Shown here: piece after piece, positions 1 to 64,000 of the stretch
Numbering within the stretch: position 1 is the first letter of the stretch
Layout of the letters: every line of letters starts with the position of its first letter
From: Octopus vulgaris
Lineage: Eukaryota
Assembly: GCA_951406725.2 (NCBI GenBank)
Contig: OX597814.1
Coordinates: 46,996,001-47,060,000 of the forward strand
DNA length: 64,000 nt
Direction: 5' to 3'
Position numbers and translations under genes: made by a program
Notes under the pieces: generated by a model
Told to the model about the DNA's origin: nothing
Database searches by the model: none
The model's input: only the letters and a program-made list of their open reading frames with translations

Positions 1-1175
1 GATACCTTAAGCCAGACATTAAAAAAAATCTGGAAAACCAGATCTGTTGCGACCAAGGGGGTCCACAGGGTCAAAATCACTTTTGACCCTTCCCAATCGA
101 CTGCAGGCAATATTTAAGAGCCTGGGCCCACTATCCCCCAGCCCCCGTCTGATGGTATCTTCAATCTAACCCGCCTCGGTGCCTGGGGGTAATCCACATA
201 CCCAGGCTCTTATTAATTTCCTCCTGCTGTACGACAGGAGGAACAGAATTTTGTTGCGCTCCAAGGGCTGGCTCGTGAAATTGTGAGCCTTCTCCGGCGT
301 GTCAAACAGCAACCATACAGTTGCATGTTTGACACCGCGGGATATGTATTTAACAGAGGACAAATAGTCTTTCAGTTCATTTTCTATAACTGGTTTTGGG
401 AAGACGGTGAGGGTATAAAGAACTTTAGAATAAGTTCTAACCACCACCGTCCTCTCCTCCATATCTTTCAACCACTGCTTCGATGGGACAATCTCCCACA
501 CTACAATCTTGTCTGTATTTCTTTTTGCCATGTCCAAAGCAATAGTTCACAAAAAAGGAAAGAGAGAATTCAAAAGAAAACAAAAGGGAAGAAGAAATAA
601 ATAAAAAGCAAACAGTTCAATAAAAAGTCACAATAGAAGAAGAAAACAATAGTTCAAAAAAAAAAAAAAAGAAAACACAGCAAAAAAAATCTTCTGGGCA
701 TTCAGGTACTCCAATTAAAACCTGGACTGCTCCACTTGAATACAGCTTTCCAACGTAGTCGTAAAATACAAACTATTTACAAACAGCGAACGACTTTCGG
801 TGGCAGGATAGTCACCAAACTATATTTCTCACAATGAGAAAAAATGTTCACTTCATGTGAACACTTGATATACAGTTTTCCAATAATGGTAAATGTTGTT
901 GTAAAAACAAACACTTTGAAGGATACACCCACCAGACAATGAGAAAAAACATTTTCATTTACTATGGACCATGTTGTTGAACCACAAGTAGATCAACATC
1001 CTGAATTCAGTGAAGATTCTCTGTTTGTAAAACATATAAGCACAGACAACGACCCTCACTGGGTGCAAGAGAAAAGTCTTACCTTGGCAGCAACTTCTTT
1101 TGGCAGGCTAAACACAGCCGGCTATCTTCTTCAGTGCACAACACAATGACGCATGCACACTGAGATTCATGGAAA
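1..1175 (-). mobile_element. 5' part of a Tx1/L1-like non-LTR retrotransposon (5'UTR plus decayed ORF1); continues beyond the left edge of the window
   Basis: ORF 166-537(-) aligns by eye with the ORF1 at 12037-12902: RGVKHATVWLLFDTPE..SYSRRKLIRAWVCGLPPGTEAG* versus KGNGYG/TVVVQFITAE..TYFGRKTSKVGVEGIPPNIEVTW. The TAG stop falls at the conserved W. The 5' end abuts a SINE head remnant at 1176. Confidence 0.7.
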
Positions 1176-1188
1176 GTAAGTAAGCTAC

Positions 1189-2446
1189 GGATCTTTTCAT
1201 TTTGAAAGCCAGATTTTTCAGATTTTTCTAGTTAACTAAATAATTTGAAACTTCGTATACTGGTAGAATGTGTCAAAAGAAAACAATAATTTCAACTAGT
1301 TTTTTTGACAAAAATGTATTTTATAAGTTTAAACGTAGTTTAAATCTGCGAATTTTAACCAATCGTATTGTCTGTTTTCATTTGAAATTATTAGCTGCAT
1401 AGTGTTACTGTGACGTAGACAGCTATTTTGTGAGTGGGTAAGCAGTAAGCAAACAGCTGTGGTAGATATGGTTATCATGGCAGTGGTGGTGGTGGTGTAG
1501 TGGTGACAGTGGATGATGATGATGATAGTAGTAGTAGCATTGATTATGTTAGAATGTCTCATGGATGGTAGTGTTGAAGACATTGCAGAGTGTAGTGGTG
1601 GTGAAATTGGTGATTTTGAATATGATGCTGGTATTGATCTTGGGGTTGTGGTTGCAGAAGATGGTTGTGGTGGTGGCATTGGAGGTTGTAGTAATTGTTG
1701 TAGTGGTGGTTGTGAAGATAATTCTGATATTGATAGTCTTTGCATTGAGGTGGTGGCAGAGTCAGAGTAAATAATAAGAGCCCAGTTAACACAAGATTCT
1801 TAAATTTCGGAGATCATAAGATAGAGAGCAAGAAGTTAAAAGTTTCAATACTGGCCCAATTCCTACACCCCAGATTCTTCAACTATTTTATAAGAAAGAG
1901 GTTAATGGCAGGATAGGGATTCAGCTTAAAAATAAATTGTATAACAAAAAATACATAAATAAATTACTGCTCCAACGATGTAATTTTAGTATGTGTGTAT
2001 GTATGTATGTGTGTGTGTGTGTAAGCAATGCAAACAATGGAAAATAATTTAAACACTCATTTTATATATACTAAGACTTTCAAAAAGAATTTAGCTATTT
2101 AGGATCTGCACAAATTTTATATATACTCCACGAAGTTTGAAAGTGTTTAGTTACGATAAGCGGATGTTTACATTTTAGTTATTTACATGTTTACGTTAAC
2201 TACGTCACAAAATAGCTGTTTACGTCACAGTAAGAATATTTTGAGAGGCAGTAAATGATATGAAGTCGAAAGAAAGAATATCATTGGTTAAAATTCGAAT
2301 TATTAAACAACGTTAAACTTAGAAATTACGATTCCGTTTTCATTTTGGTTTACAATTATGTTTTCTTTTGACACATTCTACCAGTATACGAAGTTTCAAA
2401 TTGTTTAGTTAACTAGGAAAATCTGGCTTTCAAACTGAAAAGATCC
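1189..2446. mobile_element. Non-autonomous Mutator-like (MULE) foldback element
   Basis: Long imperfect TIRs (GGATCTTTTCA...TGAAAAGATCC, with shared AAACTTCGTATACTGGTAGAATGTGTC). Exact 9-bp TSD GTAAGCTAC at 1180-1188 and 2447-2455. Low-complexity GGT/GAT interior with no transposase. Confidence 0.85.
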
Positions 2447-2479
2447 GTAAGCTACTTACCACACAGCCACTCCTGCGAC
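2447..2479 (-). mobile_element. 5' head remnant of tRNA-derived SINE (family B), split by the MULE and truncated by the Tx1-like element
   Basis: GTAAGCTACTTACCACACAGCCACTCCTGCG matches the SINE heads at 13207-13245, about 45060 and about 56420. It is completed by 1176-1188. Confidence 0.75.
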
Positions 2480-2495
2480 TATAAAACGAAAGTGA

Positions 2496-2558
2496 TGCGT
2501 CGGCCGGGAGTTGAACCCGGATCGACAGCTTGGAAGGCAACAATGCTACCACCGACGC
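2496..2558 (-). pseudogene. tRNA-Gly(TCC) pseudogene with about 9 nt deleted from the D-arm
   Basis: Reverse complement is GCGTCGGTGG-TAGCATTGTTGCCTTCCAAGCTGTCGATCCGGGTTCAACTCCCGGCCGACGCA. Acceptor stem, TCC anticodon loop and T-arm are recognisable. Only 63 nt long with a mismatched anticodon stem. A TTTT run lies shortly downstream. Confidence 0.85.
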
Positions 2559-2654
2559 CACAATATATATATATATATATATACACAGACACAGACACAC
2601 ACACACACACACGCACACATGCGGGTATATGCGTATATAGAAGTTTTTACTCTT

Positions 2655-2920
2655 ATTGCTCTGCCTGGCGTCGGACTGTGAGGAAAGGCGTTTCCATGGC
2701 TGAGGAAAGGAGAGCACAGCTGTGGTTGGACAGGCGGGACAGGAGGAGGACAACTGCAGCAACACCCCACATGTACCCATCGATGTTCGTGTGCAGCAAC
2801 TGTACCAAGGACTGCCACTCTAGAATTGGACTGTTCAGTCACAGCAGACGCTGCTCATCATCAAAGTAGGCCCCACCCTTGGCGCAACCCATTGTCTATC
2901 GAGACAGACGGGGAAAGAGA
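2655..2920 (+). mobile_element. 3' fragment of an RTE-clade LINE
   Basis: Translation WRRTVRKGV..CSNCTKDCHSRIGLFSHSRRC is the C-terminal zinc finger typical of RTE ORFs, followed by a short 3'UTR and a GA-rich tail. Confidence 0.75.
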
Positions 2921-3343
2921 AGAGAGACTCTTATTGCTTATTTTTTACACTTTTTTTACACATTTTTCTGTATTTTGCCTTGAGTCCTGTTTTTTCTTGT
3001 GCATGTGCGTATATAGACGTGAGTATGAACCTTTTTTGTGCGTGTGTGCAAGGGTGTATGCGGGTATGTATGTACTTTTTGGCGAATGTGTGGGTGAGCA
3101 TGTGTTTCAAGTGAGGGTGGATGAGTATATACATATAGGCGCATGTACATGGGTGTGCGGGCTTGTATGTGTGTGTATGGACATGCGTGCTTACACGATT
3201 ACTATGAACATTTTTACTCCCTTACCTTTACCCCCCCCCTACTCAGCGGGCATTCTAATAGCTCTTTTGTCTTAATAACGGTCAATTACACAGTAATTCC
3301 CCTTTGTTTAACGGTCATTTTCATAACATTTTTTTCGATGGCC

Positions 3344-3406
3344 TGATAACTGAAGAGATGCCAGCGTGGGTTTCCGCCCCGACATCCGAAACTCGAAGTT
3401 TTATCA
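3344..3406 (+). ncRNA. Type I hammerhead ribozyme-like motif (probable Penelope pLTR remnant)
   Basis: Stem I TGATAA/TTATCA, core CTGAAGA, stem II GATG..CATC(C), GAAA, short stem III ACT-cga-AGT and a GUU cleavage triplet at 3398-3400. Confidence 0.7.
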
Positions 3407-4764
3407 TGGCTACCGAATAATTATCACTTATTATTTTTACAGATATATATATATATATATATAAAGATACATACATACATATGTTTTTTTATACTTAAGT
3501 ATATATATGTACACGAGTAGATGTGTGTATATCTATATATCAGTAAGGGTTTCACATGTCCGTATGTATGTGTATGCTTATATGTGTATGTTTATATATA
3601 TATATGTGTGTGTGTGTGTGAGTGTGTGTGTGTGTGTGTATGTGTTTGTGTGTATAAATTTCTTATAGGAACACGGTATTTCGTTATGCAACCATAATAT
3701 ACCATCAAGTATATCAAAGGCTTATAAGTCAATTCTGTGTCCCACTTGTGTTAGCAATGCTATTCAATCACTCTTTAAAGTGTATATCTGCATGCATTAT
3801 CTCTATGTGTATAAACACATGATGTTACCTATATACCAAGTATTTGCTTGCCATTGCACTATTCTATCAATTATCAATCTGGCTACAATCCTTTCGTAGG
3901 CAGTTTTGCAACGTTCAGAAAGATTTTGAATTCTGTCCCTTTCTGGCTGTCTTCATTTCCTTTATTCCATTTCTGAATTCGTATAATCAGTCATACGGAC
4001 AATTGTGTTAATGTAAATATTCTATCTATATTTAATGGATGTGTAGTGGATCTTGTAGGCATGAAGTGGATTCGATCCACCGCAGCAAAATTTTAATTAA
4101 CACTGCAACAGAAATTTTCCCACGGTGGAACAATGGTTTTTCTCTGACAGCAGTTTTGCATTTCCAGATGCCTTTAGCTAGGCCGAAATAATGTCTTCAC
4201 CACTTGACCCTTTCTAACCTCTTCTACTTCAACAAAAGCTAGAATAGAGATAACAAGACCACCAACTAAATCCATTGTTCTCAATGATTTATCTATCCTT
4301 CTGGATCTTTATATAAGCAAGCACACTCCAAGCAAAAATCAGTTAGTCACCTTGGTGACAAACTCGTGAGTTGAGAGAGAGCTAACATCAGTTAGTGAAC
4401 CGACCACTAGAATCATGGAGGCAGGCAGACAAAACGGCAAGAGGGAAAAAGAAAGACAACGTCCCATACTCTCTCACTGTTGCTAATTCCAATTCTGTTC
4501 TCTTACAACATCATTCTATTTCTCTCTGTAGTTACTATTTAACAATGAAGAGGACACAAATACAAACTTTACTTCGCATGCTTTTGGATGTACGAAAACC
4601 TGCTCGTCAAAGGCAAGGTATTTGTAACGTAACGGTAAATTGATATTTTCTTAAATCTTCAATATTACACCCGTTACAGATGCATGTAAATAGATATTTA
4701 TATAGTGGTTCATCATACGCCAATCTGCACATGCACGCACACACACACACACACACACACATGC

Positions 4765-5153
4765 ACACAATTATATAATTATTTATGGGAATGGCTTTTA
4801 ACCTACAAACTTTATATTTACATATTACATATTTTTTTATGGTGATCCCTTCCATATGTATAAATGCTTACCAAATAAAATTGCACTTCACCTTTGAAGC
4901 TTCAGCGAAGCGATAAGGTTATGCTCAAGCACTCAGTTATGAGAAACATAACATTATAGCAGAAACAACAGTAAGCTAATGAAGTTCATTACATAAGTTC
5001 TTTTTCTTATGTCATTTCTCTAATTTCTTTTTACGCTCTGTATTCGACTAACGCTTTTTTTCTGAAGCATATGTATACTGAGTTCTAACACCAGGTTATT
5101 AGTATCACTATTCCTAAGCGACACTCACACACACACACACACACACAGGCATA

Positions 5154-5198
<45 letters not shown>

Positions 5199-5288
5199 GT
5201 GTATGCGTATATAAATATATGTATGCATGTATATATATATATATATATATATACATACATGCATACATATATTTATATACGCATACAC

Positions 5289-5355
<67 letters not shown>

Positions 5356-5607
5356 TTAGAGAAATGACATAAGAAAAAGAAATTATGTAATGAACTTCAT
5401 TAGCTTACTGTTGTTTCTGCTATAATGTTATGTTTCTCATAACTGAGTGCTTGTGCATAACCTTATAGCTTCGCTGAAGCTTCAAAAATGAAGTGCAATT
5501 TTATTTGGTAAGCATTTATACATATGGGAGAGATCACCATAAAAAAATATGTAATATGTAAATATAAAGTTTGTAGGTTAAAAGCCATTCCCATAAATAA
5601 TTATATA

Positions 5608-5615
<8 letters not shown>
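4765..5615. repeat. About 260-bp inverted repeat (4765-5022 and 5356-5615) enclosing CA/TA microsatellites and an inner palindrome at about 5193-5293
   Basis: The arms are reverse complements with a few substitutions. The same repeat family occurs at 38941-38970, 42300-42385 and 42795-42830. Confidence 0.9.
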
Positions 5616-5688
<73 letters not shown>

Positions 5689-5847
5689 AAAGCAATTAAG
5701 ATTCAAGTGAGTTCTGTTGAACTCACATGAATGCGGTACTTAACTTAGATGCACGTGTATTTGCTGCAATATTTGCAGCCTTAATATAGGTGGTCTTTGT
5801 ACGAAACAATTGTACCGAAATATTGATCCATTTTTGTTGCTTTTTCT

Positions 5848-5929
<82 letters not shown>

Positions 5930-5938
<9 letters not shown>

Positions 5939-6193
5939 GTGTACAGTTAAACACAAGAGAAAACTACCTTTAACAGGAAATTTTTACACGCTAGAAGAAG
6001 CAGTCATAACGACCAAAACCACATTTAAAAGCAATTTTCGGAGGAAATGAAAAATAAAAACTTATACCTTGTTATTTTTTTCCGGTTATATCTAAAATAA
6101 AATAACAAAGTCGTTATGACTGCTTCTTCTAGCGTGTAAAAAATACCTGTTAAAGGTAGTTTTCTCTTGTGTTTAAATGTGTACTATTTTATA
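5930..6193. repeat. About 84-bp inverted repeat (5930-6013 and 6110-6193) adjacent to (TA)n
   Basis: AAACACAAGAGAAAACTACCTTTAACAGG..GCAGTCATAACGAC and its reverse complement. Confidence 0.9.
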
Positions 6194-6234
6194 TTGAGAA
6201 TATGTTGTCTATTGACTTTTTATACATGCTAGGC

Positions 6235-6316
6235 TACTGGTGGTGAAATTTCTAAGAATATTCGCTACCCTATATATATATAGGGTAGCGAATATTCTTA
6301 GAAATTTCACCACCAG

Positions 6317-6318
<2 letters not shown>
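6235..6318. repeat. Perfect 84-bp palindrome centred on (TA)6
   Basis: TACTGGTGGTGAAATTTCTAAGAATATTCGCTACCC-(TA)6-GGGTAGCGAATATTCTTAGAAATTTCACCACCAGTA. Confidence 0.95.
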
Positions 6319-6352
<34 letters not shown>

Positions 6353-6582
6353 GGGGGAGTTTACGAAAAAAACAAAAGACGAAGACAGGTGGTGTACAAA
6401 ACAAACAGATGTTTTAGTATAACGCTCAAAATAGAAAAAGTCTTTTACGATTCGAGCCTACGCTCTTCTACAGAAAGGGACACAGAAAAAACAAGGAGAG
6501 AAACAAAGAGAGAAAAAATGTGTGTAGTGATTAACGATCTATTATATATATATATATTAGTGCCTTGTTGTACCACTTATCT

Positions 6583-6655
<73 letters not shown>

Positions 6656-7377
6656 GATACATAGATACATACATATATATTATATATATAATACACATAC
6701 AAGAAAAAGGTTGACAGTGTCTTCGAAGTTTGTATATTCGATTTGTGAATACATAACTGTATTGAATACTACTGACGGTAGATATTGATGTAAACATGTA
6801 AACATTCTCCCGACAACATCTAGGGTTTTGTGCCTCTATAAACATTTACTATTACAACAGTTATCACTTTCGATATAATTCGAGTCTTTTATAATCTAGT
6901 GTGAGCACATACAAACTTTATGTTTAAAATATGCATTTAATGTTGTAATATCGTTTCTTACTAAACTAGAATGTTTCTTTGACGTAATGTCTAAGAATAG
7001 GTCTGATAAAAATTCTATTTTAAAAATTTAGATTATTTTCCTTACATCATCGGTACTCGACATTTTCTTTATTTTTCTTAGCTTTGCAATATCGCTTCAA
7101 TATGAGTGAATCTTAACAATTTAGATAACATATTCAGACCAGAAAAAAATATTCTTAGTTTAATCAAACATTCTGTAAATAGTTATATATCAATGTTTAG
7201 TTCACCACTTTGTACTTCGTTTCTTTGGCAGAGTTTATTCCATTACAATCATTCTTTCCAAGTATACGGTTAGGCGATAACTTGATATTTTAAAAGAATA
7301 TGGTTTATGTTGTGAAGAGGAAGAAAAATCTAATGTGTCGGACGCTTGTCTTTTTCGAGTTGAGATAGTGGAGAGAA

Positions 7378-7437
<60 letters not shown>

Positions 7438-8269
7438 GGTAAGAAATATAGAAAGAGAAATAGAGGTTTTATCACTAGACCACAAAATTGAGGTCTACTG
7501 TTATGAATGCACTGCTTCCTACAGTAGCAATACATGAATTGTGGCTTTTACACCTTCTACCAACCATCACCAGTCTCGGAGACCCTGCAAAGGTCATGGG
7601 CGCATCCTTTCTTCTTCTAACTGAATCATAAACACAAAACGGGCTGAAATATCTCCGTGCTGACATTTAGTATCTTTATCAGAAATACGAAAATATCATC
7701 AGTATTTAACATCATTCCACTCTTTAACAGCAACAACATTCCGATGGAGGTAATAGTATACAACAAAGAGCAGGTATCGAAAATTACACGTAATTGTCCT
7801 ATTTCTGATGGATTCCGTAGTAGGATTCCACCCTAAAAGCATTACATTTTAGAAACTTGACTATTCCAAAGGAAGAAGGAAAGTATCGGTGGTAATAGAA
7901 GTCAGTTGTCTGCTTTTATATAACAGATATTGCATACTTTGAAATACGATCAAACAAATAGGTTTTCGTCTTCGACTGGGAGTGGAGAAGAATTATGGAT
8001 TCATCCTACGGGTAGATGAGTTTTAGTATCTTAAATCAGATGTAAAAAAATTAAGCATGTAAATAAACAATAAACGAAATGATATGCATAACCAATTCCA
8101 AGTAAATAAAGAAATTCTAATATTTATTATTTAAGCTTTTGTTGTGTTACCAATATATAAAAGTGCAAAAGTTTTCAAAATAAAACTTTAAAATGGCGGT
8201 CTTTAGAATATGTCGTGCAATATGTGAACAACAGAGCTGTTGCAAATAATCAAAGAAATAAATATATTG

Positions 8270-8450
8270 CTTTCAAATTCTGGAACAAGGCATCAAGTTC
8301 GGGAAGGGCATAAGTCGATTATATCGACCCCATGTTCGACTGGTACTTACTTTATCGACCCCGAATGGATGAAAGGCAAAGCCGACCTCGGTGGAATTCG
8401 AACTCAGAACGTAAAGGAGGACGAAATGCCGCTAAGCATTTTGCTCGGCG
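8270..8450 (-). mobile_element. tRNA-derived SINE (family A), partial
   Basis: Core TTTATCGACCCCGAA.GGATGAAAGGCAAAG.CGACCTCGG.GGAATT.GAACTCAGAACG is shared with 33535, 46780 and 60454. Confidence 0.85.
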
Positions 8451-9143
8451 GAACAAATAAATATATTAATAAACAGAAGCAAAGGTCACTTTTTTTTCTG
8501 AAAACTTTGAAAAAAGCTTTTGCATATTTGTGAGAACTAAAAAGAGCTAAATTTAGGTTTTCATATTTATAATCGGCAACAAAGTGAAAGCTTTAGAAAT
8601 ACTGACCACCTTGTACAATGTCAGTTCTCAATGTGACATAACTAACCCATTTGCTACGCCCATTATTGAACTGACATGCCCAGCTGTCTTATTTCTTCTT
8701 TTGACACACCCATTAAGAATATTCTCTGGAAGATCGTTCAAACTCCTAGAAATAGCAGTCAAATTTCTTTCAAGTCATAATCTTAGTCTTGCGCTAAAAA
8801 ACATATACAATGATTTAATCACAAATTTTTATCTATTTATGGATAGAAATATTAAAAGAAAAGGAATCAATTTGACAAGCTACTTGGAAACGAATGCTCA
8901 ATTCATATCCATGAAGAGATCTGTAGCTTGTGGATATTTATAGTTTCTACAAACTCGATCGAACCTTAAATTGCTCGTCTAATTTGCATAACAGTGCATG
9001 AGCTGACGAAGCGGGTAGTTAATTGATAAATTAATGTGCTCCATAGAGTTGATTTCATAATTTGTAAGATCTATTTTCTTATACATACATACATATAAAC
9101 ATGCACACACATATGCGCGATCACACGCACGCACACACACACA

Positions 9144-9211
<68 letters not shown>

Positions 9212-10028
9212 CACGAGGTGCATTCAAGAAGTTTAGAGACATTTTAGGAGAAGCAATTATGATTGTCCCATATTATTGTAATTTTAGTTTATCATTACTA
9301 TACCTCTAAAAAGCTGACCTGCCAATCTTTTTTTTTTTTTTACTCCAGATTAAAGTAGACGGCCATAACAGCATTTTTAATTGATTGTCTCAGAATGCAG
9401 TATGCAGTCGAGATGTGAAAACAATTTTGAAGCTCGCTATACAGTAATATACAATCACTACAGAAACTTATGAAATGCTCCAGACAGTTTGCGAATTAAC
9501 TTGAATGAACCAAACATCAGTTTTTCGCTGGCACAAAAGGCCATGCAAAGTACATCCACCGGGAAGCTCATAATGATCCCCTTTTACGATAGTAAGGGCA
9601 TCAACAATATCCACTGGTTTCCTTCTGGCCAGTACGGTTAAAAATGAGGTTTTGAAGGAATTCAGGGAGAGATTTCGTCGCAAAAGGTAGAGCACCTGCA
9701 CCAGGACAATGCGCCTGTCGACAATTCTATCCTGGTAACCAACAATTTGATAGATGGGCATCAAACTGTCCCTCACCCTCCCTACAGTCCAGACCTTGTT
9801 TCCTGTAACTTTTGGCTATTCTCTAAGCTTAAGTACATTAAGGAGGCTGTGACAAGGGTCTTGAACACCTCCACTTTAGAGGACGTTCATATGACCTCCA
9901 CGAAATGGCTGGCGCTCTACAACACGTACACTGAAGTCAAAGAATCCTACTCTGATTAGTTTTTCACTTCTTCGAAATTAATGTTTCTCATGAAAAAAGT
10001 CTCAAAACTCTCAAAACTGCTGGAATGC

Positions 10029-10036
<8 letters not shown>
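9212..10036 (+). mobile_element. Decayed mariner element
   Basis: TIR-like ends CACGAGGTGCATTCAAGAAGTT and AACTGCTGGAATGCACCT. Translation PHPPYSPDLVSCNFWLFSKLK contains the mariner YSPDL motif, with HQDNAP upstream in another frame. Confidence 0.9.
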
Positions 10037-10084
<48 letters not shown>

Positions 10085-10126
10085 TGTCTGTGTGTCTGTG
10101 TGTGCGTGTGTGTATGTATACATGTA

Positions 10127-10896
10127 CTAGCTGACGTACCCAGTAATTCCAGGGAAAGCGGGGCTTATCCCTTGGTTCCGTTCTAATATTTGTTTCGCTA
10201 ATCCAATAACGACAATACAAAGCATGTCGCCCTTAAAACGGTTTTTGTACATTCACAGAGAATACCGAACTGTCTTATACAGGATCTTGTTTTTGATTTA
10301 TGAATACCCAAATTGTGAAGTCAGTTCTGTAATAACATGAAACTAGTTACCCGATAGTAAGAATTCAAATAAAGAAGCTCTGAAAAGGGCTTTAATGCGT
10401 TCCCAGAGTTATAGAACACAGGAGGAAATACTAATAAGGTATGTATACTAAAATCGTGAAGCATGTTACATAATAACAGGCTAATCAAATATGATATAAG
10501 AATTCAAAGTAAATAACTCTGAAAAGGTCTTTTGTGCGTTGCCAGAGAATATTACCCTCAGGTGCGCTAGCGTTGATATATTCGTGAATAAGTCACTAAC
10601 CGAAATAAGTGGATCTATTGTTTAGGAAAATACTATTAACTTGTTTATGGGTTGTACTGGATAAATTGTGAAAATGACTAACCGTTCAAATACTAAAAAA
10701 TAAGCATACTCAATTTCATTTTTACCAAATAATTTAGGAACGTGAATGTCATTTCCCTTGGCTATATATAAGGATCCCTTCCAGGGGACCTATTATCGAT
10801 TTTTTTTTTAACAATCTGAGTATGCCATGAGGTTTTCAGACATGAGTTCTATTCACGTGTCAAGTTCCATCAAAGTCAGAATTTCCCACATATGTA

Positions 10897-10928
<32 letters not shown>

Positions 10929-10930
10929 TT
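10127..10930 (-). mobile_element. Probable non-autonomous Helitron-like element
   Basis: A-CTAG terminus followed by an imperfect hairpin (CCCAGTAATTCCAGGG), as in the 17807 and 41813 copies. The 5' end is ill-defined within TA/TG repeats. Confidence 0.45.
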
Positions 10931-10949
10931 CAACAGCTTTCACTTTAAT

Positions 10950-11260
10950 GTCTAGTGGTTAGGGTATTCAGCTCATGATCATAAGGTTGTGTGTTCAATT
11001 CCCAGCGATGCGTTGAGTCCTTGAGCAAGACACTTTATTTCACGTTGCATCCACTCAGCTGGCAAAAATGAGCAGTATCTGTACTTCAATGGGTCAGCCT
11101 TCTCCCACTCTGTGTTACGCTGAATCTCCCTGAGAACTGCGTTAAGGGTACACGTGTCTGTGGAGTACTCAGTCTCTTGCGCGTTAATTTCACGAGTAGG
11201 CTGTTCCATTGATCTGATCAACTGGGACCCACGTCATCGTAACCGACAGAGGGCCAGTTT
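10950..11260 (+). mobile_element. tRNA-derived SINE (CORE-like body)
   Basis: A-box-like TAGTGGTTAGG and B-box GTTCAATTCC, then GTCCTTGAGCAAGACACTT. Confidence 0.75.
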
Positions 11261-11372
11261 AATGTTTGAGTGTGAGTGTGTGTGTGTGTGTGTGTATATG
11301 TACGTGTATTGATATGGATGTATATGTATATATGTATATATATGTATGTGTGTATCTCTCTCTCTATGTGTG

Positions 11373-11420
<48 letters not shown>

Positions 11421-11454
11421 CCCTAGATAGCAGTGATTACAAGATTTGTGGTTT

Positions 11455-11821
11455 TATATTCTTTTATTCTTTTACTTGTTTCAGTCATTTGACTACGGCC
11501 ATATTGGAGCACCACCTTTAGTCGAACAAATCGACCCCCGGATTTATCTTTTGTAAGCCTAGTACTTATTCTATCAGTCTCTTTTGCTGAACCGCTAAGT
11601 TACGGGGACATAAACACATCGGTTGTCAAGCGATGTTGGGTGGACAAACACAGACACAAATAACAGGCACACACATACATATACATATATATACGACGGG
11701 CTTCCTTCAGTTTCCGTCTACCAAATCAACTCACAAGGCTTTGGTCGGCTCGAGACTATAGTAGAAGGTGCCGCGCAGTGTGGCTGAACCTGGAACAATG
11801 TGATTGGGAAGCAAGCTTCTT
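11455..11821 (-). mobile_element. SINE family B body and tail; its head continues at 13207-13245
   Basis: CAGTTTCCGTCTACCAAATC..CACAAGGCTTTGGTCGG..GGGAAGCAAGCTTCTT is homologous to 45060-45500. Confidence 0.85.
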
Positions 11822-13206
11822 TATTTCTTTTAAATTGCCATAAAGGCATTACATAGAGGGGGGGGCACTACAACACATGTGGGGACACATGACAAAATAA
11901 TAATATGATACATGAATGATAATTGAGAAATGAGAATATGAAAAGTGTGTTACTCACCCCACACTGAGTAACACCACTCGCCACCTCTGAGTCCTGAGTC
12001 CTCTTTAATCTTTGATCTAGTCTTTCGTTTACCATTTTACCCATCGCTGAGTAACAACACTCTCTCCTCCTTTTTCACCGGGGGAGGGGTCTTGTAAATT
12101 TTGTGGTGTCTGTTCTTTCTTCTTTTTCCTGTGGGGAGACGAGGTAGGTGGCTTTGGTATCTGTATGGGAAAGGTAGGTCTGAGGTGGATGGAGTTGGGT
12201 GGGATGGAGTTGGTCCCACATCACACTGACTGTTCTTCCTCTTCTTTCTCTTGTTCCTTTTATTCTCTATCACTGACCATTCATCCTCCTTGTTCCTTCC
12301 ATCTATCTGTACTTCTTCCTTGTTCTCCTCCGTCTCCACCACCGCTTCTTCTGTTGTTTTCTTCTGCAGAGGGCAGTGAGCTCTAATGTAGCCCTTTTGG
12401 CCACATTTAAAACACCGTGGGATTCTGCCCTCCACCCACACTCTTAACATAATTTCTCCCAACGTCACCATCTCCGCCAAACTCTCCAATTGCCTCTCCT
12501 CTGTCTGTGTTTTTCCTCTCCATCCTCCGTCCTCCGTTTCCGTGGCTTGGAGGACAGCCACCTCCTCCTCACTTCCGACAAGGACGGCTGCCGCAACCCA
12601 AGTCACTTCTATATTGGGTGGAATTCCTTCTACCCCCACCTTGGAAGTCTTTCTTCCAAAGTACGTGGGCAGAAGTACCACTTCCTCCGTTTCTACAGTT
12701 GCACTCGTCAGTTTCTTTGTCTCCTCCGCTGTAATAAACTGGACAACCACCGTCCATATCCATTTCCTTTCGCTATGTATGTCACTTCCTTCGAAAGCCT
12801 CTTCAATGCTTTTTCTACCTTTTCCATCTCCATCCGCTCCACCTTCCTACTCTCCACTGAGTACACCTTGTAGGTAATGGTTTTCTTTTCCCTATTTTCC
12901 ATAACCCTTTTCGCAGGTTTTTACATCACCGCCCACCTTCTGTATCAACTTACTCAGCTCCTCCAGTCCGGCTGGGTCCACCTCCCTTTTCTTCACCTTA
13001 CAGCCTCAGCAAAACTCTTTACTCTTTCCAAATGCTCGTCCATTCTATTTACCCCCTTAACGAGCTCCTCCTCCGCTGAGGACAGCTCATACTCGCTAAG
13101 GTCTGAATACATTGTCTCTACCGGTATAACACCCGCTGCCAAGCAGCACAAAAAATTCCATCCGACTCGTCAAAAATCAACACAGCGAATAGACCGACGC
13201 ATGTGC
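11822..13206 (-). mobile_element. Complete 1.4-kb ORF1-only (HAL1-like) Tx1/L1-type non-autonomous retroelement
   Basis: Exact 16-bp TSD GGGAAGCAAGCTTCTT (11806-11821 and 13207-13222) and an A-rich 3' tail. ORF1 starts at the ATG at 13112 (MYSDLSEY..KSFAEAV), is broken by stops and a frameshift, has an RRM-like middle and a knuckle CFKCGQKGYIRAHC (H replaced by Y). No ORF2 is present. Confidence 0.85.
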
Positions 13207-13346
13207 GGGAAGCAAGCTTCTTACCATAAACCCACTCCTGCGCCTATATTTTAAGATTACATATATATAACATACAATTTTAGTCTCGCTATGTAAACGA
13301 AGTGATTACATAGCAGGTCTTTATTTTTGTGTTAGCAGAACACATA

Positions 13347-13724
13347 CACTACCGTCAGAAATTAATTAGCACTCTTGATTTGCTCTTCACTCAAGGTATG
13401 TGCTGTCACCTAGTGGCCATATCTCGAACTATTGCTTTGTTGCGAGTTCACTGTTGCGCAGAACGATGACGTAACTTTGTTTGCAGAGCAGTTTGAGAGT
13501 CTACAGCCTTATGATGTTGACATAGCAGTGCAACAACAACTTGGAGTGCGGATGCAGACAAATCTTCCTTTGTTTAATAGATATAGGTAGCGCCTCGCAA
13601 GGACCGAAATCACCATACTAAGTTTTATCATCGCGTAAGACGTTTTGAACAGCTCATAGGTTAATTAATTTAACCTATTTAATGTAGAAATTTGAGAAGT
13701 GCTAATTAATTTCTGACGCAAGTG
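13347..13724. mobile_element. Tc1/mariner-type MITE
   Basis: TA|CACTACCGTCAGAAATTAATTAGCACT ... AGTGCTAATTAATTTCTGACGCAAGTG|TA. Confidence 0.8.
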
Positions 13725-13931
13725 TATACTTTAAATCTGAAATTACCACTTAAATTATGTGTAATATAATTAACAATCGTATATTAGAGAAATAGGGGAA
13801 GAAAAAGCAAGAAGTAAGGTAAAGAAATGAGAAGAAATAGAGAGAGGGAAGATAGGAGAAATGAAAAGGGGAGAGTGTGTGTGTGTGAGAGAAAGAGAGA
13901 GAAAAGAGAGAGAGAGAACGAGAAAGAGAAA

Positions 13932-14004
<73 letters not shown>

Positions 14005-17000
14005 CGAAACTAAAGGATGGAGATAAAATGAAAAATGGTTATAGCTCTCAGCTCAAAACTTAGACATCTGTATTTCTTCATCTTCGAGACTGCTTCCTAT
14101 AAAATAATGGTTTTGTGGGATTTTTCAGGACGGGATGTTTGTTATGAATATGTACTGAAGATTTTATAATTCATTCCACTTATGTTAAAAACCAAGCGTC
14201 TTAGCAGCAAGATAGTTTGAAAGAGGCCAAACTTCAGAAGTTCATTTGCATTTATATGTGGCCCTTTTTAATGGAGAAGTCAATATGACTTGAGATAAAA
14301 AGTTTGATATGATCCATTAACAACCGATGAACTGGTCTTACCTCAGCAACACATTAGGCTACAAACATTGTATGATGTTCTGTTTAAAAAAAGAAATAAA
14401 ATATTTTGCCGAACATACAAGATAAATCTGGAATGAAAATATTCTCACACGTTGACAAATACAACTTCTAAAATAATAGGTTCTTTTGTTACAAGTTTTC
14501 TTTCAATCCTCCTGGATACAGGTGGATATTTTAGAATATTTTAACACAAAACACCAGGTCATGAGATTAAAAAAAAATACCGTGTGCATAGGAAATGAGT
14601 CAAACATGTGCATTAAAAAGTAGACATATATACTTTGAATATATTATAAATTCTTGTTGGGTTGTAAATTTTTTATTGCTTAACTTAATAACACACACAC
14701 ACATACACACACAGCTATGTCAGATTTGTTTGGCTAATGTTTAGTGTGAATTATTCCAGATAAGTAGATAATAAAAAGATGCTGCTGCAAAGGAATGTTT
14801 CTAGGAAAACTGTATAATAGTACAATTAAGTAGGAACAGACATACTTAGATGTAGTGAGCCAAAAATAATTTTTAGTCAGTCGAAATGTTACATATAATG
14901 AGGGAATAAAGCATTAGTGCTAATAACATTTCTTATCAAAGGAGACAAGGGAGAACACTCTGAAATTTATACTGATTAAACATTTAATGGAGATATGCAG
15001 TGGGAAACGAGTCTGATATAGCTACCAAAGCCGAGGGATCATTTAAAGAATCGTCACCCTAGACTTTGGCGGCTGACAATTCTTCAGGTGGGATAACTTG
15101 GGATAATGAATCTTCAGGTAAGAACACCTGATGTGATAAGTTTTGAGGTGGGATCAAAGTGAGGTCATAAAACTGACGTATTTCACTGCTTGAGCTCAAA
15201 ACTTTATATTCATAACCACCAGTAGATTTTGGTATACATTTCCTTCCAACAGTCGTAATATTCCAGGTCCTTAACATATGTTCAGAACTGTGAAGTACTA
15301 AGTCAATTTTGTGGGCATGAATACTGAAGTGCGCACAAAAACAATTGAATTATATTGAAACAAAGCACACGAGTTACATTTAAAACATGGTTGCAATCGA
15401 AAATTTTAAAATTTTTACGAGGTGCATTAAAAAGTTCCTGAGGTTTATTCGTTTTTCTGATAATATTGTACTGAGATAAACATCAGAGATGTTTTATTCC
15501 ACGCAAAACCTTCAGTGTCTACTCAGAGGTATATTGCAATGCTGGAAACCCTTCTGTATTGTCAGCAGACACCTCAGGGTCACAAGATTATCGACCCTTA
15601 ACCTGAGTGGTGCAGCGACAACTGAGCTTGTTTTCACCAACCAAAGGGTTCCACTCTTATCGACCATCTTGAGCTAGTTTCAGCTACAGTGTCTATTTCT
15701 CCAGCAGTCTGGGTTCCAGACCTATCTTCCGCAGGAAATAGCGCAATGATATAGATGGAAAGTAACGGCAGTCGATTTCAATGGGGAAAGTAGCCGGATG
15801 CTAGCCCTTAACATGCGGCCTCATATGTCAACAAATTGTTGTTTGGTATCCTTTGCAATATACTATATATACTGTATTTTGAAAGACAGAATAATTGTTT
15901 CTGTAAATTTTGGAACACAGTATACACTATTTCGATTATCTCTCTTAAAACTTTGTCATAAGCGATGTATTTTGCTGTGTAGCTTAAGTTAATTTTGAGA
16001 CACAGTGTGTTTTATTTTTATTTTATTTTATCCTAAATATGCATTTTTATTCACTATAGGCTGGGATTACTATTATTCAGGTGGAATAAGCTGGGAATGA
16101 TAATTCTGCAGCTGAAGTAGGCTGAGGTGACAATTCTTCGGGTGGACATTTTGGGATGACAATCTTTCAGGCGATCCAAGATCAAATTCGCTTCTCACTG
16201 CATATCTCCATTTAATATTAATCATTTCACTTTCAGATTTTTTTTCCCTTCTTTCATGAGTTGAGAAGAATTTTTATTACCGTTAATGACTTTTCTCTTC
16301 ATTGTCAGCGTAATTTCAAGTGATATGTTAGCACGCACTTAACTTTACGTTTTTCATACAGAAAGTATCCTTGAGAAATTTTCTTCTTATGTATAGTATA
16401 CTGTCTTGAAAAAAGGTACAAAGCAAATGAAAGACGGAAGTTTAAGTGGAGAAAGTATAGGGTTTTGGGAATTGGAAGTATATTAACGCTAGTAGCAATA
16501 AAAATAAGTGATAGAAGTGTTAGCAACAATAGGATACGAAAAAACTACAGATGGCCGACATTGACAGAGAGTATAAGCATTTGTTGTGAGGAAGAAGTAA
16601 GGTCTAACGTTTCAACCGGAAAATTAGTCGGATAGAGAAGTTAAGTTTTCTGATGATACATTGGGAGTAAATATAGAATAGAACTGACAATGATTAAGCT
16701 ATCGAAAGAGTAAGAGCTTATCTGTCTCACCAAAAACTTGAATGCCGTCTATCATGTGTGCAATAGTGGTGAGTGCATAATCTTAGATGTAAACAGTTGG
16801 TTATGAAGAGGAAATCCAGTAACTTAGAGCTCGTTTTGGTTTTGTCAAGAAGAGTATACAACTTCTATTACGAATCGTTTTAAGATTTTAAGCCAACAGC
16901 CTGTATGAAAGAGTAATAATTTCAGTAAATGTTTTTAATACGCACAGAGACACAAAGCCTAATGTTGGTCTCCTGCGGTTTACGGTATTTAGTACAGTTG

Positions 17001-17806
17001 AATATGAATTGTTATTAGAGCTAGGTAAGAAAGGTATTGCTGCGGTAGTTTAGCCCTAGGCATGTGATAAAGGGCATTCTTGCAGTATCGATCCCATCTT
17101 TTTTTTTCAAATAGGTTTACATTATCAAAAGTGTACTTTCTTTTTCTAAAGACAGTAGAGAGTCACTTGAGGGACATTTGGCTGCTATTTCAAACAAATA
17201 TCTTAATCTCAAAAGTAAAACGAAACTTAGGAATGACCGACTAATACCACATTTTCTTGTAATCTAATTATGCATCTGCAACAAGGAGGCATAACAAATT
17301 ACTTACCATACTTACGTTACAACCGTCCTAACTGCATTATATCCCCACCCCTCGGGAAAACCAATGCACAAGGACCTGTTGTATTTATTTTTTTATTGGC
17401 AGTTTGTCACAAAACACAGATTAGCACAGGATCCCTAGATCCATGCAACGCAAGAAACAACAGTTAAACATGTCTACGTCTTAAGACGGCACAGCCTTAC
17501 ATCTATCAACAAAAGAATTAGACAACGAAAGAAATTATTTTAATATCCTATGGCGATATCAGACACACTAAAACAATATATGGAGAAAGAAATGAATTAT
17601 CTATTTATGCCATTTCCCTTATTATATTTTGGATTGTCGAAATTAAGATTTGAAATAGAAACCAGCATCACTAAAAGGAGTGAAGATGACGGACTGCACC
17701 GAATTACACTAATAGAGGGGTGAAGACACCAAAATGATTGTAAATAAAATTGACGTGCAGTGTTTATAATAAAAATAATTTATTATGTCTAATACTTTAT
17801 ATATAA

Positions 17807-18096
17807 CTAGCAGTATCGTCCGGCGTTGCTCGGGTTTGTAAGGGAAATAACTATATAAGCATTTTAGAGAGTTACTTCCCTTATATAATAGCAAAAAAAA
17901 AATGCATTAAATATGGGAAAAAATTGGGGTAATTTTTTTTTTAAATCGTAGACACGCGCTAATACCCAGAAGGGCTCGATATGAATCACGACTATAAGAT
18001 ACCCGCTTTTGGTTACACTGCACCGCAAAATGTGGGGGTAGTTAGGAATCTAAATCGTAGGAGACAGACACACAACTTCACTTTTATATATAAAGA
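17807..18096 (-). mobile_element. Non-autonomous Helitron
   Basis: On the minus strand it starts with TC after A and ends with hairpin CCGAGCAACGCCGG plus CTAG before T. Same family as 41813-42092. Confidence 0.8.
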
Positions 18097-18345
18097 TAAC
18101 TATTTTTATTTTTGCGTATTTACTCTAACGTCTAGGTAGGTTCAGACGCAAATATGCTGTTCGCTGAAGCGTACGTCATTGGAGAATAATTTCTCGTATG
18201 ACGTACACTCTTTTAACGACGACAGTACGTTCAACACACTCAGTTCATTGGCACACTGCATTCTAGGATACCATTGTTTCGTTAGTCGTCTACATGTCTC
18301 GTCAGTCAGAAGTAGCCTAAACTCTGAACCTAACTATTTTTTAAA

Positions 18346-18417
<72 letters not shown>

Positions 18418-18468
18418 CATACATATATCTATATATAACATTCTCTCTCTATCTCGATATGTATATAT

Positions 18469-18565
<97 letters not shown>

Positions 18566-18578
18566 ATATTATATATAA

Positions 18579-19932
18579 CTAGCAGAGAAAAAAACCGGCA
18601 TTGCTCAGGATTATGTTCAAACAGGTAATACGGGAAAATGCAGCATTGACGACAACGCATTTGTGGAGTAAATGATGGTCCAATTCGGCCAAGCAACATA
18701 TAATTCGTCTGGTTGGAGGATTCAAGGCCCTATACTATCATGGAGAACTGGGAGTGGGGAGAGGTTATGTAATTTTTGAACCCAGCGAAAAGCTGTCAGT
18801 GGATGACTGTCGGCTTTGACTGTCAGCGCCGCACCTAACACGACCCATCGTATGGTTGACAATCAAATGAATGGAGGTGTAATTGAGGTGCTGTACGTAA
18901 ATGGATACATTCCGGAAATGGACTGCAACGGGAGACGACAACGGGGAAGTGAACTGTTGAAATGTTGCAGAAGGCGAAGGGTTGACATTGGATGGCTGTA
19001 GAATAAGAAACAAAGTGAGCCTATGCCGTCATACGAAAATATGTAGCAATGGATTACTTGAAAATTATACATGTCAGTCGCATGTCAGTCGTCACATATG
19101 TATATGTATATGTATGTGTAGATGTGTATGTGTGTGTTTAATAACATCAGTCGTCACATATGTATATGTATGTGTAGATGTGTGTATGTTTAATAACGTA
19201 CTTAACGCGGAAAGACACACACACTGAGACATATACACACTCATACACTTACATACACACACAGATACACAGTCATATGCAAAATGTGATGTCGTCGATG
19301 TGGTATAAAATGTCCTGTTGACAATAGAAAGATTATCTCCATGAAATATTATATTGTTTTAATCGAAATGAAAATAAAATTTCGTATTGACACTGACTAG
19401 CCCTCATATACATATAGTATGTTTAATAACATATCTAACGCGGAAAGACACACACGCTGTGAGATATATGCACACTCATACACTCACACACATACATTCA
19501 CAGACAGATACATATTTAAATACAAAATGTGACGTTGTCGTCGTCGTCGTTAACTATCCCTCACATACATATAGTGTGTTTCGCAACATACCTAACGCGG
19601 AAAGATACACACACTGTGAGACATATACACACTCATACACTCACACACGTCGTCATCGCGGTTAGAATTAAAAGTAAAAGTATAAAAGTGAAGCAATATG
19701 TCACATTACAATATAGATGCTATTCTTTCACTTTTATTCTTTGAGTTTTGACACATAATACGGAACCAGTGCCAATGTTGCATTGTTTTAACTCCCCCCC
19801 CCCCAAAAAAAATATTACATGTTGACACTCACGGGGTCTGATAATATAATACCGTGTAAAATTTGATTTGGTTGAGCCATTTGAGAATGCATTGGGGACA
19901 GACAGAGGGAGAAGGGATTTTATATATATAGA
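18579..19932 (-). mobile_element. Non-autonomous Helitron-like element with internal imperfect tandem repeats
   Basis: A-CTAG followed by CCGGCATTGCTCAGG hairpin at the left end and TATATATAGA-T at the right end. The block TAACGCGGAAAGAYACACAC repeats at about 19203, 19436 and 19593. Confidence 0.65.
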
Positions 19933-20702
19933 TAAATATTAATCACAAAAATATGTCTGTTGATGTCGTCCATGGAAACGCTGAACTTCTTTTTCGCTTA
20001 TTTTTGTTTTATTGTCCGAAGTTAATACAATAACAATTCCTTATAAAGAAGAAGGAAAAGAAACAACCACTTTTTTGTGTGTGCTGAAGAGTTTATAAAG
20101 ATAAAAAGTATTACCATGTATCGATGGTTACTTGTTATTAATGCCAAAAGAAAGAACATTTAACTAAAGGCAGTAAATCAAAGTCTTTATCAAAAACATA
20201 TTTTGAAATAATATATGTACTTGAAACAATGCATATATTATAATATTTGAACGAAATACCGATGTGTATGACATTTATGATATGGATATAAACGTAAAAC
20301 GACACTAACTGTAATATTTTGTCTCACAAGAACATCTGAAACAAACGTGCGTTAAAAATACAGTTCTTCGTTCAAAGCGGATCACTAATCACGGCGTTTC
20401 GATTTGATTTGGTCCCCTCGGTGACAAATACATCAGACGTGTTGAGTTAAGCCAAAGATTGTTGTTTCGATACTAAAATCAGTAAACAAGACATTTACCG
20501 ATGTGTGCGAAAATTAACCAGGCTAGAATTAAAATAGTATATGCTTTTGGAACAGCCTTAGATTAAAATGCCTATGTGTATAACAATCAGGTCAAAATAC
20601 TGTCTGGCGATCCACCGCATTCTAAGTGAAGCTCATGTGTTTTAACTTCTGTTTGAGAAGTTTCTCTGGAACAAAATATATATTTCTATACATTATACAC
20701 AA

Positions 20703-21260
20703 TGTTACAAAGGAGAAATAACGTTATTGATTACGTGACTAATTTGAAGAATGCTGCACAATTTTCTTCGTTTTGTGCGTCTTTGCTGTGAGGTAGACGA
20801 TTTGAGCCGGTGAGGGAACTTGCAATGAGGGAACCGGTGAGGGGACGTGCAGTGTCAGTTGGCAACATAAAGAACGTGGAGTGCGAAGTCGGTGACGTAA
20901 AAAATGCGGACATAAACAATCAGTAAAAAGGATAGCCAGTGTGAAGTTGGCTACGAACATAGCGTGAAGTTGTCTATGAAAACAGTAAGTGTGAAGTTGT
21001 CTATGAAAACATTAAGTGTGAAGTTGTCTATGAAAACAGTAAGTGTGAAGTTGACTACGAAGACAGTCGATGTAAACATGTGACGTGACAATTCAAAGTG
21101 AAACTGAGCGACGAAGAACCACGCTACACAAGACACCCAGCCAGGTTTGACTACTTTTTCCAGTCTATGTAATTTAGCTTGTTGAGCTGGCCTGCGGTTT
21201 CCTATCTGCTGACTTGTCGGTTGGAATCATGTTGGTGTCAGGAAACCGCACTTTGCAACA
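20703..21260. mobile_element. Probable solo LTR containing a 27-bp minisatellite
   Basis: TG...CA inverted termini TGTTACAAAG and CTTTGCAACA. More GC/CpG-rich than its flanks. No TSD seen. Confidence 0.5.
20941..21065 (+). repeat. 27-bp tandem repeat, about 5 copies
   Basis: GTGAAGTTGTCTATGAAAACAGTAAGT units. Confidence 0.9.
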
Positions 21261-21713
21261 ATATTATCTTTTATATATCCCCATACCATCACCACATCTA
21301 GTTAAATAAAGTAAAAGCTATTTTCCTCTAGATTTTGGACATGCTGTCAAATTAATTTTAGGAAGTGTTCTTTTTAGATGCTTTCGTATACATGTATCTA
21401 TAGATGCGCTTGTATATAAAAATTACATTAACACTCTACGCTTTTTAAGCTCTCAAATTCTCAAATGTTCGAAAAAAAGTTTTATTACGCTATTGGACTA
21501 TTAGCCTTTTCCAAAGATAAATTTCCATTTACTGTTAATTTCCGAATTAATAACTCACTTTACTTGCCTTGTCTTTTCTTTCACTCTTTCTCACTCCACC
21601 TCTCTCTCTAAACTATATTATGAAAGTCATTTTCTTTTTTAGAATATGTACTGCCGAAACTAGTACATTATGCTTGCCATGTTAGCGATCATTTACACCT
21701 TCAAATAGTCTTC

Positions 21714-21965
21714 GGATCTTTTCGCTTTGACCGGCAGTTTTTTAAAATAATTTCTTTGTCACTAAACACTTTTAAACTTCGCATACTGGTAGAAAGTGTT
21801 TATAAAACATCTTTTTCTCTTGGCTTTCTTGAGAAAATTCTGTAGTTTGTAAGCTATTTGTTGTTTAATTTCTTGCATTTCGGCAATTTCAATCAATCAG
21901 TGACGTCTATTGAGGTGAATACAATCTCTCCGGATCTTTGTCAACAACTATTATTTGCGGTGTCA
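21714..21965 (+). mobile_element. Solo TIR arm of a Mutator-like foldback family
   Basis: Begins GGATCTTTTC..AAACTTCGCATACTGGTAGAA, homologous to the termini at 1189 and 22146. Confidence 0.7.
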
Positions 21966-22145
21966 TATGAATTTAACATTAAAGACAAACATTTTAAACT
22001 TATTTACTTCAAACTATAATGTTTTCTAACCAAATTTTACTTGATACGTAAATGTACATTCATTTACATTTTGGATGTGATCTTGTACTTTAAATGTGCC
22101 ATTTTAATTTTGCTAGTTGTTTATGTCACTATTAGTGCTATTTTA

Positions 22146-23080
22146 GGATCTTTACCCTTTGAACGGCAGATTTAGAAATTAAATTTTTTGTAACTAAACA
22201 CTTTCAAACTTCGGACACTGGTAGAATGTGTCATTAAAGCATCTTTTCCTCTTAGTGTTGTTGAGAAAAGTTTGTATTTTCAAAGTTATTTTGTGCTAAA
22301 GTTGTCATATTTCGGTAATTTCAACCAATCAATGGCGTGTACTCAGCTGCATAAAATTACTGCTGTCGTTTGTCAACAACTTCCTGCGGTGTATATTTCG
22401 TTTGTCACTTTTATTTATGACATATTTAATCTCAGTTACGTTTGTATGAATAAACGAGTGTATCTGAAGCATGTTTACTTCATGGCACCACCACAATCGT
22501 TCGTGCATTTCTACTGCTTTTAGTTTTTTTTTTCCTGTTTTCAGCTACTATTTTCGGAAAGACTTTTCCACCTACCCCACACCTTCCAATTTCTTCATTT
22601 TTCACTTTTTTCCATAACTCAGACCCTAAAATCCCAACCCTAACCCTAAAAGCCCAACCCTAACCCTAAAACCCTAACCCTAACCCTAACTCTGAAACCT
22701 TAACTCTAAAACCCAAACCCTAACCCTAAAACTCTAATCCTAACCCTGAAACCCTAAAGCTAAAACCACTACAAACGCACGATGTCATAAATAGCAGTGA
22801 CAAACGAAATATACATCGCCAATAGTTGTTGTTGACAAACAACGGCAGTAATTTTATTCAGCTGAATACACGCCACTGATTGGTTGAAATTACCGAAATA
22901 CGACTACTTTAACACAAAATAACTTTGAAAATACAAACTTTTCTCAACAATACTAAGAGTAAAATATGTTTTATATGACACTTATAAAATATGTTTTATA
23001 TTCTACCAGTGTCCGAAGTTTGAAAGTATTTAGTTACAAAAAATTAATTTCTCGATCAGCCGTTCAAAGGGAAAAGATCC
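22146..23080. mobile_element. Mutator-like foldback element with about 270-bp TIRs and internal (CCCTAA)n-like repeats
   Basis: GGATCTTTACCCTTTGAACGGC...GCCGTTCAAAGGGAAAAGATCC. Arms about 22146-22410 and 22795-23080. The flanks CTATTTTA and CCATTTTA form an imperfect TSD. Confidence 0.85.
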
Positions 23081-23957
23081 CCATTTTATTTAGTAATATG
23101 TTGGAGTTACAATTTTCGATCACTATAGTTTCCCTAAGGCCTTGTTCGAGTAAAGCATGGCAATATTTTGTGAGACATGGGTAACTTTAGAATGGCGTGG
23201 AAATAAGTGATTAACTGTAATTAAAACTCCTTTTCTGAATATATATCTTCTATATACTAACCTTATCAGTGGGGTGCATGCTATTTTGGAAAATCGAAGA
23301 GAAGCGTGGAGCAAAAATGGTTGAGAAGCACTGGACTTGTATTAGAAGAAACTAATGGTTAGGATTAACACCATATGTTACGGTACTGACACGAATTTTA
23401 CTGAGGCCATTAAGAAACAATATAAATGCAAAAAGACGATATCTGTCAGCTAAGATTACACATACTTTTGGGAAAACTTATGAAGATCAATATTTAAAGC
23501 AAATATATAAAGGATCATAGAAAATATGTGCTAATTACTTTTGTATTGGAATATATTTTTAGCCTTTCAAAACTAGCTGATTGAGAACCTATACAAGATT
23601 AATATGCGAAGTGTCATAATTTTGAATTCGTAGGCTCGGTCAATTAAAATAGTAAATCTATACAGTATATAATTATGTCTGTATACTGATGTATTTTATA
23701 AATCCTCCCAGACAGTTATATTTAGCTGAATGGTTCCCACGATATGATCACTTTTCCCCGGAAAAATTACATAACAACTGAATTAAATATGTGTGCACAA
23801 TTAATTTGTAAATTAATCACGTGAAATAGTCTCATGGAGGAGCTAGAAAAGCATTAACTATAAATATTATAATAATTATAATTTCAAATTTTGGTACAAG
23901 GCTAGCAAGTTCGGGAGAGGAGGGTAGGTCGATTACATCAACCCTAGTGCGCAACTG

Positions 23958-24506
23958 GATGCAGTACCAGGCAGTGGCTCTCATGGCTTTTGATCTTAAC
24001 TGATTGGAAGTGTTATCATGTACATTGTTTTGTCTTGGTATAAAAGATGGGCTACAGCAAATATTCTGCTCAATACCACAGATTTGCTTGTCAGTTGTTT
24101 GACCTTAACCAGTTGAGTATGTCCCTTAGTGGCTCACGATATGTGCATCTCTGATCACGAGCAGAAGTAGTGGGGGAGCATCATAGCTATGTGTTGAGAG
24201 GGATTGTTTGGGGTTTGAATAGTTCACCTCTGGAAACATGGGTGGTTTTTTCAACATCCTTAAACAACCCTTATTCAGGGACCTTTTGAGCGGGATGGGC
24301 TACTCAACCTGAAGAAAATTCTAACTGGACCCCACCAGCAAGGTCATGTGCTGTTTATCTTGATATGAGATCACCATGTCGCGCGCATATGGTTGTGATG
24401 CATGTGTCTGGTGTACCCTTATCAGACGGGTAGTCATGATGGGTATATTGGGCTTCGTATATTTTACCCCGGTGTCACTTTGATGGCATGCTCTGCTCGC
24501 TCACTC

Positions 24507-24575
<69 letters not shown>
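23958..24575 (+). mobile_element. About 550-bp non-autonomous retroposon with (AAT)n tail, inserted into a family A SINE
   Basis: Homologous to 30790-31255(-) and 37168-37537(-). Ends GTCACTTTGATGGCATGC..CACTC(AAT)n. The SINE A halves lie at about 23880-23957 and 24597-24665. Confidence 0.75.
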
Positions 24576-24576
<1 letters not shown>

Positions 24577-24669
24577 TTCGTAAAGGCCGTTTTTGTTGCG
24601 TAACTAGTACTTATTTCATCGACCCCGAAAGGATGAAAGGCAAAGTCGACCTTGGCGGAATTTAAATAG

Positions 24670-24860
24670 ATAGTTTCACGGTGTGTCAGGCTGTGGGCGA
24701 TCAGGCCGATGCATGCTCGGAACGTCCTGCCGCAGGTCGGGCATTGGCGGTCTGCTGGGAATGAAAGGTAAAGAGTTGGCTCTGGACTTGGGTAGCTCAC
24801 GTTTTCTTTGTGGCTTTTATGTCGGTGCAGCTACGCCAGGCAGGGCGGTCTTGTGCTTAA
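24670..24860 (-). mobile_element. RTE-like LINE 3' fragment
   Basis: C-terminal zinc finger CPTCGRTFRACIGLIAHSLTH. Confidence 0.65.
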
Positions 24861-25604
24861 ACATTAATAAATTAATGGTTATATGTTTTGTAGTAAATAA
24901 ATGTATATAAATAGACTCGAGGAAACCAGTGGTGGTCTGTGTCGGAGAAACTATTCAATTGAGTTCGCATATCTTAAGAAAACATGTGTTGACATTAGGT
25001 TAACGACCAGAATGACAATGTGAAGTTGGGTGTAACAATACTAATGTGTTAAACAGAAACTGATAGCCATGGTAGAGAGGGGTGGCGTAGAGAGGAAGAA
25101 TAAGGTGGCGGATATAGAGTTGTTTGTGAGTATATAAACAAACATGTATATAAACAAACATACATACACAACACAGTGGGAAATATCTTGTATGTTGTTG
25201 ATGTTGTTTAGCCCCAGATTAGTCTTGATAAACAGACCTATGATCAAAGGTAATTCTGGTCGTGACCTTTCTGTCATTTTTGCATATCAAGGACCACTTC
25301 ATTGTTCAACACTTCCGTGTCTCTCTTTTAAGGTAATAGGGTTATGATCCAAAAGAGACTTGGCTACCATCAGCAATGGGTCGGGCTACCACGTAGATAC
25401 ACTCTTGTTGTTGTTTAGCCTTAATTTAGCTCTGATTAAAAGCATTCCAAGCACGACCACCTAGTGTTTCTAGTATATCAGGAACTATTACATTACTGTG
25501 TGTTTCTTGTTGGCTCGTTTCTTTACAGATTTTCTAAATATTCACGCTGAGAGTTGCTGAAGCATGGAACAAACTGCCGGCATCAGTTGTTAGTTGTCGG
25601 AGCA

Positions 25605-25810
25605 CTGCATCCTTCAAAACTTCCATGCTTTCTGAGATTCGCCAACACTACACCTGATTTTCTCCCCTCCATACACACACAAGCATGTATCTGACTCATA
25701 CATTGTTCGCTATCCAGACATTTCTACATTACTGCATGTACTTTATATGCACTTTCTGACAAGTTGTGGTGCACCTGAGCACTGTATACAATAATTTCAT
25801 TATTATTATA
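25605..25810 (+). mobile_element. Probable LINE 3' end with (ATT)n tail
   Basis: Ends AATAATTTCATTATTATTAT. Composition resembles a CR1/L2-type 3'UTR, but there is no coding evidence. Confidence 0.4.
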
Positions 25811-27953
25811 ATAGATTAAAGGCGATGCATAGATGCAGAAGTGGGATCAGAACCCGTTAGGGAAATCAATACACTAGGGTGCCTACATACACAATGACAG
25901 CATACATAGATGGGTCCTCTAGATTAGTGGTTCTTCCCCGGGTAACTGCTCTATATGTCATGCTCCAAGACAACACTCGGTGAGATGTGTATGAGTATAT
26001 ATTTTCTAAAAGTTCAAATAGCGCTGCATTTGAAGAAAATGTGAGGGAGGGATATGCAAAGCTGGAGAGGCAACCGATTGGAAACGTTATTTGCTAATCG
26101 GATATCAATGGGGTAAGGATAAGACTGGTACACTAGGATTATAGTAGGTAGGAAGAGTAAAACATTCCTGTTGTGCAACCCCAGATCAACATTGAATAGA
26201 TCAATGCATTCTAATCATTACTTTTCGTACCTTTTTGTGGATCTAAAATTTCATGATATAATGTATGATTCCATTTTTAAGACAGTGGTATAAGGCGTAA
26301 TGCGAAGGAGATTTGACTGCTATTTCTAGCAGGTCGAGCGACTCTGCATATGATAACTCCTTGACCTTAAAGGCAAAATGTAGATTTAAAGGGTGGGGAT
26401 TTTGTCAATATGCGCATACGCATATCAATCCGAACTCTTACGAAAGTGAAAAAACGAGAGGGGCGTACACGGGTGGGTTTTACAACAGGGAACACGTCCA
26501 TTTAAGTCTGAAGAAGCCATGCCAAGCGTAAGGATAAGTTATGATAGGACCCTGAGAGTCCTGAAGTTTGCCGTCCTATTCAAGAAAAACACAACATAAT
26601 ATAAGTATATAAAAAAGCTGCCCAAGATGCACCACAGTCACGACTCAATTATGCAAGAGCCTAGGCTGACGAATATTGAGGAAATCTATGATCAAAGAGT
26701 CCAGTCATGACCATCATACTTGGATCAAAGACACTATTCAGTATAAATTTCTTTAGGTGTCAACTTTTTAGAGATAGTAGTATATGAATTAAGGGAATTT
26801 TAGCTGTTATTTCTAACGTCAAAGTGGCTACGTGGAATTTCTCATACAGAAACATTTATAAGGTTATTTATAATTAAATCTCGGAACAGTTGTGCTCTTC
26901 ATGTAATAATTTCCAAATTTTGGCAGTAATATGACTACTGGTACAGTAATGAACGGTGATTATATGCAATCTTTATAAAACGTATGCATTAACAATTGCT
27001 CTGCAATACGGCTTCTGGTCACATAAAACATATGCTAATAAAATATAATAGCATATACTACAAAAAAAAAAGTAGTAACGGTGCATATGTGCTTTTTGCC
27101 AAAAAAAAAAAAAATGACACATGAGAAGCAACTCAAATGGTCTAATGATATAAATTTAAATAATTCAGATTGACGGCGGGGTATTAATGATACCCGAAAA
27201 ATATTTTGAACGGATTGAAATTTACTCTTTAGTTGGAGAAAGAAAACAAAGACGTAGAGGAATTTATCAGAGATATTTGATTCAAAAGGCGAGATAATTT
27301 CAAGGAATTAAGAAGGGAAAATTTGGTCTTTGCTGGTAGGGACGATGACAGCTATGAACATATTTCATGGTTATTAGGTCTCATCAACGAAACATATTTT
27401 TTTCAAAATTGTCAGACAAGTAGATTTAGATTTTTACATGTTGGAAAACTGTACGAGCATTTTCAGGCAGTTGTAATTTGAATAATTGCAAAAACTGTCA
27501 GATAAATAATTCAAGTAGGCCAATGACATGGATTTAGAACATTCAGAGAGGTGATTGTGTCTGACTGTTTCCTCGCCAGACGTGCTACCTGTTGGAATTC
27601 CCTCCCCGAACGTACTTCTCCAGTGTAGTCATCGATGTGGAACCACAAAAAAGGCTTATCTATTGTCACTGCATTGCCAATTTATTCGGATGACCTGAAA
27701 TAACAAACGTGAAAGGAAGCTTATTAAAATATTCTCACTTAGAAGCGTCGGTTTATTTATCCTAAATTGAACTTAAATATCAGAGGAACCAGACGGTGAG
27801 CTACGTTTGCGAAATTAAAGTCATGTAGGGATAGGGCAATCTGTTAACAAACGCTTTTAACTTTATCATAAGTTGAGAGAGAGGGGAGAGGGGAGTGAGA
27901 GAGAGAGAAACAGGCAGACAGACAAACAGACAGACAGATATATATATATATTT

Positions 27954-28015
<62 letters not shown>

Positions 28016-28244
28016 GTGTAGTGCAAAGGTGACGAAAGTGCAACACAAAGACGAAATATAAAAAAGGATAAATCGAGATGGTATTAGTTTGACGCTCAGG
28101 AAGTTGAAAAAAAATGTTTTTGACGTTTCGAGGATACACACTTCTAAAAGATAATATTGAGATGGAGAGAAAAGAACAGAGAACGAACAGAATAAAAACA
28201 CACGTGTCATGTATTGCATGCGTGTATGTATGTATGCATACAGG

Positions 28245-28276
<32 letters not shown>

Positions 28277-28278
28277 CA

Positions 28279-28655
28279 CGTCACCAACAGTAAACAACAT
28301 GAAATACGAAAACAAATGAGTTCAATACGCAAACAACGAGAGAAACAAATGGGAAACAGGACACCCTCCATGTTTGTTTTCGTTTGGTCTCCTTGTATGT
28401 CTCCATTGTCCTGTTTTTGTTCCCAATTTTGACCCTCTATAAATCCCAAATTTTATTTTATTTTACTTATGGGAGCAACTGTCTTCGAAGACTCATATTG
28501 TCGTTCAATGCTCGAAATGAGGAATAGATAGACAGCCGACAACAGATGAAGGGTCCTTCTTTATGTTACTTGTCCTGTTTTCCATTTGTTTCTCTCATTG
28601 TTTGCGTATTGAACTCATTTGTTTTCGTATTTCATGTTGTTTACTGTTGGTGACG
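28279..28655. repeat. About 85-bp inverted repeat (28279-28363 and 28571-28655) between TA microsatellites
   Basis: CGTCACCAACAGTAAACAACATGAAATACGAAAACAAATGAGTTCAATACGCAAACAA and its reverse complement. Confidence 0.9.
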
Positions 28656-28878
28656 CCCTGTACCTATATATACATATGTATGTGTATATATATTATTTAT
28701 ATTACTATTTGATTGAACGCCACGCATCCATTTCCAAGTAAGCTTATCTTAATCTTTTTCATGAGACTCTACTCTATACTATTTTCTCCTCCATCGTTTT
28801 CTCTCTCATCCTTTCTCTAATTCTCTTTTTTTCTCCCCTTCGCCGTTTTCTATCTGTCTCTTTCTCTCTCCCCCTCTT

Positions 28879-28923
<45 letters not shown>

Positions 28924-29025
28924 AATAAATAAATAAAATATATGCATATATACATACATATATGTACATACTTACATCTAGATGTATATATACATGCATA
29001 TATATATATTTCTCTTCTCCAAGTA

Positions 29026-29069
<44 letters not shown>

Positions 29070-29212
29070 AATTATTAGAGAGTTACCACTATGTGGATAG
29101 CTCTTGTGCTAAAAATAGCTCCGATAGTATAGCCACAGAAATGATGTTTCCAACTAGAAATAACATTACATTTAACGGAAGGAAAGTGAAACATAACGAA
29201 TAAATAGATTGA

Positions 29213-29273
29213 CCCTGAACAATTGTTTCATTACTAATGTAATTTTACTTACATCTATAAATCATCAGCAGAG
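29213..29273 (-). ncRNA. Type I hammerhead ribozyme-like motif
   Basis: Reverse complement CTCTG-CTGATGA-TTTATAGATGTAAGTAAAATTACATTAGTAAT-GAAAC-AATT-GTT-CAGGG. Stem I CTCTG/CAGGG, palindromic stem III ACAATTGT, stem II ATGTAA/TTACAT. The closing pair of stem II is U-U. Confidence 0.65.
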
Positions 29274-29922
29274 GTTTGTCTTAAATACAATTTATTAGAC
29301 CAACACGAGCGTCAAAGTACACGTGCGGTTTAACCAATTGCATTTTTAGTATTGCCTCAAAATTCCCCGCGAAAAGCATGCTAAGACTCGTTGGAAACGT
29401 ATGCTGCATCAAATAAAATATTTACTGCCGCATAATTAAATTTATAAATTTATAAATGAGGGTGAAAAATCGATATTAATTTAATAATACCATTAATTTA
29501 ACACGGAGTGGCTTAGCACAAAAAACTATGGAGAATTGGTTAAACCGCACGTGTAAATAATTACCGGGGTACTTGTTTCTTGTGAGTAAATGTCTAAGTC
29601 ACAATCTGGATAGGTTAGGGCTTTTCGGAAAAGAAATCAACCTGCTAATTCGCACATTACAAATACAATCAGTAAGTGAAACCGTAAAAGTTTGCCATAC
29701 TTTTCTCAAGTTTAAAATGTGAATTTTCTTTTGTTATCGACATCCTAACAATAGAGCTTTGCATCTTTGTTAGAAATTAATTTCTTTTCTCAGAAAAAAG
29801 GCTTCAAATAAAAACAGAAGAGAATTTACATACATACACACATACATTCATACATAACACACACAAACGCGCGCGCGTGCACACACGCCCACACGCACAC
29901 ACACACACTCTCTCTCTCTCTT

Positions 29923-29981
<59 letters not shown>

Positions 29982-30398
29982 TAGAAATAGACACACAGGA
30001 AGGAAGGAAACGTAGAGGGATTGTATTTAGACACATTAGAGGATACTTGTCTAATGCGTTCAAATACTTGATTTTATTGTATAAAATGAGGTCATATATT
30101 TCAGATAAAAATACCTAATAATATTTAAAACTCACCAATGTCCAGTTTGTTATTGCTGTAATTGTTGTTTTATCCCAGATTAATCCTGTTTGAGTTGACC
30201 TATGGCCAAACGCATTTCCATTCGTGACTATCACCTGATATTTTCTTTTCAACGTTAGCATATTTGTATACTATTATATACTTTCTTTTCTCTTTGAAGA
30301 TTGTAAAGGCAATTTAGCAGTTATTTCCAACAGGCCAAGCAACCGTTTATAGGTTCTATTTTTGAGTCATCTAACATCCAAGAAGAAGTCTACCTGTA

Positions 30399-30616
30399 CG
30401 ACGGGTTGCTGAAAAGTTCTTGGCTTTCGTTAAAAGAAAATTCAGGAGGATCAGTTAATTATGATTTTATTCAACATATTCCCTTCTCAGATTCACACAC
30501 TTATTGCAGCGGTTCTCCAGTTTTTCTAAGCCCTGTAAAAAGAACTTGGAAGGTTGGTCCACCAACCAGGCCTTTCGCGATACTCTTAAAACCGGGAACT
30601 TTTCAGCACTCCCTCG
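30399..30616. mobile_element. Mariner-type MITE
   Basis: TA|CGACGGGTTGCTGAAAAGTTC...GAACTTTTCAGCACTCCCTCG. Confidence 0.75.
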
Positions 30617-30789
30617 TTTATGACGGCGACTTCATACTCAAAATACGAAATACCAAACTGAACAAGACAGAGCATCATTCTAACAATAGATATGAAAACT
30701 ACTGAAGCACCTTCAAAACTTCGAATTATGTTGAACTGTTTACATACGATACAAAGTAACATGTAAATAATGCATTATTGTTATTATTA

Positions 30790-31255
30790 TTGAGGGAGAG
30801 AGCAGCACACGCCATCAAAGTGACGCTGGTATAAAAATATACAAGGCCAAATATACCCATCATGACTATCCGGTTGATAAGAGTACACCAGACGCATGCA
30901 TCACCAAATATGTGCGACATGGTGACCTCATATTAATATAAACAGCGCATGAGCTTATAGGTGGGACCCAGGAAGAATTACCTTCAGTTCGAGGAGCCCA
31001 TTCCATTCAAAAGGTCCCTGAATAAGGATTGTTTACAGATGGGGAGCAAAACACCCTTGTTTCCAGAGTTGAATTATTCGAACCCCCAAAAGAATTCCTC
31101 TCAACACATGTTCCCCCACTACCCCTGGGAGTACATATCGCCAGCCACTAAGTGACATGATCAACTGGTTAAGGTCAAACAACTGACATGCAAATCTGTG
31201 GTATCGAGTAAAATATTTGCTTTAGCCCATCTTTTACACCAAGTCTAAAAACATG
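30790..31255 (-). mobile_element. Copy of the (AAT)n-tailed 550-bp retroposon
   Basis: Reverse-complement homology to 24000-24505, next to (TTA)n. Confidence 0.75.
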
Positions 31256-31311
31256 CAATTAGTTAAGATGAGAAACCATGAGATCTACCGCATGGTACTG
31301 CATCAAGGAAT

Positions 31312-32110
31312 TTTATTATTATTTTCTCTTTATCACAAGTTTTGTTGGAGTTTCTGGAGTCTTGCACGCGTAGCGCGCTTACTACCTGCAGCATACGGTA
31401 CCATGCTATTCGTTCTTTTCAACTATCTGATACTTTCCTGATTATTCTGGCCGTGCCAAGGAAGCAAAACTTTTGCAACAGTTCTACTGGGCACTCTATT
31501 CTAATTTCCTTTATATTCCTCTTGATGCCTTCTGATACTGTTCCCAAGAACCCAACAATAATTGATACTGTCTTCACCTTCTTCATTTTCCATATCCGGG
31601 CTATTTCGTACTTAAGAGGGTTGTATCCATCTATCTTTTCGCCTTCCTTCTTGACTATACGTGAGTCTAAGGGACATGCAACATCAGCTATATAGCATAT
31701 GTGGTGCACCTTGTCCATCGCCGGTAGGTTCGGTCTGTTATGCTCTAGCACCTGATCTGTTTGGATTGGGAAATCCCAGAGAATTTTGCTAGTCTCCTAC
31801 TCCTCCACTCTCTAACCACCACTTTTCGCAGTTTCCAATGTAGCACTTTCCCTACCTGGTCGTGTCGCCGCAACTTGTAGTGGTTTGGGGCAAGTCTAGG
31901 GCATTGGTTCGTGATATGGGCGATGGTTTCATCCACTCTATTGCAGATGTGGCACAGCGGAGACACTTTCTCATTCCTACGGTTGACCCTCCAGTTAGTG
32001 GCCAAAGCTTGGCCTTGCGCTACCAGTATAGTGCTCTCGGTTTCTTTTTTTTAGGGTCCCTTTCATCAGCCAATCCCACCTATTTTTTCCAGCAACTTCT
32101 GTTGTGACTA
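31312..32110 (-). mobile_element. 5'-truncated R4/Dong-like RLE-type LINE (zinc knuckle plus restriction-like endonuclease)
   Basis: CHICNRVDETIAHITNQC (CCHC) and NRP..IADVACPLD..KEGEKIDGY..LQKFCFLGTARIIRKV, with a (TAA)n-like tail at about 31312-31322. Confidence 0.85.
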
Positions 32111-32132
32111 CATGGAATTTTTATTATTATTA

Positions 32133-32191
<59 letters not shown>

Positions 32192-34260
32192 GCTTTTGCA
32201 CAGCTTCTAACGCAGGAGATGTACTACCGTGTCAGCTGTTCACTACCAGTGAACTAAGATAACACCACTTATTTTTCAAGCACCTTCCGGAGTATTCGAG
32301 CGGTTCCAAGCAGTGCTGCTTTCTGCAAGTACTCCACCCTTAATGCAGCCCCTATTCCATGTACTTATCAAGATTTTTACTCATATAATTTCAAATCATC
32401 CATGTACAGCAAGTGTGAGATGATCTTGTCAAACATTTTGCAACTGTAATTAGTCCTGTTCAAATCGTGGAACAAGGGAATGAGGGAAAGACAGAAGAGA
32501 AGAGGAGAGAGTGAATCGTCTTGGAATATTTCACGATCTATTTCGATCTTCTTTGGTATATTCAAGCCTGCGTTGAAGAAAGCCTTTACGAAAGGAAAGA
32601 TCTTGTATATATTTAGTGCCTTTAAGATTCAGCTATGTGGAACACTATCAAACTCCTTACGATAGTCAATCAATGCTGTGCTAAGATTTTTTTTTTTTTT
32701 TTACGAGCAATTTTCAAATATCATGCGGTTTATTAATAGCCGGTCGTCGCAGCCGTATGAGTTTCTTTTCACCTTTTTGGTTCAAGAAGAAGGATGTTGT
32801 TTTGATCAAGAAATTGGCACACCCTTTCGGCGAGGCTGGAAATAAGTATTTTGTACATAGTTGTCAAACAAGCCCATAGTTTGGGGGATTGCGTCGCTCC
32901 TTTTAGGGAGTAGGTATGTTATCACTAATGTGTGCTAGTTTGAAGCCCTTTCGAGGTTTCTGATAATATTAGAGGAACATTTCACTAACTGGCGGTGTGA
33001 TGACGAGAGGCTATTAAGCCAGTTTGAGATTTTACCATGTCGATTTCCATATTTAAGCGTTCTACCCACCTTGGCTGTCCGTGCGCTTTTTTGTGAGCCT
33101 TTTTGCTTTTGTTTTGAGCCTGTTTTCTTTGTGGCAGCAATAAATGTTGAGTATATAAAATGGTTTAACGAAGTTAAATATCGCAGTTTCAAAAAGAAGC
33201 TGCTTCAGGGCAGAGGGATATTTTGATCGTACGTCGATTTGACTTGGTGTTCTGAAACTTTGGTGATCGCTCTCCCTCTCTCATTAATTTCTTGATATTT
33301 AGAAATACCTAGCTCTCTCAGGATATCGCTTTTTGCCTCAAGTATCTTCTCTCCATTGGCTTCAGCGAATGCATCAGTCATTGCAGCTTCAAATTCATTC
33401 TTACTTTCTTTTACCTCAGTTTCAGCTCGGCCAACTACTACTTTAGGTTTTAAGTTGCCTACGTCAATATCATGTTCGAGGGTGTTTCGATCAATAGGTT
33501 GAATGTTTTCCTGTTCATTATTCCCGGTGCCTAAGGCGGCGAGCTAGCAGAAACGTTAGCACGCCGGGCGAAATGCATAGCAGTATTTCGTATGTCTTAA
33601 TGTTCAGAGTTCAAATTCCGCCGAGGTCGACTTTGCCTTTCATCCTTTCAGGGTTGATAAATTAAGTACCAGTTGCGTACTGGGGTCGATCTAATCGACT
33701 GCCCCCCACCAAAACAATTTCGGGCCTTGTACCTAGTGTAGAAAAGATTATTCCCAGTGCATGCTCTGTGGGGCTTTAACCTGATTTTCTGGGATGATGT
33801 TAACATTATTCGCATTTGTCTCAAATTCTGAAGGTGTCAGATGGTTATTACGTAAGATGTCTCTGCGTACGTTGGCAAATTTGTTTGCATCAATATAATC
33901 ACAGGTGTCATCTCCTATCATTTCTCTCCAGATATTGAAACGCAACTCACTTTTATTATGTCCTGCTTGGTTAAGTGCTGTCATGAGTTTTTCATACTTC
34001 TCTCCCGCCCATCTATTTTTGTGGTCGTTTTGATGTTTGTTTTATTTGGTGTTTGTCTTAAGGTGTCATGGTTGATTTCTAAGTTCTGATTTCCCCCAAG
34101 ATCTTTTTCAGAAAAGTTTATTTTAATTGTTGACTTTTCGACATCAGGTTGGTACCTCTCTGAGAGACGTGTCCCTTGATAATCCACGTGACGGACGATG
34201 CGCTATAATTTGTTTCTTGTCTGCATTTTATATGAAGAATCCATTTTAACCTTACTGGCA
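32192..34260 (-). mobile_element. Decayed, internally deleted R4/Dong-like LINE (RT plus 3' end)
   Basis: RT motifs IDYRKEFDSVPH, IFQDDSLSPLLF and SHLLYMDDLKLY. The 3' end VEYLQKAALLGTARILRKV runs into a (TAA)n tract at 32120-32191. Confidence 0.85.
33535..33747 (+). mobile_element. Family A SINE nested in the LINE
   Basis: GGCGGCGAGCTAGCAGAAACG head and GAGTTCAAATTCC B box. TSD-like ATTATTCCCGGTGC and ATTATTCCCAGTGC. Confidence 0.9.
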
Positions 34261-34399
34261 AGGAGTTATTTTCGTCATTACTCAAGACAGATTCACTTCA
34301 ACAAGCCTAGAGGGGTCTGTCTACCTTCATTTGGATGGGTTGTGCTTCTCTAGTCATCAATTCAATATTTACAATCCTGCTGCAGTGGGTTAAGCATTG

Positions 34400-34760
34400 T
34401 GTGTTCATTTTTGTTTTGTTATTGTTTAGGAAGTACAAACTCTTCTCGGTATTATATTGCATGGGGATGTTTTATTATAGGGTTGTGCTTGGGTCTTTTC
34501 TTGTATTATGTTTGTATTGTGTTGCGTGTATAATGCGAGTTGTGTTCTGTTAGGTATCTGACCTGTGAAGTACATGCTGAAGGGTTCTTTTTTAAATTTT
34601 ATACTTATTAGTTCTGGTGTTTTTGTTATGTATTTGTCTGAATATGACAAAAATTGTTTCGGTTTTTAGATTCCCCATTTACCTCTATAGTTACCTCTAT
34701 TTCCAGAACTTTGTATTTTGAAAGTTTCTCCGTTTCTTTTATAGAAACATTGTCTATAGT
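34400..34760 (-). mobile_element. Third R4/Dong-like RLE 3' fragment
   Basis: Minus-strand translation DNVSIKETEKLSKYKVLEIEV..LKTET..YSDKYITKTP. Confidence 0.65.
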
Positions 34761-36492
34761 TGTCAATCTTTCAGTAATGCATTATTTCTCACTAGCAAAC
34801 ATTCCACGGAACTAAATGGTAAACCTATTGGGTTATTTCTGAAATTATAACCTGCGTTGTCTGCATGGAAAGATAGTCGCTCATCTGCTATTCATTGAAA
34901 AGTGTAAGAAATTGGAATAGAATAATTACTTAATGAACTTTATATATACACCTTATATACTTTATGCACAATTTTATAGAATTAATACACAGCACTCATA
35001 AAATAAATATTAACTCTTCTTTTTCCATTTTTCCAATAAACAACAAAAAAAAAAAATCCCGTACAAATGATACAACCTTTAGTTAAATTTCATATGTCTG
35101 CCACGTAAATAAGCGTGAATATTTCACGGAATTGCACTTATGAGCATGCGGTAAGTGATAGGTAATATAAAAAAGTTCAATTTTAAAGAAATACACTTTA
35201 CACTATTCACTCACCACCACCACCACCACCACCACCACTGCCACCACCACCAACTCCAGCTCCACCACTACCACCACTACCATCATCATCATCTTTCTCT
35301 ACCGCCTCTCTCTTTCCTCTCTCCCTCCACTCTCTCTCTCTCTCGCTCACTGCCTTTCTTTAACTTCATAATCAGAACATCACCCCGCTACTAAAATTAT
35401 GTTTTTAACTCTCCTCCTCTACCTTCAACTAACTTTTTGAACCACGTAATAAATACTTGGGCGCTTCTCTCTCCCTCTTTTTTTTCTCCCTCTTTCTGTC
35501 TCCCTCTTCGCCTTATCCTCCTTTTCTTTATCCTTTTCTTTCTCCTCTTTTCCCTTCAACTAATCACCTGAAAGCGTTACAATTACATACCCTATACCTC
35601 ACGTCATGGACACTTCTCTCTCCCTCTCTTTTTCCCCTCCCTCTTTTTCCCCCTCCCTCTTTTTCTCTCTCCCTCTTTTCTTTCTCCCACGTTTTCTCTA
35701 ATAACATGAAAGCATTACCGCCGGGCTAAGTAACGCAATGACAAGTGGAATTATTATAAGATTCAATGGGGGCGGTTTCAATCAAACTCCTGATGAGTGG
35801 TATTCGATTAGGCCGATACATAACCTAGATGCACCAATGGAAATAAATAGCCACTCTTATTGAAGAAGCTGTTTTTAATGAGCTGAAAACTATCCAGTAA
35901 TCTGTTATTGCACCCCAGTGAACATTCCGGCTCTAATGTTGAACATTCCAACTCTAATGTTTTCGAGATCTTTTCTCATAAACATCTCATAGCTATAAAC
36001 TGCAGAGGTCGCAATGTTCCCTCCTTCAGTGTGGTATAAATATTTATGTATCGTCACAGAGACCTAAAACCTGCTTTGTATTAAAACTCGCTCGATCTGT
36101 CTTCTTTCTTTTCTTGCCATTTTAACTGTTTAGTAATTACTGCGACGTAACTAAAACCTCAGTATAATTTTCTTTCTCTTTTCATTGCCCTTCTTCTAAT
36201 TTATTGCTAAAGGGCCGCTTTGATTCTATGGACAGACACGCACATGCGCGCAGAAACTAAAATATAAGATTTTTTAAACGAAATGACACTTCAATGTGTA
36301 ATACAAAGAATGTATTACAGTTTTACGACTTTTAGGCTGACATTGAGAGAGACTAGTTCTGTTATATGAGACAAGGGTGTAGGGAGTCTGTAACCTCTCT
36401 CTTTTGTGTGCCGAAGACGGTGCTGCATTGTTCACGGATAATTTATTGAGACATTTCTACCCAAGCATGTTTCTACGCCCAGAAAAAAATGC

Positions 36493-36540
<48 letters not shown>

Positions 36541-36645
36541 GCGTGTGTGTGTGCGTGTGCATATATATGTGTGTATATATGTGTGTGTGTATGTATGTAT
36601 ATGTATGTCTATATATATATGTATATATATGCGCGTGTATGTATG

Positions 36646-36677
<32 letters not shown>

Positions 36678-37167
36678 CATACGTACACACATTCACTCAT
36701 ATACAGGATATGGATAAAATAATGGAAACTTCTTGTTAAAACGAAAATTTATTATTTAATACGGAGTTGGTCAAACTTGGGCATCATGCACAGTTCGATG
36801 GTCTTTAAACATATGTTTCTCTATTCTGCGGTTTCTCGCTGTGAGCTTTGCCTTTCGTCCAGAATAATGCGTACCAGAGCTGGTATTGCCTTGTTTTTAT
36901 ATGGTTTTAGAAACAGTTCTTCGGAAAAAAGATATGCCATGTAATTGAACTTATTTACATACAAATATCCGTCACTAATATATACTCTCCCGCTTTTGGA
37001 GATTTTAACAGTTAGAATTTTCTTTGTTATTTTTCGTTGATACATTCCAGTCCCACTCTGTTTGCATTCGATTGTCTTGTACCGTCCTCATTGTTTTTAC
37101 ATGAACCTTCAGTGGTTAATAAAGAAAGGACTATTACTATAACAATTATTATTATTGTTGTTGTTGG

Positions 37168-37537
37168 TATTGAGTGAGAGAGCAGTGCATGCCATCAAAG
37201 TGACACTGGGGTAAAATATACGAAGCCCAGTATACCTATCATGACTACCCGTCTGATAAGGTTACATCAGGCGCATACACCACAACCATATGTGCGCGAC
37301 ATGGTGATCTCATATCGAGATAAATAGCGCATAACCTTGCAGGTGGGGCCCAGTTAGAATTTTCTTCTGGTCAAGTAGTCCATCCCGCTCAAAAGGTACC
37401 TGAATGAGGTTTGTTTAAGGATGTTAAACGAACCACCCATGTTTCCAAATGTGAATTATCCAAACCTCCAAGAATTCCTTTCAACACACGGCTATGATGC
37501 TTCCCCACTACTGCTCGTGATCAGAGATGCACATATC
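37168..37537 (-). mobile_element. Copy of the (AAT)n-tailed retroposon
   Basis: GAGTGAGAGAGCAGTGCATGCCATCAAAGTGACACTGGGG matches the reverse complement of 24470-24505. Confidence 0.8.
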
Positions 37538-38309
37538 GCCTTTCCTTTCCCCAGAGTCGATAAAATAAAATACTACCCAAGTGCTGGTGTCGGGAGCTGC
37601 TAAGTCCTTACCCATTCGAATATTCTACATTAGAAGTATATTTATGCGTGTATTTTCTTTGGAATTAAAGCTTTTACCTTTGAGAAATCTAAGCCGGGAT
37701 TCAAGTGACAAAGTTCATTTAAGTTATGACAGCTCTGCGGGGTTGTGAATATCTGAACTGGATGGCGTATGTGCATATGTATGGATAAACTTGTACTTGT
37801 GCAGCAGCTGTGCATGTCACGTTAATGCACGAGTGTAAACCTCATTACAGTGTGTGTGTGTGTATGTATTTGTGTGATTGCGTGCATGCATTCACGTGTG
37901 TGCTTGTCTGTGTTTGTGTTACAGCATGCTTACATTCACCTAGAAACTTTAAATGGAGAATCCAAGGAATATTTTACAATAATTCACTGTGCCTCTAATA
38001 GATTTTTTTGGAGAACACGAATCAATTTTCTTTGTCCTTTTCTTTCTTTCTTTCTTTACAACTGCACCCTTTCGACGCTTTTATGTCATTCTCTTGTTAC
38101 AAAGCCTAGTACACTTATGACAATAGCTAAAACTGAAAATCTGTTGTCTGCGTATAAGAGCGTCTAGATGCATTCATTGTCTTATAATGTTATAGAAAGA
38201 GAGAAGAAAACCTTAGCAATGCAGAAAATAAAACATGCAATTTTATCATTTTAAATATCTTCGTATTTTATTTATTTCCGACTCAAATAAAAATTTTTTA
38301 AAGTTTTTC

Positions 38310-38790
38310 TTTTAAAATCAACTATTCTTGTCCATGACCAGAAGTCGGTTAAGAATTTTCCAATCTGACAGCAGTCGTAGCATTCTCTGGCATTCGTTGC
38401 AAACATTCGTCAGATTACTGTATTCAGTTCTTCTGACCTGTAAGATGCTAATTGAATAAAATAAAACGTTAACAAATTACTGCGAAACATCCGGCTTCAT
38501 GTGAAATGTGGGTCTGGAGTATATATGAGGGTCTAGAACGTATAAATGCGTCATGTACTTCAGTTACATTTTTTCGCATGAAGCCGGATGTTTTGAAGTA
38601 ATTTACGTTTTTGTTTTATTCAGCTGTTAACATTCTACGAAAAATAAAAAGAAAAAAAATGAACATATAGAACTGAAAATGGTCATTTGGTGAGTGGGAG
38701 CAATAAATCCCGAGAATACCAACACTGTTATTTGATGAGGAAAATTATCAGTCACTCTCCGGGTCAAGATAAGAACAGTTGATTTTGAAA
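38310..38790. mobile_element. Old foldback/MITE-like inverted repeat
   Basis: AAATTACTGCGAAACATCCGGCTTCATG versus CATGAAGCCGGATGTTTTGAAGTAATTT, plus outer AAAATCAACTATTCTT and AAGAACAGTTGATTTT. Confidence 0.6.
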
Positions 38791-39189
38791 GATTACATTT
38801 GGAAAAGAGTCTTTTTATTTTTATAACATAAAATATTTAAAATAATAAAACTGTGGTGTAGAACTCAATATACTTATGATTCAGAAGGAGTACAGAGCGG
38901 TAATAAGAAAAAGAGATAACAAAGGAGTAAACGATTATCGTATGAACTTCATTAGCTGTTTCTTCTATAACAGTGGTTTTACTACCACACCTCCCCTAGG
39001 AATTTGTTCTTCTCTCCACGCCTCCTTTGTATCTATGAATAAAATTAATTAGTCACATTATACAAAATATGTATAATTTTATATATAATCTCATTATACA
39101 AAAAGTGAGATACTTGACACTGCTTCTTAGCAAAAAAAAGTAACGTTTTTTTTTTTATTGAATATGAATTAGTCACATTATTAGTGAGA

Positions 39190-40920
39190 TACTTGACACT
39201 GCTTCTTAGTTACAAGATCTTGAATGCGTAGTTGAATGCCAGAGTGCACAACGTAAGTCCCTTTCAACGGTCAGCCTGTTTCTGTACTTGGTCTTGACAG
39301 CAACGAGCGTGGAAAATGCAGCTTCACAAAGATACGTGGCTCCAAACATAGCTAAAATCCGAAAAACCTGATGTGAGATCAGAGGGTAAACAAGAAGGTA
39401 CTTGATCCAGAACGTTTCAAGATCCAGTTCTTTGAAGTCTTCTTTAGGTGGGGAGTTGAGCCTCAGTTCAAGAAACTCCTCTTACACTTCATCCAAAACA
39501 TCAGTCACTTCACACTGAAATGGGTTCCTGATGAATTTCCAAGCTTCACACTTTTCATCTATATCTGAGAAGTATCTGATGAATTCTGTTTTCAAGCCAG
39601 TTAGATGAGTGATTATTTGTTTCTTTAACTCAGAATCAAGGCTACTGGGAATGAGAGCAAAATCCAAGTAACTAAAACTGGTTGTATTTCTCTGCTGAAT
39701 TCAATATCTCCAGAGGTCAAGTTTGGCCATGAAGGTTCGAATGGTGTCGTGGTGCATGAGAATGTTGAGGTTTTTCCCTTGTAGTTTAAGGTCGAGAGCA
39801 TTCAATGCTTCGAAGATGTCCACCAAGTAAACCAGAGATAGCTGAAAGTCTTCAGACTGGAACTTGTGGAGATCTGCCTTCTGTTGCAAATCTAGAAATA
39901 TTGCAACTTCTCATAGTTCATAAAGCCATCCAAGCATGTTCCCCTTTGATAGCCATCATACATTCATGTGAAAAAGCAATGCTTCATGTTCAGATTCCAT
40001 ATCCTTACACAGCAGTTTAAAAATACAACTGTTTAAGACTCCACCTTTAACAAAGTTGACAACCTTGATAGCCATATTCAAGACATTTCTCATTTCAGTA
40101 GGTAAGGTTCTGGATGCTAAGGCTTCACGATGAAGTATGCAGTGTGTACTGATAACAGATGGATTTTTTTCTTTCACCCTAGTAATGAATCCAGACTGCA
40201 AACCAAGCATGGCATACCCTCAGTTCACACCCCTACCAGCGAATCCCACGGAAGTTGGTTTTCCTGAAAGAAGTTTGATACATCACGAAAAATAGCTGCT
40301 GCTGTTGTACAACTATCCATAGGATGACAGAACAACATTTCCTCTTTAACACAATTGCCTAACACAAAATAAACATATAGCAGTAGCTCAGAATACTGAG
40401 CAATCTCAGTCGTTTCGTCACACTGGATGGCAAAAACAAGAATCTCTTACTTGGTCGAGAATTTGATCTTTGATGTCGTGAGACAAGTCATCGATCCTTC
40501 CCTTGACTGTATCGTTTGATAGTGAATTCTGGAAAAGCGTGTTTGCTCTGTCTTTTCCCCGAACAAGTTCTGCTGCGCGGAGTAGACTTGGTTTTATGAG
40601 AGACTCCCCGATGTTATGGCTCTTCTTGCTCTTTGCAATCAACATGGCGATCTCATAGGAAACCTCAACAACAATGGGTTCCTGATGAATTTCCAAGCTT
40701 GTTGCCATAATGCCCCACTACCGTCCAACTTAGCCTGCTTCAAGGATTGTCTTTTTATTTCAAAGAATGCCTTGGGTTTGTCTGCAAGAACAGGATGTGC
40801 TGTCCTCAAATGGCGTTCCTAGCATGAGGGTCGTATTCCATCACTGTTCAAAGTTTTGTAACATATCACACACTGGGGGACTTCTGTGTCACTCTTTTAG
40901 AGGGAAACGAATCCAAATCG
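39190..40920 (-). pseudogene. Fragmented hAT transposase (ZBED5/FAM200/Buster-like)
   Basis: SYEIAMLIAKSKKSHNIGESLIKP, THCILHREALAS, LVYLVDIFEALNALDLKLQG and ATYLCEAAFS motifs spread across frameshifted ORFs. Confidence 0.9.
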
Positions 40921-41812
40921 AATATATTCGTCAAGATACTTTTGTTTCTTCGTACTCATTGCGAATTATTGGATGTGCAGTGAACAACACAAACATGCGA
41001 ACAAAAGATAAGGCACGTGTAAGGTAATGTCAAGGCCCAAGTTAGAACCTTTCGAGTAAAAATTTCTGAAAAAAAATTAAAGCAAAATAATTTGGAATAA
41101 AAGTTAAATTAAAAGAAAAGTTATACGAAAATTTGTACAATAAAATATTGTATTTTTTTTTTGTATGAAAATATAAAAAAAGTTTCTTTAAGAAAAAAAA
41201 AAATTTTCAGAGCTTTTAGTTTTATCTAGTACTTTCAACAATATTTAAATCTGAACTTTAGTTTAACATTTGGCTTTATATTATAATATTTTTTCTTACA
41301 AAAAATTTACTACTTTTAACATAAATATTTAATATTTAGAAAAACTTTTTCCTATCTGTGTTTTAATTTTTTTGAGACTTTATTAAATTGAGAGATAGTA
41401 GAAACTATTACATACTTTTTGTTTTATTTCCTATTTTTAAATATATCATACTTTTCATCTTGTTAAAATTTTTAAATAGTTTTCAATTTTTTAAATTAAG
41501 TTAATATTTTTTAGTATGTTACTATAAGGATTTGATAATGTTTCGGCATGTCCCTTGATTTTTAAGAATCACATTATTTCATATACATGAAAACTGTGGA
41601 TCAAACTTATAATCTACTAACTGAAAACGATGCTTCTCTTTACACGATAATATCTAAGCTTTATACCAGTGGTCCTTAACCTGAGTCTTGTTGTAATAAA
41701 AAAAATTACAAAATAAAGGCAAATGTTAAAGCTACAATTCAGAATTAGTGAGGTTTTTGAGGAATATGAAGTGGGGGCCAATAAGTACAGAAAATGGTAA
41801 GCGGCGCTAAGA

Positions 41813-42092
41813 TCTCTCTATATATAAACGGCAGTTTGTCTGTGCGTGTTTCTGCGTGTCTGTTTTCTTGTACCCTCACTCTGACCACGGTTTTCAACCG
41901 ATTCTGATGAAACTTGACACACACATAGCCCAATGTCATAATTCAAAACTAACGCAGCGAAAATTTTGAAAAGTTCTCCCAGTTCTGAAAAAAATCGATC
42001 CATTTTTTTGCTATTTTTTGGCTATAACTCTCTAAAAATGCTTTATAGTTATTTCCCTTACAAACCTGAGCAACGCCGGGCGATACTGCTAG
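41813..42092 (+). mobile_element. Non-autonomous Helitron nested in the hAT
   Basis: A|TC start, CCTGAGCAACGCCGGG hairpin and CTAG|T end. Confidence 0.85.
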
Positions 42093-42105
42093 TAGTAGAA
42101 TAAAA

Positions 42106-42713
42106 AAACTAAAGATATAAGGCGATGCTTTTGCATTTTTTCATAAACTTCTCATTATTTGACCATGTTCCCGTTAAGAGAATAACAAATATAATTAGAG
42201 AAATTCCTGCTTTTTTCTCAAAGGCTCGTCCCACCCCCCTTGGAAATTGATGACGCCCCCCTGGGGGCGCCCCGTAGGTTAAGTACCACTATTCTATAAG
42301 ATGCAGTGAACTCATAACTGAGTGCCTAAGTAATATCGTATAGCTTCAACTGAGCCTCAAACACGAAGTGCAATTTATTTGGGAAAACAATTGAATTAAT
42401 GCATATAAGATATAAACTAAAGATATAAGGCGATGCTTTTGCATTTTTTCATAAACTTCTCATTATTTGACCATGTTCCCGTTAAGAGAATAACAAATAT
42501 AATTAGAGAAATTCCTGCTTTTTCTCAAAGGCTCGTCCCACCCCCCTTGGAAATTGATGACGCCCCCTGGGGGCGCCCCGTAGGTTAAGTACCACTATTC
42601 TATAAGATGCAGTGAACTCATAACTGAGTGCCTAAGTAATATCGTATAGCTTCAACTGAGCCTCAAACACGAAGTGCAATTTATTTGGGAAAACAATTGA
42701 ATTAATGCATATA
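42106..42713 (+). repeat. Near-identical 300-bp tandem duplication (42106-42407 and 42414-42713)
   Basis: The differences I could see are only in homopolymer lengths. Confidence 0.9.
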
Positions 42714-45057
42714 CACAGGAAATTATTACCAATGAGAAGGTATACATGTAGGGGATGAAATCCAGGGCTCCTCCCATAATTAGAATTCCCAAATTATTTC
42801 CCAAATAAATTGCACTTCATATTTGAGGATCTGATGTATGTACTATGTATGTATGTACTATGTATGTATGAGTGTATGTATGTATGTATGTATGTATGTA
42901 TGTATGTATGTATGTATGTATGTATGAATGTATATGCATATGCATATATGTGTAAGCACAAAAAGCTGGGACTATGCATAAGACAAGGAAAACTACAAAC
43001 ACGGGTAATAATACTCTTATCAAATATAGCATTGTGTTGTTCTCCTTTTTTAACTGGATATTATTCGAAAGATTTAACTATTAAGGTTTTATTAAATAGA
43101 TATAAATTTATTAATGAGGTCGATTGGGATGTTTGGGGTTTGTTTAACTATATTATATTCAATGCAAATATCTATTTATATGTGGTGTCCATAAAAGAAC
43201 GATGGCATCGAAGATCGAAGAAGTGTTACATTTTCTGTTTAAAGTGGAAACCGGTGTCCTTGTTGCACAGTCAGTGGAGACGGAGGAATTGGAAGCAGTA
43301 AATAGAAGTGGATTTGTCATGTGGAAAGAAAAGAGACAAATAAATTATATGGGAGTTGAGATCGGTGGTGGGTGCCAATAAAGTGTGTAAGAACCAAAAT
43401 GCAACAAATTTGGAGCATTTAACAACAAAATTGTTCCTCTCACAGTGCCGGCAGAAATACACCAAATGCTTCCTGGTAATGGTGTGCTGAAGACAGGATA
43501 GTATAAAAAGATTGGGACACCGATACAGGATGATAAGCATGCAAAATGTATACAAATTTGCAAGAAATAAGGTAAGCCAAACATTTAACTTTGTCGACCT
43601 AATAAAAGGAAAAGGAATCACAGGAAATCAGAAGGGTATTCTGGAAAGAGATAGGCTCAGAGAAGTGGGCAGAGAGAATTAAGTAGAGAGAGTATGAAGA
43701 CAGAGAACACCAGACAGCGAACTAGAGCAAGAGATGAAAGAAAGATGAGATAAGGGAGGAGGGAGAGAGATAGCAATAGCTAGCTAGCTAGCTAGATAGA
43801 TAGAGAGAGAGAGAGAGAAAGAGAGAGAAAGAAAGAGAAAGAGAGGGGTGTGGACAATACGGTCGCTGAGATATATTAAAAAGCAATAATGTAGGTAAAA
43901 ATGGCGTTACAATTAAATATATGAATAATTAAATACAGAGAATGCATGTCTGTGTGTTTATATATGTGTGTATATATACATGTATGTATGTATGTATGTA
44001 TGTATGTATGTATGTATGTATGTATGTATGTATGTATACATGCATTCACACACATATATAATACATGCACACGCATACGTATGTATATATATGTATATAT
44101 AAAACAAAACTACCAATACAGTGTGATTATGAATAAATATTTATATAGAAATCATATCTGGCAAATTTAATAAGCGCGTTTAATCTCCCTGTAGAAATGC
44201 AACCTGTATACAAATCATAGGAGTATTGATAACAAAGAGTGAAGAGCGTTTGATAATTTCATATTTCATAACAATATTCAGGTATCACTTCACCTCGCAA
44301 TGGCTGAAGTTACAAAGTATACAGCTTATAAAAAACACGAACATAACAAATTATAAGTGGTATAAAGAAATCTGCATAATGGCTCAAGGTTGACGGCGAA
44401 AATTATAGATAATTTGTGTATATCAAGAAGTACGAAACTACTCGGACACTTTTCACTCTAAAATTCTAGCTCGTTTTGACAACCTGCAAGACTAAAAGTA
44501 TATTTATTAACATGTTTATTGAATATATTTAGCAAGACTAAATACGTGTTTATTAAGCATATCATATTTGATATGCTTAATAAACACGATTAGGTAAGAA
44601 GTTCACAAGATCTCGAGTTCGAACCCAATGCATAGCATCCCATGTAGCTGTCTTTTGTCATAGGCCTTAAATCTACTCATGAAGTTGGGTAGAAGTATGA
44701 AGATATATATGCTTAATGTAGTGAGCGCCCATCAGAATTTCTATTAATTGATATTACACTGTAGTGAATAGCTTTAATGATAAATTCCGCTCAGAAAGGC
44801 AAGGCTGATAACTCTGAAATTTGAATTAATAAAAAAGTTCAATGGAAGAAAGCAGTATGGAGTGAGTTTAAACTCCGGTGTGTATAGTGATAACTCTGGA
44901 TTCGATTTACTCTTATTAGACCTCCTCAGACCCTAGAACGAATGAGAGGTGTAAAGATTTTGAATGGATGAACATTGATCCGTCTGACAACATAAAATGA
45001 TAATTAGGAAACATTTCCAAGAGACGCCTTCTGCATAAAAAATATAAAATTAAATAC

Positions 45058-45220
45058 AGGTGCAGGCGTGGTTGTGTAGTAAGACGCTTGTTTCATAATC
45101 ACATGATTCCGGGTTCAGTCCCCATGCGTGGCACCTTGGGCAAGATCTACTATATCCTCGAGCCGTCTAAAGTCTTGTGGAGGGGGTTTGGTAGACGGAA
45201 ACTGAAAGATGCCTGTCGTT

Positions 45221-45292
<72 letters not shown>

Positions 45293-45500
45293 CGTGTGCG
45301 TGTGTGTCTTTGTGTCTATGTTTGTTCCCCCACCACCGCTTGACAACAGGTGGTGGTGTATTTGCGTCCCATATCTTAGCGATAGAGTAAGTATTAGGCG
45401 TAAAAAAGAAGCATTGGTGGGTCGATTCATTAGCCTAAAAAATTCAAGGCGATGCCCCAGCATGGCTGCAGTCTAATGACTGAAACAAGTAAAAGATAAA
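45058..45500 (+). mobile_element. Family B SINE, near full-length with internal (GT)n
   Basis: GGTGCAGGCGTGGTTGTGTAGTAAG head, GGGTTCAGTCC B box, TGGTAGACGGAAACTGAAAG body and TGACTGAAACAAGTAAAAGA tail. Confidence 0.85.
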
Positions 45501-45734
45501 AGACAAAATTAAATGAGATGGCAGGGATTAACTCATTTTATGTAGCGAGACATATTTTCTTAGCAACTTCCCAGTCGAAATAATTTCAAAGTAGTCATCG
45601 CTTTCATTGATAATAATTAGGATAGGGAGTTGACAGAAACTGTAATGAATGAACTAAATACTCAATAGTAATTAAGTCACTCCCCGCGCGACCAAACGTT
45701 AACAGCTGACCTTGTCAGAATCTAACGTTTATCT

Positions 45735-45955
45735 TCCTATTAGTTTCAAATGTTGGCAAAAAGCCAGCAATATCGAGGGAGGGGTTAAGTCGATTACGTC
45801 GATCCCAGAGTTCATCTGGTACTTATTTTATCGACTCCAAAAGGATGAAGGGCAAAATCGTCCTCGGTGGAGTTTGAACTCAGAACATACAGACAGGTGA
45901 AATGCCGTTAAGCATCTTGTCCACATGCTAACGATTCCACCAGCACGCTGCCTTG
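45735..45955 (-). mobile_element. Family A SINE (diverged)
   Basis: TTTATCGACTCC..GGATGAAGGGCAAAATCG..TTTGAACTCAGAAC. Confidence 0.75.
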
Positions 45956-46123
45956 TCAATAAATATGCATAAATATGTACTGGGCGCTTTGGTTGATTAT
46001 ACGCAGCACCAAATTTCATTTATTTTAACTATTGATTAGGTTTGACGTTCATTTTATACATAATAGATAAGCTATCTGAATGTGCTTGTGTGTGTGTGTA
46101 GAGTGAGAGAGGTGGGTAGAAAG

Positions 46124-46200
<77 letters not shown>

Positions 46201-46205
46201 GAGAC

Positions 46206-46236
<31 letters not shown>

Positions 46237-46245
46237 AAGACAGAG

Positions 46246-46299
<54 letters not shown>

Positions 46300-46443
46300 T
46301 GAGAGAGATAAGCAATAAGGGAAAGTAAGCGGGGAAAGATATTTTCGATCAGGATTTGAGCTTGCACGTTCCTCAATATTTTTCTTCTGTCGCAAGTTCA
46401 GTGGATTATCTTTGGCCTGATATGGCTTCTACTACTACTACTA

Positions 46444-46500
<57 letters not shown>

Positions 46501-46669
46501 CACTACTACTGCTGCCGCTGAGCGTTTCGTATAAAAAGAAAAAAACGAATGATTCTGTCTGCCAAAAGATTTCAATCATGCTATCTGTTTTGTTTTCAAC
46601 AACAAAATCTTACATCCATGTATAAATATGCTTATGTATTACAGAGTGTATATATCCTTTCTACTCTAG

Positions 46670-47012
46670 ACACAACGTTCGAAATTTCTGGGGAGGGGCC
46701 CAATCGATTAGATCGACCTCAGTACGCAACTAGTATTTAATTTATCGAACCCCAAAGGAGGAAAAGCAAAGACAGACAAAATTCTTTACTACCCACAAGG
46801 GGCTAAACACAGAGAAGGACAAACAAGGACAGACAAACGGATTAAGTCGATTATATCGACCCCAGTGCGTAACTGGTACTTAATTTATCGACCCCGAAAG
46901 GATGAAAGGTAAAGTCGACCTCGGCGGAATTTGAACTCAGAACGTAGCGGCAGGCGAAATACCGCTAAGCATTTCGCCCGGTGTGCTATCGTTTCTGCTA
47001 GTTCACCGTCTT
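46670..47012 (-). mobile_element. Two adjacent family A SINE copies
   Basis: Partial copy at about 46670-46770 and near-complete copy at about 46780-47012. Confidence 0.85.
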
Positions 47013-47593
47013 ACATAGTGTATGTATCAAAATGCTTATGTATATATAATCATATATCTGAACACATGTAGCAAGTATCTAGTTGTGATTGCAATATACA
47101 AAAGTCTATGACTTATTTTTACAATATATACTCGTGGGTCTATGCTGGACGTTATGATCAAACGGTTTCAAGATTCGGCAGTATCATACGTAGTCCGAAT
47201 GTACTTTCACAGCTCAGTTCCATAATAGATGGTGTACGTCATTGTCACGGCCAGCCCACTCTATTCCTTGTTGTCTCTCTATTATCATTAACATAGACCT
47301 TATTTTCTGGCAAAGACAAAAGTAATTCCGAAGGCGGTAGCAATCCCAAATACGCATGGTGATGTTTTAGTCGTTCGCTTTTTTTTTTTGTTTTGTCTTG
47401 TTTTTTTTTTTAATATTTTGTCGCAGATTTATTTGGATCAAAGACTGAGTAATAGCTTTCAGTCATATATTAACTATATAAACGGAACTCGATGCTCTCA
47501 AATCTCTCCTTTTGGTCAGAGTGAGAAATCGACAGAGAAGTTGGCAGTATTTATCAGCCATGAATTGACTCTATAAACGAAACAAATAAACTA

Positions 47594-47649
<56 letters not shown>

Positions 47650-47836
47650 TTAGAACTCGTCTAGAACGAAGAATCGGCAGAATCATTCATTATATATTCT
47701 TGTTTCAGCTGGTCGTTGTAAAGACAGATTTCAACGAACATTATAGAGTTTACATTTCGGTGAATTAAAATATTCCATCAGACTAAATTATTTATATGCA
47801 TTGAATCTCACCATTTTCAAACTTATTAATCACACG

Positions 47837-47954
<118 letters not shown>

Positions 47955-48285
47955 ATATATAAATATATGCATATATACATACATATATACATATATGTAC
48001 ATACCTACATATATATGTATATATATACATGCATATATGGGTACAGGACACAAAAAAAACATAGACAAAATGAGAAACGAGGACATAAAAAACAAAAACA
48101 TAGAAAACGAAGTTTTTTTCGAACAACGAAAGAAACAAGCAAATAGAGAAACTAGACAGGCAGCATAAAAAGCATTCCCTTCATCAGTTGTCCTCTGTTT
48201 TATCTACTCCGCGTTTCGGTGGAAGAAAGAAAGATGGATAGCCGTTGGTCACGTGTGAGCAACGAGAGGGTTAAGGAGGAAGAGT

Positions 48286-48329
<44 letters not shown>

Positions 48330-48500
48330 ACGGTGAAGGGGAAAGGAGAAGAATAGGGAAAGGGTGGGAGAGAAAAATAGAAACGGAGAAGAACAAGAAA
48401 GGGAGATAGAAAAAATAGAGATAGAACAGGAGTGCGCATCGTAATTATTAAGATAAAACTTACTTGGAAATGGATGCGTGGCGTTCGATCATATAATAAT

Positions 48501-48571
<71 letters not shown>

Positions 48572-49407
48572 TATATATGTGTGTGTTGCAAGAGATGAAG
48601 ACAAAAGAAAATACGGAAAATAGGTTTAGACATATAAAGGACACGTATATGCTCACTGTTCATTAGTTACCGACCAAAAAATCATCACAATTTCGTGCAA
48701 ATTTGTATTTAGAACGCAACAATAGAAACATTGGGAAATATTTTTTCAATAAATAATGGGAGGCAATATGTGTTTTTTGTGGGGTCTGGGAGCGGCAAAC
48801 GAAAGGGCTGCCCCGGGCGACACACACTTTAGCTATGCTAGTGGTTAGATGGGTGCTGAGGAGGAGGAGGAAAAACCCCTGAAATATGGCATATACACTC
48901 ATTACCCATTTTTGTCTCCGATCTTATTGTTTGTTTACATCTAACGTCTCGATATGTTGTAGCTGGCTACAATTCCTGTAGAAATAACCTTAAAAACATA
49001 ATTTATCATTTAAGTATATATGCGTATGTCTAGATATGCAACTTTATGCATGGGAATACATACATAAAACAAAACATACAAATCAGCACATACATACATG
49101 CATACATACATACATTCAAAAATACCCTGTTGATGTTATTGAAATTCCAATGAAAGAGACTTGGATCTAGATTTGAAAGCGGCTTTTCTCTACTCGGATG
49201 AAATCTTGAATTAAAACTAAATAATGCGATACATACATACATCGAATCATGCCTGGAGACTGAGCCCACAGGCGAAACTCAAAGTAGCATGAGACAGACT
49301 CGACCAAAATAAAAGAATTGGTGAAACTCTATTGTGCTATCGAGTACTCCTTTTCAGACAGTCAACAGTAAGCCTGTATGTGTGTGTGTATGTACGCGCG
49401 TGTGTGT

Positions 49408-49445
<38 letters not shown>

Positions 49446-49595
49446 GTGTGTGTATAGCTAAGAATAGCTACAATAGCGACAACATCTTCTTGTTCTGTTA
49501 AAGTAATTCAGAAAAATTATACTAATGTGCCCAAATGATTAATATTCTATTCATTTCTGCAGTTGATGATATATATATATATATATATGTATATA

Positions 49596-49722
<127 letters not shown>

Positions 49723-49726
49723 GGTG

Positions 49727-49764
<38 letters not shown>

Positions 49765-49971
49765 CAATAATAAATCTCTGAACGAGGTATAAATAGTAAC
49801 TGCACGACAATGTGAGGTATATTTGCAAATACCTTAGGGCACACAAAGTGTGCCTAAAGCCAGCTGGAGGAGATGTACTCCTGGGGCTACAAGCTACAGT
49901 AACACCCATTCTTAGTGGTTAGCCATATTGAGATGGCAAATATACCTTTTATATATATATATATATATTAT

Positions 49972-50054
<83 letters not shown>

Positions 50055-50562
50055 CACATGCATACATGCATACACTTGTGAATGATGTGTATTTGTGGGG
50101 CGGGGTGTATACATTGTGGAAGAACCTCAAGACACAACTGTCGTTGGGTTTAATGGTTTTTACAGTTACGGGCTGTTCAATTTTTTTTTAACAGTCATTC
50201 ATGCTTAAATTGAAACAGTAACACTCCTAAGTCCATTAACGAATTCTGGCCTCAGCTTCACCTTTATAATGAAATCGTAACAGAGGAGGTGTACAGTATT
50301 CGCGCGCTTTAGTGTAGGTGGCAAAGAATCATGGGAAATTGTTATAAACCTCAATGCAGATGATTCAACTTTTAACCTCTAGTAAATTTCATGGTGCCTT
50401 CTACATGTGCTAAGTCTGGGCGTCGGGTTTTGTATACTGCTATGTAAAAAAAAATCTGCCATGGTTTTTTTTCCAATATTTTTCTATCTAATTATATGTG
50501 CGCGTGTGTGTACGTATGTTTGCATAAATGTATGTATGTATGTGCTTTATATATATAAATAC

Positions 50563-50632
<70 letters not shown>

Positions 50633-50687
50633 ATGTATGTATGTATGTATGTGTGCATATATATATATATGTATGTATGTATGTATG

Positions 50688-50724
<37 letters not shown>

Positions 50725-50729
50725 GTATG

Positions 50730-50764
<35 letters not shown>

Positions 50765-51832
50765 CTATCTACACAAACAGACGCACACACAAACACACTT
50801 ACAAACACAAACACATACACACACATATGCTCACACATACACACACATGCGCACACACACAAACATATTTACACACACACACATATACACACAATACACA
50901 CACACATACACACACAGGCATGGAAACATTCCAGTTTTAATTTCGTGTTAAGCTGTAATGTAGGCGAGCCAAAATTCTAAGGAAACACCTCTCGAGGGTC
51001 GTTCGGCTGTAAGTACAGCCTTATCTATGAATGAATAGCAACAGGCAACTCAGTATTCTGCCCATGTGACTATTGTATAACGTGTAACATGATGTCAGCA
51101 ATATAGCTTTGAGTGCCGCGCCGTCGTTGGTCGCTGCTTATAATGAAAAAATAAAATTTTCCGTTTCATTGTAGGAAGAATAGATAACAGAAAAAGAAAA
51201 AGAAAGCTAAGCTTATGCTATTACAACGGCCCACCCTCGTATAGTAAACAATACTGATGTGCCACAGACTATTATTTCTCAGTTCAACTGTTACTTTAAA
51301 GTGTCGCAGTTTCAACGCTCGCTTATCCCATTACGCGTAACAGACGTGTAACTTTCCTTCCGACTTTTCCACAGGAAGTTACTGTACTGAAAGAAGATAA
51401 GATCAGATATTAATGCTTGTCTTTCTTTCTTTTTTTCCTTCATTTTCTTTTTCATTCAATGTATGTTTATAATTAACTGCGAGTGAAATACTACTTAGAC
51501 GCCGCTGTCAAGAGCGCATTAGCAACAATTGTAGGTGATAAAACACCTCAAACGAAAATTTGATGAAAAGAAAATCAAGAAAAACTAGTTGATATCATAA
51601 AACGTCAACTCATACCAACACGCACGCACATATATTATACAGCAAGAAAGAGGGAGTCCGAGAGAGAGAGAGAGAGAGAGAGGGTTTCATTTATTATACA
51701 TTTTTGTGAGCATATCTATATATAAATATACGTGCATGTGTTCGCGCGTGCATATAAATACAAACACTAAAAATCAAAACAAAAACCCCCCAAAAAAACC
51801 TCAGCCGAATCAAGCACTCTTAAAAAAGGAAT

Positions 51833-52010
51833 ATGTCAAACGACCCGACAGACGATAAAACCGATGTAGATAAAACCGATGAGGACGGAGATTTAAATAA
51901 AAGAGAAAAGTGGTCGCGTAACATAGACTTTTTATTGGCGTGTATTGGATTCTCCGTGGGACTTGGCAATGTCTGGCGATTCCCGTATCTCTGTTACAGA
52001 AACGGTGGCG
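51833..52010 (+). CDS. SLC6: First coding exon of an SLC6 sodium/chloride-dependent neurotransmitter transporter (GABA/taurine/creatine-like N-terminus and TM1)
   Basis: [40 protein letters not shown](G) is the SLC6 signature. It ends at a phase-1 GTAAGT donor at 52011. No downstream exon was recognised in the window. Confidence 0.95.
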
Positions 52011-52130
52011 GTAAGTGCCTTTTACAGTTATATTAATCATAGCACTCTTATATAATTGGTTGGATCATGTGCCTGCTTTGGCATACACCGTTGCAAACAT
52101 AAATATAAACATAAGCCCACAGACACGTGC

Positions 52131-52196
<66 letters not shown>

Positions 52197-52252
52197 ATAT
52201 ATATATACACATGTGTTATATATATATATTGATATAATGTATAAAGTGTGTG

Positions 52253-52288
<36 letters not shown>

Positions 52289-52394
52289 GTATATATATAG
52301 TATATATATATATACATATATATACATAGTATATATATATATATATATACATATATATAAATATATATATGTACGCACACACACAAACACATAC

Positions 52395-52440
<46 letters not shown>

Positions 52441-52793
52441 AATTACACATACATACACGTGCATATATATTTACACATACACACATACATATCTATCTAT
52501 CTATCTATCAATATATATACACACACACATATATACATACACTCTCTTTCTTTCTCTCTCACGCACACACATACACATGCATATGCATAAAGTAAAAGAA
52601 GCGATACATTTGCGCGTGTGTGTGTGTATGTATGCATCATTTTTTTACTAAGTGTTGTCCTAAGAGTAGATTACACCATAAATGATACCGCGAAAATATT
52701 AGGTTTAAAAAATCACATTTGACAAAAAAAAATCTCGAAGATGCCTGTGGGGCACGAAACAACATCGTTTGTAGACAAATCCAATGTCCTACC

Positions 52794-52847
<54 letters not shown>

Positions 52848-52907
52848 CATTTATGTATGTATGTATGTATGTATGTATGTATGTATGTATGTATGTATGC
52901 ATGCATG

Positions 52908-52980
<73 letters not shown>

Positions 52981-52997
52981 ATATATGCATGCATGTA

Positions 52998-53042
<45 letters not shown>

Positions 53043-53352
53043 ATATGTATGTATATATATATATATATATATTCATGTATATCTGTATACATACATACAT
53101 ACATAATGCATGTCTACATACATACACACATACACGCATGCATGCATGCATACATACATACATACATACATACATACATACATACATACATACATACATA
53201 CATACATACATAAATGCCAAATATATCTTCGTACATGTATTTACAATAATTAAGTAATTAAATAAATATGTTAAATAAATAAATGATGACCCAAGTGCAG
53301 GAGGATAACGTTGTATCATAGTAAAACAGACAGTAAAAAAATTTAATGTAAC

Positions 53353-53393
<41 letters not shown>

Positions 53394-53724
53394 TTTTAAT
53401 ATGGCATGATAGTGACTTGGAAAATTAGCGCAGTGCTTCTATCATAAAGCGTTGTATATACAGTGTCGCTGTAACCAGGTGGGTTATTTAGACTATTAGG
53501 TTCAGGCATGCATGGGTGAGTCTTTAACGAGTTCGCTTCCCAACTACGTGGTTTCAGGTTCGGTTCTACTACGTGGTAGATATATATGTATATGTGTGTG
53601 TGTGTGTGTATATACACACATACATACATACAAACATACATATATGTATGTATGTGTGTTCTTTTACTCTTTTACTTGTTTCAGTCATTTGACTGTGGCC
53701 ATGTTGGAGCACCGCCTTTATATA

Positions 53725-53834
<110 letters not shown>

Positions 53835-54131
53835 GTATGTATGTGTGTGTGTGTATGTGCTATCATAACTTCATTCGGGAGTTAACCCAGGAGTTTACAC
53901 TATTAAATTCGTCTATGGGTCCAGGCTATCAGTCAGATAGTAATCGAGAGACTTCGCAGCTAAATTTTATTATCATATATTACATATATGATAATAAGAT
54001 TTTATAAAATTTTGCTGGGAAATTTTTAGAATAATATAAACAATTATTTACATGAAAGAAAATCACCGGTGAACCCTCATCCAACTATTCCAAATCCTTC
54101 TGTCAAAACTGTATTGAAACCATTTGTGGGA

Positions 54132-54370
54132 ATTTTTTTCTTTTTTTTTTTTTTTTTTCATCACAGCAACTAAGTTTGACGGAACCTACTGAAGCAAGCC
54201 AGCACGCTCATAGCATTACCACGGGCGATTGCGAGGCTAAAGCGTTGGGAAGGCCAAGTGCCCTCACGGGCATCACCTGACACCTCGGTCAGGCGAGCTG
54301 CCAACATTGACAAGAACTTCGCAGTTAGTGGCCCAGTCCCTCCGAACGTCTCAAACGTCACAGGTTGGAA
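54132..54370 (-). mobile_element. CRE-like RLE LINE 3' fragment with poly(A) tail
   Basis: FETFGGTGPLTAKFL..RLTEVSGDAR..QRFSLAIARGNA. The T-run at 54132-54157 corresponds to the poly(A) tail. Confidence 0.75.
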
Positions 54371-54645
54371 GAGATAGTTTAGTGTCAGGTCCCGAGGGTT
54401 TTCTTCCGTTCGGCTACGGAAGCAGTGACCCTCCCATTAACTGCAGCGTCCAGGATGTGGGAGGGAGTAAGCACCTGCCCGAAAATCCACAAATATCCAC
54501 AAAAATAATCTTACCGCGGATAGTTATACACAGTATAACACTTGAATACACACACACACGCACGCACATATATAAACACACACATACGTACATACACACA
54601 CACACACACACACACGCACGCACATATATAAACACACACATACGT

Positions 54646-54692
<47 letters not shown>

Positions 54693-54753
54693 AATCCTTA
54701 AATCCTTAAAAATGTTTTAGCCCGAAGGCCGCGGCCATGCTGGGGCACCACCG

Positions 54754-54806
<53 letters not shown>

Positions 54807-55669
54807 AACTGAGAGAGAGAATACATTTACACTTATACATGCATATATGTGTGTGCATGCGTGTGTATGTGAATTTGTGTGTCTATGTGTTTGTGTTTGT
54901 CACTCACCGCTTGAGAGACACACGTTAGCAGTTTGACCAAAAGAGGCCGATATACTAAGTGCGAGCTTTAAATAGTAATTACATCAAGTTGGTCGCCCCC
55001 AGCTTATCAAGGCTCCAGCATGATCGCAGTGCAATGACTAAAACAAGTAAAAAGAATAATTCTTGTAGATTCGTCGCAAAAGAAATAATCTTTGTAACTA
55101 GAATATTTGTATTTCGATATAGACACATTTGCATCAGTACCATTCGGCCGCGATGTGAAGATAACGCCCGTAAAATATAATGACAATAATATCTGGATAC
55201 GTTACACAAAGTCGTGACAGATGGACTCTGTTGCATACAGTCAGATTGCTAAGCAATGTGGAAGAGGATAGGACTGTGCTGTAAGCAGTCAGATTGTTAG
55301 GCAATATGGAAAATATTGCTGTACAAGTATTTATAGATTGAGTGTAGGGAGACTTTTAGTATCGGGTATGAATTGCAAGTGCATAAGAAGCAGTGAGGGG
55401 CGCATCTTTCATTTAGATTCATAGATATGCAGCATATATTAGAAGAGTTTCTAAGCGGATGGTTTTACAGATGAATTTAGGTGAAGTTATGTAATTACAT
55501 CAATGTATATAGATGTATAAATATATATATATATATATATGCATACAGATGTGTGTACATACGCATATGCTCATACATATGTATATAAATATACATGCGT
55601 ATGCGTGTGTGTGTGTATGTATGTATATATCTATATATGTATGAATGTATATATTCAAGTATTATGCGC

Positions 55670-55808
55670 CCCCACCCCACCCCTACCGTAGCCTCGTGGA
55701 GCTTTAGGTGTTTTCGCTCAATAAACACTCACAACACCCGCTCTGGGAATCGAAACCGCGATCCTACGACCGCGAGTCCGCTGCCCTAACCACTGGGCCA
55801 TTGCGCCT

Positions 55809-55810
<2 letters not shown>
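55670..55810 (-). mobile_element. tRNA-derived SINE (family C) head
   Basis: GGAGGCGCAATGGCCCAGTGGTTAGGGCAGCGGAC..GGTTTCGATTCCC with A and B boxes, followed by a non-tRNA body. Confidence 0.75.
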
Positions 55811-55847
<37 letters not shown>

Positions 55848-56060
55848 AGTTCCATTAGTGATTAAATAACCCTCATTAAGGGATTAATATCCAGTGAATT
55901 TACTGGTTTCTTACCTATTATTTATTTTGAATATTAATTTTAATACTGAAATATAAGTAATTAAATAAACCGGAGTTTATATTTAAGAAAAATAAGAACA
56001 TGTTTCTGTAATTAATAAATATAATTATTAATTGATTTGTCTCTGTTTTCTTATTTTTCT

Positions 56061-56450
56061 TATATATGCGTGGCTATGTGGTAAGAAGCTTGCTTCCCAA
56101 CCACTTGGATCCGGTCTCGATCCTAGTGGGTGGAATATTGGGCAAGTGTCTTCTACTATACTACGAATAAAACACTGTGGGCGGATTTGACAGACAGAAA
56201 CTGAAACCTGTCGTATATACGTATATATATATATATACGTATATACGACAGGTTTCAGTTTCGTATATATATATATATATATATACGTATATACGACAGG
56301 TTTCAGTTTCTGTCTGTCAAATCCGCCCACAGTGTTTTATTCGTAGTATAGTAGAAGACACTTGCCCAATATTCCACACGCTAGGATCGAGACCGGATCA
56401 TAGTGGTTGGGAAGGAAGCTTCTTACCACATAGCCACGCATATATATATA
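56061..56450. repeat. Fold-back duplication of a decayed family B SINE around (TA)n
   Basis: Two arms of about 160 bp in inverted orientation with about 5 differences, plus an extra partial arm copy in the centre. Confidence 0.9.
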
Positions 56451-58092
56451 TCACCGTGATCACCGTGACCGACCAGGCTATCAGATGTTGCTACACATCG
56501 CTGGTCACAATGCGTTTCGCATTGTTTTAGCCTTTAAATGACGCTACTCCGCTGGCTAAGCGAGCAGGCTAATCTCTATATATATAAAACTTCTCTATAT
56601 ATAAAACTGAAATGCGTTTGGACCGCTTGGATCGCTTTCAAGGCCACTACATCCCGTCGGATTGACTCCAAAATTTACAGGGACATGTAAAATGAGGTGA
56701 CGATGCCCGTGGGCTACGTTAGAAATCCCTATCTTAAAAGGTGTCGTTGCTAGGGCCACTTTGACAAGTCCACTCCCATTCTTTAATGTATCTGTCTTCC
56801 TCACTCACTCACGCTATTTCCTCCCTTCCCAGCACTTTTTCACTCACTCTATTTCCTACCTTCCCATCACTTTCACTTCGTCAAACGGCGTTATCTCGCT
56901 GTCTGCATTCATAGAGAGAATTATCATCGTCACCACAAACACACGAGCATGAGAACAAATATTATGAATCAGATATTTATTGCGTTCATTTATATGTGTG
57001 TGTGTGTGTTCGATATATAAATATGTATATATAATGTATATATACAAAGTGTATATATCTGTATTTAAAGTGTATGTATCTGTATTTATGTATATTAAAC
57101 TTTTTAATACACTTTGATAGTTATATATATTTTTAAACAAATTATAAATATTATTTAATAATTTTTATTTTAAATTTTTTAATTTTATATTTTATATATT
57201 TTATATATTGTATTTTTATTTTTATGTTTTTGTTTTGGGTTTTTCACTGTTTGATTTGCCTATTAGTGGTTTTATCTCTAATTTAATTTATACATATATA
57301 TATATATATAATTTGTATACATTTGTATATATAATGCGTGCACACACAAACACACACACACACACACACACACATATATTTTCCCCTCAAATGAAAGGCG
57401 TGACCTCTAGGACAAAATTCCTCGTCTTATAAAATGTGGCCCCGGTACACCCGAATGAAATCGGGTTATATTAACCAAAATGTGAAAAGGGGTCTAAATG
57501 GGGCTGGAAGGGGATTAAAATTTAAAGGAGCGGATGTTTAGGAATTCTCTGTTACATCAAGCTAAAAAATTTGCGCCAGCCTTTTAATCGTCAATGTGTT
57601 GCCGTCCATGATGAAGAAGTTTTGAATGCTTGCCATGGTGAGTCTACTGTCGTGAGAAAGAATCACTTCAAAAATTGGTGTTTACCAATTTTCTTTTACA
57701 TCAACTTCAAAATTTTACGCCAGCCGTTAAACTGTCAATACGTTGCTGTCCGTCGTTAAGAAATGCCAGCCATGGTGACTCTACTATCCTCAGATTCTAT
57801 CCCTTCAAACTTTGGTTTCCAATATTTTATTATTTTTATTCAGCTCGAAAGTTCGTCTGTCCCTTTTAAATGTTAGTGTTTTGCTGTCTGCCTTGAAGCA
57901 GACCTTTCCGTTGCCACTGCCTGATATTTATGATTGATCTTTCTAAATATTTTATTTCTCAACTTACTCAAGATCTTTTGTTGTTTATAAATGGGAGAGA
58001 GATAGATAAAGATAGAGAGTAAGAGAAAGCGAGGGAGAATCCGAGAGAAAAGAAAAGTAAGAGAGAAAGGAGAGAGAAACAAAGAGGGAAAA

Positions 58093-58400
58093 TCATCATC
58101 ATCGTTTAACGTCCGTTTTCCGTGCTAGCTCGGGTTGGACAGTTTGACCGGGGTCTGGGAAGCCAGGATGCTGCACCAGGCTCCAGTCTGATCTGGCAGT
58201 GTTTCTACAGGTGGATGACCTTCCTAACGTCAACCACTATGTGAGTGTAGTGGGCGCTTTTTTCATGCCGCCGGCACAGGTGCCAGGGGGGCTCGCAGCG
58301 GCAACGATCGGTTGGTGCTTTTTACGTGCCACCGGCACAGAAGCCAGTCAAGGCGGCGCTGCAATCGACCACGTTCGGATGGTGCTTTTTACGTGCTGAA
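58093..58400 (-). mobile_element. SINE/LINE 3' end with (GAT)n tail
   Basis: CATCATCATCGTTTAACGTCCG..GGATGACCTTCCTAACG motif. Confidence 0.55.
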
Positions 58401-58463
58401 AGGAAGCAACAGAAAGTAACAAACACACTCTTACCCGCGCGTAGAGCGGGTCACCTTCAGCTA

Positions 58464-58547
<84 letters not shown>

Positions 58548-58564
58548 GTATATATATATGTATG

Positions 58565-58597
<33 letters not shown>

Positions 58598-58646
58598 GCA
58601 TGCGTATACATATACATATATATATATATACGTATATATATATACG

Positions 58647-58680
<34 letters not shown>

Positions 58681-60453
58681 TAATTTTAATCCAAACGGGA
58701 AACAAAAAAACAACAACAAGGGAACAATTACAGTATTATTATTAATAGGCGCTCAGGAAATGGAAGCAGGGAGGTATGACGTTTCGAGCGGAGCTCTTCG
58801 TCGGAAACATAAAGAAGGAAGAGAGAGGAAAGAAAGATCCCGGAGCGGGCAACGGAGATAGAGAAAAAAACGGCTGGTGTTAGGAGTAGCACATGGTGAA
58901 AGGCGGATGTTTACGATAACAAGAGCAAAGTGGGTTTTTAAAGGCAAAAGAGTGGAGACAAGGTTGGTAACGCAACAGATGTGTGTGTATGTGTGAGTGT
59001 GTGCGTGTGCGTGTGTGTATGTGTGTGTGTGAGGCGAGGTAAAAAAAACAAAAAATATATGTATGTGTTAGTGTGTGCGTCTGTGTGTAGGCGTGTGAGG
59101 TAGGGCGAGACGGTGGTCAGCATAGCAGCAGCATAGCAGACAAAGGTCAGTAGTGAGAAAAGGGAGGAAGGAGGAAGGGAGGGAGGGGAAGGGGGTGGGG
59201 GCGTATGTAGCGTGCCAGCGTGTGTTGAGTAGTAGTGTGTGTGTGTGTCCAGTGTCGTGGTAGTATTAGTGGCGAGTATATTGAATGTGTGTAAGAGTGA
59301 TGTATATGTTTAAGCAATGTGTGTATATGTGTGCGCGTGTGTGTAACGAAAAAAAGGTGGGGGTTTTAGGAAAAGGACTCCAGCGGAGGGGAAGATGGAA
59401 GAGTGGTCCCGCGGAGACGGGCGTATATAAACCCAACGACAAGCGACATCCCAGGAACGGGCGGGAGGTCTCGTCGGGTCCAAGGGCGAGGTGCATGCGG
59501 GGCGCACACATACATATACATACACACACACACACACATACATATATATATACACACACACACACTAGCTGTGTATCCCGTCGTTTCCGGATAATTTTCA
59601 AAATACTTATGTGGGAGTGCTATTCCGAAAGTTCAGCAAGGGCCTTTGGAATAGCACTCCCACATAAGTTGGATTATAGTATCCAACATATGATATAGAA
59701 AATTACAACTGTCTGAAATATATCAGGGAGATATAGATTTTTTTACGGCATATCTTATAATTGTAACATTGAAGTATAGTATTGTAATAGAGAGTCGCCG
59801 TCAAACACAGGTATATAATGTGCCGCTGGATAAAGTTGCGGCATAGAAATTATGCTCTTATGTATCTTATATTTCGTGATATAGAGATATTCTACTGTAA
59901 GTAGGGCAGTCAGACATTCTGTAATGTGACGTTGTGACACTGATTTATCTTAAAATTCAAGCAATGTAATGTAATCAACATGTGTGACATGAATATATAA
60001 TATCAATGACTGAATATGTAACAAGGTAAATATATTCTCACCCTCCTTCACCTAAATTTAGATTAAGCTAACGTTTATTCATATTATTACTGCCAAAATC
60101 CTTTATCACATTTACTACTGCGGCGACGACAATCTCTACCATTACAAGAATAGAGAACAATGGAGAGTATACGGCATATCTAGATTGTCACATATATCTC
60201 ATACAATTCACCAATGCATGTTGGAGTGTGCAGTATAGTTCTCAGCTAGACATGTACATTTATTTCTGTTTTATATACACGCACATACGCGTATGTTGAA
60301 ATAGAGAGCAACATTTTTCAAGCATGTTATATTAAAGCCACGACCACGCCCAAGTCTGGTTTGAACAAAAATGATCCTAAATCCATTAGGATTGACGTTT
60401 GGTAACCTTCACAGCCTCATTCTCAAAATAAGTGATGATAATGCTATCGTATA

Positions 60454-60686
60454 TATTTCTTTACTGCCCACAAGGGGCTAAACATAGAGGGGACAAACAA
60501 GGACAGACAAAGGGATTAAGTCGATTATATTGACCCAAGTGCGAAACTACTACTTTATTTATCGACCCCGAAAGGATGAAAGGCAAAGTCGACCTCGGCG
60601 GAATTTGAACTCAGAACGTAACGACAGACGAAATACGGCTACGCATTTCGCCCGGCGTGCTAACGTTTCTGCCAGCTCGCCGCCTT
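60454..60686 (-). mobile_element. Young full-length family A SINE
   Basis: Intact head GGCGGCGAGCTGGCAGAAACG. TSD of about 25 bp, TAAGTGATGATAA(TG/AA)CTATCGTATA, at 60429-60453 and 60687-60711. Confidence 0.9.
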
Positions 60687-61147
60687 TAAGTGATGATAAA
60701 ACTATCGTATAGTTTACGCACCGTGCAGTGAGTCGTAATGTTCATGTAAATAGCTGATACAATCATCATGACGGCATTACAATTTCATATAGAATTACAC
60801 ACATACACCGACTTACGCACACAAAAGAAAACAACAATCTAGTTGAAAAATACAAAACAAAATTAAGCATACAGAATACATGTAAAATAAATTATGAAAT
60901 CTACCATTTTAAATCCGGCGTTGATGATTTTTATCAGTTAGCAAAAACATTCGCATGATCCTTGGCGAACAACTGCAATGCTATTTTGCGATTATTTTAT
61001 TCTAAGGCTTGGCTGATTGTTAAGGTACTGAAACATCATTGGAGTCATTAGTCCTTTTCCAAACTAAATATAAGAGAATTAATGAATATGAAGAACCCAT
61101 AATAATAAAAAAAATCAACCTGGGTAAACTGTTAATATAGATATACA

Positions 61148-61220
<73 letters not shown>

Positions 61221-61284
61221 CATATATATGTTTGTATATATATGTGTGTATGTGTGTATGTATGTATGTATGTATGTATCAGAA

Positions 61285-61480
61285 TGAACAGATATGTTAA
61301 CCATTCCACCCGCTTAAAAGAGAAAAGTACGACGTCTACAGCTTTATCAAAATACATCTGGCAGCTTAGAGAACAACAAGGACTCTAGAAGTAAGTGGAG
61401 AATTAGAGAGTAAAAATACTCTTTGCAATTTCGAAAAATATTTAAAGACTACTTGAACACACGCGCAGAACTTTTCGGAC
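61285..61480 (+). mobile_element. Penelope-like GIY-YIG endonuclease fragment
   Basis: NH..R..STALSKYIWQLRE resembles the T.LSK(H/Y)IW.LK segment of Penelope endonucleases. Confidence 0.55.
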
Positions 61481-61573
61481 GTTACAGATAATTCTCCCAT
61501 TCCTGTTTTTTAATCAGGTTTGGCATCCAAGAAATCATCCTTATTCTGTTCCTTGCTTCTAGAAGGAAATACT

Positions 61574-61899
61574 TTACATGCCTGTATTAATGTATATGAT
61601 ATAAATTATATAATTCAGTTACATAATTCATAAATTAATACAGGCATAAAGACTTACTCTTCAGTTCAATGAATATCATAGTTACTTTACTTTTCTTGCA
61701 TCGTCTCTGTAAATATATATATAAACGTAGATAGGCTACATTTAAATATTGAGATATAGCACACAATAAGTACTGAGGCGATGAAAGAAAAGTATAATAT
61801 TCATTGACCTGGAGAGCAAGTCTTTATTCTTGTATTAATTTATAAATTATTTAACTGAATTATATAATTTATATTATATACATTAATGCAGGTATGTAA
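61574..61899. repeat. About 130-bp diverged inverted repeat (61574-61711 and 61771-61899)
   Basis: ATAAATTATATAATTCAGTTA.ATAATT.ATAAATTAATACA..ATAAAGACTT and its reverse complement. Confidence 0.8.
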
Positions 61900-61963
61900 A
61901 ATAATTTATTATTTATTTATTTATTTATTTATTATACAATGAAATAAATAGTTTTTACATGAG

Positions 61964-64000
61964 TGTTGTAATGAAATGGTACACCCCTTCCCACGTAACA
62001 AGTGCTAAGAGTGAACCAGCCACTATAAAGTCAGGCATCAGCCGTTTATATGAGGTCAGTAGTAGTAGAGTCGTTGTAGTTGTACGAGTCAGTGTCAGTT
62101 ATGTGTGATATACGAGTTCGAGTTATCGTCAAGGTAGACGTTTCAAAGTCATTGTTGTCTTGCGGAGCTATCAGCGATAGCACGATAGACGGGTCAAAGA
62201 TAATTAGACGTAGAATACCGCCACAATATATTAGTGGCGACAAGAATATTACAGTACTGACAGCAACATACAAGTGGACGAGGATCCACATCGTAACAGT
62301 GGTGACGAGGATATAAACAATTCATGTGGACAACGTTGGAAAACAAAAACATTATTTTCACGAGAAAATAAACAATTCACGCGGACGACGTTGAAAACTT
62401 TTCACGTGGAGAAATTAAAAACTCGACAGAGGAGTAACAAACATTTTTATAGTATATATTTTACGAAAAATCCGTAAAACTATGGAAAACTTGTTAGAGG
62501 ATTTAGTTGAACTGCAAAAAACAGCAACAACAACAACTCAGAGAACAAGAACAGCAACAAATGTTACAGCAGCAATTGCTACAACTAATGAAGTTGGTAA
62601 CAAAACTGGAAAATACGTTTTCATCAGACTATGTAGCAAATTTAGTAAATGAATTTAAATATGACCAGGAAGAAGGAATCAATATCGAGGCATATCACCG
62701 AATATCTGCACACATTTTTGAAAAAGACTGGAAAGGCGAAATGAAAATGCGCCTAATTCTGAAGAAACTGGCGACGATAGAACATAAGAAATACTGTAAC
62801 TTTATATTACATAAAAAAGTTTCTGACATAAATTTCACGGACACAATTGACATTTTATGGAAAATTTTCAGGGAAAAAACATCGTTATTCAACACACGTT
62901 GGAAGTTTTTAAAGACGGAGGAAAGCGATAACGAAGACGTTATCACATATGCAGGTAGATTGAACAGAGAGTGCGAGAGATTTAAAGTGGATAAACTAAC
63001 TCCAGACTCGTTCAAGTGCCTGCTTTTGTACAAGGGCTTACTGCTAAAAGGGACGCAGAGTAAAAGTGGTACCTGCCATATTCCAACAAGTGATGGACGC
63101 AATGTTAAATGATTGCGGTTTCGCTATCGCTTATCTCAATGATATTTTGATAAAGAGTGAGTCAGTGGAGCAACACTTTGACTTATTAAAAAAGTATTCG
63201 GAAAAATAAATGAATATGAGTTTAGACTAACAGGGGAAAAGTACGAATTTTTGATGAAAAAAATTAAATATTTAGGTCAAGTAATTGACGAAAGCGGGGA
63301 GCGGGGAGCGGGGCGAAGGCCAGACCTATCAAGCGCGACAGTAATACGGAATAGGCCTTCCTCAAGGAACGTCAAATTGTTACAAGCATTTTTAGGCTTG
63401 GTAAACTACTATCAAGTATATTATCCCAAACGTCATACAACACAACTAAATGAGCTGTTAAAAAAGCATGTCAAATGGTTTTGGTCAGAAAAATGCTAGA
63501 AGGCATTTGAGGAACTAAAAAACATGTTAACTTCAGACTTGACGCTTGGAAACGATACTGGCAAGAGATGCTAGTGAGTATGGGGTAGGTGCCGTACTCC
63601 TATACAAATATGAAGATGGCAGCCAAAAGGCCATAGCTCAAGCGTCAAGGACGCTATTGCCAGCGGAAAAACATTATAGCCAAATTGAAAAAGAGGCATT
63701 GGCGATTATATTTGGCATAAAAAAGTTCCACAGGTTTATACATGGTAAACGGTTTAGACTACAAACAGACCATCGCCCGTTGCTAACGATTTATGATCCA
63801 AGAAAGGAATTCCTGTACATAGAGCAAACAGATTGCAGCGAGGGGGAATCATACTATTAAACCACGACTACGCAATGGTATATTTACCTTCGAAAAAGCT
63901 AGGACATGCTGACGGCCTATCCAGGTTAATACCCAGAAATAGCGAACCATTCATAGACCCAGTAAAAGCAACCCTAAGAGCCGAAGGGCAAATTAAACAC
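61964..64000 (+). mobile_element. Decayed Gypsy (Mag/K02A2.6-like) LTR retrotransposon: 5' LTR, PBS, gag, partial RT and RNase H
   Basis: TG-start LTR and PBS TGGTGACGAGGAT. Gag EFKYDQEEG..YCNFIL..EKTSLF, RT FQQVMDAML..AYLNDILI and KYLGQVID, RNase H DASEYGVGAVL..YSQIEKEALAIIF..TDHRPL. Protease and the RT N-terminus are deleted near 63065. Confidence 0.92.

What the first reader, a model, noticed from the sequence alone, without database searches (positions are those of the whole stretch)
1..13245. Two divergent Tx1/L1-like elements joined to the same site of one SINE family: candidate SINE-targeting retrotransposon lineage
Seen: element 2 (11822-13206) splits a family B SINE and duplicates GGGAAGCAAGCTTCTT. 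Once the later MULE insertion (1189-2446) is removed, the 5' end of element 1 (1-1175) abuts GTAAGTAAGCTACTTACCACACAGCCACTCCTGCG. This is the equivalent SINE position to within about 1 nt and in the same orientation. The two ORF1 proteins are homologous but highly diverged, and both elements carry CATGCGTC near the 5' end. Known: several Tx1-clade LINEs are sequence-specific for multicopy targets such as snRNA genes, tRNA clusters, microsatellites and other transposons. Inference: an old lineage uses the tRNA-derived head of this abundant SINE as a safe-harbour target. Alternative: the site (TTCTT/ACC) resembles the generic L1 endonuclease preference in a very high-copy repeat, so n=2 could be chance.
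Basis: partly seen in the sequence, partly recalled or inferred. Interest (0 to 1): 0.8.

Follow-up and report, generated by a model that had tools for sequence, protein, structure and literature searches.

The report
Half-retrotransposons landing in octopus SINE heads
In what is likely an octopus genome, a short jumping gene that encodes only a predicted RNA-binding protein sits at one exact base of a very common repeat, and sequencing reads show many relatives at that same base, likely placed there by a borrowed sequence-specific enzyme; a distant second element touches the same spot, but its habit is unproven.

Summary
Element 2 (11822-13206, minus) is an ORF1-only retroelement with an exact 16-nt duplication inside a SINE head. 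Element 1 encodes a distant member of the same ORF1 family (88-91 bits against a profile of relatives; best of 1000 shuffles 9). In public runs of three related organisms, depth does not fall across element 2's 3' junction, and the best-supported flank is the SINE remainder (64 and 158 reads). Roughly 50-90% of 5' ends run on into the target. Other elements share only the last ~37 nt and the same site. Chance at a generic L1 site is therefore unlikely for element 2. Element 1 is not settled: its family ends in a target-like GGGAAGTA, only 1 of 3 readable flanks fits the SINE, and its 3' end is outside the window. No ORF2 was found, so 'Tx1' is inferred, not tested. Tx1 families that target other transposons are known; I found no SINE-head target in nine paper searches. 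This scan noted the same system before on at least eight other stretches of this genome (unchecked notes). Verdict: new variant of a known kind.

The parts
11822..13206 (-). Element 2: ORF1-only non-LTR retroelement; 94-nt 5' leader, broken ORF1, ~215-nt 3' region ending in a short A-rich tail
12037..13112 (-). ORF1 of element 2 (RRM-like domain plus degenerate CCHC knuckle), broken by frameshifts near 12750 and 13000
   Evidence: profile hits 12648-12917 (43 bits) and 12370-12753 (128 bits); model and fold search
11822..11858 (-). Last ~37 nt of element 2, shared with other elements that differ further inside
   Evidence: depth 130/162 at 11858 against 24/32 at 11865; mixed loose ends at 11857-11858 in 3 of 4 runs
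11806..11821 (.). Target-site duplication, copy at the element's 3' end
13207..13222 (.). Target-site duplication, copy at the element's 5' end
13207..13244 (-). 5' part of the host SINE head of element 2
11457..11821 (-). Remainder of the host SINE of element 2 (rest of head, body, microsatellite, A-rich tail)
   Evidence: BLAST to the intact copy at 45061-45503
1..1178 (-). Element 1: 5' part of a distant ORF1-family element, cut by the window's start; 647-nt T-rich leader; 5' junction between 1175 and 1179
1..531 (-). Broken ORF1 of element 1, close to Octopus sinensis LOC115225585 (P0074)
   Evidence: profile hit 106-519; 195 bits to P0074; name
1176..1188 (-). SINE head piece between element 1 and the MULE-like insert (includes the 9-nt duplication 1180-1188)
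1189..2446 (.). Non-autonomous MULE-like DNA element inserted later into the target site
   Evidence: 9-nt duplication, long inverted ends; no Pfam hit
2447..2477 (-). 5' part of the host SINE head of element 1
2496..2558 (-). tRNA-like sequence with a TCC (Gly) anticodon and a shortened D arm, 18 nt upstream of element 1's host SINE head
   Evidence: Rfam tRNA 37.3 bits, gathering 29; not called by ARAGORN

Best explanation
Element 2 is an ORF1-only retroelement whose relatives sit at the same base of an abundant SINE head in many genomic copies, likely pasted there by the sequence-specific endonuclease and reverse transcriptase of an unseen full-length LINE (probably Tx1 clade), and element 1 is a distant relative that likely used the same route. 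Shown: the anatomy, the 16-nt duplication, ORF1 homology, and the repeated tail-SINE junction in other genomes. Inferred: the partner's ORF2 protein binds the shared ~37-nt 3' tail, nicks the strand reading CTTCTT/ACC just behind box A of the head, primes reverse transcription with the help of the AAGAA match between tail and target, and cuts the other strand 15-16 nt on, which rebuilds the target on both sides. The passenger's own ORF1 protein would package its RNA.
For: Exact duplication inside a SINE head. No RT or endonuclease family in 3 of 3 sense frames of element 2. In two raw-read runs the best-supported loose end at the 3' side is the SINE remainder (64 reads in X22; 158 and 56 in X23). 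Depth in the bin that spans the junction is 171 and 330, against at most 62 and 78 if flanks were unrelated; contig runs X1 and X2 point the same way. At the 5' end the last bin keeps 66-76% of the depth in 4 of 4 runs, against 42% expected for unrelated flanks. SINE-only reads do not explain this: about 120,000-150,000 would be expected, none of 1432 and 1908 laid reads fits two places, and the two listed whole-element joints have 0 raw reads. Reads leave element 2 at 11858 into mixed sequence (agreement 0.53-0.57), so several kinds of element share tail and site. Element 1 is in the same ORF1 family, lies in the same orientation, and joins within 0-4 nt of the same place. Known precedent: Tx1-Mar and SINEU-3 in Mariner-N4_AMi with a 16-nt duplication (PMC4494074).
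Against: No autonomous partner was found: two longer-protein searches gave none, nor did scans of metagenome contigs, so clade and enzyme are inferred. The shares come from binned depth and from 24 of 935 loose-end rows, not from counted junctions. No run held more than 0.28 of the sampled words, so these are relatives' copies. For element 1, no read was laid in the two raw-read runs. Of three consensus rows that reach past the family's end, one fits the SINE (AGCA), one does not, and one is at best a decayed match. Elements 1 and 2 are far apart on the ORF1 tree (quick tree only).
Confidence: 0.62

Rival explanations
1. Element 2's family is targeted, but element 1's lineage is not. Its 5' end happens to resemble the SINE head (GGGAAGTA against GGGAAGCA), and this one copy joined the SINE by microhomology, by chance, or by a later deletion that brought the two together.
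For: The family's end is itself target-like; 2 of 3 readable flank consensus rows do not clearly give the SINE, and one contig runs on for over 2 kb past the end. Different leader length (647 against 94 nt), a long separate branch, and 0 reads in organism C.
Against: Same orientation and same site as element 2. By window counts a generic L1-type nick falls on a SINE-head site about 0.5-1% of the time (4 heads among 358-770 sites). The X1 row continues AGCA, as the SINE does.
Confidence: 0.2
2. Targeting comes from tethering to the RNA polymerase III machinery bound at the head's A and B boxes, as in tRNA-gene-targeting elements (Dictyostelium TRE, yeast Ty3; recalled), not from sequence recognition by the endonuclease.
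For: The site lies between box A and the B-box-like motif of a tRNA-like head.
Against: Tethered elements insert beside, not inside, the bound gene (recalled). The reads show one fixed base. The tRNA-like sequence at 2496-2558 is not interrupted (n=1). PMC4494074 (passage) attributes target choice mainly to the endonuclease.
Confidence: 0.09
3. Hitchhiking: one SINE-plus-element composite was amplified as a unit, so the many junction reads reflect one insertion event.
For: Flanks beyond the SINE could not be seen, so independence of loci is not shown directly.
Against: Junction reads split into mixed sequences at 11858. Most laid reads are under 90% alike (958 of 1432; 1313 of 1908). The SINE flank in the reads differs from the window's host copy at several places.
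Confidence: 0.05
4. Chance: ordinary L1-type elements with a loose T-rich preference hit a site that is common because the SINE is very abundant.
For: TTCTT/A resembles the L1 preference (recalled). SINEs cover 11.6% of the O. vulgaris assembly (PMC13282606). The window was picked out among many.
Against: SINE-head sites are 4 of 358-770 generic sites in the window, or 4 of 52 even for the exact hexamer TTCTTA, which predicts 0.5-8% of copies at this site. The read data imply half or more.
Confidence: 0.04

Closest known systems
Tx1-Mar LINEs and their SINEU passengers in crocodilians; Xenopus Tx1 in Tx1D; Tx1-9_AMi, Tx1-8_Crp, Tx1-4_AMi (PMC4494074: passages and sections 14-15 read)
   Same: A non-LTR element uses another abundant mobile element as its fixed landing site; non-autonomous passengers share the site; a 16-nt duplication.
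   Different: Those targets are DNA transposons or LTR elements. Here the target is the tRNA-like head of a SINE, the passenger is a protein-coding half-LINE, and the partner LINE was not seen here.
ORF1-present non-autonomous LINEs: HAL1, HeT-A, Ag-Sponge (PMC5786205: passage read)
   Same: Only ORF1 is kept, between the 5' and 3' ends of a LINE; mobilised in trans.
   Different: The passage read gives no fixed SINE target for these. Derivation from a named autonomous family could not be tested here.
Small-RNA-gene-targeting Tx1 families Keno (U2), Mutsu (5S), Dewa (spacer of tRNA-Leu arrays) (PMC3706591, PMC4494074: passages read)
   Same: Sequence-specific insertion at a multicopy small-RNA-related sequence.
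   Different: Their targets are host genes or gene spacers. Here it is a dispersed, mobile, tRNA-like repeat at about one head per 13-16 kb of this window.

Membership tests
Tx1 clade of non-LTR retrotransposons | RT sequence groups with Tx1 in a phylogeny | not testable with these tools
   No ORF2 in either element as seen; no partner recovered
Tx1 clade of non-LTR retrotransposons | APE-type endonuclease in ORF2 | not testable with these tools
   As above
Tx1 clade of non-LTR retrotransposons | ORF1 with RRM domain(s) and CCHC knuckle (also found in other clades; recalled) | tested here: met
   Model residues 61-141 match RRM folds at Z 6.5-7.7, rmsd mostly 2-3.5 A over about 70 residues, a common score range; most Foldseek rows are RRM proteins, none at E<=0.001; a zinc-knuckle family in 17 of 24 relatives scanned; ZCCHC3-like cluster at 0.90
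Tx1 clade of non-LTR retrotransposons | Target-site duplication and A-rich 3' end | tested here: met
   16-nt duplication and short A-rich end, element 2 only
Target-specific non-LTR family (Kojima's rule: one flank type in more than 20% of copies) | More than 20% of element 2-type copies at one target | tested here: met
   About 51-91% at the 5' end by binned depth, no depth loss at the 3' end, 4 of 4 runs; an estimate, not a count
Target-specific non-LTR family (Kojima's rule: one flank type in more than 20% of copies) | More than 20% of element 1-type copies at the same target | tested here: inconclusive
   1 of 3 readable consensus rows fits; 12 of 36 loose-end rows shown; 0 raw reads
ORF1-only non-autonomous LINE (HAL1-like) | ORF1 present, ORF2 absent, both ends intact | tested here: met
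   Element 2: 1385 nt between the duplications, ORF1 then ~215 nt, no Pfam RT or endonuclease hit. Element 1 cannot be judged (cut by the window)
ORF1-only non-autonomous LINE (HAL1-like) | 5' and 3' parts traceable to an autonomous L1-clade family | not testable with these tools
   No genome held; no partner sequence
tRNA-derived SINE (host) | Head derived from a tRNA | tested here: inconclusive
   Aligns by eye with the tRNA-like sequence at 2496-2558 and shows A- and B-box-like motifs; Rfam gives no tRNA hit on the decayed intact head at 45061
Mutator-like element (the later insert) | Long terminal inverted repeats and a 9-nt duplication | tested here: met
   no transposase hit, so a non-autonomous copy

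The most novel reading that the evidence does not exclude
Octopuses carry a three-tier system: a LINE whose endonuclease has specialised on the head of the genome's commonest SINE, serving several deeply diverged ORF1-only passenger lineages (elements 1 and 2 among them) that converge on one short 3' tail and, in element 1's lineage, carry a target-like 5' end that helps rebuild the landing site. The system would be shared by at least three octopus species.
Probability: 0.4. Interest if true: 0.72.

Novelty: new variant of a known kind. Interest (0 to 1): 0.56.

Why it matters
It reverses the usual relation, in which SINEs exploit LINEs: here a SINE supplies the landing sites. The target is present in very many diverged copies, so hit and unhit copies together would map the recognition sequence of an APE endonuclease directly from genome data, which bears on how such enzymes gain specificity. 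A short shared tail across unlike passengers would also define the RNA signal that the partner reads. It affects repeat annotation too, since split SINEs and ORF1 copies are already annotated as host genes.

Tried and rejected
No genome is held for this window, so no extension to the left and no genome-wide tBLASTn. A 25-nt tail pattern had 0 matches in viral and in metagenome contigs. A profile of distant ORF1 relatives gave 123 pattern matches and 0 confirmed loci in metagenome contigs. Searches for longer, ORF1-ORF2 fused proteins found none; the second covered only 1508-4305 residues, so this is weak. Earlier notes had no look-alike by sequence for either element or for P0074. Another lead, that the SINE's tail resembles the element's tail, did not beat shuffles (148-550 of 2000 as high, 3 of 3 tails). 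The shared CATGCGTC was judged weak. The ORF1 tree is a quick tree of 72 of 154 sequences (those with >25 bits over >=110 profile positions); the careful search did not finish, and I draw only distance from it. Microsatellite hits to Rfam microRNA models are artefacts.
Full report
Setting. No genome is held for this window. The best protein hit of element 2's ORF is an Octopus bimaculoides CCHC protein (52% over 44% of the query). Of 10 relatives looked up, 6 are named from Octopus sinensis, O. vulgaris, O. bimaculoides or Argonauta hians and 4 are unnamed ENA or JGI records. The window is therefore most likely from an octopus (inference).

Observation. Element 2 (11822-13206, minus strand) lies between two exact copies of GGGAAGCAAGCTTCTT. 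The flanking halves join to a SINE like the intact copies at 45061 and 56068. Element and SINE point the same way. Element 2 has a 94-nt leader, an ORF1 from 13112 broken by frameshifts, about 215 nt of 3' region and a short A-rich end. Pfam finds nothing in its 3 sense frames, so no RT or endonuclease remnant. The insert at 1189-2446 has a 9-nt duplication and long inverted ends, the marks of a Mutator-like element (recalled definition), with no transposase hit. Past it the SINE head runs to 2477.

Homology of the two ORF1s. Direct comparison is weak (17 of 49, E 0.002). A library search gave 196 relatives at E<=0.001, 150 listed. A profile from 26 of the longer ones, without either window element, scores element 1 at 88-91 bits and element 2 at 128 and 43 bits. 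The best of 1000 shuffles of element 1's frame scored 9.2. Element 1's nearest relative is P0074 (195 bits); element 2 ranks 22nd against it (15 bits). On a quick tree of 72 sequences the two are far apart, element 1 with P0074 on a long branch. The predicted fold has an RRM-like domain (Z up to 7.7, a common range) followed by a CCHC knuckle, found in 17 of 24 relatives scanned. This fits Tx1/L1-type ORF1 but other clades share it (recalled), so it does not fix the clade.

Test of targeting, element 2. Twenty runs of three organism labels hold part of the element, at most 0.28 of its words, so they carry relatives and not this copy. I laid 4 of the 24 listed runs on 11797-13231 at 80% likeness. 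At the 3' side the best-supported loose end in both raw-read runs is the SINE remainder (64 reads in X22; 158 and 56 in X23; agreement 0.8, 0.81, 0.64). The bin spanning the junction has depth 171 and 330; unrelated flanks would give at most 62 and 78. The contig runs show no drop either, though contig depth is no copy number. No loose end at the junction itself is among the 24 rows shown; 911 rows were not shown, and the lists end at 39 and 48 reads. At the 5' side the last bin keeps 74, 66, 67 and 76% of the previous bin's depth, against 42% for unrelated flanks and 79% for reads that run through the duplication. That implies about 51-91% running on. Leakage of plain SINE reads is unlikely to explain this: 120,000-150,000 such reads are expected per run, 0 laid raw reads fit two places, and the two whole-element joints listed have 0 raw reads (15 of 44 joints shown). 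Depth falls from 130 and 162 at 11858 to 24 and 32 at 11865, and the reads that leave there are mixed (agreement 0.53-0.57). Several kinds of element therefore share the last ~37 nt. If the genome is about 2.8 Gb (the O. vulgaris figure in PMC13282606), this is of the order of 200 tail-bearing loci; the number is rough. The window has 4 independent SINE heads among 358-770 generic L1-type sites, or 52 exact TTCTTA sites, so chance predicts 0.5-8%.

Test of targeting, element 1. The same runs were laid on 1024-1203. The raw-read runs gave 0 reads. The contig runs gave 64 and 100 contigs, so the family is multicopy in organisms A and B. Contigs leave the window copy at 1150-1160, where it has a small deletion, and go on to ...GACTCATGGGAAGT. 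This matches window 1164-1177 and resembles the target's GGGAAGC. Three consensus rows reach further: AGCA (5 contigs, as in the SINE), ATGA (11 contigs, unlike it) and ATTAAATACT (2 contigs; unrelated, or a decayed target). Only 30 letters are shown per row and 12 of 36 rows are listed. This is inconclusive. It moves the junction to 1175-1179 and raises the rival that element 1 met the SINE by microhomology.

Mechanism. Shown: a half-LINE with a duplication, at a site reused by many relatives. Inferred from the known biology of APE-type LINEs: an autonomous partner supplies ORF2, recognises the shared tail, nicks the strand reading CTTCTT/ACC behind box A, starts cDNA synthesis aided by the AAGAA match between tail and target, and cuts the second strand 15-16 nt on. 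The duplication leaves an intact target, so later elements can land at the same place; the MULE-like insert shows only that the site is tolerated. I found no partner. Earlier notes of this scan report a full-length Tx1-type partner and head-to-tail stacks elsewhere in this genome; these are unchecked and I could not test them. Two of their side claims were tried on element 2 and not seen: a tail segment complementary to the target, and likeness of SINE tail and element tail.

Comparison with what is known. PMC4494074 (passages; sections 14 and 15 whole) describes Tx1 families aimed at piggyBac, Mariner, Harbinger and LTR elements, microsatellites and small-RNA genes, with SINEU passengers, a 16-nt duplication and tandem insertion. 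PMC5786205 (passages) lists ORF1-only LINEs. PMC3706591 (one passage) gives Dewa's target as the spacer of tRNA-Leu arrays. PMC13282606 (parts 1-2 of 3 and a four-term search of its one supplement) counts 13 recently active L1-Tx1 families in O. vulgaris and has no target analysis. PMC8967140, PMC4758252, PMC8869645 and PMC9004415 (passages) add no SINE target; PMC4758252 names OR2 as an Octopus CORE SINE, which the host repeat may be (not tested). Nine searches (listings only, except for the papers named) showed no LINE described as targeting a SINE head. Kojima and Fujiwara 2004, Bao and Jurka 2010, Ohshima and Okada 1994, Repbase and Dfam were not read and may hold such a case.

Verdict. 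It works like the transposon-targeting Tx1 systems, with a new kind of target and ORF1-only passengers. Membership in the Tx1 clade is untested. Targeting is well supported for element 2, likely but unproven for element 1. New variant of a known kind; interest 0.56.

Noticed in passing
window 2496-2558 (-): tRNA-Gly(TCC)-like sequence with a shortened D arm, followed by a T run and then directly by the SINE head that hosts element 1; it aligns by eye with the SINE head and may show the head's origin.
   Followed up: partly
window 1075-1088 (-), leader of element 1: A splice-donor-like AAG/GTAAG in the long T-rich leader, kept in other family copies; the close relative LOC115225585 has three protein accessions. 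The leader may be spliced in some transcripts.
   Followed up: no
window 56061-56446: A SINE head and body duplicated as a near-perfect inverted repeat (183-nt arms, 96%, 20 nt apart); a similar foldback lies at 4741-5638 (283-nt arms, 97%).
   Followed up: no
window 11797-11844: Depth over the junction bin exceeds depth at 11858 in 4 of 4 runs, so further insert types with a shorter match, perhaps the SINE's own tail, may use this site.
   Followed up: partly
window 13223-13229 and 11838-11844: The host SINE copy departs from other copies just beside the nick site, to a 7-mer also present in element 2's tail; about chance level for the lengths compared.
   Followed up: partly
window 21714-23080: Further copies of the MULE-like element's ends (72-76% alike).
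   Followed up: no
window 2660-2869 (+), 31419-31796 (-), 62507-63112 (+): Fragments that look like other retroelements: an RTE-like C-terminal zinc finger and a restriction-like endonuclease piece (both recalled, no Pfam support), and a DUF7083 gag-like frame.
   Followed up: partly
proteins P0061 and P0117: Gene models that fuse this ORF1 family to a C2H2 zinc-finger array and to an SNF2 helicase; likely annotation read-through, possibly exonisation.
   Followed up: no
proteins P0098, P0106, P0136, P0146, P0152: Distant 650-860-residue members from unnamed ENA/JGI contigs form their own group on the tree and share an extra C-terminal domain with no Pfam name.
   Followed up: partly
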